A stretch of 64,000 nucleotides of DNA from Candidatus Sumerlaeota bacterium. Its GTDB lineage: Bacteria; Sumerlaeota; Sumerlaeia; JADFCW01. This document shows, piece after piece, positions 1 through 64,000 of this stretch. The notes under the pieces are model-generated. The model saw only the letters and a list, made by a program, of their open reading frames with translations, made no database searches and was not told the DNA's origin. The position numbers and the translations under genes were made by a program. Each line of letters begins with the position of its first letter. The first letter of the stretch is position 1. The stretch covers positions 4,528 through 68,527 of the forward strand of contig JADFCW010000002.1 in NCBI GenBank assembly GCA_017161705.1. The letters are read 5' to 3'.

Positions 1-177
1 TTGCTGATGGCCGTAGCGCTGCGAATGTTTTTCAGCACGCCGCGCGTCGCGCCCCCGAGCGGCGGAGAGACAAAAACTCCGACAGCCCATTCCGCTGCCG
101 ATCCCATCCCAGCGGCTGGTGCGGAAACGGAAAGCACTGACCGGGCGAGCGCTGAGACCCAAAAGTAGAATTGCCCT
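1..177 (+). CDS. 3' end of an upstream ORF (partial), possibly the N-terminal half of the permease below
   Basis: Frame 1 is open from the window edge to TAG at 175-177. The translation ends in a hydrophobic LLMAVALRMFF segment followed by a polar tail. It lies 74 bp upstream of the permease-like ORF. Confidence 0.3.
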
Positions 178-250
178 TGAACGCATCATGACGCCGTCAA
201 ACGCACATTCCGCCGGCTCGGTCCCCGCCGGCCCTGCGAGGAAAGGCAAA

Positions 251-751
251 ATGGACATTTCCATTTTGATCTCGACGCTGATTTTTACTATTTTGACTGT
301 GCTTTGCATGTTAATCGCCTGGCGCCGCGCCGATGGAACATTGGGCGCCGGCCTGCAGGCGACCTGGCACATGTTCCGCGCCTCCTGGCTGCTCATTACC
401 GTGGCTTGGCTGTTTGCCGGTTATGTCGAAGTGCTGTTGCCGCGCGATTTTGTCGCTCAGTGGCTCGGACGCGAGGCCGGCTGGAAAGCCATCCTGTTGG
501 CCTGCGCAGCCGGCGCCGTCACGCCCGGCGGTCCCTATGTCGCCATGCCGATTGTCGCCGCGCTCTATCGCGCCGGCGTCGGCGAGGGCGCTCTGGTGGC
601 CTATCTCACCGCCTGGTCGCTCTATGCCTTCGGGCGTCTGCCGTTTGAAATCGGATTCATGGGCCTGCACCTGAGCATGATCCGGTTGGCTTCCGTGTGC
701 ATCTTTCCGCCACTGGCAGGGGTGATTGCAAAATTTCTGTTCGAACGTTAA
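251..751 (+). CDS. Predicted permease half-domain (YraQ/DUF318-like polytopic membrane protein)
   Basis: Hydrophobic multi-TM protein. The ATG at 251 is preceded by AGGAAAGG, whereas the track start at 119 has no RBS. The Gly/Pro-rich TM motifs (AVTPGGPYVAMPIVAAL) resemble the second half of two-repeat permeases. Confidence 0.55.
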   Translation: MDISILISTLIFTILTVLCMLIAWRRADGTLGAGLQATWHMFRASWLLITVAWLFAGYVEVLLPRDFVAQWLGREAGWKAILLACAAGAVTPGGPYVAMPIVAALYRAGVGEGALVAYLTAWSLYAFGRLPFEIGFMGLHLSMIRLASVCIFPPLAGVIAKFLFER

Positions 752-1030
752 CGCGGCAGCTAACGTGGCTTTTGGCCACAACCAAACAGATCTTCGCAAG
801 ATGGCCAGGTCTCAAGATGAAAGATTCGAAGGCGGCCGGAAAAGTCAGGGCAATCGTTTGTTTTGCAGGGAACGAATACTGCAAAAGCGGCAGCCATGCT
901 GCCGCTTTTGCCCGACAATTTTCGACGCACCAACCGTTGCCTGTGGCTACAACCCAACACGAGATGCGCAACAAAGACGCCTGCATTTTGGCCAGACCTT
1001 TAAACGAAAGAATCTAACGTGTGAACTCCA
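752..1030. repeat. Dispersed ~300 bp intergenic repeat element, copy 1 (shorter variant with a single hairpin)
   Basis: Shares conserved blocks with 8830-9135 and 22228-22530: AACGTGGCYTTYGGCYAYAACCAAA.AGAT, TCTCAAGAT.GAAA..GGCGGCCG.AAAA, GCGGCAGCCATGCTGCCGCTTTTGCCCGACAA and AACGAAAGAATCTAA. Confidence 0.7.
887..909. terminator. Bidirectional intrinsic-terminator-like hairpin (8 bp GC stem GCGGCAGC/GCTGCCGC, 3 nt loop, A-tract before and T-tract after)
   Basis: Palindrome CAAAAGCGGCAGCCATGCTGCCGCTTTTG read directly from the sequence, 136 bp after the stop of the permease-like gene. Confidence 0.5.
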
Positions 1031-1082
1031 TTCGCCACACGGATGTTCGAGAAACTAACGATAACATTTCAGGAGACCCGCC

Positions 1083-2954
1083 ATGACAAACGTGCGACTC
1101 GCAAGTCTTGCCACCATGCTTCCTTTCCTCGTCGCCGTCACGCTCACCGTTTCCGCGCCGCTGGCCCTCGCCGCCGACTGGCGCAATCTCAACAACGGCC
1201 TGCGTATTCCCAGTGAATCCGGCTACGCCGACCAGCCCTACATCGTGGTCACGCGCGACGGCAACTGGCTTTGCGTTCTGACCACCGGCAAAGGCCGCGA
1301 GGGACAGCCCGGCCAGCATGTGGTGTCCACCATCAGCACCGACAAAGGCCGCACATGGTCGCCGCTCGTGGACATCGAGCCAGCCGACGGCCCGGAGGCC
1401 TCGTGGGTCATCCCGCTGGTCATTCCAAGCGGCCGCGTCTATGCGTTCTACGACTACAATGGCGACAACGTTCACACGCTCGGCGCCAAGAAGAACATCC
1501 GCGCTGACATGCTTGGTTGGTATGTCTTCAAATACTCCGACGACAACGGCCGCACGTGGTCGAAAGAGCGCTATCGCCTGCCCGTCCGGGTCACCGCGTG
1601 CGACCGCGCCAACGACTGGCAGGGTGCCGTTCAAATTTTCTGGGGAATTGACAAGCCCAAGATCATCGGCGACTCGGTCTATTTTGCTTTCACCAAACTC
1701 GGCAAATACATCCTCGACAACGGCGAGGGCTGGCTGTTCCGCTCCGACAATATCCTCACCGAACGCGACCCCGCGAAGATTCGCTGGGAGATGCTGCCCC
1801 AAGGCGATCACGGCATTCGCGCGCCCGAGTTCGGCTCGGTGCAGGAGGAACACAACATGGTTCCGCTTTCCGGCGGTTCGCTCTATTGCGTTTATCGCAC
1901 CACAACGGGGCGCCCGTGCCACAGCTACAGCCGCGACGGCGGCCGCACCTGGAGCGTGCCCGAATATATGACCTACACGCCGGGCGGAAAGAAGATCAAG
2001 AATCCGCGGGCCTGTCCCAAACTTTGGCGCACCTCCAACGGCAAGTATCTTTTCTGGTTTCACAACAACGGCAGCCAGGGATTCAATCAGGGCGACGCGG
2101 CCGGCTCGCGAAATGTGGCGTGGCTCGCCGGCGGCATCGAAAAAGATGGCCTGATGTATTGGTCGCAGCCGGAGATCGTCCTGTATGCGCCCAACTATCT
2201 CCAAGGCCCCAGCTACCCCGATCTCATCGAGCAGGACGGCCGGTTCTGGATTTCCGAAACCCAGAAAACCGTCGCCCGCGTCCATGAAATTGACCGCTCG
2301 CTGATCGAGGGATTGTGGAGTCAGAGCGATAACCGCACGGTCGCAAAGGACGGCCTTGTGTTGGAGGCGAACGGCCGGGACCTACAATCGGGCAAGTTCA
2401 ATATGCCGCCGCTGCCGGACTTGGCCGCCGGCGGCGGCTTCACCGTCGAACTGAGCGCGGTCTTCCGCGATCTGTCGCCCGGCCAAGCCATTCTCGAAAG
2501 CCGCGGCAAGGACGGGAAAGGATTCTCGCTGGCCGCGGATACCTCCGAGACGGTGCGTTTCGAGTTCAGCGACGGAAAAACACGCGCGGCCTGGAACAGC
2601 GATCCAGGCCTGCTGGCGTCGCGTTCCCGCATGTTGCGCAATGCGTCGGCCCATCATGTCGTTGTCATCGTGGACGGCGGCCCGAAGGTTATTATGTTTG
2701 TCATTGACGGCGTTCTGTGCGACGGCGGCGACGATCCCAACCGCAAATACGGCTGGGGCCGCTTTCACCAGACTTTTTACACAAGCGCGCAAAGCGACGA
2801 AATCAAAAAGCAGGGCGAGGAAATCGGCATAGTCTCGGACGGGACGGCCGTTGCCGCAATCAATCCGCAGGCCGCCGACATCCAACTTCTTCGCATCTAC
2901 GCGCGCGCCTTGCGTGTCTCCGAAGCCGTAGCCAACAGTCGCGCGAACCGGTAA
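1083..2954 (+). CDS. Secreted BNR/Asp-box repeat glycoside hydrolase (sialidase-like) with C-terminal ConA/LamG-like domain
   Basis: Signal peptide, then three Asp-boxes (STDKGRTWS, SDDNGRTWS, SRDGGRTWS). A GGAG RBS sits upstream of the ATG. The C-terminal ~200 aa are jelly-roll-like. Confidence 0.8.
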   Translation: MTNVRLASLATMLPFLVAVTLTVSAPLALAADWRNLNNGLRIPSESGYADQPYIVVTRDGNWLCVLTTGKGREGQPGQHVVSTISTDKGRTWSPLVDIEPADGPEASWVIPLVIPSGRVYAFYDYNGDNVHTLGAKKNIRADMLGWYVFKYSDDNGRTWSKERYRLPVRVTACDRANDWQGAVQIFWGIDKPKIIGDSVYFAFTKLGKYILDNGEGWLFRSDNILTERDPAKIRWEMLPQGDHGIRAPEFGSVQEEHNMVPLSGGSLYCVYRTTTGRPCHSYSRDGGRTWSVPEYMTYTPGGKKIKNPRACPKLWRTSNGKYLFWFHNNGSQGFNQGDAAGSRNVAWLAGGIEKDGLMYWSQPEIVLYAPNYLQGPSYPDLIEQDGRFWISETQKTVARVHEIDRSLIEGLWSQSDNRTVAKDGLVLEANGRDLQSGKFNMPPLPDLAAGGGFTVELSAVFRDLSPGQAILESRGKDGKGFSLAADTSETVRFEFSDGKTRAAWNSDPGLLASRSRMLRNASAHHVVVIVDGGPKVIMFVIDGVLCDGGDDPNRKYGWGRFHQTFYTSAQSDEIKKQGEEIGIVSDGTAVAAINPQAADIQLLRIYARALRVSEAVANSRANR

Positions 2955-3235
2955 GCTGCAGCGCTCTGAGGGAGGGTGGGAAGTCAGGAGCGAAGGGCGT
3001 GGCGCTCGAACTAAACGAGGTACTTTTTCATCTGCTTAAATAGGCATTGAAGTCCAACATCTGCGGCAAGGCTTTGGCTGGCCAGACGTCGCTGCCCAGA
3101 TTCGCATGGTTGCCCTGGAGCGAGACAAAGCGGGTTGCCCTTGCAGCACTTTGGGCAAGGGCAATCAGCACGGCCAGGATCGTCCTCCGTAGACAGCGAC
3201 GGACCCGCCGCACCGTAAGCCTCTTTTTCTTTCTA

Positions 3236-4405
3236 CTAAAACTTCTGGTTTTCATCCGGACCGGGTGTAGCGTAAGCGGGATCCTTGGCCCGGATATACA
3301 CATCGCCGTCGCCAAGAGTCTTCACATCGAGCGGCACAATGGTCGTGCCGCGCGGATTGATCGTTTGCGCATTGTCGCGCAAGTCGCGGCGTTCGATGCC
3401 CTCCCGCGGAAGCGGCGGGACATTGGCGTTGAAGAAGGCCGTGCACCACCACTTGCCGTCGCGGGTCTGGAACGGTGTACCGTGGCCCAGAAAGCGGCCG
3501 ACAAAGCGTCGCGGCCCATAGGGGCCTGTGATGCGGTCGGCCGTGCAATAGTAAAGATTATACGAGCCCTTGCGAAGCCGGTCGGTGGACCACGCCGTGC
3601 CAAAGTGAACGTATTTGCCGCCGATCTTCCGCATCGTTGCGCCCTCATGGCCGATTTGCGAAATCGGCTTGCCGTCGGGGCCCGGACGGGAGCCGGCAGG
3701 ATCAATGCGGACCGGCTCCGCCGTGAACTGCGTGAAATCTGCGCCGAGCGGAGCAACAAAAGTATTGCCCCAGAGCATATACCATGTGTTGCCATCCTTG
3801 AAAAGCGACGGGTCGTGCTTGCGGCCGAGCCTGTCGCCGAGAGGATGAGTCCACGGTCCTTTCAATTCTTGGCCGGTGGTCAGGGCGAAGTTGGCCTTGT
3901 CGGCCGGGCAGTGCACGAGCGCCCAGCGGTTGCCCAGCCAGTGAAGTTCCGGTGCCCAGACCAGACTACCCGGCTCCTTATGCCAGCTGTCCTCGAGGGT
4001 GAACGGCGTGCCGAGGTAGTCCCAGGCGACAAGGTCCTTGCTGCGCCAGACTTGGACGGCGGAACCCACAATGGAGTCCTTGCCCAGGCCGATATTGTAG
4101 GGATCGGTTTTCTCGCGTGCATCGTTCGGATTCGGCGTGGTGCCGGTCAAATAGTAGAAATCGTCGGGACCGAGGATAATATACGGATCGCGAATCCAGC
4201 CTTGCTTGATATAGAGCGCGCGGTCATGGGACTTTAACCCTGCCTCAATTTCAGCACGCGGCATGGCGGGTGCAACGCCGGGCGGCAATCGGGGACCTGA
4301 GGCCTTTGCCCCGCGTGCCTCTTCAGCGAACGAGTAAAACCAGCCGGCCGTGGCCACTTCCAAGGTTGCCAGGGCGGACACCAGAAAAAAGCGACGTCGT
4401 TTCAT
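3236..4405 (-). CDS. Glycoside hydrolase family 43 (beta-xylosidase/arabinofuranosidase-like), secreted
   Basis: Start trimmed to MKRRRFFLVSALA (signal peptide) with an AGGGAG RBS. The mature N-terminus DPYIILGPDDFYYLTGT is the typical GH43 opening. Confidence 0.8.
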   Translation of the reverse strand: MKRRRFFLVSALATLEVATAGWFYSFAEEARGAKASGPRLPPGVAPAMPRAEIEAGLKSHDRALYIKQGWIRDPYIILGPDDFYYLTGTTPNPNDAREKTDPYNIGLGKDSIVGSAVQVWRSKDLVAWDYLGTPFTLEDSWHKEPGSLVWAPELHWLGNRWALVHCPADKANFALTTGQELKGPWTHPLGDRLGRKHDPSLFKDGNTWYMLWGNTFVAPLGADFTQFTAEPVRIDPAGSRPGPDGKPISQIGHEGATMRKIGGKYVHFGTAWSTDRLRKGSYNLYYCTADRITGPYGPRRFVGRFLGHGTPFQTRDGKWWCTAFFNANVPPLPREGIERRDLRDNAQTINPRGTTIVPLDVKTLGDGDVYIRAKDPAYATPGPDENQKF

Positions 4406-4752
4406 CCACGAAAACTCCCTTTCGCCGCAATGCTGTCTTCGGGCAGCTGTCAGGCAGGAAACACCCTCGATAACCTTGCCGTGCCCGGTTGCGCCACGCT
4501 GCGCAACCTGATACCGTTTGCCGCGCCGCTGCAAGGGAAATATAGCGACGCCTGGAAAAACCTATGGGAAAGATCGAGGGATTTATCCCGCAAAACTGTT
4601 ATCGGACTTGAACAGCCGAGCCCAAGCCAGTAGAAGATCGCTCGTGTTCTGCGCAACGGGCGCAGGTTCATTCTTTTGCCTGAATGGACACATTCGATCC
4701 AAACGCAACCTATCCGGACGGATGAAAACGGAAAAAACGAGAGGTAGAGTCT

Positions 4753-6267
4753 GTGAAGGCACAGCCGAAGATCGGCATTTTGATTGTGGCCTACAATGCC
4801 GAGTCCACGATTTTCAAAGTGCTCAGCCGAATTCGGCCGGCGACGTGGGAGCGGATCGCCGAGGTGTTCATCTTTGACGACTCCAGCGGCGACAAGACAT
4901 GCGACGAGGCCGAAAAATACCGCAGCGAGCCCTATGGAAACAAAATCAAAATCTTCCGCAACCAGGTCAATCTCGGCTACGGCGGCAATCAAAAACGCGG
5001 CTATCTCTATGCCATCGAGCAGGGATTCGACATTGTCGTGCTTCTGCACGGCGACGGCCAATACGCGCCCGAATACCTCGACCATCTCATTGACCCGCTG
5101 GCGGCCGGCGAGTGCGAGGCGGTTTTCGGCTCGCGCATGATGATTCGCGGCGCCGCCCGACGCGGCGGCATGCCCTTCTACAAATGGCTCGGCAACCGAA
5201 TCCTGACCGTCTTTCAGAACACGGCTCTGGGCGCCCGGATGACCGAGTATCATTCCGGCTATCGGGCCTATCATGTGCCCAGCCTCGCCAAGATTCCCTT
5301 TCTGAAGAACTCCAATGACTTTCATTTCGACAACGAGATCATCATCCAGTTTCTCGAAGCCGGCTATCGCATCAAAGAGGTTCCCATTCCCACTTACTAC
5401 GGCGACGAAATTTGCTATGTGAACGGCTTAAAGTATGCCTGGAATATCTTCCGAACCACGATTCGCTACCGTTTGCACAAGGCAGGGCTGTTTTGCTACT
5501 GCGAGCAATTTGATCTGGGAACTGGCAGCAAATACACCTTTAAGGAGAACCGGTTTTCCAGCCACAACCAGATCCTGGATGCGATTCGCCGCTCGACTGG
5601 CGAGGGCGAACTCGAAGCGCTCGATATCGGCTGCGGCGCAGGGTTCCTGGCCGCACGGATTGCGAACCTCGGCTATCGGGTCACCGGCGCGGACCTCTAT
5701 GAGAGCGAGGAAGCCCGAAAGAATTGTTGCGAGTTTTTTGTGTGCGACATCGAAAAGGAACTCGGGCGGATCGGGCCGCGGCAATTCGATGTGGCGGTCC
5801 TGGCCGACATCCTCGAACATCTTCGCAATCCGGAGGAAGTTTTGCTGCAAGTGCGGACTATGCTCAAACCGCGCGGGCGCGTGGTCGCATCCACGGCCAA
5901 CATTGCCCATTGGTCGGTGCGGCTGGGGCTTCTGTTCGGAAAGTTTGTCTATACGGAGCGCGGGATTTTGGACAAGACACATGTGCGGCTGTTCACGCGC
6001 CAGACGTTCCGCCGGCTCTTTCGCGAAGCGGGATTTCGGGTTCTGCGCACGCGCGGCTGCCCGATCCCGTTCGAATTAGTGTTTCCCCGCTGGCCGCGGC
6101 TGGCCGACTTGCTTTGCCAATTAAATATGTTGCTGGTTTATGTCTGGCCGTCGCTGTTTGCCTATCAGATCCTTATCGAAGCTGAGCCCGACGAACGCTC
6201 GCCCAGCTGGCTGTTGCGCCAGAGGCAGATTCAGTCGCCCTATCGCGAGTGGGACCGGGCGGGGTAA
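4753..6267 (+). CDS. Bifunctional glycosyltransferase family 2 / class I SAM-dependent methyltransferase fusion
   Basis: GTG start with a GAGAGG RBS. The N-terminus is a GT2 fold (ILIVAYNAE..DDSSGD..). The C-terminus carries a methyltransferase glycine loop (LDIGCGAGFLA) and an acidic motif (VLADILEH). Confidence 0.75.
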   Translation: MKAQPKIGILIVAYNAESTIFKVLSRIRPATWERIAEVFIFDDSSGDKTCDEAEKYRSEPYGNKIKIFRNQVNLGYGGNQKRGYLYAIEQGFDIVVLLHGDGQYAPEYLDHLIDPLAAGECEAVFGSRMMIRGAARRGGMPFYKWLGNRILTVFQNTALGARMTEYHSGYRAYHVPSLAKIPFLKNSNDFHFDNEIIIQFLEAGYRIKEVPIPTYYGDEICYVNGLKYAWNIFRTTIRYRLHKAGLFCYCEQFDLGTGSKYTFKENRFSSHNQILDAIRRSTGEGELEALDIGCGAGFLAARIANLGYRVTGADLYESEEARKNCCEFFVCDIEKELGRIGPRQFDVAVLADILEHLRNPEEVLLQVRTMLKPRGRVVASTANIAHWSVRLGLLFGKFVYTERGILDKTHVRLFTRQTFRRLFREAGFRVLRTRGCPIPFELVFPRWPRLADLLCQLNMLLVYVWPSLFAYQILIEAEPDERSPSWLLRQRQIQSPYREWDRAG

Positions 6268-6286
6268 AAAATCTACGCGTTCGCTT

Positions 6287-8608
6287 TCACGGCGCAAACG
6301 GCCTGTCGCCGCGCGAGGCCGCCTTCGGGTCCAGTTGGATCGTTCCCGGTTTCCACTCGCGCGCCAGCGCAATATCCTGCTCGACTTTCGCCGTCAACGC
6401 CGCGCGGTCCACAAAACCGACGCGATTGAGCAGTTGCGGTTTGTATTGCGCGTTGGCAATCGCCGCGTAGCGTTTCCAGTGCTCGAGGGCCGCTTCGAGA
6501 TGCTTGACCGCGGAATCGCGCCGGTCGGTCTTTCCCGTGGCATCAAAAAGAGCCAGGTCGGCGGCGCCGAGAATCTTCTCGCTGTAGTAAAGCCCGATGT
6601 GGGCGAACGCCTCGATGTCGCCGAGCGTCAGGCGCAGTTCCTTGTTCCCGCCCTGCAGCGGCCTGAGCCGGGCCGCGCCGGCCAGAGCCTCTTCGGCCAG
6701 CGCCCGCAGCCGGCCGGCCACTTCGATCGGCGTCATGCCGTCCATAGGCCGCTGCGCCAGAACCCGCTCTCGCCATTGCCGGATGTTCAATATGCCGCTT
6801 TCGGGCATCGTATCGCCCTCGATGAAGTGGCGCACGGTATAAAAGCCCTTGTGCCGCGGATGGCTGAGGCACGCCTCGGGCATCCAGCGAATGTCAATAT
6901 CGCCCCAAAAGAAGCGCGTGATCTGGGGGAAGATTTTCGAGGCCGCCGCCCAGGTCTTCATCAATTGATCGGCCGGCACCTCGGGAAACCGCACGGCAAT
7001 CGTTCGCTCGAACAATGCATCGGGAAGCGTCGGATCATAGCTCAGCCGTCCCCACAGCATGAAACTATACCACTGCTTCTGCATGACCAGTTGGCGCGGC
7101 GTTTCGGGCTCGCGGTCTATAAACTCGCGGCCCCAACAGTAACCGTCGGGACCCATGTAGAAACCGGCCATCTTGTCAGGGCCGGGCATGGCGCGGATGA
7201 AGCCGCGGGCAAATTCTGGGTCGCCCCAACGGAAACTGTAGATATCGTCGTTGCGCACGGTCAGCCACGTCCGTTTATCCGGCGGCAGTTCGGGCAGCAG
7301 CGATTTGATGAACGGCGGATTAGTGACGGAATACATGTGCGCGATGGCGTATTTGAAGCTGAAGTCGAACGGTCCGGGATAATCCTTCCATTCGCGCAGG
7401 ATTTCGCTTTGGCCCGTCTGATGATAGCGGTGAATCAGGCGGAATGGCCGGCCGGGTTGAAGCGCCAGAGCGTCGCGGATCCCCTCGCCGTAAGTCTTCC
7501 AAAGCCATTTTTCTTTGGAAAACTCGTCTTTGCGGTTTTGCATTCGCTCCCCGGCCGTAATGCCGATGCCGGCGAGGAGCGGATACGTGAGAACGGTCTC
7601 GCGTACGCTTTTGCGGAAGTAGTCAATCGTAATCGGATTGTCCTGCTCCCCTGTAATGCCGTGCTTGCCTTCGGCGCCCCAGACAAACATGTTCCACGTG
7701 AACCAATACACCTCGATGCCGCGGTCGCGGGCGCGCTGCATAACCTCGCGCCAGAAGCGAATTTTCTCGCCGATTGTCATCCGCTTGACAATTTCGACGT
7801 CCTTGAGCATGGCCGGCCGAACCATGTCGCTCCCGCTCCCGGAAAACGTATCGTCCAGAGGCGCGCGGGTCCGCCAGACATCGTCGAGCGCCACCTCGGG
7901 ATACTCAGGGACTTTGACCAGCGACGGGAACGGATGCAGATTCCAGAGCGTGAGCACATTATAGCGGTGGCGCGCCATTTCATCGAGAAACTCGCGCCAG
8001 AAATCCATGCTCCACATCTCCGGGATATTCGCCTGAAACGAATCGCTGCAGTCGGAGTAACTGGGCGTTCGCAGATCGAGCGGGATGTTGAACTTGATGC
8101 CGCGCCGCGCAATATAGGGCGTGTGGTCGCCGTCTTTCAGGTCGCTCAACGTCCCCAAGCGGATCGCTTCGGCCAGATCGAGCGCGCCATACATGGCGCC
8201 GACAGGGTCGGCGGCAAACACAATATAGACGGGCGCCGGGCCGCCCGTTTTTCGCAAGGAGTAGGCCTGAGCGGATTCGAAAGATGGAGTGGAAGGTATG
8301 GACAGAGCTGCGGGGAGCGGGACGGCCAGACGCTGCGCGGCGCGCTGGCACTGGCCGGAGCCGGCGGCGAGAACAAAGCACGCGCCAGCCCCGCCCGCTT
8401 TGTCGAGGTCGGCCAGATCGCGCTCGACCAGCGAGAGGTTTTGCGCCGCCAGCGCGCGCCGGATCTCCGAGGCTGCAAACTGCAAGGGCGGCATTGTTGA
8501 ATCGCAAAACAGAATCGCGTTCGAGTCTTTGACCGAAGGCGCGCTTTGGGCAAGTTCGGCAGACACTGCCAGAGCAAGCGCCATCGCAACAGGGAAAAAG
8601 CATTTCAT
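6287..8608 (-). CDS. Secreted putative glycoside hydrolase, TIM-barrel-like, family not assigned
   Basis: Start trimmed to MKCFFPVAMALALAVSA (signal peptide). Large 773 aa protein with a hydrolase-like core (NVLTLWNLHPF, YWFTWNMFVWG). The upstream 60 codons of the track ORF lack a signal peptide and an RBS. Confidence 0.6.
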   Translation of the reverse strand: MKCFFPVAMALALAVSAELAQSAPSVKDSNAILFCDSTMPPLQFAASEIRRALAAQNLSLVERDLADLDKAGGAGACFVLAAGSGQCQRAAQRLAVPLPAALSIPSTPSFESAQAYSLRKTGGPAPVYIVFAADPVGAMYGALDLAEAIRLGTLSDLKDGDHTPYIARRGIKFNIPLDLRTPSYSDCSDSFQANIPEMWSMDFWREFLDEMARHRYNVLTLWNLHPFPSLVKVPEYPEVALDDVWRTRAPLDDTFSGSGSDMVRPAMLKDVEIVKRMTIGEKIRFWREVMQRARDRGIEVYWFTWNMFVWGAEGKHGITGEQDNPITIDYFRKSVRETVLTYPLLAGIGITAGERMQNRKDEFSKEKWLWKTYGEGIRDALALQPGRPFRLIHRYHQTGQSEILREWKDYPGPFDFSFKYAIAHMYSVTNPPFIKSLLPELPPDKRTWLTVRNDDIYSFRWGDPEFARGFIRAMPGPDKMAGFYMGPDGYCWGREFIDREPETPRQLVMQKQWYSFMLWGRLSYDPTLPDALFERTIAVRFPEVPADQLMKTWAAASKIFPQITRFFWGDIDIRWMPEACLSHPRHKGFYTVRHFIEGDTMPESGILNIRQWRERVLAQRPMDGMTPIEVAGRLRALAEEALAGAARLRPLQGGNKELRLTLGDIEAFAHIGLYYSEKILGAADLALFDATGKTDRRDSAVKHLEAALEHWKRYAAIANAQYKPQLLNRVGFVDRAALTAKVEQDIALAREWKPGTIQLDPKAASRGDRPFAP

Positions 8609-8967
8609 GGGAGAAACCTTTCTGGGTGTAGTATTGGACAAACGTCCGAGCTGTTGCCGTTTCCCGTCTTTACGTTTTTCTTTCCACAGCCGGTAGGATG
8701 CTAAAGTTTGCCAATGACAGGCAGTCAAGCAAGAAATCGCTGTGCAACTCTCCGCAGGCGATGCACTGTTCTGATTCCTGCCTCCCATATCGTTATTGCA
8801 ATTTACCGAGCGTCTGACCTATCCTTGTTCTTGGATAGATCCTCCTAACGTGGCCTTCGGCTATAACCAAAAAGATTTTCGCCAGAGAGCTAGATCTCAA
8901 GATTGAAAAAGGGCGGCCGTAAAAACCAGGCCGATAGGTTGTCATGCGATGAAGCGTTACAGAAAAA

Positions 8968-8986
8968 GCGGCAGCAGGGCTGCCGC
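8968..8986 (-). terminator. Terminator-like hairpin 1 of repeat copy 2 (GCGGCAGC-AGG-GCTGCCGC), T-tract on the minus strand
   Basis: Perfect 8 bp GC stem preceded by AAAAA on the plus strand, which reads TTTTT after the hairpin on the minus strand. Confidence 0.45.
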
Positions 8987-9039
8987 TCTCCAAAGATTTT
9001 GCTCTGATCCGGCAAAGCAGAATGCTTTTGCTTTGGACT

Positions 9040-9062
9040 GCGGCAGCCATGCCGCCGCTTTT
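9040..9062 (+). terminator. Terminator-like hairpin 2 of repeat copy 2 followed by TTTTGCCCGACAA
   Basis: GCGGCAGC-CAT-GCCGCCGC stem with one mismatch, followed by TTTT. Confidence 0.45.
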
Positions 9063-9217
9063 GCCCGACAAGCTTCGACGCACCCAACGTAGCCCGGAGA
9101 TCTAACCCGACACTTGGGATGTTCTAGAAAGATGCACACAGTTGGGCTCGATCTTTTGCCAAAAAAGTATATACGCAATTGCCTTTCCATTCAAGTCAAA
9201 ACCAAGGAGGCCCTTCC

Positions 9218-10216
9218 ATGGCTACGGGGAATCGTCGGGAATGCATGATGAGCCTATTCGGGGCCGGAGCGGCCATGACAGCCGGGAAGGTTGTCGCGCC
9301 GCAGAATGCCGCCGCCCATCCGCGCCCCGAAAAGAACGCCATCTCGCTGGCGCTGTGGTCTCTGGTGCAGAGTTTTCGGGCGGGCGTCTGGAAACTCACC
9401 GACGTCGCCCAGATCGTCCGCAAAGACTTCGGCCTCGACGGCATCGAATACGTGAACCAGTTCTTCGAAAATCCTGTCGAGCCCTATCTGCGCCAACTCA
9501 ACAAGGCTGCCAGGGACAACGGCGTCCAGAACGTCCTGATCATGGTGGACAACGAGGGCGACATGGTGGCGAAGGAAAAGTCCGTGCGCATGCAGGCCGC
9601 GCTCAACCACCGTAAGTGGGTCGAGATCGCGGCAGTGCTCGGCTGCCACGCCATCCGCTGCAACGCGCGCGGCGGCGGCAACTCGATGGCCGAAGACCCC
9701 GACGCCCTCGATCGCGCCGCCGAGGCGTTCGGCGATCTGATCGAGTATGCCAAGCCGTTCAAGATCAATATCCTCATCGAAAACCACGGCGGGCTTTCGT
9801 CCGACCCGCAATGGCTGCCGGCATTGTGCAACAAAATCAACAGCCCCCATTTCGGCTTGTTGCCCGACTACGGCAACTACACGGTCGCCGACGAGGTGGC
9901 GCGAATCGAAGCCGTGCGCAAAGCCATGCCGTTCGCCAAAGGCGTCTCGGTCAAGGCCGGATGGCAGAGCGATCACACGCATCCGGGATACAGCCTCGAG
10001 GCCCTGCTCAAGGTCTCGATGGACTGCGGCTATACAGGATTCTGGGGCATTGAGTCGGGCATGCGCGACGCAGCCGGCAAGGCGGCAGCCAAAGGCAAGA
10101 TGGCAGCCAAAACCCCAACCGGCTCGCCCGACGACGTCAAAAAGCGCGACTGGCAGGCTGTGCTCTGGACCAAGGAAGTGATCGAAAAAGTGGTGTTTGG
10201 GAAAACCCGTGCGTAG
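9218..10216 (+). CDS. Sugar phosphate isomerase/epimerase (xylose isomerase-like TIM barrel), Tat-exported
   Basis: AAGGAGG RBS 7 nt upstream of the ATG. Tat-like N-terminus (NRRECMMSLFGAGAAMTAG). IENHGG-type TIM-barrel motifs. Confidence 0.75.
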   Translation: MATGNRRECMMSLFGAGAAMTAGKVVAPQNAAAHPRPEKNAISLALWSLVQSFRAGVWKLTDVAQIVRKDFGLDGIEYVNQFFENPVEPYLRQLNKAARDNGVQNVLIMVDNEGDMVAKEKSVRMQAALNHRKWVEIAAVLGCHAIRCNARGGGNSMAEDPDALDRAAEAFGDLIEYAKPFKINILIENHGGLSSDPQWLPALCNKINSPHFGLLPDYGNYTVADEVARIEAVRKAMPFAKGVSVKAGWQSDHTHPGYSLEALLKVSMDCGYTGFWGIESGMRDAAGKAAAKGKMAAKTPTGSPDDVKKRDWQAVLWTKEVIEKVVFGKTRA

Positions 10217-10332
10217 TTTATCCGTGGCAGGTCGCATCCCGAAACGCGACCAGGGCGTTTTCCCGGTTGACCGTGGGATCTTTTTTTGATAGCAGTCAGC
10301 CGGCAGTTCAAAACCCCTCAGGAGGAATGAGT

Positions 10333-10854
10333 ATGAAATGTCTTCATCGGTCCGGCTGGATTGTGCTTCCCCTGCTTCTTCTTGGTCTTTCGTGCGGCGG
10401 GGAAAAGGCGACCGAGCGCGCCATCGAACGTCAGATTGAAAAAGCCAGCGGCGGCAAAGCCAAGGTGGACCTGTCCAAGGATAAGATGACCATCAAAACC
10501 AAAGAGGGCGAGATGGCTATCTCTCAGAGCGGTGCCGTGGACATTCCCGCCGATTTTCCCAAGGACGTGCTCGTCTATAAGGGCGCGGTGGTCAAAATGG
10601 TTTTCAAACAAGATAAAGGCGTCTCCATGCTTCTTGAAACCGCTGATGACGTCAAAAAAGTCGCTCAAGCATATCAGGCCGATATGAAAGCCAACGGCTG
10701 GCAGGAGGTCGGCTCGATGCCCATGGCCGACGGAGCCACGCTCAATTACGAAAAAGGCAAGGACAACGAAAAGCGTAATGTAATCGTAGGCATCGGACGG
10801 GGCGACGACGAAGGCAAGACCCACATCACGCTTACGGTTGCCGCAGAAGAATAG
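10333..10854 (+). CDS. Small lipoprotein of unknown function
   Basis: AGGAGG RBS 7 nt upstream. Lipobox LLLLGLSCGG. Lys/Asp-rich soluble domain. Confidence 0.55.
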   Translation: MKCLHRSGWIVLPLLLLGLSCGGEKATERAIERQIEKASGGKAKVDLSKDKMTIKTKEGEMAISQSGAVDIPADFPKDVLVYKGAVVKMVFKQDKGVSMLLETADDVKKVAQAYQADMKANGWQEVGSMPMADGATLNYEKGKDNEKRNVIVGIGRGDDEGKTHITLTVAAEE

Positions 10855-11113
10855 GCCCGCGCCCTCTCAGCGCCAAATCGCTTTGCGTTCAAGACAAGTT
10901 CCACGGCAGCGCCCTTGCATCAACCAATCCTTGAGTCGGCCCGTCCGCTCGACGTAATCATCGTTTCGATCAGGAAGACGGGAACACACGGCCATGCCAA
11001 AGGTTCCGAAGAGAATTCTCGTATGACACCTGACAGTGGCGATCTGCTTCGAAGCGCAAAACCGCGAATCCGCGCGGCGATAGCTCTCATCGCTCTCCCG
11101 CCGCCATAGTGCC

Positions 11114-12064
11114 ATGCCCTCGCCTTCGGCGACAATCTCCGAGACGCGCAGCAGGCAGATTTTCATCGGCCCCGCGGGCTGGAGTTATGAGGACTGGGAG
11201 GGCGTGGTGTATCCGCCGAAACCGCCGCGCGGCTTTCTCCCGCTGGGGTTTTTGGCCCGCTACTTCAATGCGGTGGAAATCAACACAACCTTTTATCATC
11301 TCCCGCCGCCGAGCCATTGCCAGAAGTGGATTTCGGCAATCGAGCCTTTCGAGGGCTTTCTTTTCACGATCAAACTCTGGCAGGAGTTCACACACATTCG
11401 AGCAAGGCTCGATTCGGCCGCCCTCCGGCGCTGGCATGCGGCGATGGAGCCTTTTCGCCGCGCCGGACGCCTGGGCGCCGTCCTCGTTCAATTCCCCTGG
11501 TCGTTCAAGCGAACGCCGCCCAATGCCCGCTATCTCGAACAGCTGGCCGACGCCCTGGCGCCGGACCCTCTCGCCATCGAAATGCGCCACGACACCTGGA
11601 ACCATCCCGACTATCTGGCATGGCTGCGCGAGCGCGGCCTCGCTTTCTGCAACATTGATCAGCCGCAGCTCGAAGGCTGCCTGCCGCCGACGGACCATGT
11701 CACCGCGCCCATTGCCTACGCCCGCCTCCATGGCCGCAACGTCGGCAATTGGTTCCGGGAAGGCGCCGGAGTGATCGAGCGCTACAACTATCTCTACTCC
11801 AACGAGGAACTCAGCGATTGGAAGGAGCGTTTCCGCCGGCTGATCGAAAAGGCCGAGAAGGTGTTTGTCATTACCAACAATCATACCGAAGGCCGCGCCG
11901 TGGCCAACGCATTGCAAATCCGTGCGATGCTGAGCGACGCGAAAGTGGCCGCGCCGCCCTTGCTGGTTCGGCGCTATCCCCAGATTGCGGAATACGTCTC
12001 ACCGCCGCCGGACGAGGCGGAAACCTCTCCGCCGGGCGAAGCGGAACAACTGTCGCTGCTGTAG
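11114..12064 (+). CDS. DUF72 (YecE-like) family protein
   Basis: N-terminal IFIGPAGWSYEDW and NAVEINTTFYHLP match the DUF72 signature. Confidence 0.75.
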   Translation: MPSPSATISETRSRQIFIGPAGWSYEDWEGVVYPPKPPRGFLPLGFLARYFNAVEINTTFYHLPPPSHCQKWISAIEPFEGFLFTIKLWQEFTHIRARLDSAALRRWHAAMEPFRRAGRLGAVLVQFPWSFKRTPPNARYLEQLADALAPDPLAIEMRHDTWNHPDYLAWLRERGLAFCNIDQPQLEGCLPPTDHVTAPIAYARLHGRNVGNWFREGAGVIERYNYLYSNEELSDWKERFRRLIEKAEKVFVITNNHTEGRAVANALQIRAMLSDAKVAAPPLLVRRYPQIAEYVSPPPDEAETSPPGEAEQLSLL

Positions 12065-12106
12065 GGAATCCGGCATGCAAGACGGAAGAGACCGCGCTGC
12101 CGGCGC

Positions 12107-12850
12107 TTACGATGCCGGTTTGCGCAACAAGGCGACCAGACTAACGCCGAAAGGAAAATCCATCTGTCGCAGCCAGCGAGCCTCCAGATTCAGCAGTCCG
12201 ATCAGCAGCCGATTCAATTCCTGTGGAAGTCGGATGAGGTGAGTCTTGGGTTTTCCGCGCGGTTTCAACGCCCGTTGAACCAACCGGAATACAGCAATTG
12301 GCGGTAGCAGAAGTGTGATGGCCGACGTGAACCGGATGACCTGGAAGTCGCTGGTTTGGATCAGCGACCAGAAGGATGTGCGTGTATAGCGTCGCCGGTG
12401 ATGCAGCGCCTCGTCATGCTCGCTCCAAAGAAATGGATAGGCCGGAACGGTGATCAGGAGATGTCCGCCGGGCCGGCAAACTCTGGCCAGTTCGGCCAGA
12501 AGCGCCCGGTCGTCGTCTATGTGTTCGAACAGATCGAGCGCGAGCAGAAGATCGAACTGCGCGCTGCGAAACGGAAGCGTTTCGACGCGTGCACACACAA
12601 GCCGGTCGAGGCCTCGCTGGGTGCAGAACTGCATGGCCCGGGTCGAGAAATCCACGCCAACAGGCCGGCCAAACGGACGGAGGGCTTCGAGCAAAAGACC
12701 CGTGCCACAGCCGACGTCCAGCATGGCCAGCGGCCGGAGACCCAACGGTGTGTGATGTTTGAGCAGCTCGAGAACAATTTGCTTTCGGCCCTGAAACCAC
12801 CAGTAGGTGTTTTCGAGGGAATACATTCGCTCATATTCTTCGGCGCGCAT
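12107..12850 (-). CDS. Class I SAM-dependent methyltransferase
   Basis: Glycine loop [10 protein letters not shown], acidic LDLFEHI motif, GGGAGG RBS. Confidence 0.75.
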
Positions 12851-13024
12851 GAGGCCTCCCGCCCAGATGCCGTTGCCGACAATGCAACGGCCTTGGCGGC
12901 TGCGCTGTCAAGACGGCAGAAACATCTCTGCAAAAACCTCTCTGCTCGGCCTGCAAAAGAGTTGACATACATCCGGCCGATTGTGGCAAAAAAGCATAAG
13001 TTGGACTCTGAAGGGAGGAAAAAA

Positions 13025-13186
13025 ATGAAAAAATATCGCTGCACCCTCTGCGACTATATCTACGACCCGGCGGTCGGCGACCCCGAAGGGGGAATCGCTG
13101 CAGGCACCCCGTTCGAGGAAATTCCCGACAGCTGGGTGTGTCCGCTGTGCGGGGCCAGCAAAGAGGACTTCGAGCCGCTGGAATAG
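13025..13186 (+). CDS. Rubredoxin
   Basis: 53 aa with the two rubredoxin knuckles CTLCDY...CPLCG and a GGGAGG RBS. It is the only credible part of the 276 aa track ORF 12356-13186. Confidence 0.85.
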
Positions 13187-13188
13187 CG

Positions 13189-14407
<1,219 letters not shown>

Positions 14408-14502
14408 TTCGCCGCGACACAGCGATCGAAAGAAGGGTTTTCATCTCCCTCAATCGCGATGCGGGAAACCGCCCCGCTGGCTTTCTGAAAAACGCAGCAC
14501 AC

Positions 14503-14599
14503 GAAAGTGTGAACGACATGCAACCCAGTGAAGATTGAATTACCAACAGCACACTAAAGTGTGAACTACAAACGGCAAACTGAAGTTTGAACTACGAGC
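14503..14599 (-). repeat. Inverted copies (about 2 units) of the GTAGTTCA/CTTCAG repeat
   Basis: The reverse complement reads GCTCGTAGTTCAAACTTCAGTTTGCCGTTTGTAGTTCACACTTTAGTGTG..., nearly identical to the tandem unit at 53570-53673. Confidence 0.65.
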
Positions 14600-14620
14600 T
14601 TATTCCATTCGTCTGCCAAG

Positions 14621-15742
14621 CTACAGAATCAACATCGCGTCGCCGTAGCTGTAAAAACGATAGCCCGAAGCGATCGCCTCTGCATAGGCCCGCAGCACCG
14701 GCTTGCAGCCGGCAAAGGCACAAACCAGAAGCAGCAGGGACGATCTGGGCAAGTGAAAGTTGGTCACCAGCGCATCGGCCAGCCGAAACGAGTATCCCGG
14801 CGCGATTAACAACTGCGTTGTGCCGCTGCCGGCCGCCGGAAGTCCGTCGGCATCGCAGGCCGACTCCAGCACCCGCACAGAAGTGGTGCCGACGGGGATA
14901 ATCCGCCGGCCTTCGCTGCGGGCGCGGCGGATCCGCGCGGCCTCTTCCGAAGCAATGTTGTAGGCCTCTTCGTGAAGCCGGCCCGTCGCCAGGTGCTCCT
15001 CGGTCAGCGGCTGAAAGGTGCCGGGCCCGACGTGAAGCGTCACGCGGGCAAATTCGATACCGCGCGACTCGAGGTCGCGCAGCAAAGTTTCGGTAAAGTG
15101 CAAACCGGCGGTCGGGGCGGCCACCGAGCCGGGCTGTGCCGCATAGACGGTCTGATAGCGCACGCGGTCGTCGGGCGTGTCTTCCGGTGCTTCGCGGGCT
15201 TGTTTGCGGGCCTTGAGAATATAAGGCGGAAGCGGCGTGTGGCCGTAGTGCTCCAGAAGCGTCTGCCAGTCGGTGCCGCGGGTGTCGAACTCGATGATGC
15301 GCTCGCCCTTGCCCGCATAGCCGACAACTTGCGCGTCGAACTGGCCGGGGGCAATGACGAGACGGTCGCCCGTGTGCACTTTCTTTCCGGGGTGAACCAG
15401 CGCGCGCCAACGATGGACGGCCGGGTGGCCGGAATGGTCGGTCGAACCGTTTGCAGCAGAAGGGCCGCACCCGCCGATCGCAGGCGAAACCAGAAAGATT
15501 TCCACTTTGCCACCGCCCGGCAGGCGATGGGCATAAAGCCGCGCGGGGATCACCCGGCTGTCGTTGAGCACCAGCAGGTCGCCCGCGCGGAGAAACTCGC
15601 CGATGTCGCGAAATTGCCGATGGTAAATGGCGCCGGTCGCGCGGTCGAGCACCAGCAGGCGCGACTCATCGCGGCGTTCGGCCGGATGCCGCGCAATGCG
15701 GTCAGGCGGAAGATCGTAGGAGCAAACTATTGAGTTTATCAT
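14621..15742 (-). CDS. queA: S-adenosylmethionine:tRNA ribosyltransferase-isomerase
   Basis: Start trimmed to MINSIV...DLPPDRIARHP. The protein is collinear with QueA (LLVLD..., HVGPGTF, LPRS). Confidence 0.9.
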   Translation of the reverse strand: MINSIVCSYDLPPDRIARHPAERRDESRLLVLDRATGAIYHRQFRDIGEFLRAGDLLVLNDSRVIPARLYAHRLPGGGKVEIFLVSPAIGGCGPSAANGSTDHSGHPAVHRWRALVHPGKKVHTGDRLVIAPGQFDAQVVGYAGKGERIIEFDTRGTDWQTLLEHYGHTPLPPYILKARKQAREAPEDTPDDRVRYQTVYAAQPGSVAAPTAGLHFTETLLRDLESRGIEFARVTLHVGPGTFQPLTEEHLATGRLHEEAYNIASEEAARIRRARSEGRRIIPVGTTSVRVLESACDADGLPAAGSGTTQLLIAPGYSFRLADALVTNFHLPRSSLLLLVCAFAGCKPVLRAYAEAIASGYRFYSYGDAMLIL

Positions 15743-15848
15743 GCACAGGCGCGGCGCAGTCAAGATGACTCGAGCGTGGCGAATTGAGAAAGAGTTGTCA
15801 ATCGAGTCCGGATGACCAGCCCTTCTTTCACCCGGACTGTATTTTCGC

Positions 15849-17321
15849 TTGATGATGGCTGCAGAATGCGGAAAGGAAGTCGTGCGACAGAAGACAAACG
15901 CAATATCAGGAGATCAACTCGTGTATCTGGAATTCTGGGGGGCGGCGAGGTCCACAACGGGAACGTTGCATTTGCTGGAGATCAACGGCCGGCGTTTTGC
16001 GCTCGATTGCGGCCTGTTTCAAGGGCGTCGCGAGGAAACTTGGCGGCGCAACAAAGATTTCCCTTACCCGCCCGAAAGTTTCGAGGCCGTGGTGCTGTCT
16101 CATGCGCATATTGACCACAGCGGCAACCTGCCCAATCTGGCCAAACAGGGCTTTACCGGCAAAGTGTTTGCCACGTCCGCAACGGCCGACTTGTGCGAGG
16201 TAATGCTGCGCGACAGCGCACACGTGCAGGAGCAGGACATCGCCTATGTGAACAAGCAGAAAGCGAAGCGGGGCGAAAAACCGTTCAAAGTCCTCTACAC
16301 GCACGACGACGTCGAGCGCGTCCTGAGCCGGTTTGTCAGCGAATCCTATGGCCGCGCTTTTCCGGTATCCGACGGACTCGAGTGCACCTATCTGGATGCC
16401 GGCCATATTCTCGGCTCGGCGATTGTCGTCCTGGATGCCCGGGAAAATTCCGTCCGGCGGCGAATTGTCTTCACCGGCGATTTGGGCCGCCGCAATCTGC
16501 CCATTCTCCGCGACCCGGAAATTCCCGACTGGGCCGATGTTCTCATCCTCGAAAGCACCTACGGCAACCGCCGCCACGAGGACATCTCGACCTGTCAGGA
16601 CAAGTTGCGGCAGATCATCGAGCGGGTGGTCGAGCGCGGCGGCAAGATCATCGTGCCGGCGTTTGCGGTCGGGCGTTCGCAGGAGTTTGTCTATTGTCTT
16701 CATCAACTATTCAACGCAGGGCATCTGCCGCGTATTCCGATCTATGTGGACAGCCCGCTGGCTGTCCGTGCTACGGAAATCTTTCGCAGCCATCCGGAGT
16801 GCTACGACGCCGAGACGCAGGCAATGACCGACCGGCGCGATGATGCGTTTGGTTTTGCCGGCGTGCGCTATGTCGAGACGGTCGAGGAATCCAAATCGCT
16901 GAATGCGCAACCGGGGCCGTATATTATCATTTCCGCCTCGGGCATGTGCGAAGCCGGCCGCATCCTGCATCATCTCAAGAACAACATCGAAGACCCGAAG
17001 AACTGTGTGTTGGTCATTGGCTACATGGCCGAAAACACTTTGGGGCGAAAGATTGTCGAACGGCAAAGCGAGGTGAAAATCTTCGGCGAGCCGTATCAGC
17101 TGCGCGCCGAGGTGGCGATTATGAACGCCTTCAGCGCCCATGCCGATTCGGAGGAATTATTCGGCTTTGCGCAGACCCTTGCCGAGGGCGGGCGGCTCAG
17201 GCACATCTTCGTCGTCCACGGCGAGCCGGAGCGTTCCACGCCGCTGGTCGAGCGATTGCGCGCCGAACTGGGCGGGGTTCAGGTACACTATCCGGAGCGC
17301 GGAGCGCGGTATGAGCTGTGA
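15849..17321 (+). CDS. MBL-fold beta-CASP family metallo-hydrolase (RNA-metabolising, RNase J/CPSF-like)
   Basis: HAHIDHSGNLP (HxHxDH) and downstream beta-CASP region. Its stop overlaps the GTG of the next gene (GTGA). Confidence 0.75.
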   Translation: MMMAAECGKEVVRQKTNAISGDQLVYLEFWGAARSTTGTLHLLEINGRRFALDCGLFQGRREETWRRNKDFPYPPESFEAVVLSHAHIDHSGNLPNLAKQGFTGKVFATSATADLCEVMLRDSAHVQEQDIAYVNKQKAKRGEKPFKVLYTHDDVERVLSRFVSESYGRAFPVSDGLECTYLDAGHILGSAIVVLDARENSVRRRIVFTGDLGRRNLPILRDPEIPDWADVLILESTYGNRRHEDISTCQDKLRQIIERVVERGGKIIVPAFAVGRSQEFVYCLHQLFNAGHLPRIPIYVDSPLAVRATEIFRSHPECYDAETQAMTDRRDDAFGFAGVRYVETVEESKSLNAQPGPYIIISASGMCEAGRILHHLKNNIEDPKNCVLVIGYMAENTLGRKIVERQSEVKIFGEPYQLRAEVAIMNAFSAHADSEELFGFAQTLAEGGRLRHIFVVHGEPERSTPLVERLRAELGGVQVHYPERGARYEL

Positions 17322-19558
17322 ACCAACTTCAGGGTAAACACATGGTGCGGCGAACAGATATCCTCTGGTCGGTGCTGATTGGCTGTGGGGCAACACTGCT
17401 GGCGTTGGCCATAACCGACACTGCGGCGCTGTTTCAAGCCCGGGGCTTCCTGCATCAATTTCGCGGACCCACCGAGCTGAGCGAATGGATGCCGACCGTG
17501 CCGTTCATTCTGGCCGGTGTGCGGATTGTCTTGTTCCATGTATTGTTTGGATGCGCGGTAGGTGCCGCGCTGTACGCCATCGTCTGCGTGTTGGGATCGC
17601 AAAAAAACGCCGGCGGCCGGTGGGAGATCGCCCGCGCCAGTTACTATCCTGCTTTTCTTTCGGCGCTGGCGCTCGTGCTGCTCTATCTTCATGGCCGCGC
17701 AATGCTGATCTATCCGGGGCTGTTTGATTCCTCCTGGCGATGGGCCGCGCTGGCCGCTTCGCCGACGGTGGTAACCTTATATGGTGTGGCGGGGAAAGCT
17801 GCTCTGGCCATTGTGTTGGTGGCTGCCGTGAATAGGCGGCGCGCGGAAATTGCCGGATGGCTGCAACGGCGAAAACGGCCTTTGGCGGGAGCCGTCCTTC
17901 TGCTGGCGACTGTCCTTGCGGGCCGCGCATGGCTGAACCGAACGCCCAATGAGAATCGCGGGCCGAATGTGATTATTCTCGGTATGGACTCGTTGCGGCC
18001 GGACCATGTGTCGGGTTTGGGCTATGGCCGAAAGACCACGCCGAATCTCGATCGCTTTCTCGCCGAGGCGACTGTCTTCACGCACACCTTCGCTCCGCTG
18101 GCCCGCACGGGCCCTGCGTGGATCAGCATCTTGACCGGCTGCTATCCCACGCGGCACGGCCACCGCGACGACTTGCCGCCGAAAGAGGAGCGAATCCCGC
18201 CGGTCGCCAACCTCGCGCAGCACCTGAAAGGACTGGGCTATGAAACGGCATTCTTTCTGGACAATACGAACTTCATGTGGATGGAGCCGGAGATGGGCTT
18301 CGACCACATCGGCCAACCACGGCCCAACGTCGTGTGGTTCGGGATGAGTTTTCTGCCGTTTCACTTTCCGCTCTACTACTATTGCCTGAACAACCCGGCA
18401 GGATTTCTCTATGAGCCGATGCTCCGTGCCAATCAGGCGTTCTACCCGGTCTATGACTGGCGCTATTTTGCGCGCGACATTGTGCGGCGCCTGAAGCGCA
18501 TGAAAGGCAGCGAGAAGTTTTTCCTCGCCGCTCATACCTGCATCGGCCACGCACCGTTCGCCGTCCGCTATCCCTACTCGACGTACTTTTCGCCGCCGCC
18601 GCCGACCCCCTCGAATCGCTTTGTCTTCCGCTGGCCGTTCGAGCGAGTCCTATCGGAGAAGGAAATCCTCCGCCGAAGCAGGGGCCGCGAGCGCGCGCTT
18701 CTGTTTTCGCAGGAGATCAACCTCTACGACGCGCTGATGCGGCAGAGCGACGACTGGCTGGGGGCGGTGCTCGATGCCCTGCGGCGCCTCGATCTCTACG
18801 ACAACTCGCTGATTGTCGTGCTGGGCGATCACGGCGAGGATTTGTATCGCCCTGATCACGTGTACCAATACATCACATCCAGCCACGGCTTTCACGCCTG
18901 GGGCGACGATAGTTTTCGCGTGCTCATGGCCGTCAAGTTGCCCAGACCGGCCCGCCGCGTCGGCCGCGTGGACCACCTTGTCCGCTTGATAGACGTGGCG
19001 CCGACCATCCTCGACATCCTGCATCTGCCGCCGCTGCCGGATGCCGAAGGCCTCTCCCTTCGGCCCCAGATCGAAGAGCCCGCGCGCGATCCCGGCCTCA
19101 CAGCGTATCAGGAAGCGGGCCTGACGCTGCCCAGCTGGTTTATCCCCGGCCATCGGCTCTATCCGTTCGAGCACTGGGTTCTGTTTCAGTATGTGGACCC
19201 CGAATCGCTTCGCATCTATCGGAAAAAGGAGTATATGCCCGGTTTTGTGATGGCGAAAGACCGCGCGCTGCGCGAAAGCCGCTGGAAGATTGTCGCCTAT
19301 CCCATGCGCGGCGAAGGCCCGCTGCCTTTTCGCACCACTCTGCACGAGGCGGCCTCCGACCCGACCAGCCGCCTCGACGTCGCCTCGTCGCATCCGGCGG
19401 TGCTGGCAGACATGCGCGACCGCCTCGCACCCTATATCGAAGAAGACGCTCGCCGCTACGGTTTCGAATGGCGATGGATGAGCACAACCGAGACCATGAA
19501 ACTGCTGCAGGAAGAGCTTGAAAGGCACCGCAAGCAGGGGAAAGATTTATCAGACTGA
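17318..19558 (+). CDS. Membrane-anchored sulfatase-like hydrolase/transferase (alkaline-phosphatase superfamily, LTA-synthase/EptA-like architecture)
   Basis: Five to six N-terminal TM helices, then NVIILGMDSLRPDH...GCYPTRHG. The GTG at 17318 is coupled to the upstream stop. An alternative ATG is at 17342. Confidence 0.7.
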   Translation: MNQLQGKHMVRRTDILWSVLIGCGATLLALAITDTAALFQARGFLHQFRGPTELSEWMPTVPFILAGVRIVLFHVLFGCAVGAALYAIVCVLGSQKNAGGRWEIARASYYPAFLSALALVLLYLHGRAMLIYPGLFDSSWRWAALAASPTVVTLYGVAGKAALAIVLVAAVNRRRAEIAGWLQRRKRPLAGAVLLLATVLAGRAWLNRTPNENRGPNVIILGMDSLRPDHVSGLGYGRKTTPNLDRFLAEATVFTHTFAPLARTGPAWISILTGCYPTRHGHRDDLPPKEERIPPVANLAQHLKGLGYETAFFLDNTNFMWMEPEMGFDHIGQPRPNVVWFGMSFLPFHFPLYYYCLNNPAGFLYEPMLRANQAFYPVYDWRYFARDIVRRLKRMKGSEKFFLAAHTCIGHAPFAVRYPYSTYFSPPPPTPSNRFVFRWPFERVLSEKEILRRSRGRERALLFSQEINLYDALMRQSDDWLGAVLDALRRLDLYDNSLIVVLGDHGEDLYRPDHVYQYITSSHGFHAWGDDSFRVLMAVKLPRPARRVGRVDHLVRLIDVAPTILDILHLPPLPDAEGLSLRPQIEEPARDPGLTAYQEAGLTLPSWFIPGHRLYPFEHWVLFQYVDPESLRIYRKKEYMPGFVMAKDRALRESRWKIVAYPMRGEGPLPFRTTLHEAASDPTSRLDVASSHPAVLADMRDRLAPYIEEDARRYGFEWRWMSTTETMKLLQEELERHRKQGKDLSD

Positions 19559-19602
19559 TTTGGAGTCGGATGTGATCGGTATGCCGTTCATGCTACATGC
19601 AG

Positions 19603-19650
19603 AGCACACTTCAGTTTGCCGCACGTTCCCCACTCTTCAGTGCGGAACCG
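19603..19650. repeat. Solo copy of the ACTTCAGTTTGCCG motif immediately upstream of the LamG-like gene
   Basis: CACTTCAGTTTGCCGCACGTTCCCCACTCTTCAGTGCGG. A 13-mer is identical to the tandem unit at 53570 and is followed by a second CTTCAG. Lies 25-70 bp before ATG 19674. Confidence 0.4.
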
Positions 19651-19673
19651 CCGCGCAAGAAAGGAGTCGAATC

Positions 19674-20465
19674 ATGAGAATTACCTGCACTGTCTGCATC
19701 GCCCTTGTGGCTGCAACGCTGGGCGCGGGTTTGGCGCAAGCAGCCCGCGCACGTTCAGCAGCATCGGCCGAACCCGCAGCCAAAGACATGGCCCTGGCCC
19801 TGGACACCGGTGCGCATCTGGCCGGCTGGTGGAAGTTCGATGAGACCTCCGGCAAGACCGCTGCGGACGCCTCGAAGCATCGCCGCGACGGCCTGCTCGA
19901 AGGCGGACTCTCGTTTGACACCCATTCGGCACCGGGGCGAATTGGATTGGCGCTCCAGCTGGATGGAAAAGGCTGCGTTCGGATCAGCGGATTCAAGGGG
20001 ATATCCGGCACGCGCCCCCGCACCACGGCCGTGTGGATCAAGACCGATTCCCCCGCGGGCGAGATCGTCTCGTGGGGACTCGGTGATTTCGGCAAAATGT
20101 GGACGATGGGATTCATCCGGTCGCGCGTCGGCGTCACGCCCAAGGGTGGATACTATTACATGAAGATAGGGGTTCACGATAACCAATGGCATCACGTGGC
20201 TGCCGTGGTCAAGCAAGGCTCGCCGCCCAACCTTCACGACCATGTGCGGCTCTACCGCGACGGACTCCCCGCAGAAGTGGACGATATCGGACTTCTGGAC
20301 CTCTGGCCTATTGACACCGGCGAAGAAGAGGATGTAAGAATCGGTCAGAGGTTCAAAGGGCTGCTCGACGATCTTCGCATTTTTGATCGCGCCCTTTCAG
20401 ACGATGAAATCAAAGCCTTGTTCGACAGGGGAAACGATTCCAGGGAGAAAGGAAGGAAACCATGA
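19674..20465 (+). CDS. Secreted LamG/ConA-like jelly-roll domain protein
   Basis: AAGGAG RBS 7 nt upstream. Signal peptide MRITCTVCIALVAATLGAGLAQA. C-terminal LLDDLRIFDRALSDDEIKALF is typical of LamG-type domains. The stop overlaps the next start (ATGA). Confidence 0.6.
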   Translation: MRITCTVCIALVAATLGAGLAQAARARSAASAEPAAKDMALALDTGAHLAGWWKFDETSGKTAADASKHRRDGLLEGGLSFDTHSAPGRIGLALQLDGKGCVRISGFKGISGTRPRTTAVWIKTDSPAGEIVSWGLGDFGKMWTMGFIRSRVGVTPKGGYYYMKIGVHDNQWHHVAAVVKQGSPPNLHDHVRLYRDGLPAEVDDIGLLDLWPIDTGEEEDVRIGQRFKGLLDDLRIFDRALSDDEIKALFDRGNDSREKGRKP

Positions 20466-21475
20466 AAAGCCAACACGAAACCCGGCGCGAGTTTGTGCGC
20501 GACACGGCGATCGCCGCAGCCGGCCTGGTTGCAGGCCTAGCAAATCCGGCCGGCCGTAACGCCGCCGCCGCAGAACCCGCGGTCGAACCGTCGAAAATCC
20601 TCAATTACAATCCCAACATGGAATATCGCCGACTGGGCAAAACCGGCTTGATGGTTTCGGCCGTTTGCCTCGGCGGGCACTCGCGAAGCACCGATCAGCA
20701 ACGGACGGAAATTGTGACGCGCTGCATCGAGGCGGGCATCAACTATATTGATGCCTGCACCGCCGGCGAGGTCGTGCGCGATGCCAAAGCCCTCAAAGGC
20801 CGGCGCGACAAAATGTATTTGGCGCTGTCGCATTGCGCCAACGAGGTGCGCAACGAGAACTACCGCACAGCGCCCAAACTCCTGGAGTCGCTCGACGAGG
20901 TGCTCAAAGCCTCGAATCAGGACTACACCGACCTGTGGCGTATTACCTGCTTCGAGCCCGGCGGCCGGCACACCTTCGACACCTCCTGCGAGATCGTGCA
21001 GGCGTTGGAGACCGCCAAGAAACAGGGGAAAGCCCGGTTCATCGGCTTCTCGTCGCACGACCGCCGGTGGATCAAGTTTATGATCGAGTATTTCCCTTCG
21101 ATCGAGGTCGTTTGCTTTCCCTTTACGACCATGAGCAAGACCGCACCGACCGACAGTCTTTTCCCGGCGCTGAAAAAATGCGACGTGGGCGCCTTCGGCA
21201 TCAAACCGTTCGGCGCCGGCTCCCTTTTCGAGGGCAATCCGGCGGAAGATCTCAAGCGCGCGCGTTTGGCCATCCGATACATTCTCGCCACCAATACTGT
21301 GATCCCCATTCCCGGTCTCAACAGTGTGGCCGAGGTGGACAACGTCGTTCAAGCCGTGAAAGAGCGGCGCGAACTCGACGTAAAGGAAAAGGCCGAGATT
21401 CAGGAAGCCAGCGATCGCATGTGGGCCAATCTCCCGAACCATTACGCATGGTTGAGAGACTGGGAATACGTCTGA
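20462..21475 (+). CDS. Aldo/keto reductase family oxidoreductase, Tat-exported
   Basis: Tat motif TRREFVRDTAIAAAGL. AKR core (GINYIDACTAG, FIGFSSH). Confidence 0.8.
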   Translation: MKSQHETRREFVRDTAIAAAGLVAGLANPAGRNAAAAEPAVEPSKILNYNPNMEYRRLGKTGLMVSAVCLGGHSRSTDQQRTEIVTRCIEAGINYIDACTAGEVVRDAKALKGRRDKMYLALSHCANEVRNENYRTAPKLLESLDEVLKASNQDYTDLWRITCFEPGGRHTFDTSCEIVQALETAKKQGKARFIGFSSHDRRWIKFMIEYFPSIEVVCFPFTTMSKTAPTDSLFPALKKCDVGAFGIKPFGAGSLFEGNPAEDLKRARLAIRYILATNTVIPIPGLNSVAEVDNVVQAVKERRELDVKEKAEIQEASDRMWANLPNHYAWLRDWEYV

Positions 21476-21559
21476 GCCGCCGCTGACTCCGGTCAGGTCC
21501 ACAATCAACAGGCGCCAAGCGCTTTTGCCAAACTCAGTACTCGAGGAAATGGGAAACCG

Positions 21560-22126
21560 ATGAAATGCCGTTGCTTGCTGGTGATGCTCGTTGCTGCCGT
21601 TCTCGGCATGGCGTGTAAGCGGATAAAGGTCGAACAGAAGAATATCTCCGATCGGCAAGCCGCCGCGGCATTGGCGCCGGCAGCGGATGCGCCGCCTGCC
21701 GCCCAGGAGACGGCGCTAGCGAAGAACAACGATGAACCGCTGTTGCTCCTCGACAATGGGCCGGACGACAAGCCCTCTACAGGGCCGGTTGCCGATAACA
21801 GCCGCTGCCACGTCTGCCATCTGAACTTTGAGCAAGAACCCCTGGCGCTCTGGCACGCACGTGCCAATGTCAGCTGCGCACAATGCCACGGCCCGTCGGA
21901 TGCACACATTGCCGACGAGTCGTGGGCCTCGGGCGGAAACGGCACCGCTCCCGACATCATGTATTTGCCGCACCAGATCAACCCCTCGTGCATGGAATGC
22001 CACCCGAAAGAGAAGCTTGCCGCCGGCGCGCGTTGCCTTTTCGCCTCGGCACCGGACGACAAAAAAAACTGTACCGATTGCCACGGCAAACACCGCATGG
22101 CCAGCCGCCGGTGTAAATGGAAATGA
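21560..22126 (+). CDS. Tetraheme c-type cytochrome lipoprotein
   Basis: Four CxxCH motifs (CHVCH, CAQCH, CMECH, CTDCH). Lipobox LGMAC. Confidence 0.75.
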   Translation: MKCRCLLVMLVAAVLGMACKRIKVEQKNISDRQAAAALAPAADAPPAAQETALAKNNDEPLLLLDNGPDDKPSTGPVADNSRCHVCHLNFEQEPLALWHARANVSCAQCHGPSDAHIADESWASGGNGTAPDIMYLPHQINPSCMECHPKEKLAAGARCLFASAPDDKKNCTDCHGKHRMASRRCKWK

Positions 22127-22329
22127 GGCGGACCGTAAATGGGCAATTAACGCCGGAAATTCGCAACGCGAAAGCGCATGCGCATCCCGCTTGACTTTGA
22201 GTGAATTGCCGCCTGCTATCTTTTGCGTAACCCGCTTTGCCAGAGGGCTAGATCTCAAAATTGAAAAATTCCAAGGCGGCCGTAAAAGCTAGGGCAATAG
22301 GTTGTCTTGCGATGACCCCATATAGCAAA

Positions 22330-22348
22330 GCGGCAGCATGGCTGCCGC
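22330..22348. terminator. Hairpin 1 of repeat copy 3 (GCGGCAGC-ATG-GCTGCCGC)
   Basis: Perfect 8 bp GC stem. Confidence 0.4.
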
Positions 22349-22401
22349 ACTCCAAAACTTTTGGCCTGATCCGGCAAGGCGAAATGCTTCTGCTTTGGAC
22401 T

Positions 22402-22424
22402 GCGGCAGCCGTGCTGCCGCTTTT
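22402..22424 (+). terminator. Hairpin 2 of repeat copy 3 (GCGGCAGC-CGT-GCTGCCGC) followed by TTTTGCCCGACAA
   Basis: Perfect stem plus T-tract, 280 bp after the cytochrome stop and 175 bp before the PhoD-like start. Confidence 0.5.
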
Positions 22425-22597
22425 GCCCGACAAGTTCCGACGCACCGAACGTAGCCCAGAGATCTAACCCGACATGGGATGTTCTAGAAAGATGCACGCA
22501 TTTGGGCTAAATCTATAAGCGAAAGAATCTAAAAGCCATTTGCATCAAAAAAAGCCCGGAGCACCGCCAGTCTTATTTTGATGAAAGGAGCATTGTC

Positions 22598-24166
22598 ATG
22601 CCCGGAAGGAAATGTCTCGCACACGGTCTTGTCGCCTCGGTTCTCGCCGGTCTCCTGTTGTGCAACCCCTGTTTCGCCGGCAAGGCCAGGAAACCCAAAA
22701 ACACCCCTGCCACAGAGGCAACCACGGCGACAAAACTTACGCCCGAGCAGATCGAAAAGACTAAACCCACCAAAGCCGGCACACTCGAAGATAATTTGCG
22801 GCTGCTGAACCAGTGGGTCCAGCAAAGCGATCTGGTCAACCGCCTTTACACCGCCGCATACAAGGTGCTTGCGGCGAAGCTTGACGCGACGTTTATGGAT
22901 GTTGCCAACGACACCGACGTGCAGGCTATCTGCCGCGACAACGGCATCGTCCATTTCGGCGGCCCGATGTTAGGGTCGGTCACGCCGGACGGCGCGCGCG
23001 TGTGGGTGCGAACGGTTCGGCCGGCCAAAGTCGAGGTGCGCGTGACCGTGGACGGCGCCGAAAAAACCTTCGGCCCCGTCGAAAGCACGCCGGAAAGCGA
23101 TCTCAGCGCCGTCGTGCCGGTCACCGGCCTCAAACCCGGTCAGCGCTATCCCTACCGCGTGTTCGTGGACGGCAAACCGATCCCTGTTCCCGACCATGCC
23201 GCAATCACGCCTTGTCCGCGCACCGATGCACCCGGCAAAGTGCGTATTGCATTTGGCAGCTGCTATCACCGCTGGGGAATCGGTAACATGCGGCAGGCGG
23301 AGATGATCCGGCGGCGCGAGCCGGCGGCTCTCCTGCTTCTGGGCGACATCGCCGTACAGGACCGCAACAATCATGTTGGACTCCATCGCGCCGACTATCT
23401 CCAGCGCGACTTCCAGCCGGCCTGGCGCGACCTGACCGCAGCCGTTCCCGTCTTCGCCACGTGGGATGATCATGACTACTTTGACAACGACCTGTTCGGC
23501 ATTCCGAAAGGCTTCACACGCGAGGACCAGATCCGGATCTGGGAAGTGTTCCGGTGGGCATGGAACAATCCGTCCTACGGATTCGGCGACGAGCGGCGCG
23601 GCGTGTTCCTGCGCACGCGAATCGGCCCGTGCGACGTGATCATGGTAGACGGGCGTTTTTTCCGCGAAGGCCGGAAAGGCTCCTATCTGGGCGACGACCA
23701 GATGAAGTGGCTGGAAACGCAGCTGCTCGACTGCAAAGGGCCCTTTATCATTTTGTCCAACGGTACAATGTGGAGCGACTATGTGTCGGACGGAAAAGAT
23801 TCGTGGGGACGGTGGGACCCGGAAGGACGGGAGCGGCTGTTCAGCCTGATGGAGAAAAACCGGGTCGCAGGCGTCTTGATGATTTCAGGCGACCGGCACG
23901 GCGCGCGCGGGTTCCAAATCCCGCGCCCGTCCGGCTTCAATTTCTATGAATTCGAGGCAGGCAGTTTGGGCGGTCGAAGCGGCCCGCCGGTAACCATTCC
24001 CGGCGCGCCGCAGCTCTACGGGATCGCCGATACCTATGCATTCGGGGAATTCACCATTGACGCCACGGTGGCCGACCCGACCGTCGAGTTCCGGTTGATC
24101 GGCGAGGATGGAACGATTATCTATGAAACCAAATTGACACGGAGCCAGTTGACACCGCGCGGATAA
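22598..24166 (+). CDS. PhoD-like phosphatase/phosphodiesterase (calcineurin-like metallophosphoesterase)
   Basis: AAAGGAG RBS, lipoprotein-like signal, and metallophos motifs (LLGDIAV, WDDHDY, GDRHG). Confidence 0.8.
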   Translation: MPGRKCLAHGLVASVLAGLLLCNPCFAGKARKPKNTPATEATTATKLTPEQIEKTKPTKAGTLEDNLRLLNQWVQQSDLVNRLYTAAYKVLAAKLDATFMDVANDTDVQAICRDNGIVHFGGPMLGSVTPDGARVWVRTVRPAKVEVRVTVDGAEKTFGPVESTPESDLSAVVPVTGLKPGQRYPYRVFVDGKPIPVPDHAAITPCPRTDAPGKVRIAFGSCYHRWGIGNMRQAEMIRRREPAALLLLGDIAVQDRNNHVGLHRADYLQRDFQPAWRDLTAAVPVFATWDDHDYFDNDLFGIPKGFTREDQIRIWEVFRWAWNNPSYGFGDERRGVFLRTRIGPCDVIMVDGRFFREGRKGSYLGDDQMKWLETQLLDCKGPFIILSNGTMWSDYVSDGKDSWGRWDPEGRERLFSLMEKNRVAGVLMISGDRHGARGFQIPRPSGFNFYEFEAGSLGGRSGPPVTIPGAPQLYGIADTYAFGEFTIDATVADPTVEFRLIGEDGTIIYETKLTRSQLTPRG

Positions 24167-24268
24167 AGCAGTAGTTGCCCAGGACCAGACCCCTCGCGCG
24201 CGGCGAGAGAAATTTCCCTCACACGGGGCGTCAAGGTTGTTTAAAGTCCAAATGACAAAGGTGTTGAC

Positions 24269-25723
24269 ATGATATCTTCTCTCCTTTCCCGGCGCGCCTT
24301 TTTAAAAAAGGCCGCAATAGGCGGCGCGGCATTTCTTGCAGGCGGAATCCTGCACGATGGTCCAGTCGGTATGGCCGCCGCCCCGAAACGCCGCGGCATG
24401 GAACAGCCTGCTCTTGATGCCGCACGGCCTAATATCATCCTCTGCATGGCCGACGATTTGGGCTGGGGCGATGTCGGCTATAACGGCCATCCGGTGCTAA
24501 AAACTCCATGCCTCGACGAAATGTCGCAAAGCGGATTGCGATTCGATCGCTGGTATGCAGCGGCGCCGGTCTGTTCGCCCACGCGCGGCAGCTGCCTGAC
24601 TGGAAGGCATCCTTACCGCTATGGGATTTTCTCCGCCAACGTCGGCTCGATGCCGAAAGAGGAGATCACGCTGGCGGAAGCGCTCAAAACGCAGGGCTAT
24701 GTCACGGGGCATTTCGGCAAGTGGCATTTGGGAACGTTGACCCGCGACGTCAAGGATGCGCGCCGCGGCGGCAGTGGCGACGAAAACTATTCCCCGCCGT
24801 GGGACAACGGCTTCGATGTCTGTTTTTCAACCGAATGCCAGGTGCCCACCTGGGACCCGATGGTCAACCAGGTGTTCCCTTCGCGCTACTGGACGGGGCC
24901 GGGAACGTGGGCATCGGACAATCTCGAAGGCGACGACTCGCGCGTGATCATGGACCGCGCAATCCCGTTTATCCGACAGGCTGCCGCCGATCGGAAACCC
25001 TTCCTGGCGGTCATATGGTTTCACACGCCCCACGAACCCGTTCGCGCGGGAGCCGAATACCGCAAGCGATATGCCGATCAGGATAAGCCGCATCAGCATT
25101 ACTACGGCTGCATTACCGCCATGGACGAGCAGGTGGGGCGGTTGCGCAAGGAACTTCGCGCGCTGGGTATTGCCGAAAATACGCTGTTGTGGTTCAGTTC
25201 GGACAACGGGCCCGAACATAAGACCGGTCCGGGTTCGGCCGGTCCGTTTCGCGGCCGCAAACGCGACTTGCTCGAAGGCGGCGTGCGTGTGCCCGGATTG
25301 CTGGAATGGCCCGCGAAAATCAAGGCGCCGCGCACGACAGCCGTCCCCGCGTGCACGTCCGATTACTTCCCAACGGTTCTGGAGATTCTGGGTTTCAGCC
25401 TGAAAGGCCAGCCCCAGCCCCTCGATGGGATCAGTCTCCTCCCGCTGATGGAAGGAACCATGACCGAGCGGCCGCATCCGATTGCTTTCGAGTCCGGCAA
25501 CCAGAGTGCGCTAATTGATAATCGCTATAAGGTTATCTCGGTGAACGGAGGCGAAACCTTTGCCCTTTATGATATCGTCGAAGACAGCGGTGAAACCAAA
25601 GATCTTGCCGCCGCGCAACCTGAATTGCGCGACCGCATGGTGAAAACGCTCAAGCAATGGCAGGCATCGTGCAAAGACAGCCTGGCCGGCAAGGACTATC
25701 CCCGTTCTCCCGTCCCGGATTGA
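24269..25723 (+). CDS. Sulfatase (formylglycine-dependent, arylsulfatase A family), Tat signal
   Basis: RRAFLKKAAIGG. Signature CSPTRGSCLTGR, DDLGWGD, GKWHLG. Confidence 0.85.
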   Translation: MISSLLSRRAFLKKAAIGGAAFLAGGILHDGPVGMAAAPKRRGMEQPALDAARPNIILCMADDLGWGDVGYNGHPVLKTPCLDEMSQSGLRFDRWYAAAPVCSPTRGSCLTGRHPYRYGIFSANVGSMPKEEITLAEALKTQGYVTGHFGKWHLGTLTRDVKDARRGGSGDENYSPPWDNGFDVCFSTECQVPTWDPMVNQVFPSRYWTGPGTWASDNLEGDDSRVIMDRAIPFIRQAAADRKPFLAVIWFHTPHEPVRAGAEYRKRYADQDKPHQHYYGCITAMDEQVGRLRKELRALGIAENTLLWFSSDNGPEHKTGPGSAGPFRGRKRDLLEGGVRVPGLLEWPAKIKAPRTTAVPACTSDYFPTVLEILGFSLKGQPQPLDGISLLPLMEGTMTERPHPIAFESGNQSALIDNRYKVISVNGGETFALYDIVEDSGETKDLAAAQPELRDRMVKTLKQWQASCKDSLAGKDYPRSPVPD

Positions 25724-25768
25724 CGGGAGGCAGCATCATTCATTCTTGATGACAGAAAGGATCGTATC

Positions 25769-27295
25769 ATGAAAAAGCGAACCGTTTCTCGCAGCGCATT
25801 TCTGAAGCAGGCAGCTGCCGGCGGCGCCGCATTGCTCGCCGGCGCCTCGCTGCTCGACAGTGCTGTCGGCGAGGCTGCCGCGCCGAAACGCCGCACCCAG
25901 AAACAAGCGGGCTCCGATGCCGCGCGGCCCAACATTATCCTCTGCATGACCGACGACCAGGGCTGGGCCGACGTCGGCTACAACAGCGCCAACAACCCCG
26001 AACGCGACAAAGTCAAGACGCCCGTGTTGGATGAAATGGCCGCCTCCGGCATCCGGTTCGACCGCTTCTACGCCCACGCGCCCCTGTGCTCGCCCACGCG
26101 CGGCAGCGTCCTGACCGGGCGCCATCCTTTCCGCTACGGCACATTTACGCCCGGCGCGCCCTTCCGCAATCAGGAAATAACGATCGCTCAAGCCCTGAAG
26201 TCGGCCGGCTATACCACAGGCCATTTTGGCAAATGGCATCTGAACGGCGTCAGCGGCCCCGGCCAGCCCGTCCTCGGCGACGACCCGTTGAGCCCCGGTC
26301 GTTTTGGGTTCGATGAATGGTTTTCGGTCACCAACTACTTCGAGCACGACTGGACCTTCAGCCGCAAGGGCGAGCGGGTCAAAGTTCCCGGCGACGGCTC
26401 CGATGCGATCGTCTCCGAGGCCTTGCGATTCATTTCCGACGCGGTGAAAAACCAAAAACCGTTCCTCGCCGTGATCTGGTATGGAAATCCGCACGTGCCG
26501 ATCGAGCCGATACCGGAGTATCAGGAGAAAGCCGGCGGCTCGGCCTACTACGGCGAGATCTACGGCGTGGACCACAGCCTGGGAATGCTGCGCAGCGAGT
26601 TGCGGCGTCTGGGCATCGCCGACAACACCCTGATCTGGTTCACCAGCGACAACGGCGGCGTGCCCGAGTATTCCGTGGGCGGTCTGCGCGGCCGCAAAAG
26701 CACGGTCTGGGAGGGGGGGCTGCGCGTTCCCGGCATCATCGAATGGCCAGCCCGCATTCGCAAACCCATCCGGACCGACATCCCGGCCGTCAGCAGCGAT
26801 ATCTATCCCACCATTTTGGAACTGACCGGCGTCACGGTTCCCAACCAGGTCCAACCGCTGGACGGCATCAGTCTTGTCCCTCTCTTGGAAGGGCGAATGA
26901 CCGAAAGGCCCACGCCCATTGCTTTCTGGCATGGCGGCGGCGGGAAAAAAGATGCCGGCCATGCGGCACTGACCGACAACCGCTATAAGCTGCACAAACT
27001 GTCGCCCGACAAATACGAACTTTACGACCTCGTGGCGGATATGGCCGAAACCAAAGACATTGCAGCCGAGCATCCCGACGTCGTGGAGAAAATGAAAGCG
27101 ACGCTCCTGGCTTGGCAGGATTCGGTGGTCAACAGCCTCGCGGGCAACGACTATCCGGGCGGCCTGTCGCACGAGGCGGTCGCCGCCGCGGCGGAGTTTT
27201 CCCGCACCCGCTACGAGGACCTGCGCAAGGCCAAGAAAGAAGCCGAGCAGGAACCCAAGAAGGAATCCAAGGCGTCGCGCAAGAAAGCTAAATAA
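25769..27295 (+). CDS. Sulfatase (formylglycine-dependent), Tat signal, Lys-rich C-terminal tail
   Basis: SRSAFLKQAAAGG. CSPTRGSVLTGR. Paralog of the preceding gene. Confidence 0.85.
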   Translation: MKKRTVSRSAFLKQAAAGGAALLAGASLLDSAVGEAAAPKRRTQKQAGSDAARPNIILCMTDDQGWADVGYNSANNPERDKVKTPVLDEMAASGIRFDRFYAHAPLCSPTRGSVLTGRHPFRYGTFTPGAPFRNQEITIAQALKSAGYTTGHFGKWHLNGVSGPGQPVLGDDPLSPGRFGFDEWFSVTNYFEHDWTFSRKGERVKVPGDGSDAIVSEALRFISDAVKNQKPFLAVIWYGNPHVPIEPIPEYQEKAGGSAYYGEIYGVDHSLGMLRSELRRLGIADNTLIWFTSDNGGVPEYSVGGLRGRKSTVWEGGLRVPGIIEWPARIRKPIRTDIPAVSSDIYPTILELTGVTVPNQVQPLDGISLVPLLEGRMTERPTPIAFWHGGGGKKDAGHAALTDNRYKLHKLSPDKYELYDLVADMAETKDIAAEHPDVVEKMKATLLAWQDSVVNSLAGNDYPGGLSHEAVAAAAEFSRTRYEDLRKAKKEAEQEPKKESKASRKKAK

Positions 27296-27553
27296 ACCGA
27301 ATAACGGCGGTTGGACGTAAGAGGTTGGAACTGGGACCACGGAAGATCGAGACCTTCCGCCATCCGACAAGGTCTTGACCGATTCATCCATTCGGTGAGT
27401 GCAAAACCGGGCAAGCCGTCCCCGGAGGTCCTGGCTTTGCTACAATCCAACTTCTCACGTCCAACATCCATCTTCTCTTTTCAGGTTTTGGGAATTCGAA
27501 AGGTTGGCATCTGTTCGACTGACATCGCGGCCGACGCCGGAGAGGGAGTGCTT

Positions 27554-28834
27554 TTATGCAGTGAGTGGCGTTTTGATCTTGCAGACAACGGAGTGGCGGC
27601 GCGGGCTGCGGACAATCGGGAGCTCATCCACGACTTTGACCTCCACGCCGATTTGCTGGTTGAATAACTCCACGCACTTGCTGCGCATCATCGCCGACGT
27701 CCGCTCGTTGAATAGCGTAGTCGGCACCACCAGAATCTCGACTTTGCGCGGCTCGATCTGGACTAGCCGATAGGCCAGAACGTTGGTGAACTGATCGAGA
27801 ATATGTTCGATTTGCCGGGTGCCGACATACCCTCCGCCCGGCAGATGAACCGAGTGCTCAAACCGCCCGTGCACGCCCTCGAGCACCGGCCCCTGCCAGC
27901 CGCATTTGCACGGCCCTTTTTTCCAGCTGGCCACATCGCCCGTCCGATAGCGGATCAACGGCATGGTGTCATTGGCCAGACTGGTTAGGACCACCTCGCC
28001 CGGTTCGCCCGGATTGACCGGGTGGTCGTTGTGCAGAATCTCGACGTGAACCAGATCGAAATTCACGTGGAGTCCGTCGCGCGCCGGGCACTCGGCGGCG
28101 ACCGGCCCCAATTCCCACATCGTGTAAACATCCGTCGGCGGAATCCCAAACGTCTCGCGCAGCGTGTCGCGGTCGCTGGCCCGCATCACTTCTCCCCAGC
28201 TCAGGAGTAGCCGCGGCTGGAATCCCAGCGTCTTACCTTTGCGGATTTCCTGGCCGATGCGGCTGAGCGCCCACAGCGGCGCCGCCACGCAATCCGGCTT
28301 TACGCGGCTGATCACATGCAAATGCTCGAGGGTAGTCTCGGATGTGGGTACATAGTATCGCCGCCCGCGCAACATGCTGTCGAGCCATGTCGGCGGCGGC
28401 GGGGTCAGGCCTTCCGGCAGAATAGCCACGCGGTCGTGGCGGCCGGTCAGACCGTGGCCCTCGACGATGCGCCGCTCGATCAGGCGAATCGTTTCGTATT
28501 CGTCGGGGGAAAGAAAAACGCACGGCGCGGCAACTCCCGGCTCGGCCGCGGCAGCCCGCCGCCGGCACGACTCGCGCACTGTGCCGCGCGCCAGAAACGC
28601 ATCGGCTTCGCTTTGCAGATCGGCTCTCGTCGTGAACGGCAGGATGGATATATCGCGCAGTTGCCGGATATCGCGAAGTTTGATCCCATGCGAATGAAAG
28701 CGCTTTTCATAGAAAGGAACGTGCTGGGCCGCGCGCTCGATGACCTGGTGCAGACGCGACTCCGCAAATTTGGCAATCTGGCGCGCCGACCAATGCGCTC
28801 GATCGAGAATGTCTTTGGGATGGATTTTGGCCAT
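27554..28834 (-). CDS. PaaK/CapK/F390-synthetase-like adenylate-forming enzyme
   Basis: Start trimmed to MAKIHPKDI. Carries the ANL-superfamily core of PaaK-family ligases (YRTGDVASW) but is divergent from canonical PaaK. Confidence 0.6.
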   Translation of the reverse strand: MAKIHPKDILDRAHWSARQIAKFAESRLHQVIERAAQHVPFYEKRFHSHGIKLRDIRQLRDISILPFTTRADLQSEADAFLARGTVRESCRRRAAAAEPGVAAPCVFLSPDEYETIRLIERRIVEGHGLTGRHDRVAILPEGLTPPPPTWLDSMLRGRRYYVPTSETTLEHLHVISRVKPDCVAAPLWALSRIGQEIRKGKTLGFQPRLLLSWGEVMRASDRDTLRETFGIPPTDVYTMWELGPVAAECPARDGLHVNFDLVHVEILHNDHPVNPGEPGEVVLTSLANDTMPLIRYRTGDVASWKKGPCKCGWQGPVLEGVHGRFEHSVHLPGGGYVGTRQIEHILDQFTNVLAYRLVQIEPRKVEILVVPTTLFNERTSAMMRSKCVELFNQQIGVEVKVVDELPIVRSPRRHSVVCKIKTPLTA

Positions 28835-29211
28835 CGGGCTCGCTCGCCGTCGAAAATTACACCCCCTACTGCACTTCCTGCTTATGCTGTGTTTATGCCC
28901 CATCCTCCGCCGCGCCGCAAGCCTTTTCTTGCATAAAACGTTGCGTGGCGTAGGTTCGAAATGCCGGCGCTGCGATGCCGCGCCCTCTGCCACGTCGCCG
29001 CCCGGCCTATCGGTTCCAATCCCAGCGTTACCCTCTCCGCCCTCCTGAACGTTTGCAGCTTGTGTCAGTAGCCCTTGGCTATGCCAACCAGGAAGAGCGT
29101 CTCTTCGGCGACATCGGTTGGCCTTGACCCGCTCACTTGCATGGACGAACTATATGAAGGTTGATGCGGATATGCGGCAAATTTGACTCAAACGGCCGAT
29201 AGTAATCGCTC

Positions 29212-32200
29212 ATGGGAAAAGAGCCCATGTCCTGGACCGCCGCACAGCGGCGTGCAATTGAAACGCGCGGGGCCGACCTGCTCGTGGCCGCCTCGGCCGG
29301 CACGGGCAAGACCGCGGTCCTCGTCGAGCGCTGCATCCGCCTGGTAACGGATCCGATCGCCCCGATAGACCTCGATCGCCTGCTTGTGGTGACCTTCACG
29401 GAGGCGGCAGCCGCGGAAATGCGCAACCGGATCGGCGAGGCGCTGCATCGCCAGATCGCGCAGCACCCGGCGGATGCCCGGTTGCGGCGGCAGTTGATGT
29501 TGCTCGACCGCGCAATGATCTCAACGCTGCATTCCTTCGCGTTCCGCATAATTCAGGAACATTTCTTCCGCCTCGGCCTCGATCCGAATCTGGCAGTGCT
29601 GGATCCAGACGAAGCACTTCTGCTGCGCCATGAAACGCTCGACGATGTGTTCGAGGCCCTTTACACAAGCGAGAGCGAAACAGGGCAGCGGTTTGTGCGC
29701 CTGATCGAGCGCTATGGAAAGGACGGCGACGACGCGCCGGTGCGCAGCGCCGTTCTAAACCTGTGGGAGTTTCTGCGAAGTCTGCCGCGTCCGGAGCAGT
29801 GGAAGCGGCAGGTGTTGGACTCCTATCCGAAACCCGATGAAGCCCCCCCGCCTTTCGAGCGCCTTCGCCGCTGGTATGAGCCCTTTGTAGCCGCGCTGCG
29901 CGAGAACATGTTGCAGATCGAATCGGACCTCAGGGCCGCAGCGCAATGGGTCTATGATGCCGATCCCTCAACACGGGGATATACGCAATTCTTTCGAGAC
30001 GTTGCGGACGAGATGGCGAAATTGCGCGCGACGCTCCAGACCAACGGATACGACGCGTTCCACGAGGCCATCGGAAAGTGGGAATATCCGAAGTTGCGCA
30101 CAAATCCCGCCGTCGCCGACGATTTCATGCAGCAGGTGCGCGCACGGAACGACAAAATTCGCGAGGCCAAAAAGACACTTTTCAAGAACTGGTGCGTACT
30201 GTCCGGCGCGCAATGGGCAGAGACGCTGCGGGCCACACGCGCGGACGTAGAGATGATGTTCGAACTGGTCGAGCGGTTCGACGCCGCGTTTGCACGCGTC
30301 AAGCGCGAGCGCGGCGAAGTGGACTTCGGCGACCTCGAGCGGTTCTGTTTCGATTTACTGTGCGACAAGGCAGCCTCGGAAGGCGACCGCTATGCGCCGT
30401 CGGAAGTGGCGCGCAAAGAACTGCGCGATCGCTTCGAGGCGGTCCTGGTGGACGAATATCAGGATATCAATCCGCTGCAGGATGCGATCATCCGGCTGTG
30501 TGCGCGGGAAAACGATCCGCAACGGCCGCCGAACCTGTTCATGGTTGGCGATGTCAAACAGTCCATCTATCGGTTCCGGCTGGCCGAGCCGAAGTTGTTC
30601 CTGCAACGCCTGGCGGCGTTTCGCTCGGAAGGGGGCGCGGGGATCGGGCAACGCATTGACCTGTCGGAAAACCACCGAAGCCGGCCGGGGCTGCTTGCGG
30701 CGATCAATGCACTGTGCAGCCGGATCATGTCGCCCGAGGTGGGGGGAATTGTCTATGATTCGGCAGCAGAGTTACGGGGAGGATTCGATTTTCCAAAGGA
30801 AAGCAGCGGCGACATTCCGCCGCCGGTCACAGGACTGCCCGTCGAAGTTCACTTCTTCGACCGCGCGCGAGAGGAAACTATATCAGAAAGCGAGACCACT
30901 GCAGAATCGACGGAAGTTGACGAAGAAGAACCCAGGGACGGATCTGAGGCAGGGGCTTTGGCTGGTGCGGCGGTCCCGCCTGACGAACTCGAGGAAATCG
31001 AAATCGAGGCGCACTGGGTGGCCCGGCGAATCCGTGCCATGCTCAGCGGCGAGTTTTCCGTATGGGACCGCGGTGAAGGCCGTTACCGACCGGTCGCGCG
31101 CCGGGACATCGCGGTGTTGTTGCAGACGGCGGCGTATAAGGCAGCTCTATTTGTGCGGATTCTGCAGGCACACGGCATCCCTGCTTATACCGACATTCCG
31201 CCCGGGAAATTGCAGCCGGCTGAAATTCGCGACCTGTTCGCATTGCTGGAGCTGCTCGACAATCCCTGCCAGGATATTCCCCTGGCGGCAGTGCTGCGGT
31301 CGCCTCTGGTGCGCCTGAGCGAGGATGATCTGGCGCGCATCCGAATTCATCGCCGCGAGAGCAGCTTCTTTTCCGCCGCGCGCGCCTATTGTGAAAGCGG
31401 ACCGGAGGAACCTCTGCGCCGCCGGCTGGGGGAGTTTTTCGACCGCCTCGATCGCTGGCGGACTCTAGCCCGGCGCGGGCCCCTTGCACGCGCGCTCTGG
31501 GCCATCTACGACGAGACCGGTTATCTGGACTATGTCACGGCGATGGACGGCGGGGCCCAACGACGGGCCAACTTGATTGGGCTGTATGACCGGGCGCGCC
31601 AGTTCGACGAGTTCCGGCGGCGGGGCCTCGCGCGGTTCATTCAGTTTGTCCGCCAGCTGCAGGAAACCGAGAACCAGCTGGCAACACCGCCGGCTGTGTC
31701 GGAAGCCGACGACGTCGTGCGCGTGATGAGCATTCACAAGAGCAAGGGGTTGGAGTTTCCCGTGGTATTCCTGCCGGACATTGGCAAGAATTTCAATTTT
31801 CAAAATACGCGGGAGGACGTGGTTACCGATCGCGACCTTGGCGTGGCGCTGCGGGCCGTGGTGCCCCGGCGGAAAATCAAGTATCCAACGGTCGCGCACG
31901 CGGTGGCCTCGCGGCAGGTCAAGCGCGAGATTCTGGCCGAGAATATCCGCCTGCTGTACGTGGCGTTGACGCGCGCACGAGAAAAACTGGTTCTGTGCGG
32001 CTCGGTAAAGTTGGACAAAGCTTTGCAGGCATGGCGCCAATGCGCGGTTGCCGGGAACGACGGCCGGATTGCGCTGAGCCCCGGCGTTCTGGCATCCGCC
32101 CGCAGTTTTAGCGACTGGATCGGGCCGGCGCTGGCGCGTCTGGGCTGTTTGGGCGATCCAGCCCACCAGCCGCCGCCATCGGATACGTTATTCGCCGTCC

Positions 32201-33177
32201 ATTTTCATTGCGCCGAAGAGATTCAACGCTTGCAGACCAAAAACCTGGAGCGCGCGCGCGACGAGGAGACGTTGCGCAAGATTGCCGCGCTACAGCCGGT
32301 CGCTCCGCCCCCGCATGACCGCCAAGCGGTCGCGCGGATTTTCGAGCGCCTGACCTGGCAGTATGCCGCACGGCCGCTGACGCGCATTCGCGGAAAAATG
32401 TCGGTGTCCGAAATCAAACGGCGGTTCGAGACCGGGCGCGAAAGCGACGAGGCATTGAACGGGTGGGGCAGACAGGCAATAGCCCGCCGACCGGCGTTCA
32501 TGGCTGCGGGAACCGGCACGGCGCCCGTACTAACGGCCTCCGAGATTGGCACGGCCACACATACAGTGTTGCGCCATTTGGACCTATCGCAGCCGCCCGA
32601 CGAGGCAACGGTGCGCAGCCAGATAGCGCAGATTGCGGCGGAGGGAAAGCTCGCTGCCGCCGAGGCGGCGTGCGTGGATGCAGCAGCCATCGCCCGGTTT
32701 CTCCAGTCGCCGATAGGAACAGAAATTCGCGGAGCGCCCCATCGCGTGCAGCGCGAGATGCCGTTCAGCCTGGCGGTGCCGGCGGCCGAGATTGCGCGGC
32801 TGGAGAGGAGGCTGTCCAGCGAAATCAAGTCTAACGGGTCGGACGGGTCAGATGAGTCGGACAGGTCAGACAGCTCGGACCCCTCAGACAAATCCGATAG
32901 GATTTTTTGCAACGAGTGGGTCCACGTCCAGGGGATCGTGGACTGCTTGTTCGAGCGGCCGGAGGGGTTTGTGCTGTTGGACTTCAAGACCGACCGCGTC
33001 GAACGAGACACGGCCGAAACACGCGCCGCATTTTACCGTCCACAAATGGAGTTTTATGCCCGCGCGGTGGAAACGATTTTCCGCCGGCCTGTGGTCGAGC
33101 AAGTGCTTTACTTTCTTTCCTGCGGTGTGGCAGTGTCCATGCCTCCGAGGGACGGAGAGCGGTTTGGGAGATTTTAG
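29212..33177 (+). CDS. AddA-like UvrD-family helicase fused to a C-terminal PD-(D/E)xK nuclease
   Basis: Walker A AASAGTGKTAVL, UvrD helicase motifs, C-terminal nuclease motif GIVDCLFE...LLDFKTD. Acidic inserts and a DGSDESDRSDSSDPSDKSD low-complexity repeat. No addB-like gene is adjacent. Confidence 0.8.
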   Translation: MGKEPMSWTAAQRRAIETRGADLLVAASAGTGKTAVLVERCIRLVTDPIAPIDLDRLLVVTFTEAAAAEMRNRIGEALHRQIAQHPADARLRRQLMLLDRAMISTLHSFAFRIIQEHFFRLGLDPNLAVLDPDEALLLRHETLDDVFEALYTSESETGQRFVRLIERYGKDGDDAPVRSAVLNLWEFLRSLPRPEQWKRQVLDSYPKPDEAPPPFERLRRWYEPFVAALRENMLQIESDLRAAAQWVYDADPSTRGYTQFFRDVADEMAKLRATLQTNGYDAFHEAIGKWEYPKLRTNPAVADDFMQQVRARNDKIREAKKTLFKNWCVLSGAQWAETLRATRADVEMMFELVERFDAAFARVKRERGEVDFGDLERFCFDLLCDKAASEGDRYAPSEVARKELRDRFEAVLVDEYQDINPLQDAIIRLCARENDPQRPPNLFMVGDVKQSIYRFRLAEPKLFLQRLAAFRSEGGAGIGQRIDLSENHRSRPGLLAAINALCSRIMSPEVGGIVYDSAAELRGGFDFPKESSGDIPPPVTGLPVEVHFFDRAREETISESETTAESTEVDEEEPRDGSEAGALAGAAVPPDELEEIEIEAHWVARRIRAMLSGEFSVWDRGEGRYRPVARRDIAVLLQTAAYKAALFVRILQAHGIPAYTDIPPGKLQPAEIRDLFALLELLDNPCQDIPLAAVLRSPLVRLSEDDLARIRIHRRESSFFSAARAYCESGPEEPLRRRLGEFFDRLDRWRTLARRGPLARALWAIYDETGYLDYVTAMDGGAQRRANLIGLYDRARQFDEFRRRGLARFIQFVRQLQETENQLATPPAVSEADDVVRVMSIHKSKGLEFPVVFLPDIGKNFNFQNTREDVVTDRDLGVALRAVVPRRKIKYPTVAHAVASRQVKREILAENIRLLYVALTRAREKLVLCGSVKLDKALQAWRQCAVAGNDGRIALSPGVLASARSFSDWIGPALARLGCLGDPAHQPPPSDTLFAVHFHCAEEIQRLQTKNLERARDEETLRKIAALQPVAPPPHDRQAVARIFERLTWQYAARPLTRIRGKMSVSEIKRRFETGRESDEALNGWGRQAIARRPAFMAAGTGTAPVLTASEIGTATHTVLRHLDLSQPPDEATVRSQIAQIAAEGKLAAAEAACVDAAAIARFLQSPIGTEIRGAPHRVQREMPFSLAVPAAEIARLERRLSSEIKSNGSDGSDESDRSDSSDPSDKSDRIFCNEWVHVQGIVDCLFERPEGFVLLDFKTDRVERDTAETRAAFYRPQMEFYARAVETIFRRPVVEQVLYFLSCGVAVSMPPRDGERFGRF
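32848..32885 (+). repeat. Hexamer (TCGGAC/TCAGAC) tandem array inside the addA-like coding sequence, left arm of an inverted pair
   Basis: GTCAGATGAGTCGGACAGGTCAGACAGCTCGGAC encodes the Ser-Asp repeat. Confidence 0.6.
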
Positions 33178-33202
33178 GCTTTAGCCCTTGGATTCAAGTG
33201 AA

Positions 33203-33240
33203 CAAAGTCCGACCTGTCCGACTTGTCCGACTCGTCTGAC
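33203..33240 (-). repeat. Right arm of the inverted hexamer-array pair (GTCCGAC x3 to x4) in the addA-larA-like spacer
   Basis: The reverse complement GTCAGACGAGTCGGACAAGTCGGACAGGTCGGAC is about 85% identical to 32848-32885. Confidence 0.6.
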
Positions 33241-33292
33241 GCGCGTCCTTTCCCCAGAAATCCGCGCCCCAAAACCGCCGGAGGAACGATTG

Positions 33293-34600
33293 ATGAAATA
33301 CACGCTATGTTATGGCCGCGAAACCCTGACGTTGGATCTTCCCGATGATCTTTGCCGTCGGGTAATCCAGCCCAGTTTTCCGCCGGCCATTCCCGACCCG
33401 GATGCGGCCATAACGCGCTGCCTCGATGATCCGGTCGGCACACCGCCGTTGTCGAAGATTCTCGAAGGCCGACGCCGGATTGTCGTGGTCATCCCCGATG
33501 CAACCCGCGCCGGAGCCATACCTCTTTATGTCGGTCCGCTGCTTCGCTATTTACGCGCCCACGGGGTATCGCGCGAGCGCGCAACCCTGCTCTCGGCCAC
33601 AGGCGCCCACGGCCTGCACAGCGAGGCCCAGCGCGCCGCGCTGGTCGGCCCGGAAATTGCCGCCCAGTGGACCGTCGAAGACCACGACTGCGATCGGGGG
33701 AACGTCGAGATCGAGCCGCTCGACGCGGAAACACCCGTGGCCGTGGACCGCCATGCGCTGGAGGCCGACTGTCTGATTCTGGCCGGACAAATCAGTTTTC
33801 ATTACTGTGCAGGATTCGGCGGCGGGCGCAAGCTGATTGCCCCCGGGTTGTGCGGGCGCGCAACGGTTCACGCTCTCCATCGCCGGACGCTTGCCAACAT
33901 TGACGCTGACGGCAACTGGCACAGCCGCACGGGCGTCCTCCACCACAATCCGTTTCACGAGGCAATGCTGGCCGTTGCGCGGCGCGTCGGGCCGCGTTTC
34001 ACGCTCCATGCAACATTCGGTTTGGGCAACCAGCTGCTAGGGGTCGCGGCGGGCGATCTGGTCAAGGCACATGTAGCCGCCTGCCTGCAATATGCGCAGA
34101 TTTTCACCTGTCCTGTTCCCGAACGCCTGCCGTTGGTGGTGGCCTCGTGCGGCGGATGGCCGCTGGACGGCAATCTGTATCAGGCGCACAAGGCATTCGA
34201 CAACGCCTTTCGCGCCGTGCAGCGCGGGGGAACGATTCTCCTGCTGGCCGAATGCAGCGGCGGCTGGGGGCCCGAGGCGTTTGTCCGCTGGCTGGCCATT
34301 CCCACCCTGGCCGAGCATCGCCAGCGCCTGCGCGCGGAATTCCAAGTCGAAGGCCACACCACGTATGCGTTCAAATGGAAAGCCACGCAATGCCGCGTGA
34401 TTATCGTGAGCCACGTGCTGGACGAACGCATAACCGCAGGCGATGCACCCGCGTGGCTTCGCGGCGGCCCCTCGCCATTTCAGATCGAAATCGTCGGCAC
34501 AATCGGCGAAGCGCTGGAGCGGCTGGGCGCCGGCGGCCGCCGCCTGCCGTATTATCTGATGCCCAACGGCGCGGCCTGCCTGCCCGAAGTTACCGGATAG
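33293..34600 (+). CDS. LarA-like (DUF2088 / lactate racemase family) protein
   Basis: GGAGG RBS. Start trimmed to MKYTLCYGRETLTL. The N-terminal domain has a Rossmann-like IVVVIPD motif and conserved His residues typical of LarA-family 2-hydroxyacid racemases. Confidence 0.65.
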   Translation: MKYTLCYGRETLTLDLPDDLCRRVIQPSFPPAIPDPDAAITRCLDDPVGTPPLSKILEGRRRIVVVIPDATRAGAIPLYVGPLLRYLRAHGVSRERATLLSATGAHGLHSEAQRAALVGPEIAAQWTVEDHDCDRGNVEIEPLDAETPVAVDRHALEADCLILAGQISFHYCAGFGGGRKLIAPGLCGRATVHALHRRTLANIDADGNWHSRTGVLHHNPFHEAMLAVARRVGPRFTLHATFGLGNQLLGVAAGDLVKAHVAACLQYAQIFTCPVPERLPLVVASCGGWPLDGNLYQAHKAFDNAFRAVQRGGTILLLAECSGGWGPEAFVRWLAIPTLAEHRQRLRAEFQVEGHTTYAFKWKATQCRVIIVSHVLDERITAGDAPAWLRGGPSPFQIEIVGTIGEALERLGAGGRRLPYYLMPNGAACLPEVTG

Positions 34601-35906
34601 TTTCTCCTGGACGCTCATCCACGACACGTCGGGCCTTGCCCGTGAACCGCTCGAGCGATTTGGGTTCGACCAGCCGCACGTCCACATCCACGCCGAGGCC
34701 CGAACGAAGCGCTTCGCGGATTTCTTCCTCCACCGCCCGCATGTGCCCTATCTTGTCGTTGAACAGCGCTTCGGTGACCTCCACGCGCACTTCGAGGTGT
34801 TCCAGCGCTCCCCTGCGGGTGCGGACAATCTGATAGTGCGGCTGCGCATGCTCGATGTCGAGAAGGATACTTTCGATCTGCGAAGGGAAAACGTTCACTC
34901 CGCGGATGACCATCATGTCGTCGGTGCGCCCGACGACTTTGGACATCCGCGCCAGCGTTCGCCCGCAGGCGCAGGGCTCGCGCGTCACCGACGCCAGATC
35001 GCCTGTGCGGTAGCGGATCAGGGGAACCGCCTCGCGTGTCAAGGTTGTGAAAACCAGTTCGCCGACCTCGCCGTCGGCGACCGGTTCGAGCGTCTTTGGG
35101 TCGAGCACTTCCACGATATAGTGGTCTTCGGCAATGTGCATGCCGTTCTTGTACAAGCACTCATAGGAGACGCCCGGCCCGCACAGTTCGCTCAGACCGT
35201 AGTTGTCGGTGGCCACGATGCCCAGGAGCGACTCGATCTGGCGGCGGATACCTTCGCTCCAGGGCTCGCCGCCGAAAAGCCCCCATTTGAGGGCGAGCTG
35301 CCCGCGCCCGACGCCCATCTCCTGGGCCGTTTCGGCAATGTGCAGCGCGTAGGTCGGCGTGCCAATCAGAGCGGTAGTGCCGAAGTCGCGCAGGAACTGA
35401 ACCTGTCGCGGCGTATTGCCGCTGGAAATCGGCAGGACGAGGGCGCCGACCCGCTCCAGTCCGGCGTGCAGACCGAACCCGCCGGTGAACAAACCGTAGC
35501 CAAAAGAAATCTGCGCAATATCCGAGGCCGTGACTCCCGCCGCCGTAGCCAGGCGAGCGCACAGTTCCGCCCACGTGTCGAGATCGCGCCGCGTGTAGCC
35601 GACGATGGTGGACTTGCCGCGCGAGGTGCCCGACGAGCCGTGCACGCGCACCACTTCGCGCAACGGCACGGCAAACATCCCGAAGGGATAGTTGTCCATG
35701 AAATCCTGTTTGACGGTGAACGGAAGCCGGCGCAGGTCGTCCAGACCGCGAATGTCCGCGGGCCGGAGACCGGCGGCGTTCAGTCTGGCCTGGACGTAGG
35801 GCAGGTGTTCGGCCGCGCGCCGGACTTGCTCGCGGAGCAATTCGCCCTGGCGACACTCAAGCGTCGGCCGATCCACTTGTTCCCATGCAGGGTCCCAGAT
35901 AGTCAA
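34590..35906 (-). CDS. paaK: Phenylacetate-CoA ligase
   Basis: Collinear with E. coli PaaK across its full length (DNYPFGMFAVP, GSSGTSGKSTIVGYT, YGLFTGGFG). TTG start with a GGGAGAG RBS. Confidence 0.8.
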   Translation of the reverse strand: MTIWDPAWEQVDRPTLECRQGELLREQVRRAAEHLPYVQARLNAAGLRPADIRGLDDLRRLPFTVKQDFMDNYPFGMFAVPLREVVRVHGSSGTSRGKSTIVGYTRRDLDTWAELCARLATAAGVTASDIAQISFGYGLFTGGFGLHAGLERVGALVLPISSGNTPRQVQFLRDFGTTALIGTPTYALHIAETAQEMGVGRGQLALKWGLFGGEPWSEGIRRQIESLLGIVATDNYGLSELCGPGVSYECLYKNGMHIAEDHYIVEVLDPKTLEPVADGEVGELVFTTLTREAVPLIRYRTGDLASVTREPCACGRTLARMSKVVGRTDDMMVIRGVNVFPSQIESILLDIEHAQPHYQIVRTRRGALEHLEVRVEVTEALFNDKIGHMRAVEEEIREALRSGLGVDVDVRLVEPKSLERFTGKARRVVDERPGETIR

Positions 35907-36026
35907 TTCTAACTCTCCCTGAGGCGATCTTTCCCTGAACGGACGGGCGGGGAATCAGCGGGGGGATCGGACCCTGCGTCAAGGCGAATCCCCCCGATGG
36001 AGGTTACAGCCTTCAGCCCTCCCGCT

Positions 36027-37784
36027 TTAATTATCCAGGTTGCCCAGAACCCACTGGTCGAACCCGAACCAGTTCTTCGGCAGGTTCATGGCCGCCTGGC
36101 CGGCGACAACGTCTTTGGCCAGCTGCTCGTCGGCAGTCAATTTCAACTTGGCCTCGACCTTTTCGATTTTCGAGTCGGTCGAAACGTCAAAGGTCGGCGT
36201 GACGACCACCACCAGTTCGACCTCCCTCTGGCTGTTGGTTTCGCCGCCGAAGACCCAGCCGATCACCGGGAGCTTCGAAAAGAAGGGAACGCCGTTCCGC
36301 GACTTCACAGTTTCGTGGCGGGTAATGCCTGCCAACACAAACGGCTGGTCGGGGAAAACACGCACATAGGAGTCCGTGAAGCGATGCGAGATGATCGGCT
36401 GTCCCTGCGGTGTGTAGCCGTCGAAATCGGTCACATGGAGCGACAGAGCCACTTCGGCCGATTCGAGGCCCACGTAGGGCACCGCGCCGATGAACACTCC
36501 GACCGTGCCCGACTTGACGTAATTGACCACGCGGTCGTGGAACTGCGGAATGACCGCATCGCGCCGGTTGGCCGCCGCTGTTCCGATCGCTGGTTCGAGA
36601 GCCACCGACCCGGCCGCCGGTGCGTTGGGCAGCCACGTGTTCATCGGCTGGTCCACAAAGCCGGTGTTGAGATAGCGCGAGTTGTCGGGGTTGTGCTCGA
36701 TGTTGAAAGCCAGTTGCTGGTCCACGGCGGCCAATTCGCCAAGTGTGCCGCTCTTGGCCGTCAGCGTGCCGCGGTTGACCAGTCGGGCCTTCCCCTTGCT
36801 GGCGAGAAAGTCCACATAGGCTGACGTGGCTACGCCGTGAAGATTGGCCCAGCGGAAATGGCCGACATAGTCGGAGCCGGCGGCGCCGGCAAATTCAAAC
36901 AAGTCCGCGCCGGCGCTGTTCTTCCAGGTGACAAAGTCCAGTCCCAGCTTCAGATCGTTCTTCACGTTGACCTCGTAGATCGCGATGTCGAGTTTGATCT
37001 GGCTGGGTGGAATGTCGCACATTTGGCAGCCGTAAGGGAACAAGCCGTTGACAACGGCCGGTTCGCCCGTGAACTGGATGGCGTTGCCGAGGTCGTCCCA
37101 GCAGAAGGTCTCCATGGGGCTTCGGAAGAACTGGAGGAGATTGAGAAGCGGGCCGGCGTCGCGGAACTTCGGGCGGTAGTAGGCGTGCACGCGCCCGTCG
37201 TTGTTTTCGGTGACCCACTTTTCATCGAGAGCTTTGAGGGCGTTGACAACGTATTCCAATTGGAACTTGGGGCAAACGACCTGGAGAAAGTTCTCCTTCG
37301 TTTCGAAGTCCTGGAGGACGTCGGCAAAACCGCCTTCCTTGCCGCAGACGTTGCGGAAGACACCGCGCATTTCGCGCGGGTTGACATTTTTCAGCGGCAC
37401 GAGCGCGGTCACATAGTCGTTGAGCAGGCGCTTCTGATTGACCCGCAGCACTCGCACCGCGCCGGTGTCGGGACTGAGGTTGATCTGCTCGTCCTGATTG
37501 ATATAGTCGTCAATGCGGCTGTTGGTTTGGTCGGTGTTGAAGGCGCGGGTGAACTGCGGCTGGCTGGCGTTGTTGGTGATGTCCACGGGGCTGGCATCGC
37601 CCAGGCCCGGCCGCTGGTCAATGCCGGTGTCGCGGTCAATCTCACGAACGTAAACGCCCAGCCGCGGATCGAACCGGAAGGCCTTGTCCTGCTGGCGGGG
37701 CGGCCGTATGGCCACTCCGCCAGGAGCCGTGCCGGCGAGGGTCGGAAGCATCAGGATGATCAGGATTGCTTCGAGTCGTTTCAT
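36027..37784 (-). CDS. Secretin-family outer-membrane channel protein (GspD/PilQ-like), paralog 1
   Basis: AAAGGAG RBS, signal peptide, C-terminal secretin motif NGVPFFSKLPVIGWVFGG...EVELVVVVTPTF. Ends FGFDQW like its neighbour. Confidence 0.75.
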   Translation of the reverse strand: MKRLEAILIILMLPTLAGTAPGGVAIRPPRQQDKAFRFDPRLGVYVREIDRDTGIDQRPGLGDASPVDITNNASQPQFTRAFNTDQTNSRIDDYINQDEQINLSPDTGAVRVLRVNQKRLLNDYVTALVPLKNVNPREMRGVFRNVCGKEGGFADVLQDFETKENFLQVVCPKFQLEYVVNALKALDEKWVTENNDGRVHAYYRPKFRDAGPLLNLLQFFRSPMETFCWDDLGNAIQFTGEPAVVNGLFPYGCQMCDIPPSQIKLDIAIYEVNVKNDLKLGLDFVTWKNSAGADLFEFAGAAGSDYVGHFRWANLHGVATSAYVDFLASKGKARLVNRGTLTAKSGTLGELAAVDQQLAFNIEHNPDNSRYLNTGFVDQPMNTWLPNAPAAGSVALEPAIGTAAANRRDAVIPQFHDRVVNYVKSGTVGVFIGAVPYVGLESAEVALSLHVTDFDGYTPQGQPIISHRFTDSYVRVFPDQPFVLAGITRHETVKSRNGVPFFSKLPVIGWVFGGETNSQREVELVVVVTPTFDVSTDSKIEKVEAKLKLTADEQLAKDVVAGQAAMNLPKNWFGFDQWVLGNLDN

Positions 37785-37853
37785 GGTGGTTTCTCCTTTG
37801 CATGGGTGGAACCGTCTGGAAACTGCCTCACACAAGGCGCGAGGGCTGGTCTC

Positions 37854-39341
37854 TTACTGGCCGCGGTCAAAACCCCATTGGTCGAATCCAAAGGGCGTCG
37901 GCGGCATGGGAATCGGTTGCTCGCCCTTGGCTTTGGCCATGACGTCGGCATCGGCAGGCCGGACCGGACTGTCATATTTGTCTATGGTGGGCTTGATGAC
38001 ACAGACGACCATCGTTTTTTCGGCGCCGATGGTTTCACTGCCGAACGTCCAGCCCAGTACAGGGATCGAGCCCAGAATGGGAATTTTGGCCGCGTGCTTG
38101 GCCTTGCGGTCGCGGATCAATCCGCCGATGACCAGCTCCTGGCCGCTGGGCACCTGGGCGCGATTGGAGAACTGGCGCGAGGCTAAAACGGGTTCGCCGC
38201 GGCTGTCGTAGCCGACGAGAGTAACGACGCGCGCGAGAATGTCGAGGTCCACCAGCTCCAGGCTGATCACCGGCATTACATCGAGGAAGATGCCCGTGCG
38301 AACGGGATCAATGGCCAGTTGGGGCGGGGCTTGCGCCGAGACGCCCAATGTTTGAGCCGCGGCGGCCACAGCGCCGGCGGCCAGAGGCGTCAACTGCTCG
38401 GCCGTGGTGCGCGGCTGCGTTTCCCCGGTCACTTTGCGGTCGAGAACGTTGTTCTGCGTGACCCGATAAAAGAGCACGCTTTCTCCGGTGGCCACTTGCG
38501 CCGCGCGGTTGTTCATGGCCACGACTTTGGTTGCCGTGAGGACTTTCGCCTTGCCGCGTTCGACTAGGAAATCGAAGTAGGCCGAAGGATAATCCATAAA
38601 GTATCCGGAGCCGCTGTCGGTGCCGCTGTCGCGGTCTACATTGTGGATGCGCAAATACTGATAGCGGCTGCCGCCGGCAAACAGAGCGCGCCCAGGGCCG
38701 TTCTTCCATGCATGGAAGTCGAAGCCGAACCGCCCGTCGTTGGTCAGTTTGACATCATAGACGGTGACCTCGATGAGAACCTGCGGCGAAGGAACATCGG
38801 CGGCGGATAGGGCGGCGTTGGCTGCGTCGCAGCCGCTGGGCACGCCGAACAGCAGAACCGAATTCGTCTCGATGTCAGGATACAGAATGTCCTGGCTGCC
38901 CGCGTAGTAAGCGCCTAATCCCGCCAGACATTGCGCCGTGCGGTTTTTGGCCCGGTAAAGAATATATTTCGAGCCGGGGGCGCTGGTGATTTTTGGCCGG
39001 TCGAGCTCCCGAATCAGTTGCTCGTAGTAAGGCATCTGATATTCGGGCGCCGTGACCAGGATTTTTCCCTTGTTGCCGTCGGGATGAACAAATGTGTAGA
39101 TCATCCCCTCTTCCGCTTCGGCCAGAAGTTCGGGAAAGTTGATGATCTCATAGGGGTTGCAGTTGTGGACTTCGAACACTCTGCAGACATACTGATTGAC
39201 TTGGGCTTTGCTCGATGTCCGCAGCACCTTGACAACATTCTGCTTCATCGCATCCGGGGCGGGCGGGGTCAGTTCCGCCGCCGGCAACGAGAAAGCCGCA
39301 ACTGCCAGCGTGACAAGCAAGGCGACATGCTTGATGACCAT
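37854..39341 (-). CDS. Secretin-family outer-membrane channel protein, paralog 2
   Basis: GGAGGG RBS, signal peptide, canonical secretin C-terminus ELVIGGLIRDRKAKHAAKIPILGSIPVLGWTFGSE...TMVVCVIKPTI. Lies 70 bp upstream of paralog 1 on the same strand. Confidence 0.75.
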   Translation of the reverse strand: MVIKHVALLVTLAVAAFSLPAAELTPPAPDAMKQNVVKVLRTSSKAQVNQYVCRVFEVHNCNPYEIINFPELLAEAEEGMIYTFVHPDGNKGKILVTAPEYQMPYYEQLIRELDRPKITSAPGSKYILYRAKNRTAQCLAGLGAYYAGSQDILYPDIETNSVLLFGVPSGCDAANAALSAADVPSPQVLIEVTVYDVKLTNDGRFGFDFHAWKNGPGRALFAGGSRYQYLRIHNVDRDSGTDSGSGYFMDYPSAYFDFLVERGKAKVLTATKVVAMNNRAAQVATGESVLFYRVTQNNVLDRKVTGETQPRTTAEQLTPLAAGAVAAAAQTLGVSAQAPPQLAIDPVRTGIFLDVMPVISLELVDLDILARVVTLVGYDSRGEPVLASRQFSNRAQVPSGQELVIGGLIRDRKAKHAAKIPILGSIPVLGWTFGSETIGAEKTMVVCVIKPTIDKYDSPVRPADADVMAKAKGEQPIPMPPTPFGFDQWGFDRGQ

Positions 39342-39744
39342 GGTACTATTCCCTCCTGCCGTAAAGTGGCGTTTCATAACTGGACAAGTTCCGGCACGTT
39401 GAGTTTGCACGCCGGTTCAACCTTTCGGTTACCCATGCTGCGGAATCCTCCCTGATTCCGCTCCCTCCGCCTTTCCATTGCTCGATTGGATTGGCGCCGG
39501 GGCCTCAGGGGCCGGCTGTATTGACGGCGTCGGGCGGCGCGCTACCGTCGTTTTCTCAGTTTTCGTGTTTCAGCGCGCGCGGAAGCGGCCGCCGGCTCTG
39601 GAAAGAACGGGGAATGATGATCTGCACCTCGCAGACCGCCACGATCCCCTTGTCAGGTGAAACCCGAACGTGAACTTGGGAAAGTATCCCCGGACTTGAC
39701 GGAGTTCATCCCCGCTCACCTTCCCCCGAGACGATACCGTGGGC

Positions 39745-41610
39745 TTACCGCACCCCATGAAAGCATTTGTGCAGATGATCCTCGGGCATTTTCCGCGTGA
39801 TCAGCGACACCACAACGGTCGCGACCACGGCCAGAGGAAAGGCAATGACCAGCGCGTCGAGAAACCGCCAGGTTCCCTGCAGAATGAGCGAGGGATTGGG
39901 ATGGTTGAGAAAGGGGAGGAGGAGCGCGGCGAACCGGGCGTTGACCATCTGCACGCAAAACAGCCAGAACATGCTGACAAAGAATCCCACGCACATGCCG
40001 GCAATGGCGCCGGCTTTGGTGATCCAGCGAAAATACAGCCCGCCGAAATACATCGGCAGAAAAGAAGATGCACACAAACCAAAAAACAGCGCCGTCGCCG
40101 CCGGGATAATGCTGCCCGGCAATTTCACGGCCAGACCCAACGTCACCGCAATGCCCAGCACAATCCCGAATCGCGTGATCAGCACAGTGGTGCCGCGGCG
40201 CTCGCCGCCGAGAATGGTTTGCTCGTAAATATCGCGGCCCAGAGCGGTTCCAATCGTATGGAACTGCGAGCTTTGCGTAGACATGGCCGCCGACAGGAGG
40301 GTCAGAGCAAACAGCGCCACGAACCACGAGGGCAGCGCGGACGTAATGAAGGTCGGAATGACAAGGTCCGAATCGCCGCCGGCGCGCACCATGGCAATCT
40401 CGCCGCCGTGCTGGAAAAAATACACATTGGACAGCGCGCCCACGACAAACGCCACGCCGGTCATCATCAGAATGAAAATCCCCCCGGTCGGCACCGCGCG
40501 GTTCAACTCGCGGTTGCTTTTTACAGTCATGAAACGCACCACCAGCTGCGGCTGGGCCAGAACGCCGATCCCGACGCCGAGAATCACTGTCGTGACCATG
40601 AAGCACCAAAACGGCGTGTTGAACGCGGGCATATCCGTCCAGCCGCGCCAGCCCCCGCGTTGCAGCCGAGCCACGACGGCCATACTGGCCACGCCCTTGG
40701 GGTCGGTGGCGGCAATGGCGCCGAATTTCTGGAGCAACTGGTCCTCCTTTGGATTTTCCGCCAAATACTTTTTCCTGGCTTCTTCGCTCATCGGTTTGAG
40801 TTTGTCCCTGAGCGCGGCGGCGGCCAGGCCCATATCCGTCACTGACGCCAGGGTCAGCTGCTCGCCGGTCTTCTGGTTGTAGTTTTCGACAGCTTGTGCC
40901 GCGTTTGCCTCCAAGTCCGCCGGCAGCCGGGACAACGCTTCGTGGCCGGCCACAACTCCACCCAGTCTCCCATAGGAATAGAGAATCAGAATCACCATTC
41001 CGGCGAGCATGATTCCGCCCTGCAAGGCATCGGTCCACATAACCCCCTTGAGCCCGCCGGCGATCACATAGAGGGCCACAAGCACCGTGTAAATGAGCAT
41101 GGCCATTTGCAAAGCTGTGGCCAGAGTCATGGCCTGATCCATGTGAAAGGTCTTGACGATAAACGTTCCCGCGCCGCGCAGAACGGCCGAGGCATAGACA
41201 GGCATGAAGAGAAAAATAACGAGGGCGGAGAAGAACTGGATGAATTTGCTTTGATACCGCCGGCCCAGAAACTCGGGGAACGTGTGGGCGTCAAGGTTGT
41301 GGCCCATGCGCCGCGTGCGCTTGCCGAAAAACACAAAGGCCACGAAAATCCCAACGAAGATATTGAAGAATGTCAGCCACAGCAGACCCATCCCGAAGTT
41401 TGCCGCCGCCCCTCCGAAGCCTACAATGGCCGACGTGCTGATAAACGTCGCCCCATAGGACAACGCCATAACGACCGGATGAGCGCGGCGCCCCGCCACC
41501 AGATAATCCGCGGTTGTCTTAGTCTTCGTATAAGCATAAAATCCGATCCAAGCGCACGCCAGAAGATAAATCACCGTAATGATGATCAGGGTGGCGTCCT
41601 GCTCGCTCAT
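39745..41610 (-). CDS. Sodium:solute symporter family transporter (large subunit)
   Basis: 13 to 14 TM helices, SSS-family N-terminus, AGGGAGGG RBS. Confidence 0.8.
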   Translation of the reverse strand: MSEQDATLIIITVIYLLACAWIGFYAYTKTKTTADYLVAGRRAHPVVMALSYGATFISTSAIVGFGGAAANFGMGLLWLTFFNIFVGIFVAFVFFGKRTRRMGHNLDAHTFPEFLGRRYQSKFIQFFSALVIFLFMPVYASAVLRGAGTFIVKTFHMDQAMTLATALQMAMLIYTVLVALYVIAGGLKGVMWTDALQGGIMLAGMVILILYSYGRLGGVVAGHEALSRLPADLEANAAQAVENYNQKTGEQLTLASVTDMGLAAAALRDKLKPMSEEARKKYLAENPKEDQLLQKFGAIAATDPKGVASMAVVARLQRGGWRGWTDMPAFNTPFWCFMVTTVILGVGIGVLAQPQLVVRFMTVKSNRELNRAVPTGGIFILMMTGVAFVVGALSNVYFFQHGGEIAMVRAGGDSDLVIPTFITSALPSWFVALFALTLLSAAMSTQSSQFHTIGTALGRDIYEQTILGGERRGTTVLITRFGIVLGIAVTLGLAVKLPGSIIPAATALFFGLCASSFLPMYFGGLYFRWITKAGAIAGMCVGFFVSMFWLFCVQMVNARFAALLLPFLNHPNPSLILQGTWRFLDALVIAFPLAVVATVVVSLITRKMPEDHLHKCFHGVR

Positions 41611-41624
41611 GATTTTCCCTCCCT

Positions 41625-41804
41625 TTATGGTTCAAACGGTTTCTCCACTTCCTTTTCGCTCTGTCTCCACGCGACCTCCTCGCGTTTGGGCGCCTCGTCA
41701 CCGCCTCGGTTGAAGTTAACTGCGCCGTAGATCAGGCACAGCGCAGCCGAGGCCAGACACAATCCATAGGCCAAAGCCACCGACGTTCCTTCGATTCCGA
41801 ACAT
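41625..41804 (-). CDS. Putative solute:sodium symporter small subunit (DUF4212-like)
   Basis: 59 aa with a single TM helix. AAGGAG RBS. Lies 14 bp upstream of the symporter gene, an arrangement seen in known SSS two-gene pairs. Confidence 0.6.
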   Translation of the reverse strand: MFGIEGTSVALAYGLCLASAALCLIYGAVNFNRGGDEAPKREEVAWRQSEKEVEKPFEP

Positions 41805-41930
41805 GGTTTCTGCTCCTTCCCCCCACAACAGGCCGCCATCTCGGCTGCATTGCTGCCAATAACCAGGACCGCACCCCCAACCTTGCCTCAACCGTGGGGC
41901 CGCGTCCGACCAATGGGCCGGACCGTACCG

Positions 41931-43256
41931 TTACGTTTCCGGTTCGTGCTCGATATCTTCGAGCTTGCCGGCAAAGTAGGCATCGTACGCGCCCATGTCA
42001 AAGAAGCCGTGGCCGCTGAGCTCGAAAACGATCGTCTCCGGCTTGTTCTCCCTTTTGCAACGGAGCGCCTCGTTGCGCGCGACAAGAATGGCATGAGCCG
42101 ATTCGGGCGCAGGCACAATGCCTTCCGTGCGCGCAAATTGCACCGCCGCGTCGAATACGTCGGTCTGATAGACCGCCACCGGCTCGACAATCTTGTCGGC
42201 CACCAGCCGGCTGATGATCGGCGCCATGCCGTGGTAACGAAGCCCGCCGGCGTGAATGCCCGCCGGCACAAAGTTGTGGCCAAGCGTGAACATCTTCAGC
42301 AGCGGCGTCATTCCCGCCGTGTCGCCGAAATCATAGTCGAACTTCCCGCGCGTCATACTCGGGCACGCCTTCGGCTCGACGCCGAGGAACCGGATGGGCT
42401 TGCCCTCGAGCTTCTCGCCGATAAACGGCAGGATCAGCCCGCCAAAATTGCTCCCGCCGCCGCAGCAGCCAATCAGCACGTCGGCCGTTGTCCCCGCCAT
42501 CTTCAACTGCTTTTGGGTTTCCAGACCGATGACCGTCTGGTGCAACAGAACATGATTCAGAACACTGCCCAAGGAGTAGTTCACGCCGTCGTGCGTGGCC
42601 GCGTCTTCGACCGCCTCGCTGATGGCGATGCCCAGACTGCCGAGGCATCCGGGGTCTTTGGCCAGAACGGCGCGTCCGGCATTGGTTCTGTCGGTGGGGC
42701 TGGCAAACACCTCGGCGCCCCACGTATGCATCAGCGAGCGGCGATACGGTTTTTGCTGATAGCTGATCTTGACCATATAGACGGTGCACTGCAGACCGAA
42801 CTTGCAGCAGGCAAAGGACAGCGCGCTGCCCCACTGGCCGGCACCCGTCTCGGTCGAGAGGCGTTTGATTCCAGCCTTTTTGTTGTAATAAGCTTGAGCG
42901 ACGGCCGTGTTGGGTTTGTGGCTGCCGGCTGGCGACGTCCCTTCGTATTTGTAAAAGATTTTCGCCGGCGTTTCGAGCTGCGCCTCCCAGTGCGTGGCGC
43001 GGATCAGCGGTGTTGGCCGCCACAAGCTAAGAATCTCCAGAACCTCATCGGGAATAGGAATCCACCGCTCCTTGCTGACCTCCTGCTCGATCAGCGCCAT
43101 GGGGAAGATGGCCGACAGAGCTTCGGGCCCGATCGGCTGTTTGGTTGCCGGATTGAGCGGAGGGTCCACCGGGGTTGGCAGATCCGGCAGCACGTTATAC
43201 CACTGCGCAGGCATTTCGGAGACCGGCAGATAGATCGAGTCGGATTTCATCGGCAT
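41931..43256 (-). CDS. TrpB2-type tryptophan synthase beta-like PLP enzyme
   Basis: N-terminal [21 protein letters not shown] is characteristic of TrpB2. Other PLP-fold motifs support the call, including GSHKPNTA (the PLP-binding lysine) and the GGGSN loop. Confidence 0.8.
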
Positions 43257-43472
43257 TTTCAGGCATTTCCTTTCCATGTAATGATGATGGACAATAGCAT
43301 TTTCTCTCTCCCCCCGAATGGGACTCTGATAGCGCCCCATTCCAGGCACTCCTGCACATAGGCTATTGTCTTTCCAAGGGGCTAATAAACTACAGCCAAG
43401 CCGCAAGGTGAGGGATGCTTTGCGGCTTTGTCAAAAGAATTTTGCGGGAAAAGAAAGGAAGTATTTGGCGGA

Positions 43473-44834
43473 CTAGGCAGACTTTTCACGTTTATGGCGG
43501 GTGATGAAAAGAAATACAAATAGGATGACCGCTAGAACCGTCGCGACGAGAAACCCTACGGGCGCCAGCAGCGTGCCCCATAGGTGATTTGCGCGATAGA
43601 GACGGAAAACCCATTTGCCGCGAAGCGTGTCCAACTCGCGGCGGCAGGCAACCAGCTCCCTTTCCAATTCCGCAACCTGCCGCTCCCGCACATAGTCGCG
43701 AAGGGCAATCATCATTTTATTCTCACGGCGCTGCGGGCTGCGGCACCACTCGGCCAGCGGCTCGATCGTCTTGTCCCATGTCAAATTGTCCGCAACAAGC
43801 CGTCGGGCGTTTTCGCCGCGCTCGGCTGGAAGCGACGGCTGCGAAAGGATGTTTTCAATTGTTGCGCGAAGGCCGGCCCGGTCGTCCGGCGAAAGAACCC
43901 AGCCGGCCTTATACCGCGCAATCAACGGCGCAAGATCATCGTAATCCCCGTGAATGACCGGCAGGCCGCACCACAGGTAAATGACCGTTCTCGTGGGAAA
44001 CGCCAGCTCGCGCTCGGCGTTGCGCTCCATGAGATCCAGCGCTGCACCAGCGCGGCAATAGGCGTCCACCAGCTGCTCGAACGGAACAAGGCCGTTCATT
44101 TCCACGCGGGGGTCGCCGCTGAGCCGTTCGAGAATTGCTTCAAACTTGCCTCCCGAGACATCCACGGTCGGGTGGGCGCCGCCAAAAAACCGCAGGCGCC
44201 CGCGTCCTGCCGAAGCCACCGCATCGAGCAGTGTCGTCAATGCCCGCGACGGGTCCTGCCACGGCAAAAACATTCCGCCATAGACAAAGCAGGCCGGATC
44301 GCGCTCGCGCGCCGCAGGCAATTGCGGGTCGGCAGAAAAGGGAATCACGGGGCAGAGCGACGGATCGGCGACGTCAAATCCGGCTATGCCCAGAAAGGGC
44401 AGGAAGTAGAGCCGCTGCGACCGCCCGGAGCAGGTGACAAAATCGGCGCGCCGCAGCGCCGCAACCTTTTCGGCCAGGTCGCCTTCCGGCGACCGGCTGC
44501 CCCAGAATCGCCGTTCGAGCAAATGCGGGCCGGCCAGGTCAATCGCAATCGGCGCTTCGACCTCGCCCAGATCCCGCATCAATCCCCAGTGCTGCATAAC
44601 AAGAATATCCGGCGAGCGCTCGCGCACGAACTCGGTCAGCAGCGGCCGGGAGAAACACCCGATCCGGCTGCCGCCATCGCCGGCGCCGGCCGCGGCCTCT
44701 TCCGGCATGGCCAGTTCGACCGAAAAGCCCGCCGATTCGAGGCCGCGCGCAAGACCCCAGGCGCGCAGGCCCGCGCCGGTTGTAATCCTGCCGGGAAAAG
44801 GAAGCGGCTCGGTTGTAAGAACGAGAATCTTCAT
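43473..44834 (-). CDS. Glycosyltransferase family 4 (GT1 fold) with C-terminal coiled coil and TM anchor
   Basis: GT-B C-terminal domain motifs. Terminal hydrophobic helix LLAPVGFLVATVLAVILFVFLFI. Confidence 0.7.
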   Translation of the reverse strand: MKILVLTTEPLPFPGRITTGAGLRAWGLARGLESAGFSVELAMPEEAAAGAGDGGSRIGCFSRPLLTEFVRERSPDILVMQHWGLMRDLGEVEAPIAIDLAGPHLLERRFWGSRSPEGDLAEKVAALRRADFVTCSGRSQRLYFLPFLGIAGFDVADPSLCPVIPFSADPQLPAARERDPACFVYGGMFLPWQDPSRALTTLLDAVASAGRGRLRFFGGAHPTVDVSGGKFEAILERLSGDPRVEMNGLVPFEQLVDAYCRAGAALDLMERNAERELAFPTRTVIYLWCGLPVIHGDYDDLAPLIARYKAGWVLSPDDRAGLRATIENILSQPSLPAERGENARRLVADNLTWDKTIEPLAEWCRSPQRRENKMMIALRDYVRERQVAELERELVACRRELDTLRGKWVFRLYRANHLWGTLLAPVGFLVATVLAVILFVFLFITRHKREKSA

Positions 44835-44937
44835 CGCAGGTGTGAGATAAACGGGATGGACGCAATGGACACGGTGAACGGCACAGACACGCGTGTGGTT
44901 TGAAACAGCCTCGGTCTTTTGCCCCGTCCGGTTGTCC

Positions 44938-45762
44938 TCATTCTTTTCCCGTGTCCGGCTGTTTCAGGGTTTCCTTCCACTCGTTTCGCACGTTCAGTTC
45001 GGGAATTGTCTGCCACTCATTCCAGCGGTGGAGAATCCGGCTTTCGTCGTCATTGGCCGAATCGAGCCCCAGCCAGCCGATGGCTGCGTCGAGCCATTCC
45101 TGCGGGTAGGTTTCAATCTCCATGCCGAAGACAAACCAGTGCAGTTCGGCGCCGATACTCAGCGGCTGAAGCCGCCCGTCGTCCCACAGAACGCCGTTGC
45201 GCACAATGCCGCGGCGATACATCCGCGACCATGGATGCTCGATGTCGGTATAGTGGTTGCCGGCGATCATCTCGTTTTTCACGCGCGAACCGTAAAGCGG
45301 CCCGACACCGCCTTCCAGCCGCCACTCGCGCCAGATGCCGGCGCCCCGGCGATCCAAACCGACACTCTTGCCCTCGAAAAAAACCACACCCAACTGCGCC
45401 AAGACCGTCGCGCGTGCTTTGGCTCCTGCGCTGCGATAGCCGTGGGGTACATGGAACCGAACCCGCAGCAGATCGCACAGGTCCAGCGCGCGATCGAGTA
45501 AAAAACCGACGATCACCGGCCGCTCCGGATACGTGCGCTCGGGCGGTGCGGGAACGATGCCGGGATGAGTCCTCGGGCCGGCCGGCGCGGTGTCGGATGA
45601 ATCCGGTTGTACGGCTGACGGTCTCGCGGGCAAGGTGTCGGCAGGTACTTCCGCTGCGTTTGCCGACGATTGTCCGCCGGAAAGTTGAACGGCAGCAGTG
45701 ATCGAAACGGCGATGAGTGTTGCCCAAAAGTCCGCCGGCCGCACGGAAGCAATACCTTTCAT
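44938..45762 (-). CDS. Secreted hypothetical protein
   Basis: Start trimmed to MKGIASVRPADFWATLIAVSITAAV (signal peptide, GGGGAG RBS). The upstream 107 codons of the track ORF are Arg/Thr-rich antisense-like junk that overlaps the end of the sulfatase gene. Confidence 0.45.
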   Translation of the reverse strand: MKGIASVRPADFWATLIAVSITAAVQLSGGQSSANAAEVPADTLPARPSAVQPDSSDTAPAGPRTHPGIVPAPPERTYPERPVIVGFLLDRALDLCDLLRVRFHVPHGYRSAGAKARATVLAQLGVVFFEGKSVGLDRRGAGIWREWRLEGGVGPLYGSRVKNEMIAGNHYTDIEHPWSRMYRRGIVRNGVLWDDGRLQPLSIGAELHWFVFGMEIETYPQEWLDAAIGWLGLDSANDDESRILHRWNEWQTIPELNVRNEWKETLKQPDTGKE

Positions 45763-45811
45763 GTCTGCAAGTCTCCCCGTTTGGATTCGCCGCGGAACGC
45801 CCGCGACCGTT

Positions 45812-47293
45812 TTACGCGGCGCGCCGCTTCCTGCCTGCTTTCTTGGGCGCGGACTCAGGTACCGGCGCCGACGCCCCCAACGGATTGCCGTTGCGCGTTG
45901 TCGGCTCCAGTTGCGCAAAGTTGTCGCCCGTCTGCTCCATCCACTTGTCCAGCATCGCCGCGAGGCGGTCGCGTTCGTCGCGCACCGGGCCGGACGAGGG
46001 CAGGGCTGCGGCCAGATTGTTGATCTCGCCGGGGTCGTTTTCCAGATCATAGAGTTCCTCGCCGAACCGCCGATAGCGGACATATTTCCATCGCCCCGCC
46101 TGGATCATGCGAATCGGATTGGCCCAGCGCTGTTTCGAGTGATACTCGCACACCATAAACTCGCGCCATCGCTCCGGCTTTCGTCCCTCGAGCATCGGCC
46201 GCAGACTCATTCCCGCGACGCCGTCCGGAATCGGAACGCCGGACAAGTCGCAGAGCGTCGGAAGCAGGTCCACGTTGGAGACCGGCGCAGCACACGTTTG
46301 TCCGCCGGCGACGACGCCCGGCCAGCAAATGGCCAGCGGCACCTCGACCAGTTCCCGATACATGCACGGGCCCTTGAACGGCAGGCCGTGCGCGCCGCCG
46401 AGATCGCCGTGATCGGAGGTGAATACGATAATCGTGTTTTGGTCGAGGCGATGGTCGCGCATAGCATCGAGGATGCGCCCGATTTCGGCATCCACGCGCT
46501 CGACCAGATGATAATACACTTCGAGATAATTGCGCCATTCGGCGTCGCCGAAGCCTTTGGCGGCCACACCCTGGTCTTCGTCGCGATAGACGCTCTGGGG
46601 TTCGGGCTTGGTGCGCAAATCATCGCGCCGGCTCTCGGGCAACACAATGGTGCGTTTTCCTATCTCGATCTGCTTTTGAATTTTTTGAAAGCCATAGATA
46701 TCGTGAGGGTTGACAAAGGAAGCAAACATCACGAACGGCCGGCGGGGACCGCGCCGCAAATACTCAATTGCACAGTCGGCAACCAGTTTATCCTGTCCGC
46801 CCCTGGCTTCGTTGACCGTCTGGAAGCCGTGGGCCGACGGACTTCCGCCCAGATGCCATTTGCCAAAGTAAGCAGTATCATATCCGGCGGCGGAAAAGAC
46901 TTTCCCCGCCGACGGAAGGGCCGGATCCAGTGGCTTCGATCCAATGGCATCTATATTGGTAATTACCCCCGTTGTGTGCGGCCAGCGGCCGGTGAGAATC
47001 GCCCCGCGCGAGGCCGAACACTGCGGCGTGGCGCAAAACGATTGGGTGAATCGCACGCCCTGCCGGGCGATCCCGTCCATAGCCGGTGTGCGCAACGCCG
47101 GATTGCCCGCCGCCGACATCGCATCGTACCGCTGTTGATCGGTGAACAGAAAAACGATATTGGGGCGGCTGGATTTGGATGCGGGCGTGCTCTGTCCGCG
47201 CAAGGCGCCAGGGACAGAACCCGCCAAAGCAGCCCCCCCCAATTGGTGAAGAAACGTCCGCCGCGAAAGTCCAGTCTTTCGGCTCATCGTCAT
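45812..47293 (-). CDS. Sulfatase with Tat signal and a variant C-x-A-x-R active-site motif
   Basis: RRTFLHQLGGAALAG. NIVFLFTDQQRYD. Signature region reads CATPQCSASRGAILTGR, with Ala at the usual Pro position. Confidence 0.8.
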   Translation of the reverse strand: MTMSRKTGLSRRTFLHQLGGAALAGSVPGALRGQSTPASKSSRPNIVFLFTDQQRYDAMSAAGNPALRTPAMDGIARQGVRFTQSFCATPQCSASRGAILTGRWPHTTGVITNIDAIGSKPLDPALPSAGKVFSAAGYDTAYFGKWHLGGSPSAHGFQTVNEARGGQDKLVADCAIEYLRRGPRRPFVMFASFVNPHDIYGFQKIQKQIEIGKRTIVLPESRRDDLRTKPEPQSVYRDEDQGVAAKGFGDAEWRNYLEVYYHLVERVDAEIGRILDAMRDHRLDQNTIIVFTSDHGDLGGAHGLPFKGPCMYRELVEVPLAICWPGVVAGGQTCAAPVSNVDLLPTLCDLSGVPIPDGVAGMSLRPMLEGRKPERWREFMVCEYHSKQRWANPIRMIQAGRWKYVRYRRFGEELYDLENDPGEINNLAAALPSSGPVRDERDRLAAMLDKWMEQTGDNFAQLEPTTRNGNPLGASAPVPESAPKKAGRKRRAA

Positions 47294-47500
47294 TGGCCTC
47301 TCCTGCAAAGTGAATGAAACACCAACCGCTTTTGCAATTCTCCTGCAATCTGTCTTATGCGGGAGAAAACCCATCCGGCAAGCTAAATGTCGAATCGAAA
47401 AAACGGCAACAAATAATAGTTGCCGCACAGGATGCTTTCATGATACGCATTTTTTACCAGAACTGAAGTGCGAGATTATGCGAGGACCGGAGGCCGTATC

Positions 47501-48238
47501 ATGCTCAGTCACCTGTCGCTCAGCTATCGGTTGGCCGTAACCCTCTTGTTAGTCAATCTGGCGTTGGGATTGCTGTTCCTCCATGTGAAGGTGCGCGAAA
47601 CCATCGCAGTCAAAGACGAGTCGCCTGGTCTTTCCATGGACGATTTGCGCTTGCACTTTCAGGGCGACCCCACCGTCAACCGCCTGCAATTCATGATGCG
47701 CGGTCGTATGCACGATAAATTTGCGAGCCCCGACGAGATGGACGTTATTCTGGAGTGGATTGCCCAGGGCGCAACGCGCGAAGGCTATGAAAGCGATGTG
47801 GCGCCGATCCTCGCCCAACAATGTATCAGCTGTCATGGGCCCGAAGGCGAGCAATCCAGATGCCCCCTCACATCCTATGAGCAGGTGGTCCGCTATACCC
47901 AGATGTTAGACACCGGCATCTCGTATGAGACGCTGGCCGATGCTTCGCCCCTCTATTTGGTCGGTCTCGCCACCATGGCTGCGTTGATGGGCTTGGTGTT
48001 TTACGCCACCCGCTGGCGCGGTCGGTGGAAGGGCGTGCTGATCGCGTTGCCGCTGTTCTGCGCCGCCGCCAACGTATTGTCCTGGTGGTCGGCAAAACAG
48101 TCCGACTTCTTCACCTGGTTGGTTTATATGACCGGCCTGGTTTATGGCTTGGTAGTGATTGCAATGATTCTGATAACGCTAATAGACTTGTGGATTTTGG
48201 CGGAGGAAAAACCGGCCTCCCTGCCCAGCAAGTCCTAG
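47501..48238 (+). CDS. Membrane-anchored monoheme c-type cytochrome domain protein
   Basis: GGAGG RBS 7 nt before ATG 47501. N-terminal TM helix, CISCH heme motif in the periplasmic segment, two to three C-terminal TM helices. Confidence 0.55.
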   Translation: MLSHLSLSYRLAVTLLLVNLALGLLFLHVKVRETIAVKDESPGLSMDDLRLHFQGDPTVNRLQFMMRGRMHDKFASPDEMDVILEWIAQGATREGYESDVAPILAQQCISCHGPEGEQSRCPLTSYEQVVRYTQMLDTGISYETLADASPLYLVGLATMAALMGLVFYATRWRGRWKGVLIALPLFCAAANVLSWWSAKQSDFFTWLVYMTGLVYGLVVIAMILITLIDLWILAEEKPASLPSKS

Positions 48239-50346
48239 CGATTCTCCGCCGGTTCTTTCAGCGGCGCGATCCACAGACCATACGGCACGCCCGGCCGCAA
48301 TTCAAAGACCGCGTGTCGCCGGCACAGCTCGATAAACTCCAGAATGACCGTCATCGTCTTGGGGTCAAGACGCGGGTCTTGCTGAAACGGCGGATAAAAC
48401 GGCGCCAGCCGGCGCGCTTCGCGAATATCGCCCGCGGCGGCTTCGAGCAGCGGTTCGAGGCTGGGCAGAGTCCGCGGGGTGTAGGTCCCCACAATTCGCC
48501 GCAATTCAAATTCGTTCACATATAAATAATCAAAGCCCTCCTCTTGCAGCCGACCGAGCAGCTGGCTGCTCGACTCCATACCCGCCGCATAGTCTGCCAG
48601 CGGGCTGCGATCGAAAACCGAACCGACACTCACGCGGCGCTCGAAGCACCCGATCCGCGCTTCGTAGAGCAGAAAGATCCGTGCATCCGGCGTCGTGCGC
48701 TCGTTGACAAACCTCTGGCTTGCCACCACGTCGGGACCGAGCGCCCATTCCAGAACTTCCAAACGCGGGGTCGTGGAAAAAAGATGCATCGCCAACGCCG
48801 GCGCCGACGGCCCTTCCGCCGCTGTGGGAAAGCCGATCCGACCCACAGCCGACGCCGGAACTTCTCCCTTCGCCGGATTGAACAGGCCCAGAAGCGCCGT
48901 TCCGATCCACAGGACGAAAGGCGCGGCCGCGCACGCGCGCCACGGTTTGCCGCTGCCCGGAATACCCTCGATCGCCCATGCGGCAAGTGCCGCCGCTGTC
49001 GGCAGAAACACCAACATGAAGCGGTCGGGATTCTTGGGGAAAACACTATGCACCAGCAGGCCCAGCACCCATGCGACGATTAGGCAATGATAGGCCATAT
49101 CCCGACGGCGGGTCCAAAGCCCCAATCCCAGGACAGCCGCGAGCCACCAGCCCATGCCGGTCAAATTTTTCAGCACCGAGCGCCAGTAAGTCGCCTCGCC
49201 GGGATTCGTGCGGCCATGCGCCGCCATATAGAAGTCCGTCTGCTCCGGCGACCAGTTTTCGGTCGGAAACCACCTTGCCAGCAGCGGGTACACCGGATTG
49301 CCATGGTGGACGGCATTTTTGGCTGCCCATGGCCCAAAAACAACGCCAACCATCAGAAAGAAAAGAAAAAAGGAAATAACAGGTCCACTCCATCCATAAC
49401 GACCACCGCGTCCATTCTGCCCATCCCGTCCATACCCTCCCCACCCCCTCACGCATCCCGCTCCCAGCAACACCGCAGCTGCCGGAAAAACCACCAGTCC
49501 CGCCGCGGTGTATTTGCAGCAGACCGCCAGGCCCAAAAAAATCGCCCAGAGATAAAAAAATCTCTGCTCGTTCCTTTCAAACCACCGAAGCCACGCCAGC
49601 ACCGCCAGCGCCGAATACCACGCAACGCCTTGATCGTTCAGCGCATCGGCCGCTGTCTTGAGACTGATCGGATGGATCGCAAACAACAGACAGGCCAGAA
49701 GCCGCAGTGCCCGCTCTCGGCACCCGACCGCGCTGATGGCATATACGGCGGCAATGTTGGAGACATAGACGCCGAAGTTGATCCATTTGGGAACAGCCGG
49801 CAGAAGCGGATTGCCTTCCGCAAAACACCCAAGCGCATACCACATCTCGACCTCGAACGGCAGCGCGGCGTAGAACAACCGGGGAAACGCAACGATTCGC
49901 CCTTCGCGCAACCAGTGCTGAACCGCACCCAGATGATATTCGAGCACGTCGTAGTTAGCCGGCGGCGGAATCGCCCGCAAGCCCACGCAGAACACAGCAA
50001 GAGCCAGAGCAATCAGGGCGAGAACTTCGATTGGCGTTTGCGGGGTTGCCCATAGCCGCAGGCGCAGCGCAACGGTTCGGGAAAGGTATCCTGCTGTCGC
50101 CGCGAGGAGAAACAAGACCGCAAGAATCGCAAAGCCGTTCGCGCGCCAACCGCCCGCGAGTCCCAGCAGCAGCGTCGCGTGGGATAGAATCCCCATGCCG
50201 AGGCCCAGTGCAATACAGTGCAATTCCAGCGGCGTCTGGAATCGCGCACGCAAGCACTGAAGAACGAGCCGCCCGACTCCAGCCCCCGCGGCAAAAATCA
50301 CAAGGCCAACAAGGATTGCGTAGAGCGTTGGGACGAGAATGATCAT
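48235..50346 (-). CDS. Polytopic membrane glycosyltransferase-like protein (GT-C fold, ArnT/PMT-like)
   Basis: 703 aa with at least 12 TM helices and a few loops. The GT-C-like topology is a tentative reading. Confidence 0.55.
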   Translation of the reverse strand: MIILVPTLYAILVGLVIFAAGAGVGRLVLQCLRARFQTPLELHCIALGLGMGILSHATLLLGLAGGWRANGFAILAVLFLLAATAGYLSRTVALRLRLWATPQTPIEVLALIALALAVFCVGLRAIPPPANYDVLEYHLGAVQHWLREGRIVAFPRLFYAALPFEVEMWYALGCFAEGNPLLPAVPKWINFGVYVSNIAAVYAISAVGCRERALRLLACLLFAIHPISLKTAADALNDQGVAWYSALAVLAWLRWFERNEQRFFYLWAIFLGLAVCCKYTAAGLVVFPAAAVLLGAGCVRGWGGYGRDGQNGRGGRYGWSGPVISFFLFFLMVGVVFGPWAAKNAVHHGNPVYPLLARWFPTENWSPEQTDFYMAAHGRTNPGEATYWRSVLKNLTGMGWWLAAVLGLGLWTRRRDMAYHCLIVAWVLGLLVHSVFPKNPDRFMLVFLPTAAALAAWAIEGIPGSGKPWRACAAAPFVLWIGTALLGLFNPAKGEVPASAVGRIGFPTAAEGPSAPALAMHLFSTTPRLEVLEWALGPDVVASQRFVNERTTPDARIFLLYEARIGCFERRVSVGSVFDRSPLADYAAGMESSSQLLGRLQEEGFDYLYVNEFELRRIVGTYTPRTLPSLEPLLEAAAGDIREARRLAPFYPPFQQDPRLDPKTMTVILEFIELCRRHAVFELRPGVPYGLWIAPLKEPAENR

Positions 50347-50375
50347 GGATCGCCGGGGGGTTTAAAAACCTGCAG

Positions 50376-50430
50376 TTCTAACTTCACATGTCAGCAGGTT
50401 GTTTGTAGTTTCGGCTTCAGCAGGGCCGTT
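50376..50430 (+). repeat. Degenerate solo unit of the GTAGTTCA/CTTCAG repeat
   Basis: AGTTCTAACTTCACATGTCAGCAGGTTGTTTGTAGTTTCGGCTTCAGCAGG is roughly 70% identical to the 52 bp unit. Confidence 0.4.
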
Positions 50431-50658
50431 GCCTCACGGCGCGCACAAATTCTTTCGTTTAAAGATATAGCATAGCCAAGAGGCCTGTATCTTTATGGAG
50501 CATCCCATGTTTGGTTGGGGTTGGACGCCGTGCTCAGTGCGTCGAAACTTGTCGGTGCCGTATGGGTTCATCGCGCGACAAACTATGACCCCGGCCTTTA
50601 CGGGCAGCGGTCATGCGGGTCTGCATGGATCTGCGCTCCCATAGGCTCTTGCCTTGCC

Positions 50659-51213
50659 TCATTTCCCCTTCCCGACCGCCGCACGCACGCGTGATTCTGC
50701 CTCCGGCGTCCAGTAAGCGCAGTCCAGCTCAAGAAAAACCGACGTATAAGGCAGTGTCGAGTTGCTCTTGAGAACCAGCACGCGATACATCTCGCCGGCC
50801 TTGTCGAGCCTGGCCAGAATCTCCTCGTGCGGCAGCGTCTTGACGGTTCGTTTGGCAAGGATCTTGCCCAACACTTCCCGGTGCGCAGTGATTCCCGGCG
50901 CGTCGGTGGCTGAAACATGCTCGAGTTCGGCGTCGAGATAAACGACGGGTTTGACATGCGGCATTTCATCGAGCGCCTCCAGCACGCCGGCGACCAGGTC
51001 CAGATGATCCTCGCCGGTGACGAAGGTCTCGATCCCCGGGCGACTTTGCGCCGGATAGGCCGAGTCGGCGATCACAATCCAGTTTCGGTGGCCAAACAGA
51101 AACAGATCGGTCTTGAGTGCGTCCTTCCAGGGGCCGGCGGCGCATCCGGCCAGAAGAACCCCGGCGGCCAGCGCGGCAAGAACTCCCCGAATCCGGCGAT
51201 GAGCGGTTGACAT
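50659..51213 (-). CDS. RbsD/FucU-family sugar mutarotase-like lipoprotein
   Basis: Lipobox LLAGCAAG. FGHRNWIVIADSAYPAQS matches the RbsD/FucU signature. Confidence 0.6.
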   Translation of the reverse strand: MSTAHRRIRGVLAALAAGVLLAGCAAGPWKDALKTDLFLFGHRNWIVIADSAYPAQSRPGIETFVTGEDHLDLVAGVLEALDEMPHVKPVVYLDAELEHVSATDAPGITAHREVLGKILAKRTVKTLPHEEILARLDKAGEMYRVLVLKSNSTLPYTSVFLELDCAYWTPEAESRVRAAVGKGK

Positions 51214-51433
51214 ACCTCATTCCCCCTTTGTCTGTATAGAAAACGTTTCGTTTTGAAAATCCGTTGCCCTCGCGCAACCGTGAAACATTTATCACGGCAG
51301 TCCTATCACGTGGCAGCTGCCTTCTTTTTACCTAACCAATCAGCGATTTCGCGCTTGACTTGCATCCGGCCTGTTCTCAGCTTACAATGCAGCAAGATAA
51401 AAGCACGCAACGCTCATGAAAGGAACAGTGGGG

Positions 51434-53494
51434 ATGAAAAGCAAGAACATTCTGGCATTCTTGCTTCTGGCAACCGCCGCATCGGCCGCGGAGTATCATG
51501 TCTCGGTCAATGGCAGCGACAAGAACGACGGCTCGGCGGGCAGGCCGTTTCGAACGATTTCCGCCGCCGCCCATGTGGCGCAGCCTGGTGACGTGATCAC
51601 CGTGCACGAAGGTACCTATCGAGAGCGCGTCGCTCCGCCGCGCGGCGGCGCGTCGGACGACAGACGGATCGTTTATCAAGCGGCGCCGGGCGAGAAGGTC
51701 GAGATCAAAGGCTCGGAAGTCGTCAAAAACTGGGTCAAGGTCCAGGCCGACGTCTGGAAGGTGACGCTGCCCAATGCGTTCTTTGGAAAATTCAATCCCT
51801 ACAGCGACCTCATCCGCGGCGACTGGTTCAACGCCAAAGGCCGCGAGCATCACACCGGCGCGGTATATCTCAACGGCGAGTGGCTGATCGAGGCAGCCAA
51901 GCTGGACGAGGTTCTGAAACCGATGCCGGACAAGCCTGACGCGCCGCTCTGGTTCGCTCATGTGGACAAGGAGAACACCACCATCTGGGCCCAATTCAAG
52001 GGCGTCAATCCCAACGAGCATCTGGTCGAGATCAATGTGCGGCAGACTGTCTTCTATCCGGAAAAACCGGGAATTAACTACATCACCGTGCGCGGCTTTA
52101 CGATGCGCCATGCAGCCACGCCCTGGGCGCCGCCGACGGCCGAACAAATCGGCCTCATCGGCACGCATTGGAGCAAGGGCTGGGTCATCGAGAACAACGT
52201 CATCAGCCACTCGATTTGCTCGGGAATCGCCCTCGGAAAGCACGGCGACGAATTCGACAACACCTCGGCCAACACCGCCGAGGGCTACGTCAAGACCATC
52301 GAGCGAGCCCATGCCTTTTCCATCCCGTGGACCAAGGAGAACATCGGCCATCACCTCGTCCGCAACAACGTCATCTCGCACTGCGAACAGGCGGGCATCG
52401 TCGGCAGTCTCGGCGCCATTTTCAGCACGATTACCGACAACCACATCCACACCATTTGGGCCAGGCGCCTTTTCACCGGCGCCGAGATGGCCGGCATCAA
52501 ACTCCACGCCGCTATTGACGTGCTGATCAAAGGCAACCGAATCCACAACGCCGGACGCGGTCTGTGGATGGACTGGATGGCCCAGGGAACGCGCATTACG
52601 CAAAACTTGCTTTACGACAACACGACCGATGACCTGTTTGTCGAGGTGAACCACGGGCCGTTTCTGGTGGACAACAACATCTTCCTTTCGCCGATCAGCC
52701 TTAACGACATGTCCGAAGGCGGCGCCTACGCGCACAACCTTTTCGCCGGACGCATCCTGAGCCGACCCGAACTTCGACGCGACACGCCGTATCATCCAGC
52801 CCACTCGACCCTCGTCGCCGGTCTCGTCAACACCAAAGGAGGCGACAACCGCTTTTACAACAATATCTTCATCGGCCGAGCGAACGGAAAAACCGCGGAG
52901 TACGGTCTGGCCAGCTACGACCCGCGCGAGTTCCCGCTGTACACCGGCGGCAATGTCTATTACGGGAACGCCCGCCCCTATGCAAAGGAGAGCGATGCCG
53001 TGGTGGTCTCTGATGTCGAACCCAACCCTGAAGTGGTCGAGAAGGGCGAGCGCGTTGCGCTTCGATTGACCCTGGGAACATCTCCCCAAAAAGCAGCAGC
53101 AGCGCTCGTGACCACGGAAAAACTGGGCAAGGCCCGAATCCCCGGTCTCCCCTACGAAAATCCCGACGGTTCGCCCGTGCGCATTGACACCGATTACTTT
53201 GGGAAGAAACGCAACGAAACCAGACCTTCGCCCGGCCCCTTTGAAGCCCCCGCCGAAGGACGGCTCGAACTCAAGGTTTGGGAGGAAAAATCCGGACTCT
53301 TGCGCCAGAAGGGAGATTCGGAAAAGAAACGACGCGGCTTCTTCACGGCACCGGCTCTCGGAGCGGCCACAGCGGCTTCGACGGGCGGCTCAGTGGGAGC
53401 GGTCACCAAGCCGGCTCAGGGTCGCCTCACTGTTGCCAGCGTATTGGCAATTTGGGTTTCGAAAGATCAACGAATGGCTCTTCAAATCGGATAA
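51434..53494 (+). CDS. Secreted right-handed parallel beta-helix protein (pectate-lyase-like / DUF1565 type)
   Basis: Signal peptide, N-terminal YHVSVNGSDKNDGSAGRPFRTISAAAHVAQPGDVITVHEGTY, and repeated NNVIS beta-helix rungs. Confidence 0.7.
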   Translation: MKSKNILAFLLLATAASAAEYHVSVNGSDKNDGSAGRPFRTISAAAHVAQPGDVITVHEGTYRERVAPPRGGASDDRRIVYQAAPGEKVEIKGSEVVKNWVKVQADVWKVTLPNAFFGKFNPYSDLIRGDWFNAKGREHHTGAVYLNGEWLIEAAKLDEVLKPMPDKPDAPLWFAHVDKENTTIWAQFKGVNPNEHLVEINVRQTVFYPEKPGINYITVRGFTMRHAATPWAPPTAEQIGLIGTHWSKGWVIENNVISHSICSGIALGKHGDEFDNTSANTAEGYVKTIERAHAFSIPWTKENIGHHLVRNNVISHCEQAGIVGSLGAIFSTITDNHIHTIWARRLFTGAEMAGIKLHAAIDVLIKGNRIHNAGRGLWMDWMAQGTRITQNLLYDNTTDDLFVEVNHGPFLVDNNIFLSPISLNDMSEGGAYAHNLFAGRILSRPELRRDTPYHPAHSTLVAGLVNTKGGDNRFYNNIFIGRANGKTAEYGLASYDPREFPLYTGGNVYYGNARPYAKESDAVVVSDVEPNPEVVEKGERVALRLTLGTSPQKAAAALVTTEKLGKARIPGLPYENPDGSPVRIDTDYFGKKRNETRPSPGPFEAPAEGRLELKVWEEKSGLLRQKGDSEKKRRGFFTAPALGAATAASTGGSVGAVTKPAQGRLTVASVLAIWVSKDQRMALQIG

Positions 53495-53519
53495 GATGGA
53501 AGCCCAGTTCATACTGCCC

Positions 53520-53694
53520 GTAGCGAACTTCAGTTTGCCGTTCGTAGTTCACGCTTCAGCGTGTTGTATGTAGTTCAAACTTCAGTTTGCCGTTCGTAGT
53601 TCACGCTTCAGCGTGTTGTATGTAGTTCAAACTTTAGTTTGCCGCTCGTAGTTCACGCTTCAGCGTGTTGTATGTAGTTCAAACTTCAGTTTGC
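53520..53694 (+). repeat. Tandem array: 52 bp unit x about 3.4, each unit made of two 26 bp half-units
   Basis: GTAGTTCAAACTTCAGTTTGCCGTTCGTAGTTCACGCTTCAGCGTGTTGTAT repeated with 1-3 substitutions per copy. Not CRISPR, because no unique spacers separate the units. Confidence 0.85.
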
Positions 53695-53914
53695 TGGATC
53701 ATTCCCCACTTTAGCAGGGCTTCTATCTCGCGGCCGGCACAACAATATTGCCCCGCCAAAGCACAGGGGACATTCATCAAATTAAGGTTCGAACTCCAAG
53801 CGGGCGAATCTCAATATCCATAAAGTGCGGCTTGAAGCTCTGCCAAGAGTTGCTTTCACTAAAACGAAGGACAACCAGAACCAATTACCAAGAATTCCCT
53901 TAGGAGGAAGAACC

Positions 53915-55684
53915 ATGGAACGACGCAGCTTTCTGAAGACCGCCGGCCTGGCCGCCGGCGCGGTGTGGACCTTTCCTGCATCATTCCACGCCGCCCCAGC
54001 GCAAAAACCCAACATCATCATCATTATGTCCGACGACATGGGCTTTTCGGACATCGGCTGCTACGGCAGCGAAATCCAAACCCCCGCTCTCGACAGCCTC
54101 GCTGCCAACGGCGTGCGCTTTACGCAGTTTTACAACACCGCCCGCTGCTGCCCCACCCGCGCATCCCTGCTCACAGGCCTCTATCCCCACCAGGCCGCCG
54201 TCGGCCACATGATGGAAGACCGGAATCTCGACGGCTATCAGGGCGACCTTAGCCGCAACGCCGTCACCATTGCCGAGGTGCTCAAGTCTGCCGGCTACGG
54301 CACCTATGCGGTCGGCAAATGGCACGTCACCCGCTTTGCCGGCCCCGAGGGCCCCAAACACAACTGGCCGTTGCAGCGCGGCTTCGATCGCTACTACGGC
54401 ACGATCACCGGCGCCGGCAGCTTTTATGATCCGGGAACGCTCACGCGCGACAACACGATGATCTCGCCCTTTGCCGATCCGGAGTATAAGCCCAAGGTCT
54501 TTTATTACACCGACGCGATCAGCGATCACGCCGTCCGGCTCATCCAAGAGCACCGCGAGCGAACGCCCGACAAACCCTTCTTTATGTATGTGTCCTATAC
54601 CACCGCCCACTGGCCTATGCACGCGCTCGAAGAGGACATCGCCAAGTACAAGGGCAAATACGACGGCGGTTATGAACCGATCCGCCGCGCACGGTTCGAG
54701 CGCCTCAAGCAGATGGGCTTGATTGACCCCAAATGGGAACTATCGCCACAGGCGGGCAACTGGGATGAGGTCCTGAACAAGCCGTGGGAAGCCCGGTGCA
54801 TGGAAGTCTATGCCGCCATGATTGACCGAATGGACCAGGGCATCGGGCGCATCGTCGCCGAACTCAAGCGACTGAACCAGCTGGACAATACGCTGATTCT
54901 CTTTCTCGAGGACAACGGCGGCTGCGCCGAAAACACCGGTCGCAACGGCAATATGACCCGCCCCGCACAACCGACCCTGCCGCCGATTCCGCTCGATGCC
55001 ATCCGCCTCGAGGTCATTCCCAAACAGACCCGCGAAGGCTTCCCCATTATCCAGGGACAGGGCGTGATGCCCGGCCCTCCGGATACGTATATCGCCTACG
55101 GGCAAGGCTGGGCCAATGTGTCCAACACGCCGTTCCGCGAATACAAGCATTTTGTCCACGAGGGCGGAATTGCCACGCCGCTGATCGCGCACTGGCCGGC
55201 GGGCATCCGGCGCAAAGGCGAACTCGAACATCAACCGAGCCATGTGATTGATCTCATGGCAACGTGCGTGGACGTTGCGGGCGCAAAGTATCCCGCCGAA
55301 TTTGCGGGCAACAAAATCACCCCGCTCGAAGGCCGCAGTCTTCTTCCCGCCTTCCACGGCAAGCCCGTCGAGCGCGAGGCGATCTTTTGGGAGCACGAGG
55401 GCAATCGCGCCATCCGAATGGGCCGATGGAAACTGGTGGCCAAGAATCCGGGTGGACCGTGGGAACTCTATGATGTGGAAAACGACCGCACCGAAATGCA
55501 CGACCTGGCGGCGAAAGAGCCCGAGCGCCTGAAGGCCATGGTCGCCCAATGGGAAGCCTACGCCCGACGCACCAAAGCCCTCCCGTGGCCGTGGAAACCC
55601 GAATACGGCCAGCCGGCGGGGACTGCGGCGGGCGAGAAAAAGGCCGGCAAAAAGGCCGCCGGCAAAAAGAAGACAACCAAATAG
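53915..55684 (+). CDS. Sulfatase (formylglycine-dependent), Tat signal
   Basis: AGGAGG RBS. RRSFLKTAGLAAGA. IIIMSDDMGFSD. CCPTRASLLTGL. Confidence 0.85.
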   Translation: MERRSFLKTAGLAAGAVWTFPASFHAAPAQKPNIIIIMSDDMGFSDIGCYGSEIQTPALDSLAANGVRFTQFYNTARCCPTRASLLTGLYPHQAAVGHMMEDRNLDGYQGDLSRNAVTIAEVLKSAGYGTYAVGKWHVTRFAGPEGPKHNWPLQRGFDRYYGTITGAGSFYDPGTLTRDNTMISPFADPEYKPKVFYYTDAISDHAVRLIQEHRERTPDKPFFMYVSYTTAHWPMHALEEDIAKYKGKYDGGYEPIRRARFERLKQMGLIDPKWELSPQAGNWDEVLNKPWEARCMEVYAAMIDRMDQGIGRIVAELKRLNQLDNTLILFLEDNGGCAENTGRNGNMTRPAQPTLPPIPLDAIRLEVIPKQTREGFPIIQGQGVMPGPPDTYIAYGQGWANVSNTPFREYKHFVHEGGIATPLIAHWPAGIRRKGELEHQPSHVIDLMATCVDVAGAKYPAEFAGNKITPLEGRSLLPAFHGKPVEREAIFWEHEGNRAIRMGRWKLVAKNPGGPWELYDVENDRTEMHDLAAKEPERLKAMVAQWEAYARRTKALPWPWKPEYGQPAGTAAGEKKAGKKAAGKKKTTK

Positions 55685-55822
55685 CCGGCTTTGGAAGTAT
55701 CCGGTGCTAATTGAGCAAGTCGGGGAAGCAAAGGGAATAGTGCTGTTGGTGTTTTTTTTGCACGGAAGAAATGGCATAATAACGGAAATGGATTATAATC
55801 GCAAAGGCAGATTCCCTCCCTG

Positions 55823-57574
55823 TCATTTGCGGCCTTGCAGGAGATGGCCGCTTTGGGTTGGAAGAACAGCGGTTCCACCGGTAATTCCGGTCAGGTTCTC
55901 CTCCAGCACATGCCAGGCTTTTTTGGGCCGTCCCGCGCCGTCATGCACTCCAAGTGTCTGCAGATAGGCCTTGAAGCGTGCGGAATTGCCCAACTGATAA
56001 TACCGGCTAAAATCGTTCACCATCCAGTCCGGCAGGTCACACATCAGGAAGAAGTTGGCGAACTCGAACGTTCCGGGATAGGCGCGAAGGCCCTCGAGGA
56101 CGTGGGCGACGAATTGCGCCTGCGCCTGCTCGGAACTGCCGTTCAGGGGCGACGACGGATAGCCGACTTCCTGAAGGACCACGCCGGTCAGCCCCAACTC
56201 GGCGGCGATCTCCGTCATGCGTTTCATGTCGGCGGCCACGCTATCGGGCGGCCGTATGGTAAAGTCGGGATTGAGCGGATAGTAGGTGAGCGAGAGGAAA
56301 TCGGTCTGGGAAAGAATCGGGGCAAGACGTTTGCGCAGCTCGGGGTCGGCAATTCCGTCAAACGTCGCTGTGGCGCTGATTTGCACGCCGGGAATCTGAC
56401 GGCGAAACCGCTCGCGGGCGGCTCCGAACAAGGCGGCAAAAGGCGCGATTTCCTCTTTGTGGTTCTTAAAGTATACATCAATCTCGTTGCCGATACACAC
56501 GCGCCGGACACCGGCTTTCGCCAGACGCGGTGCGAGCGCATCCGCCAGGGCGAGAAGGCGTTCGCGCATTTCGTCGAAGCGGCGGCCCGATAGATCCCCC
56601 GGCGTCGAGCGGTTGTGGGTGTCGGGCGCCCGAAGCGTGAACAATTCGACCGACTGGCCGACGGCAGCCGCCCGCTCGAAATTGCCGTCCACATCGGCGA
56701 AATCCAACACGCCTTTGCGTCTTTCGATCTCGTCCCAGCGGCGGCTGACGTATTTGCCGTTGGCACCAATTTGGGCACTGAGCACCACATAATGCAGGAT
56801 ATTGTCGAGCAGCGTCTTTTGCTCGGAGGGGGTCATTCTGTTGGGCGGCTTGGAGAATACATGGGCTGCCGGGTTGTCGGAAATGCCGACGCGAACCTGG
56901 CGGGCTGTCCTGGGCGGGGCGGACAGAACGGTTTTCGGCGCAGAGGTCGGCGGCGGGGTCTCCGTGCCGCCCTGTTCCTTCTTTTCAAGCAAAAAGGCAA
57001 AAGGGCCCTCGCCGAACTGAACAAAGCCTACGCCCGGCGCCAGAGTCCAGACCATGTCGTCCCCGCCTTTGGTTGTCTCGCGAAACCGAATGCACCGGTC
57101 GAACGTGCCGGCAGGAGTTTGGACACGGAGCGCGGGGCCTTCGACTTTGATTTTGCCGATGGCATTGCTCCATGAGGCGCCGTCGGAAGCGCTTAGATCA
57201 AAGTAAAGAGTTTTGTCCGGCAGATCAGCCCGGGTGCCGCCAATGACCGCCGCCTTCATGTAGATGCGCGAGCCGTCCTTGATCAGAACCCACTCCACCG
57301 AATTCCACGGATTCGTGAACCGGATTCGGTATGCCGCATCGTCTTTCGCAACCACTTCGAGGACCACAGGTTTGTCCCGCAGGGCGGGTGCCGGGGTTCG
57401 AAGAGTCCATTTGACTCCCGGCTGCAATGGGAGGTAGTCATCGGCGGGCGCAGCGGCTGCAGCCGAAACAGAGGGTGCAGATTCACCGGCACACGCAAAC
57501 AGGCAGCAACACAGCGACGCCAGAACAATCACCGTCGCACTGCGGATGGATCGTAGGCATGATGGATTGTGCAT
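55823..57574 (-). CDS. Lipoprotein with GH5-like (clan GH-A) TIM-barrel hydrolase domain
   Basis: Lipobox LFACAG. N-terminal beta-rich domain. The C-terminal barrel carries VCIGNEIDV (the NE acid/base motif). Confidence 0.55.
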   Translation of the reverse strand: MHNPSCLRSIRSATVIVLASLCCCLFACAGESAPSVSAAAAAPADDYLPLQPGVKWTLRTPAPALRDKPVVLEVVAKDDAAYRIRFTNPWNSVEWVLIKDGSRIYMKAAVIGGTRADLPDKTLYFDLSASDGASWSNAIGKIKVEGPALRVQTPAGTFDRCIRFRETTKGGDDMVWTLAPGVGFVQFGEGPFAFLLEKKEQGGTETPPPTSAPKTVLSAPPRTARQVRVGISDNPAAHVFSKPPNRMTPSEQKTLLDNILHYVVLSAQIGANGKYVSRRWDEIERRKGVLDFADVDGNFERAAAVGQSVELFTLRAPDTHNRSTPGDLSGRRFDEMRERLLALADALAPRLAKAGVRRVCIGNEIDVYFKNHKEEIAPFAALFGAARERFRRQIPGVQISATATFDGIADPELRKRLAPILSQTDFLSLTYYPLNPDFTIRPPDSVAADMKRMTEIAAELGLTGVVLQEVGYPSSPLNGSSEQAQAQFVAHVLEGLRAYPGTFEFANFFLMCDLPDWMVNDFSRYYQLGNSARFKAYLQTLGVHDGAGRPKKAWHVLEENLTGITGGTAVLPTQSGHLLQGRK

Positions 57575-57607
57575 GATGACTCCAGTCTGGGTAACCAGGA
57601 AGTTGTC

Positions 57608-58723
57608 TCAGCCGCACGCGGCCCGCTGGTAGGCCGACAGTGTGCGCTGCGCCGTCGTGCGCCAGCTGAATTCGCCGGCCCGCGCGAGGCCTTTTTCGCG
57701 CAATTGCGCGCGAAGCGACTCGCTTGAATACAGCTCGCAAAGAGCCGCCGCCATGGCGTCAACCGATTGCGGGTCCACCAAATACGCCGCCCCGCCGGCA
57801 ATCTCCGGCAGACTCCCCAGATTCGAGGCGATCGAGGGAACGCCGCATGCCATCGCCTCCAAAAGCGGCAGGCCGAATCCTTCCCACAGCGAGGGAAAAA
57901 CAAACATCTCCGCCGCGTTATAAAGAAGGGGCAACTCTTCGTGGCGCAGGTAGCCGGCTTCGATTACGTAAGCCCGCGCGCCCAGCCGCTCGACGGCCGC
58001 GTCAATTTGCCCGGCCTGCCAGCCGCGCCGTCCGGCCAACACCAACGGCCAGTCGCAAAGACTCTCTTGTCGAAAGCGATGATACGCCTCGATCAACCGG
58101 GCGACGTTCTTGCGGGCGTCCAGCCGCCCGACAAATAGGACAAACGGCCGGCTGATTCCGCAGCGCTGTTTTGCCCATTGCCGCGCAGCCGCCTTGTCCA
58201 TCGGGTGAAATTGTTCCTCAATCCCATGATACACAACTTCCATGCGATTGGGAGAAATGCCCAGCCGTTCGGCCGTCAAATCGAGAACATTTTGCGAAAC
58301 GCACAAAATCCGCCGCGCCTTCTTCAAGCCTGTCAGCAACAGACGATTCAGCCGCGCCAGAATCAGCGGATCATAAAACTCCGGATGGTTGAACGTGCTG
58401 AAACAGTGATGCGTGAACACATACGGTTTGGGAGAGAAAGGCGGCGGGGTGAATGTGGCATGATAAAGTTCCACACCGTCCCTCGCCAAAGCCAGCGGCA
58501 GACTCAGCGGAATGCTGATCCAGCGGATAGACGGGCGCAAAATGCGGAACGAGAAATTGCCTTGATCCACACGCACCGCATCAGCGGCCTCGCGGCTGAG
58601 GCAGTAGATCCGATACGTGTTCTCGCGATCCAGTTCGGCCAGCGCGCCAATCAGCGACCGTTCATAGGTCTCCGGCCCGCCCGCCTGCCGGCCCGCCATT
58701 ACGACGAACAGACCATACCGCAT
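57608..58723 (-). CDS. Glycosyltransferase family 4
   Basis: GT-B C-terminal motif FVFPSLWEGFGLPLLEAMACGVP. GAGGTG RBS. Confidence 0.8.
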   Translation of the reverse strand: MRYGLFVVMAGRQAGGPETYERSLIGALAELDRENTYRIYCLSREAADAVRVDQGNFSFRILRPSIRWISIPLSLPLALARDGVELYHATFTPPPFSPKPYVFTHHCFSTFNHPEFYDPLILARLNRLLLTGLKKARRILCVSQNVLDLTAERLGISPNRMEVVYHGIEEQFHPMDKAAARQWAKQRCGISRPFVLFVGRLDARKNVARLIEAYHRFRQESLCDWPLVLAGRRGWQAGQIDAAVERLGARAYVIEAGYLRHEELPLLYNAAEMFVFPSLWEGFGLPLLEAMACGVPSIASNLGSLPEIAGGAAYLVDPQSVDAMAAALCELYSSESLRAQLREKGLARAGEFSWRTTAQRTLSAYQRAACG

Positions 58724-59871
58724 CCCTGCATCACCTCGACATAGGCCTCCTCGACCCGGCGGACCGCCGCGGCCAGCGAATAGTCGTTTTCGACAAAGCG
58801 GCGCGCGGCCGCCCCCAAACGCCTCCGCTCGGCCTCGCTTTCGATCAACCGCGCCACCGATTCGACAAATCCCTTCTCGTCTCCCGCCGCAGTGAGCAAA
58901 CTGTTCTCTTCATTCTTAAGCACCTCGCGAAGCCCGCCCACATCGGACGCCGCAATCGGAAGACCCACGGCCATGCCGGTCAAGATGGCCAGCGCTACGC
59001 CTTCCATCCACGACGGATGGACCTGGATGTCCGCCAGCTGCATAAGCGCCGGCAGGTCCTCGACAAAGCCGGGGAACCGGACCGTCGAGTCGAGCCCCAG
59101 CTCCGAGCACAGCCGCTTGAGGTCAGCCTCCAGCGGGCCAACGCCCAGAATGAACAGGCGAGCGTGCGGATAGCGTGAGACAATTCGCCGAAAGCTGCGC
59201 AGCAGGAAGTCGTGGGCTTTCTCCGGATAGAACCGCGCAACGTTGATCAGAAGGATCTGGTCGTCGGCAATCCCAAGAGCGCGCCGCCGCCGAAGACGCT
59301 CCTCCGCACTCCACTCCACCCAGTTGCACTCGAAGCCGCAGATCAGCAGACGCACCTTGTGCGCGGGAATTCCTAAAGCCAGTGTCTTGCGATAGGTGTC
59401 TTCACAGTGCACCGTGACGAGGTCGAACCGACGGATCACGTACTTGTCAATGCTTTGCAGGAGATTTCGTTTCCAGTCGAAATTCGACCACACGTAGCAA
59501 GTCGTCATGGTCTTGACAGGCGCCAGCCAGCGCACAACGCCCCCGACGTAATCGGCATACCAATTGTGGGTATGAAGGATATCCACATCATAGCGGCGGA
59601 TCAACCGGCGCAGAGCCCGCGCGGCGCGGAAGATCGGCTTGTGCCGGCCCCACGGGATTTTCTCCACACTAATCCCCGCCCGCTCGGCAGCCCGCACAAA
59701 CGGCTCCTCGGTCGCCCCTGGATTGGCAAAGCATGCCACGTGCACATTAAATCGCTCGCGGTTGATCTTTCGCACCCAGTTGATCAGCGCGGTTTCCACG
59801 CCTCCATAGGCCATTGTGTGAACCAAATGGAGAACAGTGATCTTGGAGTTGAGCGGGCGATTCGTTGCCAT
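58699..59871 (-). CDS. Glycosyltransferase family 4
   Basis: ITVLHLVHTMAYGGVE N-terminus. EGVALAILTGMAVGLPIAASDVGG. Start set at the ATG at 59871, since the track ORF begins at an upstream TTG. Confidence 0.7.
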   Translation of the reverse strand: MATNRPLNSKITVLHLVHTMAYGGVETALINWVRKINRERFNVHVACFANPGATEEPFVRAAERAGISVEKIPWGRHKPIFRAARALRRLIRRYDVDILHTHNWYADYVGGVVRWLAPVKTMTTCYVWSNFDWKRNLLQSIDKYVIRRFDLVTVHCEDTYRKTLALGIPAHKVRLLICGFECNWVEWSAEERLRRRRALGIADDQILLINVARFYPEKAHDFLLRSFRRIVSRYPHARLFILGVGPLEADLKRLCSELGLDSTVRFPGFVEDLPALMQLADIQVHPSWMEGVALAILTGMAVGLPIAASDVGGLREVLKNEENSLLTAAGDEKGFVESVARLIESEAERRRLGAAARRFVENDYSLAAAVRRVEEAYVEVMQGCGMVCSS

Positions 59872-59955
59872 AGAGGGGGGTCTAGGATTGGACGGTAGCA
59901 AGTCCGTTGGTCCGGCGCAGCGGGAAAAAACGCGCAGGCGGCCGGACAGGGTCGC

Positions 59956-60786
59956 TCATGGCACAAGACTCCGGTCGCACAGCACGACGCCCAGCAGCGG
60001 GACTTTCAAGGCATCGAGGGCGCGCTGCATTTCTAAAACGTCGCTGCGCGTGTGCCAGCCTTTCGCAACCACAAAAACCACTCCGTCGGCGCGGGATGCG
60101 AGAATCGCTGTATCCGGGTATTTCAACAACGGCGGAGCATCCACGATCACATAGCGATAATCGGCGCGCAACGCCTCGAGCAACCGAGCGTACTCATCGC
60201 TCAGAAGGAGCGAGAGAAAATCCACCGCCGGATTCCCGGTGGGCAGCAACGACAAGGTCGGAACGTCGGACGGAACAATCGCCTGCGCCGGTTCGGCCTG
60301 ACCCAAAAGCAAGTCCGACAGTCCTTTGACCCATCCATCGCCCGATTCCGTCTCGGAACGGCGCCGCAATACATAGCGGTTGATGGACGGGGACCGGAAA
60401 TTGGCGTCCACCAACAGGGTCTGGCCTTCTTCCATCAGCGCCAGGGCAAGCGCAATCTGAAAAGCGATGGTGCTGACGCCTTCGCGTTCGGCCGTACCGG
60501 TCAGGGCAACCACACGCTTTCCGTTTCCCAACGCCGTTTTGATCCGCACGGCCAGCGGAATGGCGTCTTCGGAAAGAGTGAATTCGCTGTGCTGCGACTG
60601 GCCGAGAATTTTCAGCATCTGGTCGCGCGAGAGAAAACCCAGCTTCCGCATCGCCAAACCGAGCAACACATGTTTGCCCTTCGACCGCTGCCGGCGCTGA
60701 TATTCCAGCGCTTCTTCCACCTGCTGCGGCGTGGCAAATCCCATGCTCACCGCATTGGCGCCGAAAGGAATACGAGGTTTTCCCAT
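59956..60786 (-). CDS. MinD/BY-kinase-like P-loop ATPase with N-terminal GspE_N-like domain and a degenerate Walker A
   Basis: The N-terminal ~60 aa resemble the T2SSE_N fold. Walker A region ALTGTAEREGVSTIA has Val where the catalytic Lys is expected. Walker B is YRYVIVDAPP. Confidence 0.6.
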   Translation of the reverse strand: MGKPRIPFGANAVSMGFATPQQVEEALEYQRRQRSKGKHVLLGLAMRKLGFLSRDQMLKILGQSQHSEFTLSEDAIPLAVRIKTALGNGKRVVALTGTAEREGVSTIAFQIALALALMEEGQTLLVDANFRSPSINRYVLRRRSETESGDGWVKGLSDLLLGQAEPAQAIVPSDVPTLSLLPTGNPAVDFLSLLLSDEYARLLEALRADYRYVIVDAPPLLKYPDTAILASRADGVVFVVAKGWHTRSDVLEMQRALDALKVPLLGVVLCDRSLVP

Positions 60787-61077
60787 TTCTCTCCGCCCGC
60801 CGGTGAGAATGGAATGAAAAACTGTCCTGTTGGAAACCTCACCAGCCCTTACTAAGCTAAATTTGAATCTTTCAGGCGCATCCGTCAATGTTTATTTCTG
60901 AAAAATACCCACAGTCGGTAAAGAAATGTACAATGCCATGGCGCTTGACAATTCGGCGAAGCTTGCGTAGCAAACCCCTTGCGCCAACGGAAAACCTGCG
61001 CCGCAAGCGCAAGCATTCCGGCAAATCGGGCGGGCGTTCGACAAGCGGCCTAGCCCCCCACAACAAGGAGAAGAACC

Positions 61078-62586
61078 ATGGCCCAATTGTCTCGGCGATA
61101 TTTCCTCGAAATGGCTCTATCCGGAGCCGCGATGTCTGCAATGCCTGCAGCACTGTCGAGTGCGGCAGCTGCCGCCGGCAAAAAGATGAATGTCCTCTTT
61201 TTTGCTGTGGACGACCTCAAACCCAACATTGGCTGCTTCGGCGATCCCATCGCTAGGACGCCTAATCTGGACCGAATCGCGGCGAAGGGGACGATTTTCA
61301 CGCGCTGCTATTGCCAGCAGGCCGTTTGCAGCCCGTCGCGCACCTCGCTCCTGACCGGCCTTCGGCCGGATTCCACCCAGGTCTATGATCTGGAGACCCA
61401 CTTCCGCGACACGATCCCCAACGTCGTCACCCTCCCCCAGCAGTTCAAAAAGCACGGCTATCATGCGCAGGGACTGAGCAAGATTTATCACGGCGGCCTC
61501 GACGACAAACAGTCGTGGTCGGTGCCCCACTGGCAACCGCAAACGCCGGGCTACGGCAAGCCGGAGAATCTCGAATTGATGAAACGCTTGTATGCGGAGA
61601 TCAAAAAGGCGGGCAAGGACCCGAAGCAGCGCCAAAACCGGCCGCGCGGGCCGGCGTGGGAAGATGCCGATGTGCCGGATAACTATTTTGCCGACGGGGC
61701 GACTGCGGATCGCGCCATCCAAGTCTTGCGCGAAATTAAAGACAAGCCATTTTTCTTTGCCGTCGGTTTTCTGAAACCGCACCTGCCGTTTGTGGCGCCA
61801 AAAAAATATTGGGACCTGTACGACCCCAAAGTGTTCAAATTCGCGGAATATCGCGAGGCGCCGAAAGACTGCCCGCCTCTGGCCATGTCGTCGTGGGGCG
61901 AACTCCGCGCCTACTACGGCATCCCGAAGCAGGGGCCGCTGTCGCCCGAACAGGAACGTTCGATGCTCCACGGCTACTACGCCGCAACCAGCTATACCGA
62001 CGCGCAGGTCGGGCGAATTCTGGACGAATTGGAAAAGCTGGGTCTGGCCGACAACACGATTGTTGTTCTCTGGGGCGACCATGGCTGGCATCTGGGCGAC
62101 CACGGCCTGTGGTGCAAGCACACCAACTTCGAGCAGGCCACGCGCTCGCCGCTTCTGATCAGCGTGCCGGGGCAAAAAACGGCCGGCAGCCGGTGCGATC
62201 GCCTGGTCGAGTTCGTGGACATCGCGCCGACGCTGATGGAACTGTGCGGCGTGCCGCCGACGGAAAACCTCGAAGGCCTGAGCTTCAAGCCGCTGATCGA
62301 GGACCCGAATCGCGCATGGAAGAAAGCGGCGTTCAGCCAATATCCGCGCGGCGGCGGCAAAGGCCAACCCGGTTATATGGGCTATTCCATGCGGACGGAT
62401 CGCTATCGCTTCACCGAATGGCGTCCGCGCAAGGACAACGGCGAAAAATTCCACGAACTGTATGACATGGAGAAAGACCCGCTGGAGACAGTGAACCTGG
62501 CGGCCAGCAAGGAAAATGCCGACCTGGTCAGGCAGCTGTCGGCGATGCTCGATGCCGGCTGGAAAGGCGCCTTGCCGCCGCGCTGA
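61078..62586 (+). CDS. Sulfatase (iduronate-2-sulfatase-like), Tat signal
   Basis: AAGGAG RBS. SRRYFLEMALSGAA. VLFFAVDDLKPNIG. CSPSRTSLLTGL. Confidence 0.85.
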   Translation: MAQLSRRYFLEMALSGAAMSAMPAALSSAAAAAGKKMNVLFFAVDDLKPNIGCFGDPIARTPNLDRIAAKGTIFTRCYCQQAVCSPSRTSLLTGLRPDSTQVYDLETHFRDTIPNVVTLPQQFKKHGYHAQGLSKIYHGGLDDKQSWSVPHWQPQTPGYGKPENLELMKRLYAEIKKAGKDPKQRQNRPRGPAWEDADVPDNYFADGATADRAIQVLREIKDKPFFFAVGFLKPHLPFVAPKKYWDLYDPKVFKFAEYREAPKDCPPLAMSSWGELRAYYGIPKQGPLSPEQERSMLHGYYAATSYTDAQVGRILDELEKLGLADNTIVVLWGDHGWHLGDHGLWCKHTNFEQATRSPLLISVPGQKTAGSRCDRLVEFVDIAPTLMELCGVPPTENLEGLSFKPLIEDPNRAWKKAAFSQYPRGGGKGQPGYMGYSMRTDRYRFTEWRPRKDNGEKFHELYDMEKDPLETVNLAASKENADLVRQLSAMLDAGWKGALPPR

Positions 62587-62665
62587 GCGCAATACGAAGT
62601 CGCGTGGGCGGGATCATGCGCGGGCGTTTTGCCCGCGAAAAAACTTGTACCAAGGAGACTGAACC

Positions 62666-63622
62666 ATGGGAAAGAAACAGGCACTAGCCGCTGTATTCCT
62701 GGCGGGGTTTCTGACGGTCTCAGGGGTCGTTTTTGGGGCAGCACCGGAGTCGAAAAAGGCTGACACGAACGCGTTTCAGGCTTTTCGCGCCGGGGAAATG
62801 AAACAGTTTATTCAGTTCCGCTCGGAACTGGCAAAGAGCAAGGAACCCCAGGGGGAACTCATCAAAAAGTTTCAAGACTTCGGCGCGAAGATGATCGAGC
62901 GGTATGAAAAATTTGCGGCCTCCCCCGAGGGCGCCCCTCATGCCATGGATGTGAAAAAAGAAGTGATCATGATTGCCGTTCAACTCCTTGACGATGGCAA
63001 GAAGGTGAAAGAGGTCATCGCCTCGGAAAAAAACCCGGACAATGCCATCGCGCTCAAGCTGCACGCCGCCAAATTGTGCGGTCAGAGCGACATGGACAAA
63101 GAAGCCAGGGAGTTGATTGACGCATTGCTGGAAGACGCAAAAGACAAGCCAGAGTTGCAAAAAGAAGTGGACGCCTTGCGGTTTCAAGTCGTCCCCCAGG
63201 GCCTGCCGTTCCCCGAATTCGCCGAGGGAACCAAAGACCTCGACGACAAGCCTATCCGAATCGCCGATTACAAAGGCAAGGTGGTGCTGGTGGATTTCTG
63301 GGCGGCCTGGTGCGGACCGTGCATGGCCGAGGCGCCGAATGTCGTGAAAGCCTACGAAAAATATCATCCAAAAGGGTTCGAGATCATCGGCATCTCGCTG
63401 GATAATTCCAAGGACAAGATGCTGGCGGCCATGAAGGAAAAAGGCATGACGTGGCGGCAGTATTTCGACGGGCTGGGCTGGAAGAGCAAAGTCGGCTCGC
63501 AATACGGTATTCATGCCATTCCAGCGACCTATCTTGTCGGGCCGGACGGCAAGATCATCGCCGGAAATGTCCGCGGAAAACGCCTGGAAGAGGAATTGGA
63601 AAAGGCGTTGGGGCAGAAGTAA
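62666..63622 (+). CDS. TlpA-like thiol-disulfide oxidoreductase (thioredoxin fold) with N-terminal helical domain
   Basis: AAGGAG RBS, signal peptide, WCGPC active site in an AhpC/TSA-like C-terminal domain. Confidence 0.8.
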   Translation: MGKKQALAAVFLAGFLTVSGVVFGAAPESKKADTNAFQAFRAGEMKQFIQFRSELAKSKEPQGELIKKFQDFGAKMIERYEKFAASPEGAPHAMDVKKEVIMIAVQLLDDGKKVKEVIASEKNPDNAIALKLHAAKLCGQSDMDKEARELIDALLEDAKDKPELQKEVDALRFQVVPQGLPFPEFAEGTKDLDDKPIRIADYKGKVVLVDFWAAWCGPCMAEAPNVVKAYEKYHPKGFEIIGISLDNSKDKMLAAMKEKGMTWRQYFDGLGWKSKVGSQYGIHAIPATYLVGPDGKIIAGNVRGKRLEEELEKALGQK

Positions 63623-63685
63623 TCCGCGCGCGTCCATATTCCTGGGGAACTCCGCACCGCGCGTGTCCGGAGGCAGGGAATACTC

Positions 63686-64000
63686 ATGGGCAAAGTCAAA
63701 AACCATCACTTCTACGTTTGCTCGCACACCCATTGGGACCGCGAGTGGTATGGCCCGTTCGAGGACTTCCGCATGCGGCTGGTCGAGCTGACCGACGAGT
63801 TGCTGGATTACCTCGAAGACGAACCGGAGTATCGTTGCTTTAACTTCGACGGGCAGGCGGTGGTGGTGCGCGACTATCTGGAGATCCGGCCGCATCGGTT
63901 GGACGACCTGCGCAAGGCCGTCACAGCAGGGCGAATTCGGATCGGGCCGTGGTATATCCTGCCCGACGAGTTTCTCGTCAGCGGCGAGTCGTTCGTCCGC
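63686..64000 (+). CDS. Glycoside hydrolase family 38 (alpha-mannosidase), 5' partial that continues beyond the window
   Basis: Hand translation gives MGKVKNHHFYVCSHTHWDREWYGPF...IGPWYILPDEFLVSGES, matching the GH38 N-terminal signature (compare E. coli MngB HMHWDREWY...IGPWY). GGAGG RBS. Absent from the ORF track because it runs off the end of the window. Confidence 0.65.
   Translation, partial: MGKVKNHHFYVCSHTHWDREWYGPFEDFRMRLVELTDELLDYLEDEPEYRCFNFDGQAVVVRDYLEIRPHRLDDLRKAVTAGRIRIGPWYILPDEFLVSGESFVR

Follow-up and report, generated by a model that had tools for sequence, protein, structure and literature searches.

A probable cluster of GTAG-tagged REP elements between a beta-helix protein gene and a sulfatase gene of a Sumerlaeota bacterium

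The 64,000-nt stretch of Candidatus Sumerlaeota DNA analyzed here (the window) contains two co-oriented genes separated by an intergenic region that carries a tandem repeat (Table 1). The repeat array begins 25 nt after the stop codon of the upstream gene and ends 221 nt before the ATG of the sulfatase gene, which is preceded by a GGAGG sequence; this is the position given by an earlier, sequence-only reading of the locus. That reading had named the upstream gene beta-helix lyase-like. The beta-helix part of the name holds, whereas the lyase part is unsupported: the protein carries a GH120 insertion domain (PF21258) and is in this respect glycoside-hydrolase-like.

Table 1. Positions of the repeat units and their flanking genes in the window
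Feature	Coordinates	Strand	Details
tgt, downstream of the second cluster	13189..14319	-	Pfam PF01702, E 2e-158
Degenerate unit preceding the single unit at 14377	14361..14382
Single B-type unit, inverted relative to the second cluster	14377..14406	+	GTAGTTCACGCTTCAGCGCG; covariance model 28.7 bits, E 2e-6
Older second cluster between queA and tgt, four head-to-tail units	14492..14601	-	Covariance model 43.7, 23.9, and 19 bits
queA, upstream of the second cluster	14621..15763	-	Pfam PF02547, E 4e-122
Possible decayed unit, intergenic, weak	50399..50422	+	GTTTGTAGTTTCGGCTTCAGCAGG; 2 mismatches; covariance model 13 bits, E 0.07
Upstream gene, secreted right-handed beta-helix protein with GH120 insertion domain	51416..53494	+	Pfam PF21258, E 3e-31; Beta_helix; DUF1565
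Possible hairpin-less unit remnant, uncertain	53505..53519	+	CCAGTTCATACTGCC, read by eye
Unit 1	53520..53543	+	A-type, degenerate, GTAGCGAACTTCAGTTTGCCGTTC; 24 nt (2 nt short); stem CGAAC/GTTTG with one G.T pair
Unit 2	53544..53569	+	B-type, GTAG TT CACGC TTCA GCGTG TTGTAT
Unit 3	53570..53595	+	A-type, GTAG TT CAAAC TTCA GTTTG CCGTTC; covariance model 43.1 bits
Unit 4	53596..53621	+	B-type, identical to unit 2
Unit 5	53622..53647	+	A-type, loop TTTA, tail CCGCTC; covariance model 42.2 bits
Unit 6	53648..53673	+	B-type, identical to unit 2
Unit 7	53674..53693	+	A-type core, unique sequence (CTGGAT...) in place of the tail; covariance model 41.1 bits
Downstream gene, sulfatase	53915..55684	+	Pfam PF00884, E 1e-60

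Direct reading of the assembled sequence at 53520-53693 gave seven head-to-tail 26-nt units, all seven of them on the + strand, in which an A-type unit, GTAGTTCAAACTTCAGTTTGCCGTTC, alternates with a B-type unit, GTAGTTCACGCTTCAGCGTGTTGTAT. Tandem Repeats Finder reported the same array (53526-53694) with a period of 52 (3.2 copies, 97% matches) and also with a period of 26 (6.5 copies, 65% matches), confirming the 52-bp tandem array, built of two related 26-bp halves, that had been described from the sequence. The window contains 11 matches to the pattern GTAGTTCANNCTTCAG when at most 2 mismatches are allowed, compared with 0.11 expected from shuffled sequences, and covariance model R1 scored the array units at 27 to 43 bits (E values of 1e-10 to 6e-6). 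The candidate remnant immediately before unit 1 was not matched by the covariance model. The GC content of the array is 0.45, versus 0.60 for the whole window. The three B units of the array are identical to one another, and comparison of the 52-nt copies gives 50/52, 48/52, and 47/52 identical positions (90 to 96% identity), whereas A and B units match at only 18 of 26 (69%); the A-B pair of direct units was therefore amplified recently at this array.

Further copies of the unit lie at other sites of the window, as had also been noted, and the covariance model gives a total of three or four sites with 12 to 13 units in the 64 kb, all of them intergenic. The second cluster lies in the spacer between queA and tgt, the start of the latter having been set by comparison with typical Tgt N termini, and its four stems are CAAAC/GTTTG, CACAC/GTGTG, one degenerate stem, and a further CACAC/GTGTG that follows a GTCG tag. 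This spacer is 301 nt long in the window, with the repeats, versus 37 nt and no repeats in a related genome (L205). Both arrays of the window are in the sense orientation relative to their flanking genes, an orientation that would also suit an RNA element.

The 26-nt unit consensus reads GTWY-GTAG-TT-[CANNC-TTYA-GNNTG]-YY, in which a single-stranded GTAG tag is followed by 2 nt and then by a 5-bp hairpin with a conserved 4-nt loop. The units of the window share GTAGTTCA, the hairpin, and then TG, and their stems vary by compensatory changes (CAAAC/GTTTG, CACGC/GCGTG, and CACAC/GTGTG). A genome scan was made with a pattern that left the two middle stem pairs unconstrained; both of these pairs were complementary in 150 of the 181 matches, compared with 1/16 by chance, and at least nine different combinations of middle pairs were present. 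Positions -3 to 0 (GTWY) and +21 (Y), which lie outside the scan pattern, were conserved in 75 to 90% of 136 distinct units. Since the stem covaries and the loop and tag are fixed, the conservation has the signature of a hairpin rather than that of a double-stranded operator. The tag departs from GTAG in two decayed units of the window, at 14543 (GTAA) and 14517 (GTCG), and reads GGAG, outside GT[AG]G, in some units of other genomes.

The 20-nt core of the unit is dispersed over unrelated intergenic regions of several phyla in both orientations. It was found in many genomes, including those of Lentisphaerota, Kiritimatiellota, Sumerlaeota, KSB1, Hydrogenedentota, Acidobacteriota, Cyanobacteria, and others, and the scan gave multiple motif loci per genome in genomes other than that of the window. 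At these other loci, about 132 units were intergenic versus 14 inside crude open reading frames. Most units follow a gene or lie between two convergent ones, and those between tandem genes were sense in 49 cases versus antisense in 35. Clustering of the open reading frames within 1.5 kb of the motif at 115 loci revealed no recurrent neighbor family. Presence of the unit is patchy among related genomes, and no units were found in 41.7 kb of two related Sumerlaeota-like genomes or in 578 kb of metagenome loci. Viral contigs contained 8 singleton matches only, which were taken as the background level and thus give no sign of phage carriage.

The arrangement of neighboring units differs among lineages. 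Head-to-tail pairs are the commonest among close unit pairs (76 of 144), and 44 of these are spaced at exactly 26 nt. Most other phyla carry the motif as inverted doublets, which in the Kiritimatiellae lie inside a palindrome of about 110 nt, while the Lentisphaeria carry direct repeats, as in the window, in arrays of about 800 nt. In the Sumerlaeota, the A and B hairpin subtypes are kept as a pair.

A link to REP-associated tyrosine transposases (RAYTs) came from open reading frames located between inverted motif copies. At one such locus (L059), the motif flanks an open reading frame of 206 amino acids encoding an HUH/Y1 protein with HYH and YIHHNP motifs, which matched the NCBIfam model NF047646 (REP_Tyr_transpos) with an E value of 2e-22 and 79.6 bits, just below the cutoff of 80, and Pfam Y1_Tnp with 22.7 bits, marginally below the cutoff of 23. 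Of the solved structures, E. coli TnpA-REP (4ER8) matched this protein best (E value of 9e-7), in an alignment that pairs the HUH and catalytic Tyr motifs. Five further RAYT homologs, from a BRC1/Sumerlaeota genome, a Sumerlaeia genome, KSB1, Acidobacteria, and an 8.8-Mb genome, were picked by protein similarity alone, and motif units flank both sides of the gene in all five. These units, of the form G[T/G]AGTTCA-hairpin, lie no more than about 175 nt from either end of the gene and score 27 to 46 bits with the covariance model; the distance is at most about 110 nt at four of the five loci, and at the fifth (L122) a gap of 143 nt separates the gene from the closest unit on its upstream side. 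The clade is 48 to 57% identical across phyla, with a 201-amino-acid consensus that includes NHYH, W, YiHhNPV, and an N-terminal PWHsPPH motif. No RAYT gene was found in the 64-kb window by a motif regular expression, tblastn, or a hidden Markov model (HMM) of the clade, the first of these having been too strict to recover the L059 protein, and the clade HMM likewise found none in the first 115 motif loci. With no RAYT gene inside the window, a cognate enzyme is assumed to be present in the source organism. The protein recognizing the units is most likely a RAYT.

The anatomy of the unit, its covariation, its extragenic dispersal, its link to RAYT genes, and its patchy presence make it very probable that the array consists of clustered repetitive extragenic palindromic (REP) elements with a GTAG tag. 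At 26 nt, the unit falls within the 20 to 40 bp of a short REP stem-loop; the window units other than the decayed ones carry an unpaired GT[AG]G at the 5' foot; the location is extragenic; and RAYT genes were flanked by the motif at 6 of 6 loci examined, all in other genomes, which is the organization of a REPtron. The array would thus be a fairly ordinary feature of an understudied phylum rather than a sulfatase-specific regulatory site, with head-to-tail 26-nt phasing and conservation across phyla that are mildly unusual.

Many of these properties have counterparts in the GTAG-tagged REP families and REPtrons described by Di Nocera, De Gregorio & Rocco (2013; PMC3733652). Shared properties are the short extragenic palindrome with an unpaired 5' GTAG tag, the unpaired dinucleotide that separates tag and stem in GTAG-1 and GTAG-2, the 5-bp stem seen in Thauera, subtypes distinguished by complementary changes in the stem, heterodimers and reiterated dimer clusters situated mainly 3' of genes, and flanked RAYT genes. 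Head-to-tail dimers are absent or underrepresented in those families, whereas they are the commonest neighbor arrangement here, and the sequence GTAGTTCA...TTYA...TG is absent from the text and supplements of that paper. A literature search for GTAGTTCA returned primers only. Most REP families are lineage specific, in contrast to the loop and stem base of the present unit, which are conserved across several phyla. Among features that sit less well with a REP, a stem of 5 bp is short and direct arrays are a rare arrangement.

The system shares with that of E. coli (4ER8; PMC3479197) an HUH/Y1 gene flanked by GTAG-tagged hairpins and the occurrence of repeat clusters in operon intergenic regions. 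However, E. coli REPs have much longer, bulged stems, and the REPs of BIMEs (bacterial interspersed mosaic elements) are regularly spaced and alternate in orientation, whereas all seven units of this array point the same way, so that a classical BIME was rejected. The RAYT clade also differs from the E. coli TnpA-REP subclass in its NHYH and YIHHNP motifs, its length of about 200 amino acids, and its PWHsPPH N-terminal motif. By motif signatures, it resembles subclass 2.8 of Quentin, Siguier, Chandler & Fichant (2018; PMC6006769), whose members are characterized by NHYH, W[YH], YIHYNP, a length of about 199 amino acids, and a proline-rich N terminus, are flanked by GT[AG]G REPs, and include close sequences in unrelated phyla. 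The comparison is one of motif signature alone (NHYH, W, YiHhNPV, and PWHsPPH over 201 amino acids here), and it is not an obvious fit to the repeats themselves: those of subclass 2.8 are "long canonical" REPs with a GT[AG]G tag (PMC6006769), in contrast to the 5-bp stem and the GGAG tag of some units here.

By analogy with E. coli TnpA-REP and with IS200/IS605, a RAYT of this HUH/Y1 clade, encoded between inverted unit copies in a REPtron, would bind the hairpin in single-stranded DNA, read the GTAG tag, and cut nearby, and such cutting would seed new copies of a selfish repeat in intergenic DNA. At the present array, a direct A-B pair has expanded to about 3.5 copies, probably through replication slippage or unequal recombination. 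We know of no experimental demonstration of RAYT-driven REP transposition in any organism. In Pseudomonas, REPINs (Bertels and Rainey) are reportedly REP doublets that form hairpins and are proposed to be the mobilized unit; the inverted doublets of most other phyla resemble them, unlike the direct repeats of the window and of the Lentisphaeria. It is conceivable, if doubtful, that abutting 26-nt arrays reflect a distinct kind of RAYT-driven proliferation that differs from the mobilization of inverted REPIN doublets. Each unit would bear its own target or cleavage site, in the form of the GTWY 5' and YY 3' flanks, so that new units would be laid down beside existing ones, and the long arrays of the Lentisphaeria might in that case have acquired a host function.

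The sequence-only reading had offered two other explanations, an array of binding sites for a regulator or nucleoid protein and a promoter spacer of variable repeat number, either of which would tune expression of the sulfatase gene. The regular phasing, with 26 bp corresponding to 2.5 helical turns and 52 bp to 5, and the location of the array upstream of the sulfatase start are in keeping with operator-like sites. REP clusters of E. coli (BIMEs) bind IHF, gyrase, and Pol I, so that secondary protein binding is conceivable here, and recognition of the units by a protein is plausible in itself. A regulator specific to this locus, however, is at odds with a core that many genomes carry in unrelated intergenic regions, chiefly 3' of genes or between convergent ones and next to no recurrent neighbor, with units that flank RAYT genes, and with the hairpin signature of a covarying stem with a fixed loop and tag. 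No sigma-70-like promoter was predicted within 53300-54000. The closest homologs of the beta-helix and sulfatase genes are 61 to 75% identical but not syntenic, and the gene pair was not conserved, nor the motif present, at any of 80 homologous loci. Related genomes lack the units as well, also in the queA-tgt spacer orthologous to that of the window. Neither a locus-specific regulator array nor a promoter spacer is supported, and regulation of the sulfatase gene by the array is consequently very improbable.

A functional structured RNA, either a 3' untranslated region or intercistronic cis element or a multihairpin transcript titrating an RNA-binding protein, would account for several other observations. 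The array folds far better as RNA than shuffled sequences do (z = -5.6), the B units are predicted as weak terminator-like hairpins, one unit retains pairing through a G.T pair, and, as noted above, both arrays of the window are sense to their flanking genes. Across genomes, however, the units occur in both orientations, including arrays antisense to both neighbors (L007, L071, and L001). By hand count, the noncomplementary scan matches contained 5 G.T and 6 A.C stem mismatches, and the similarity of these frequencies indicates that neither strand is favored. At its gathering thresholds, Rfam 15 gave only tRNAs in the window and in 13 related loci; the best hit of the permissive scans, to Transposase-2 (RF03015), scored 13.9 bits where the family threshold is 42.7 (E value of 3.5) and was dismissed as chance. 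The conservation of the unit is already explained by its association with RAYTs, and we regard an RNA element as very unlikely.

An artifact of what appears to be a metagenome-assembled contig, affecting the array or its copy number, would be conceivable in that a 175-nt tandem repeat approaches short-read lengths, but it is hardly credible given the substitutions that distinguish the copies, the second, diverged cluster in the same window, and the equivalent 26-nt phased arrays in independent assemblies from several phyla. Like a CRISPR array, the locus consists of short, partly palindromic direct tandem repeats, but the units abut at a 26-nt period without spacers, there are no cas genes, and copies of the repeat recur at separate intergenic sites of the window; a CRISPR array was thus rejected, as it had been on first reading. 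Integron attC sites, IS91 ends, and iterons do not fit by their defining sequences or architectures.

Situated between two co-oriented genes, the array is probably transcribed. By analogy with other REPs, its hairpins may shield the mRNA of the upstream gene against 3' exonucleases or attenuate transcription that continues into the sulfatase gene. Protection of mRNA and attenuation of read-through are known side effects of REPs rather than a dedicated regulatory device. For the local genes, the hairpins may therefore affect mRNA stability or read-through, and no dedicated control system is indicated.

For annotation, what could have been taken as a mystery regulatory array is replaced by a recognizable class of element, and the covariance model and the 26-nt consensus allow the family to be masked or annotated. 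To our knowledge, REPs are essentially undescribed in Sumerlaeota, Lentisphaerota, Kiritimatiellota, KSB1, Hydrogenedentota, Acidobacteriota, and some Cyanobacteria. For the biology of REPs, the family pairs a small, poorly studied clade of RAYTs with a REP that is very short and unusually well conserved, a combination that makes a convenient substrate for the biochemistry of RAYT recognition. That head-to-tail arrangements dominate is unusual and relevant to the growth of REP clusters; if the arrays do reflect a distinct mode of RAYT-driven proliferation, they would provide a tractable system for the study of how REPs spread.

The array between the beta-helix gene and the sulfatase gene is a cluster of repetitive extragenic palindromes (REPs) of the GTAG-tagged kind, and the features of membership in that class were found in each testable case. 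Tandem Repeats Finder and direct reading both recover the tandem array at 53520-53694 that a sequence-only reading had described, with a period of 52 (3.2 copies as assembled, 97% matches at 53526-53694) and, over the same interval, a period of 26 with 65% matches. Units of two types, A (GTAGTTCAAACTTCAGTTTGCCGTTC) and B (GTAGTTCACGCTTCAGCGTGTTGTAT), alternate by direct reading; the first of the seven is short by 2 nt and the last continues into unique sequence. The B units are identical (3/3), A and B units are alike at 18/26 positions, and the 52-nt copies compared are alike at 50/52, 48/52, and 47/52 positions; the 52-nt A-B pair has been amplified recently. The half-unit pattern has 11 matches in the window versus 0.11 expected from shuffles, and the GC content of the array is 45% versus 60% for the window. 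As had also been noted from the sequence, the unit recurs elsewhere in the window (see table). The array starts 25 nt past the stop of the upstream open reading frame (ORF; 51416-53494) and ends 221 nt upstream of the ATG (53915) of the downstream gene, whose identity as a sulfatase was confirmed using Pfam. The upstream gene had been called beta-helix lyase-like; its product is instead a right-handed beta-helix protein with a GH120 insertion domain (Pfam PF21258, E 3e-31), which points to a glycoside hydrolase rather than a demonstrated lyase.

REP units of the GTAG-tagged family in the window
Feature	Position	Strand	Location or basis
Seven array units	starts 53520, 53544, 53570, 53596, 53622, 53648, 53674	+	direct reading
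Four head-to-tail units	14492-14601	-	between queA and tgt
One unit, orientation opposite to the 14492-14601 cluster	14377-14406	+	queA-tgt spacer
Weak relic unit	50399-50422	+	pattern and covariance-model search

Other repeats are also present in the window. An intergenic repeat of ~280 nt that is unrelated to the array occurs at 8878-9154 and 22236-22514 (85% identity over 282 nt), with partial copies at 760-1001. It comprises a pair of hairpin units in inverted orientation, TTTGGA(G/C)T-GCGGCAGC-CATG-CTGCCGC-TTTTG, ~55 nt apart, followed by conserved GCCCGACAAGYTYCGACGCACC. With its GGAG tag and GC-rich stem of 8 bp, it resembles a REPIN-like doublet from another family; across the whole window, Rfam gave no hit at or above a family's gathering score. 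Two short arrays of 9-nt repeats, at 32834-32880 (ACGGGTCGG x5.2) and 33207-33240 (GTCCGACTT x3.8), lie ~330 nt apart and are apparently mutually inverted versions.

Units in the window consist of GTAG, TT, and a hairpin with a stem of 5 bp and a loop of 4 nt. Their hairpins read CAAAC-TTCA-GTTTG, CACGC-TTCA-GCGTG, and CACAC-TTTA-GTGTG, so that the stem differences are compensatory and the tag, loop, and stem ends are fixed; the degenerate first array unit has the stem CGAAC/GTTTG, with one G.T pair. Genomes, one per species, were scanned with the pattern GTAGTTCANNCTTYAGNNTG, which leaves the two middle stem pairs free, and both free pairs were complementary in 150/181 of the matches listed (1/16 by chance), with many pair types represented. 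Among 136 distinct units in the matches listed, bases outside the scan pattern were also conserved, namely, G (90%), T (75%), W (96%), and Y (93%) 5' of GTAG and Y (87%) 3' of the stem, giving a full 26-nt unit of GTWY-GTAG-TT-CANNC-TTYA-GNNTG-YY. Less usual for a REP are the very short stem and a core that is conserved at 14/20 positions in several phyla, alongside a conserved clade of REP-associated tyrosine transposases (RAYTs).

The scan matched at least 115 loci. For a 16-position pattern in 596 Gb, several hundred chance singletons are expected by our estimate, and isolated matches therefore carry little weight. Many genomes among the matches listed, however, contained several loci, including Lentisphaeria, Kiritimatiellia, KSB1, Hydrogenedentota, Sumerlaeota, a Deferribacteres-labelled MAG, a Coleofasciculaceae cyanobacterium, and others; viral contigs gave only 8 singleton matches. 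By a crude ORF call on the matches listed, ~132 units were intergenic versus 14 in ORFs. Between tandem genes, 49 were sense and 35 antisense; a further 31 lay where genes converge and 17 where they diverge. No recurrent protein family adjoining the units was found among ORFs within 1.5 kb at 115 loci in the matches listed.

A RAYT gene was found by seeking ORFs between inverted motif copies in L059, a locus from another genome. This ORF (812-1432, minus strand) has units on both sides and encodes a 206-aa protein with HYH and YIHHNP motifs that scored marginally below the cut-offs of NCBIfam NF047646, "REP-associated tyrosine transposase" (79.6 bits, cut-off 80; E 2e-22), and Pfam Y1_Tnp (22.7 bits, cut-off 23). 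Its top match among solved structures was Escherichia coli TnpA-REP (4ER8, E 9e-7), in an alignment that pairs the HUH and Tyr motifs of the two proteins. There were 835 homologs at E<=1e-5; the best 120 of these were almost all ~200 aa and mostly 48-57% identical, and named taxa among them included BRC1/Sumerlaeota, KSB1, Acidobacteria/Blastocatellia, and others. As an independent test, five homologs were picked by protein similarity alone and their contigs were then inspected for units: L116 (BRC1 SM23_51), L118 (KSB1), L121 (Acidobacteria), L122 (an 8.8-Mb genome), and L203 (Sumerlaeia). Each of the five genes had units on both sides, within ~110 nt in four of them. In L122 the limit is ~175 nt, the closest unit upstream (1829-1858) stopping 143 nt short of the gene start at 2001; the units at the five genes carried GTAG or GGAG tags and scored 27-46 bits with the covariance model. 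REP-RAYT systems are defined by this arrangement, the REPtron, in which a RAYT gene is bracketed by its REPs (PMC3733652; PMC6006769). The clade consensus (NHYH ... W ... YiHhNPV, 201 aa, N-terminal PWHsPPH) matches, by motifs only, the signature of TnpA-REP subclass 2.8, which has NHYH, W[YH], and YIHYNP motifs, 199 aa, a proline-rich N terminus, GT[AG]G REPs flanking its genes, and closely related sequences in unrelated phyla (PMC6006769). Motif search, tblastn, and a clade HMM found no RAYT of this clade in the 64-kb window. In the Acidobacteria loci L121 and L120, the RAYT gene and its flanking REPs are inserted between the hsdM and hsdS genes of a type I restriction-modification operon.

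Presence of the units among relatives is patchy. The nearest QueA homologs are up to 72% identical, and the best matches with an organism name (50-63% identical) come almost entirely from Candidatus Sumerlaeota, which makes a Sumerlaeota MAG the probable source of the window; in two related genomes (QueA 72% and 69% identical), no units were found in 41.7 kb. One related locus, L205, shares queA-tgt-rubredoxin synteny and has a queA-tgt spacer of 37 nt without a REP (11066-11102), whereas that of the window is 301 nt (14320-14620) and holds a REP cluster and an inverted unit. REP units make up ~156/301 nt of the window spacer (14492-14601 and 14361-14406), so that much, though not all, of the length difference is REP material. 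The upstream beta-helix protein has hundreds of homologs (61-75% identical) in freshwater and sediment metagenomes, and among 80 metagenome loci (578 kb) encoding them, 0/80 contained the motif and 0/80 showed synteny with the sulfatase. The REP family is thus gained and lost between genomes, as expected for REPs, rather than being conserved at either locus as a regulatory feature.

The array is probably transcribed, given its position between co-oriented genes. It folds much better than shuffled sequences (RNA z = -5.6, DNA z = -4.0), its B hairpins have T-rich 3' tails flagged by prediction as weakly terminator-like, and no sigma-70-like promoter was predicted in 53300-54000; together these make it plausible that the predicted hairpins act, as a side effect, as a barrier to 3' exonucleases or as partial attenuators of read-through, both known side effects of REPs elsewhere. 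The reading of the array as a dedicated RNA element is weakened, since units and whole arrays are antisense to their neighbors in other genomes, G.T and A.C stem mismatches are about equally frequent (5 versus 6; hand count of the non-complementary matches listed), and the window and 13 related loci gave no Rfam match. A sub-threshold hit to Transposase-2 RNA RF03015 at 53621-53661 (minus strand; E 3.5, 13.9 bits, gathering score 42.7) was taken as chance; the 5' consensus of this family, GAAGCGcGAAc, corresponds in reverse complement to a stretch of the B unit, and REPtron loci from other genomes had no match to it. An assembly artefact is unlikely to account for the existence of the array, because independent assemblies hold equivalent arrays; its copy number is as assembled. 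The earlier proposal of an array of regulator or nucleoid-protein sites, or of a repeat-number-variable promoter spacer before the sulfatase gene, is contradicted by how the unit is distributed across genomes, by covariation in its stem, by its link to RAYTs, and by the lack of units at related loci. Secondary protein binding at the REP cluster is conceivable by analogy with the bacterial interspersed mosaic elements (BIMEs) of E. coli, which are REP clusters bound by proteins. REP orientation alternates in classical BIMEs but not in the window array, which is therefore not a classical BIME.

The family combines a GTAG-tagged covarying hairpin, dispersed extragenic copies in either orientation, RAYT genes with units on both sides, and patchy presence in relatives. 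By analogy with E. coli TnpA-REP and IS200/IS605 TnpA, the RAYT would recognize the hairpin and GTAG tag in single-stranded DNA, cut nearby, and seed copies; the window array would then have grown as its A-B pair underwent slippage or unequal recombination.

Inverted doublets of units a few nucleotides apart occur in most phyla, and in Kiritimatiellae they lie inside a palindrome of ~110 nt. At 520-660 of the Kiritimatiellae locus L111, for example, a back-to-back motif pair sits in a near-perfect palindrome of ~110 nt, GCAGCAATTCTAATTATG ... CATAATTAGAATTGCTGC, with homologous sites in L002, L023, L049, and L083; these composite palindromes bracket small gene cassettes such as a toxin-antitoxin-like pair. 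Direct head-to-tail arrays are found in Lentisphaeria, Sumerlaeia, and some Phycisphaerae, reaching ~800 nt in L042. Arrays of 0.4-1 kb occur at L042 2443-3238, L078 3871-4275, and L007 3324-4334 (Lentisphaeria MAG SBF912LR0HQ0165); the long Lentisphaeria arrays mix GTAGTTCA units with 26-nt GTAGTACAGGCTTTAGCCTG and 21-nt GTACCTCGCTTGCAGGAGCAT units, the last producing a 47-nt period, and take either orientation relative to flanking genes. Among close neighbors in a set of 305 units, 76 were head-to-tail, 44 of them exactly 26 nt apart, and the GTAG tags pointed outward in 43 and inward in 25. Head-to-tail REP dimers have been described as rare (PMC3733652), whereas in the family found in the window such arrays predominate, with a fixed period of 26 nt. 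It may be speculated that these phased direct arrays reflect a distinct mode of accretion driven by the RAYT.
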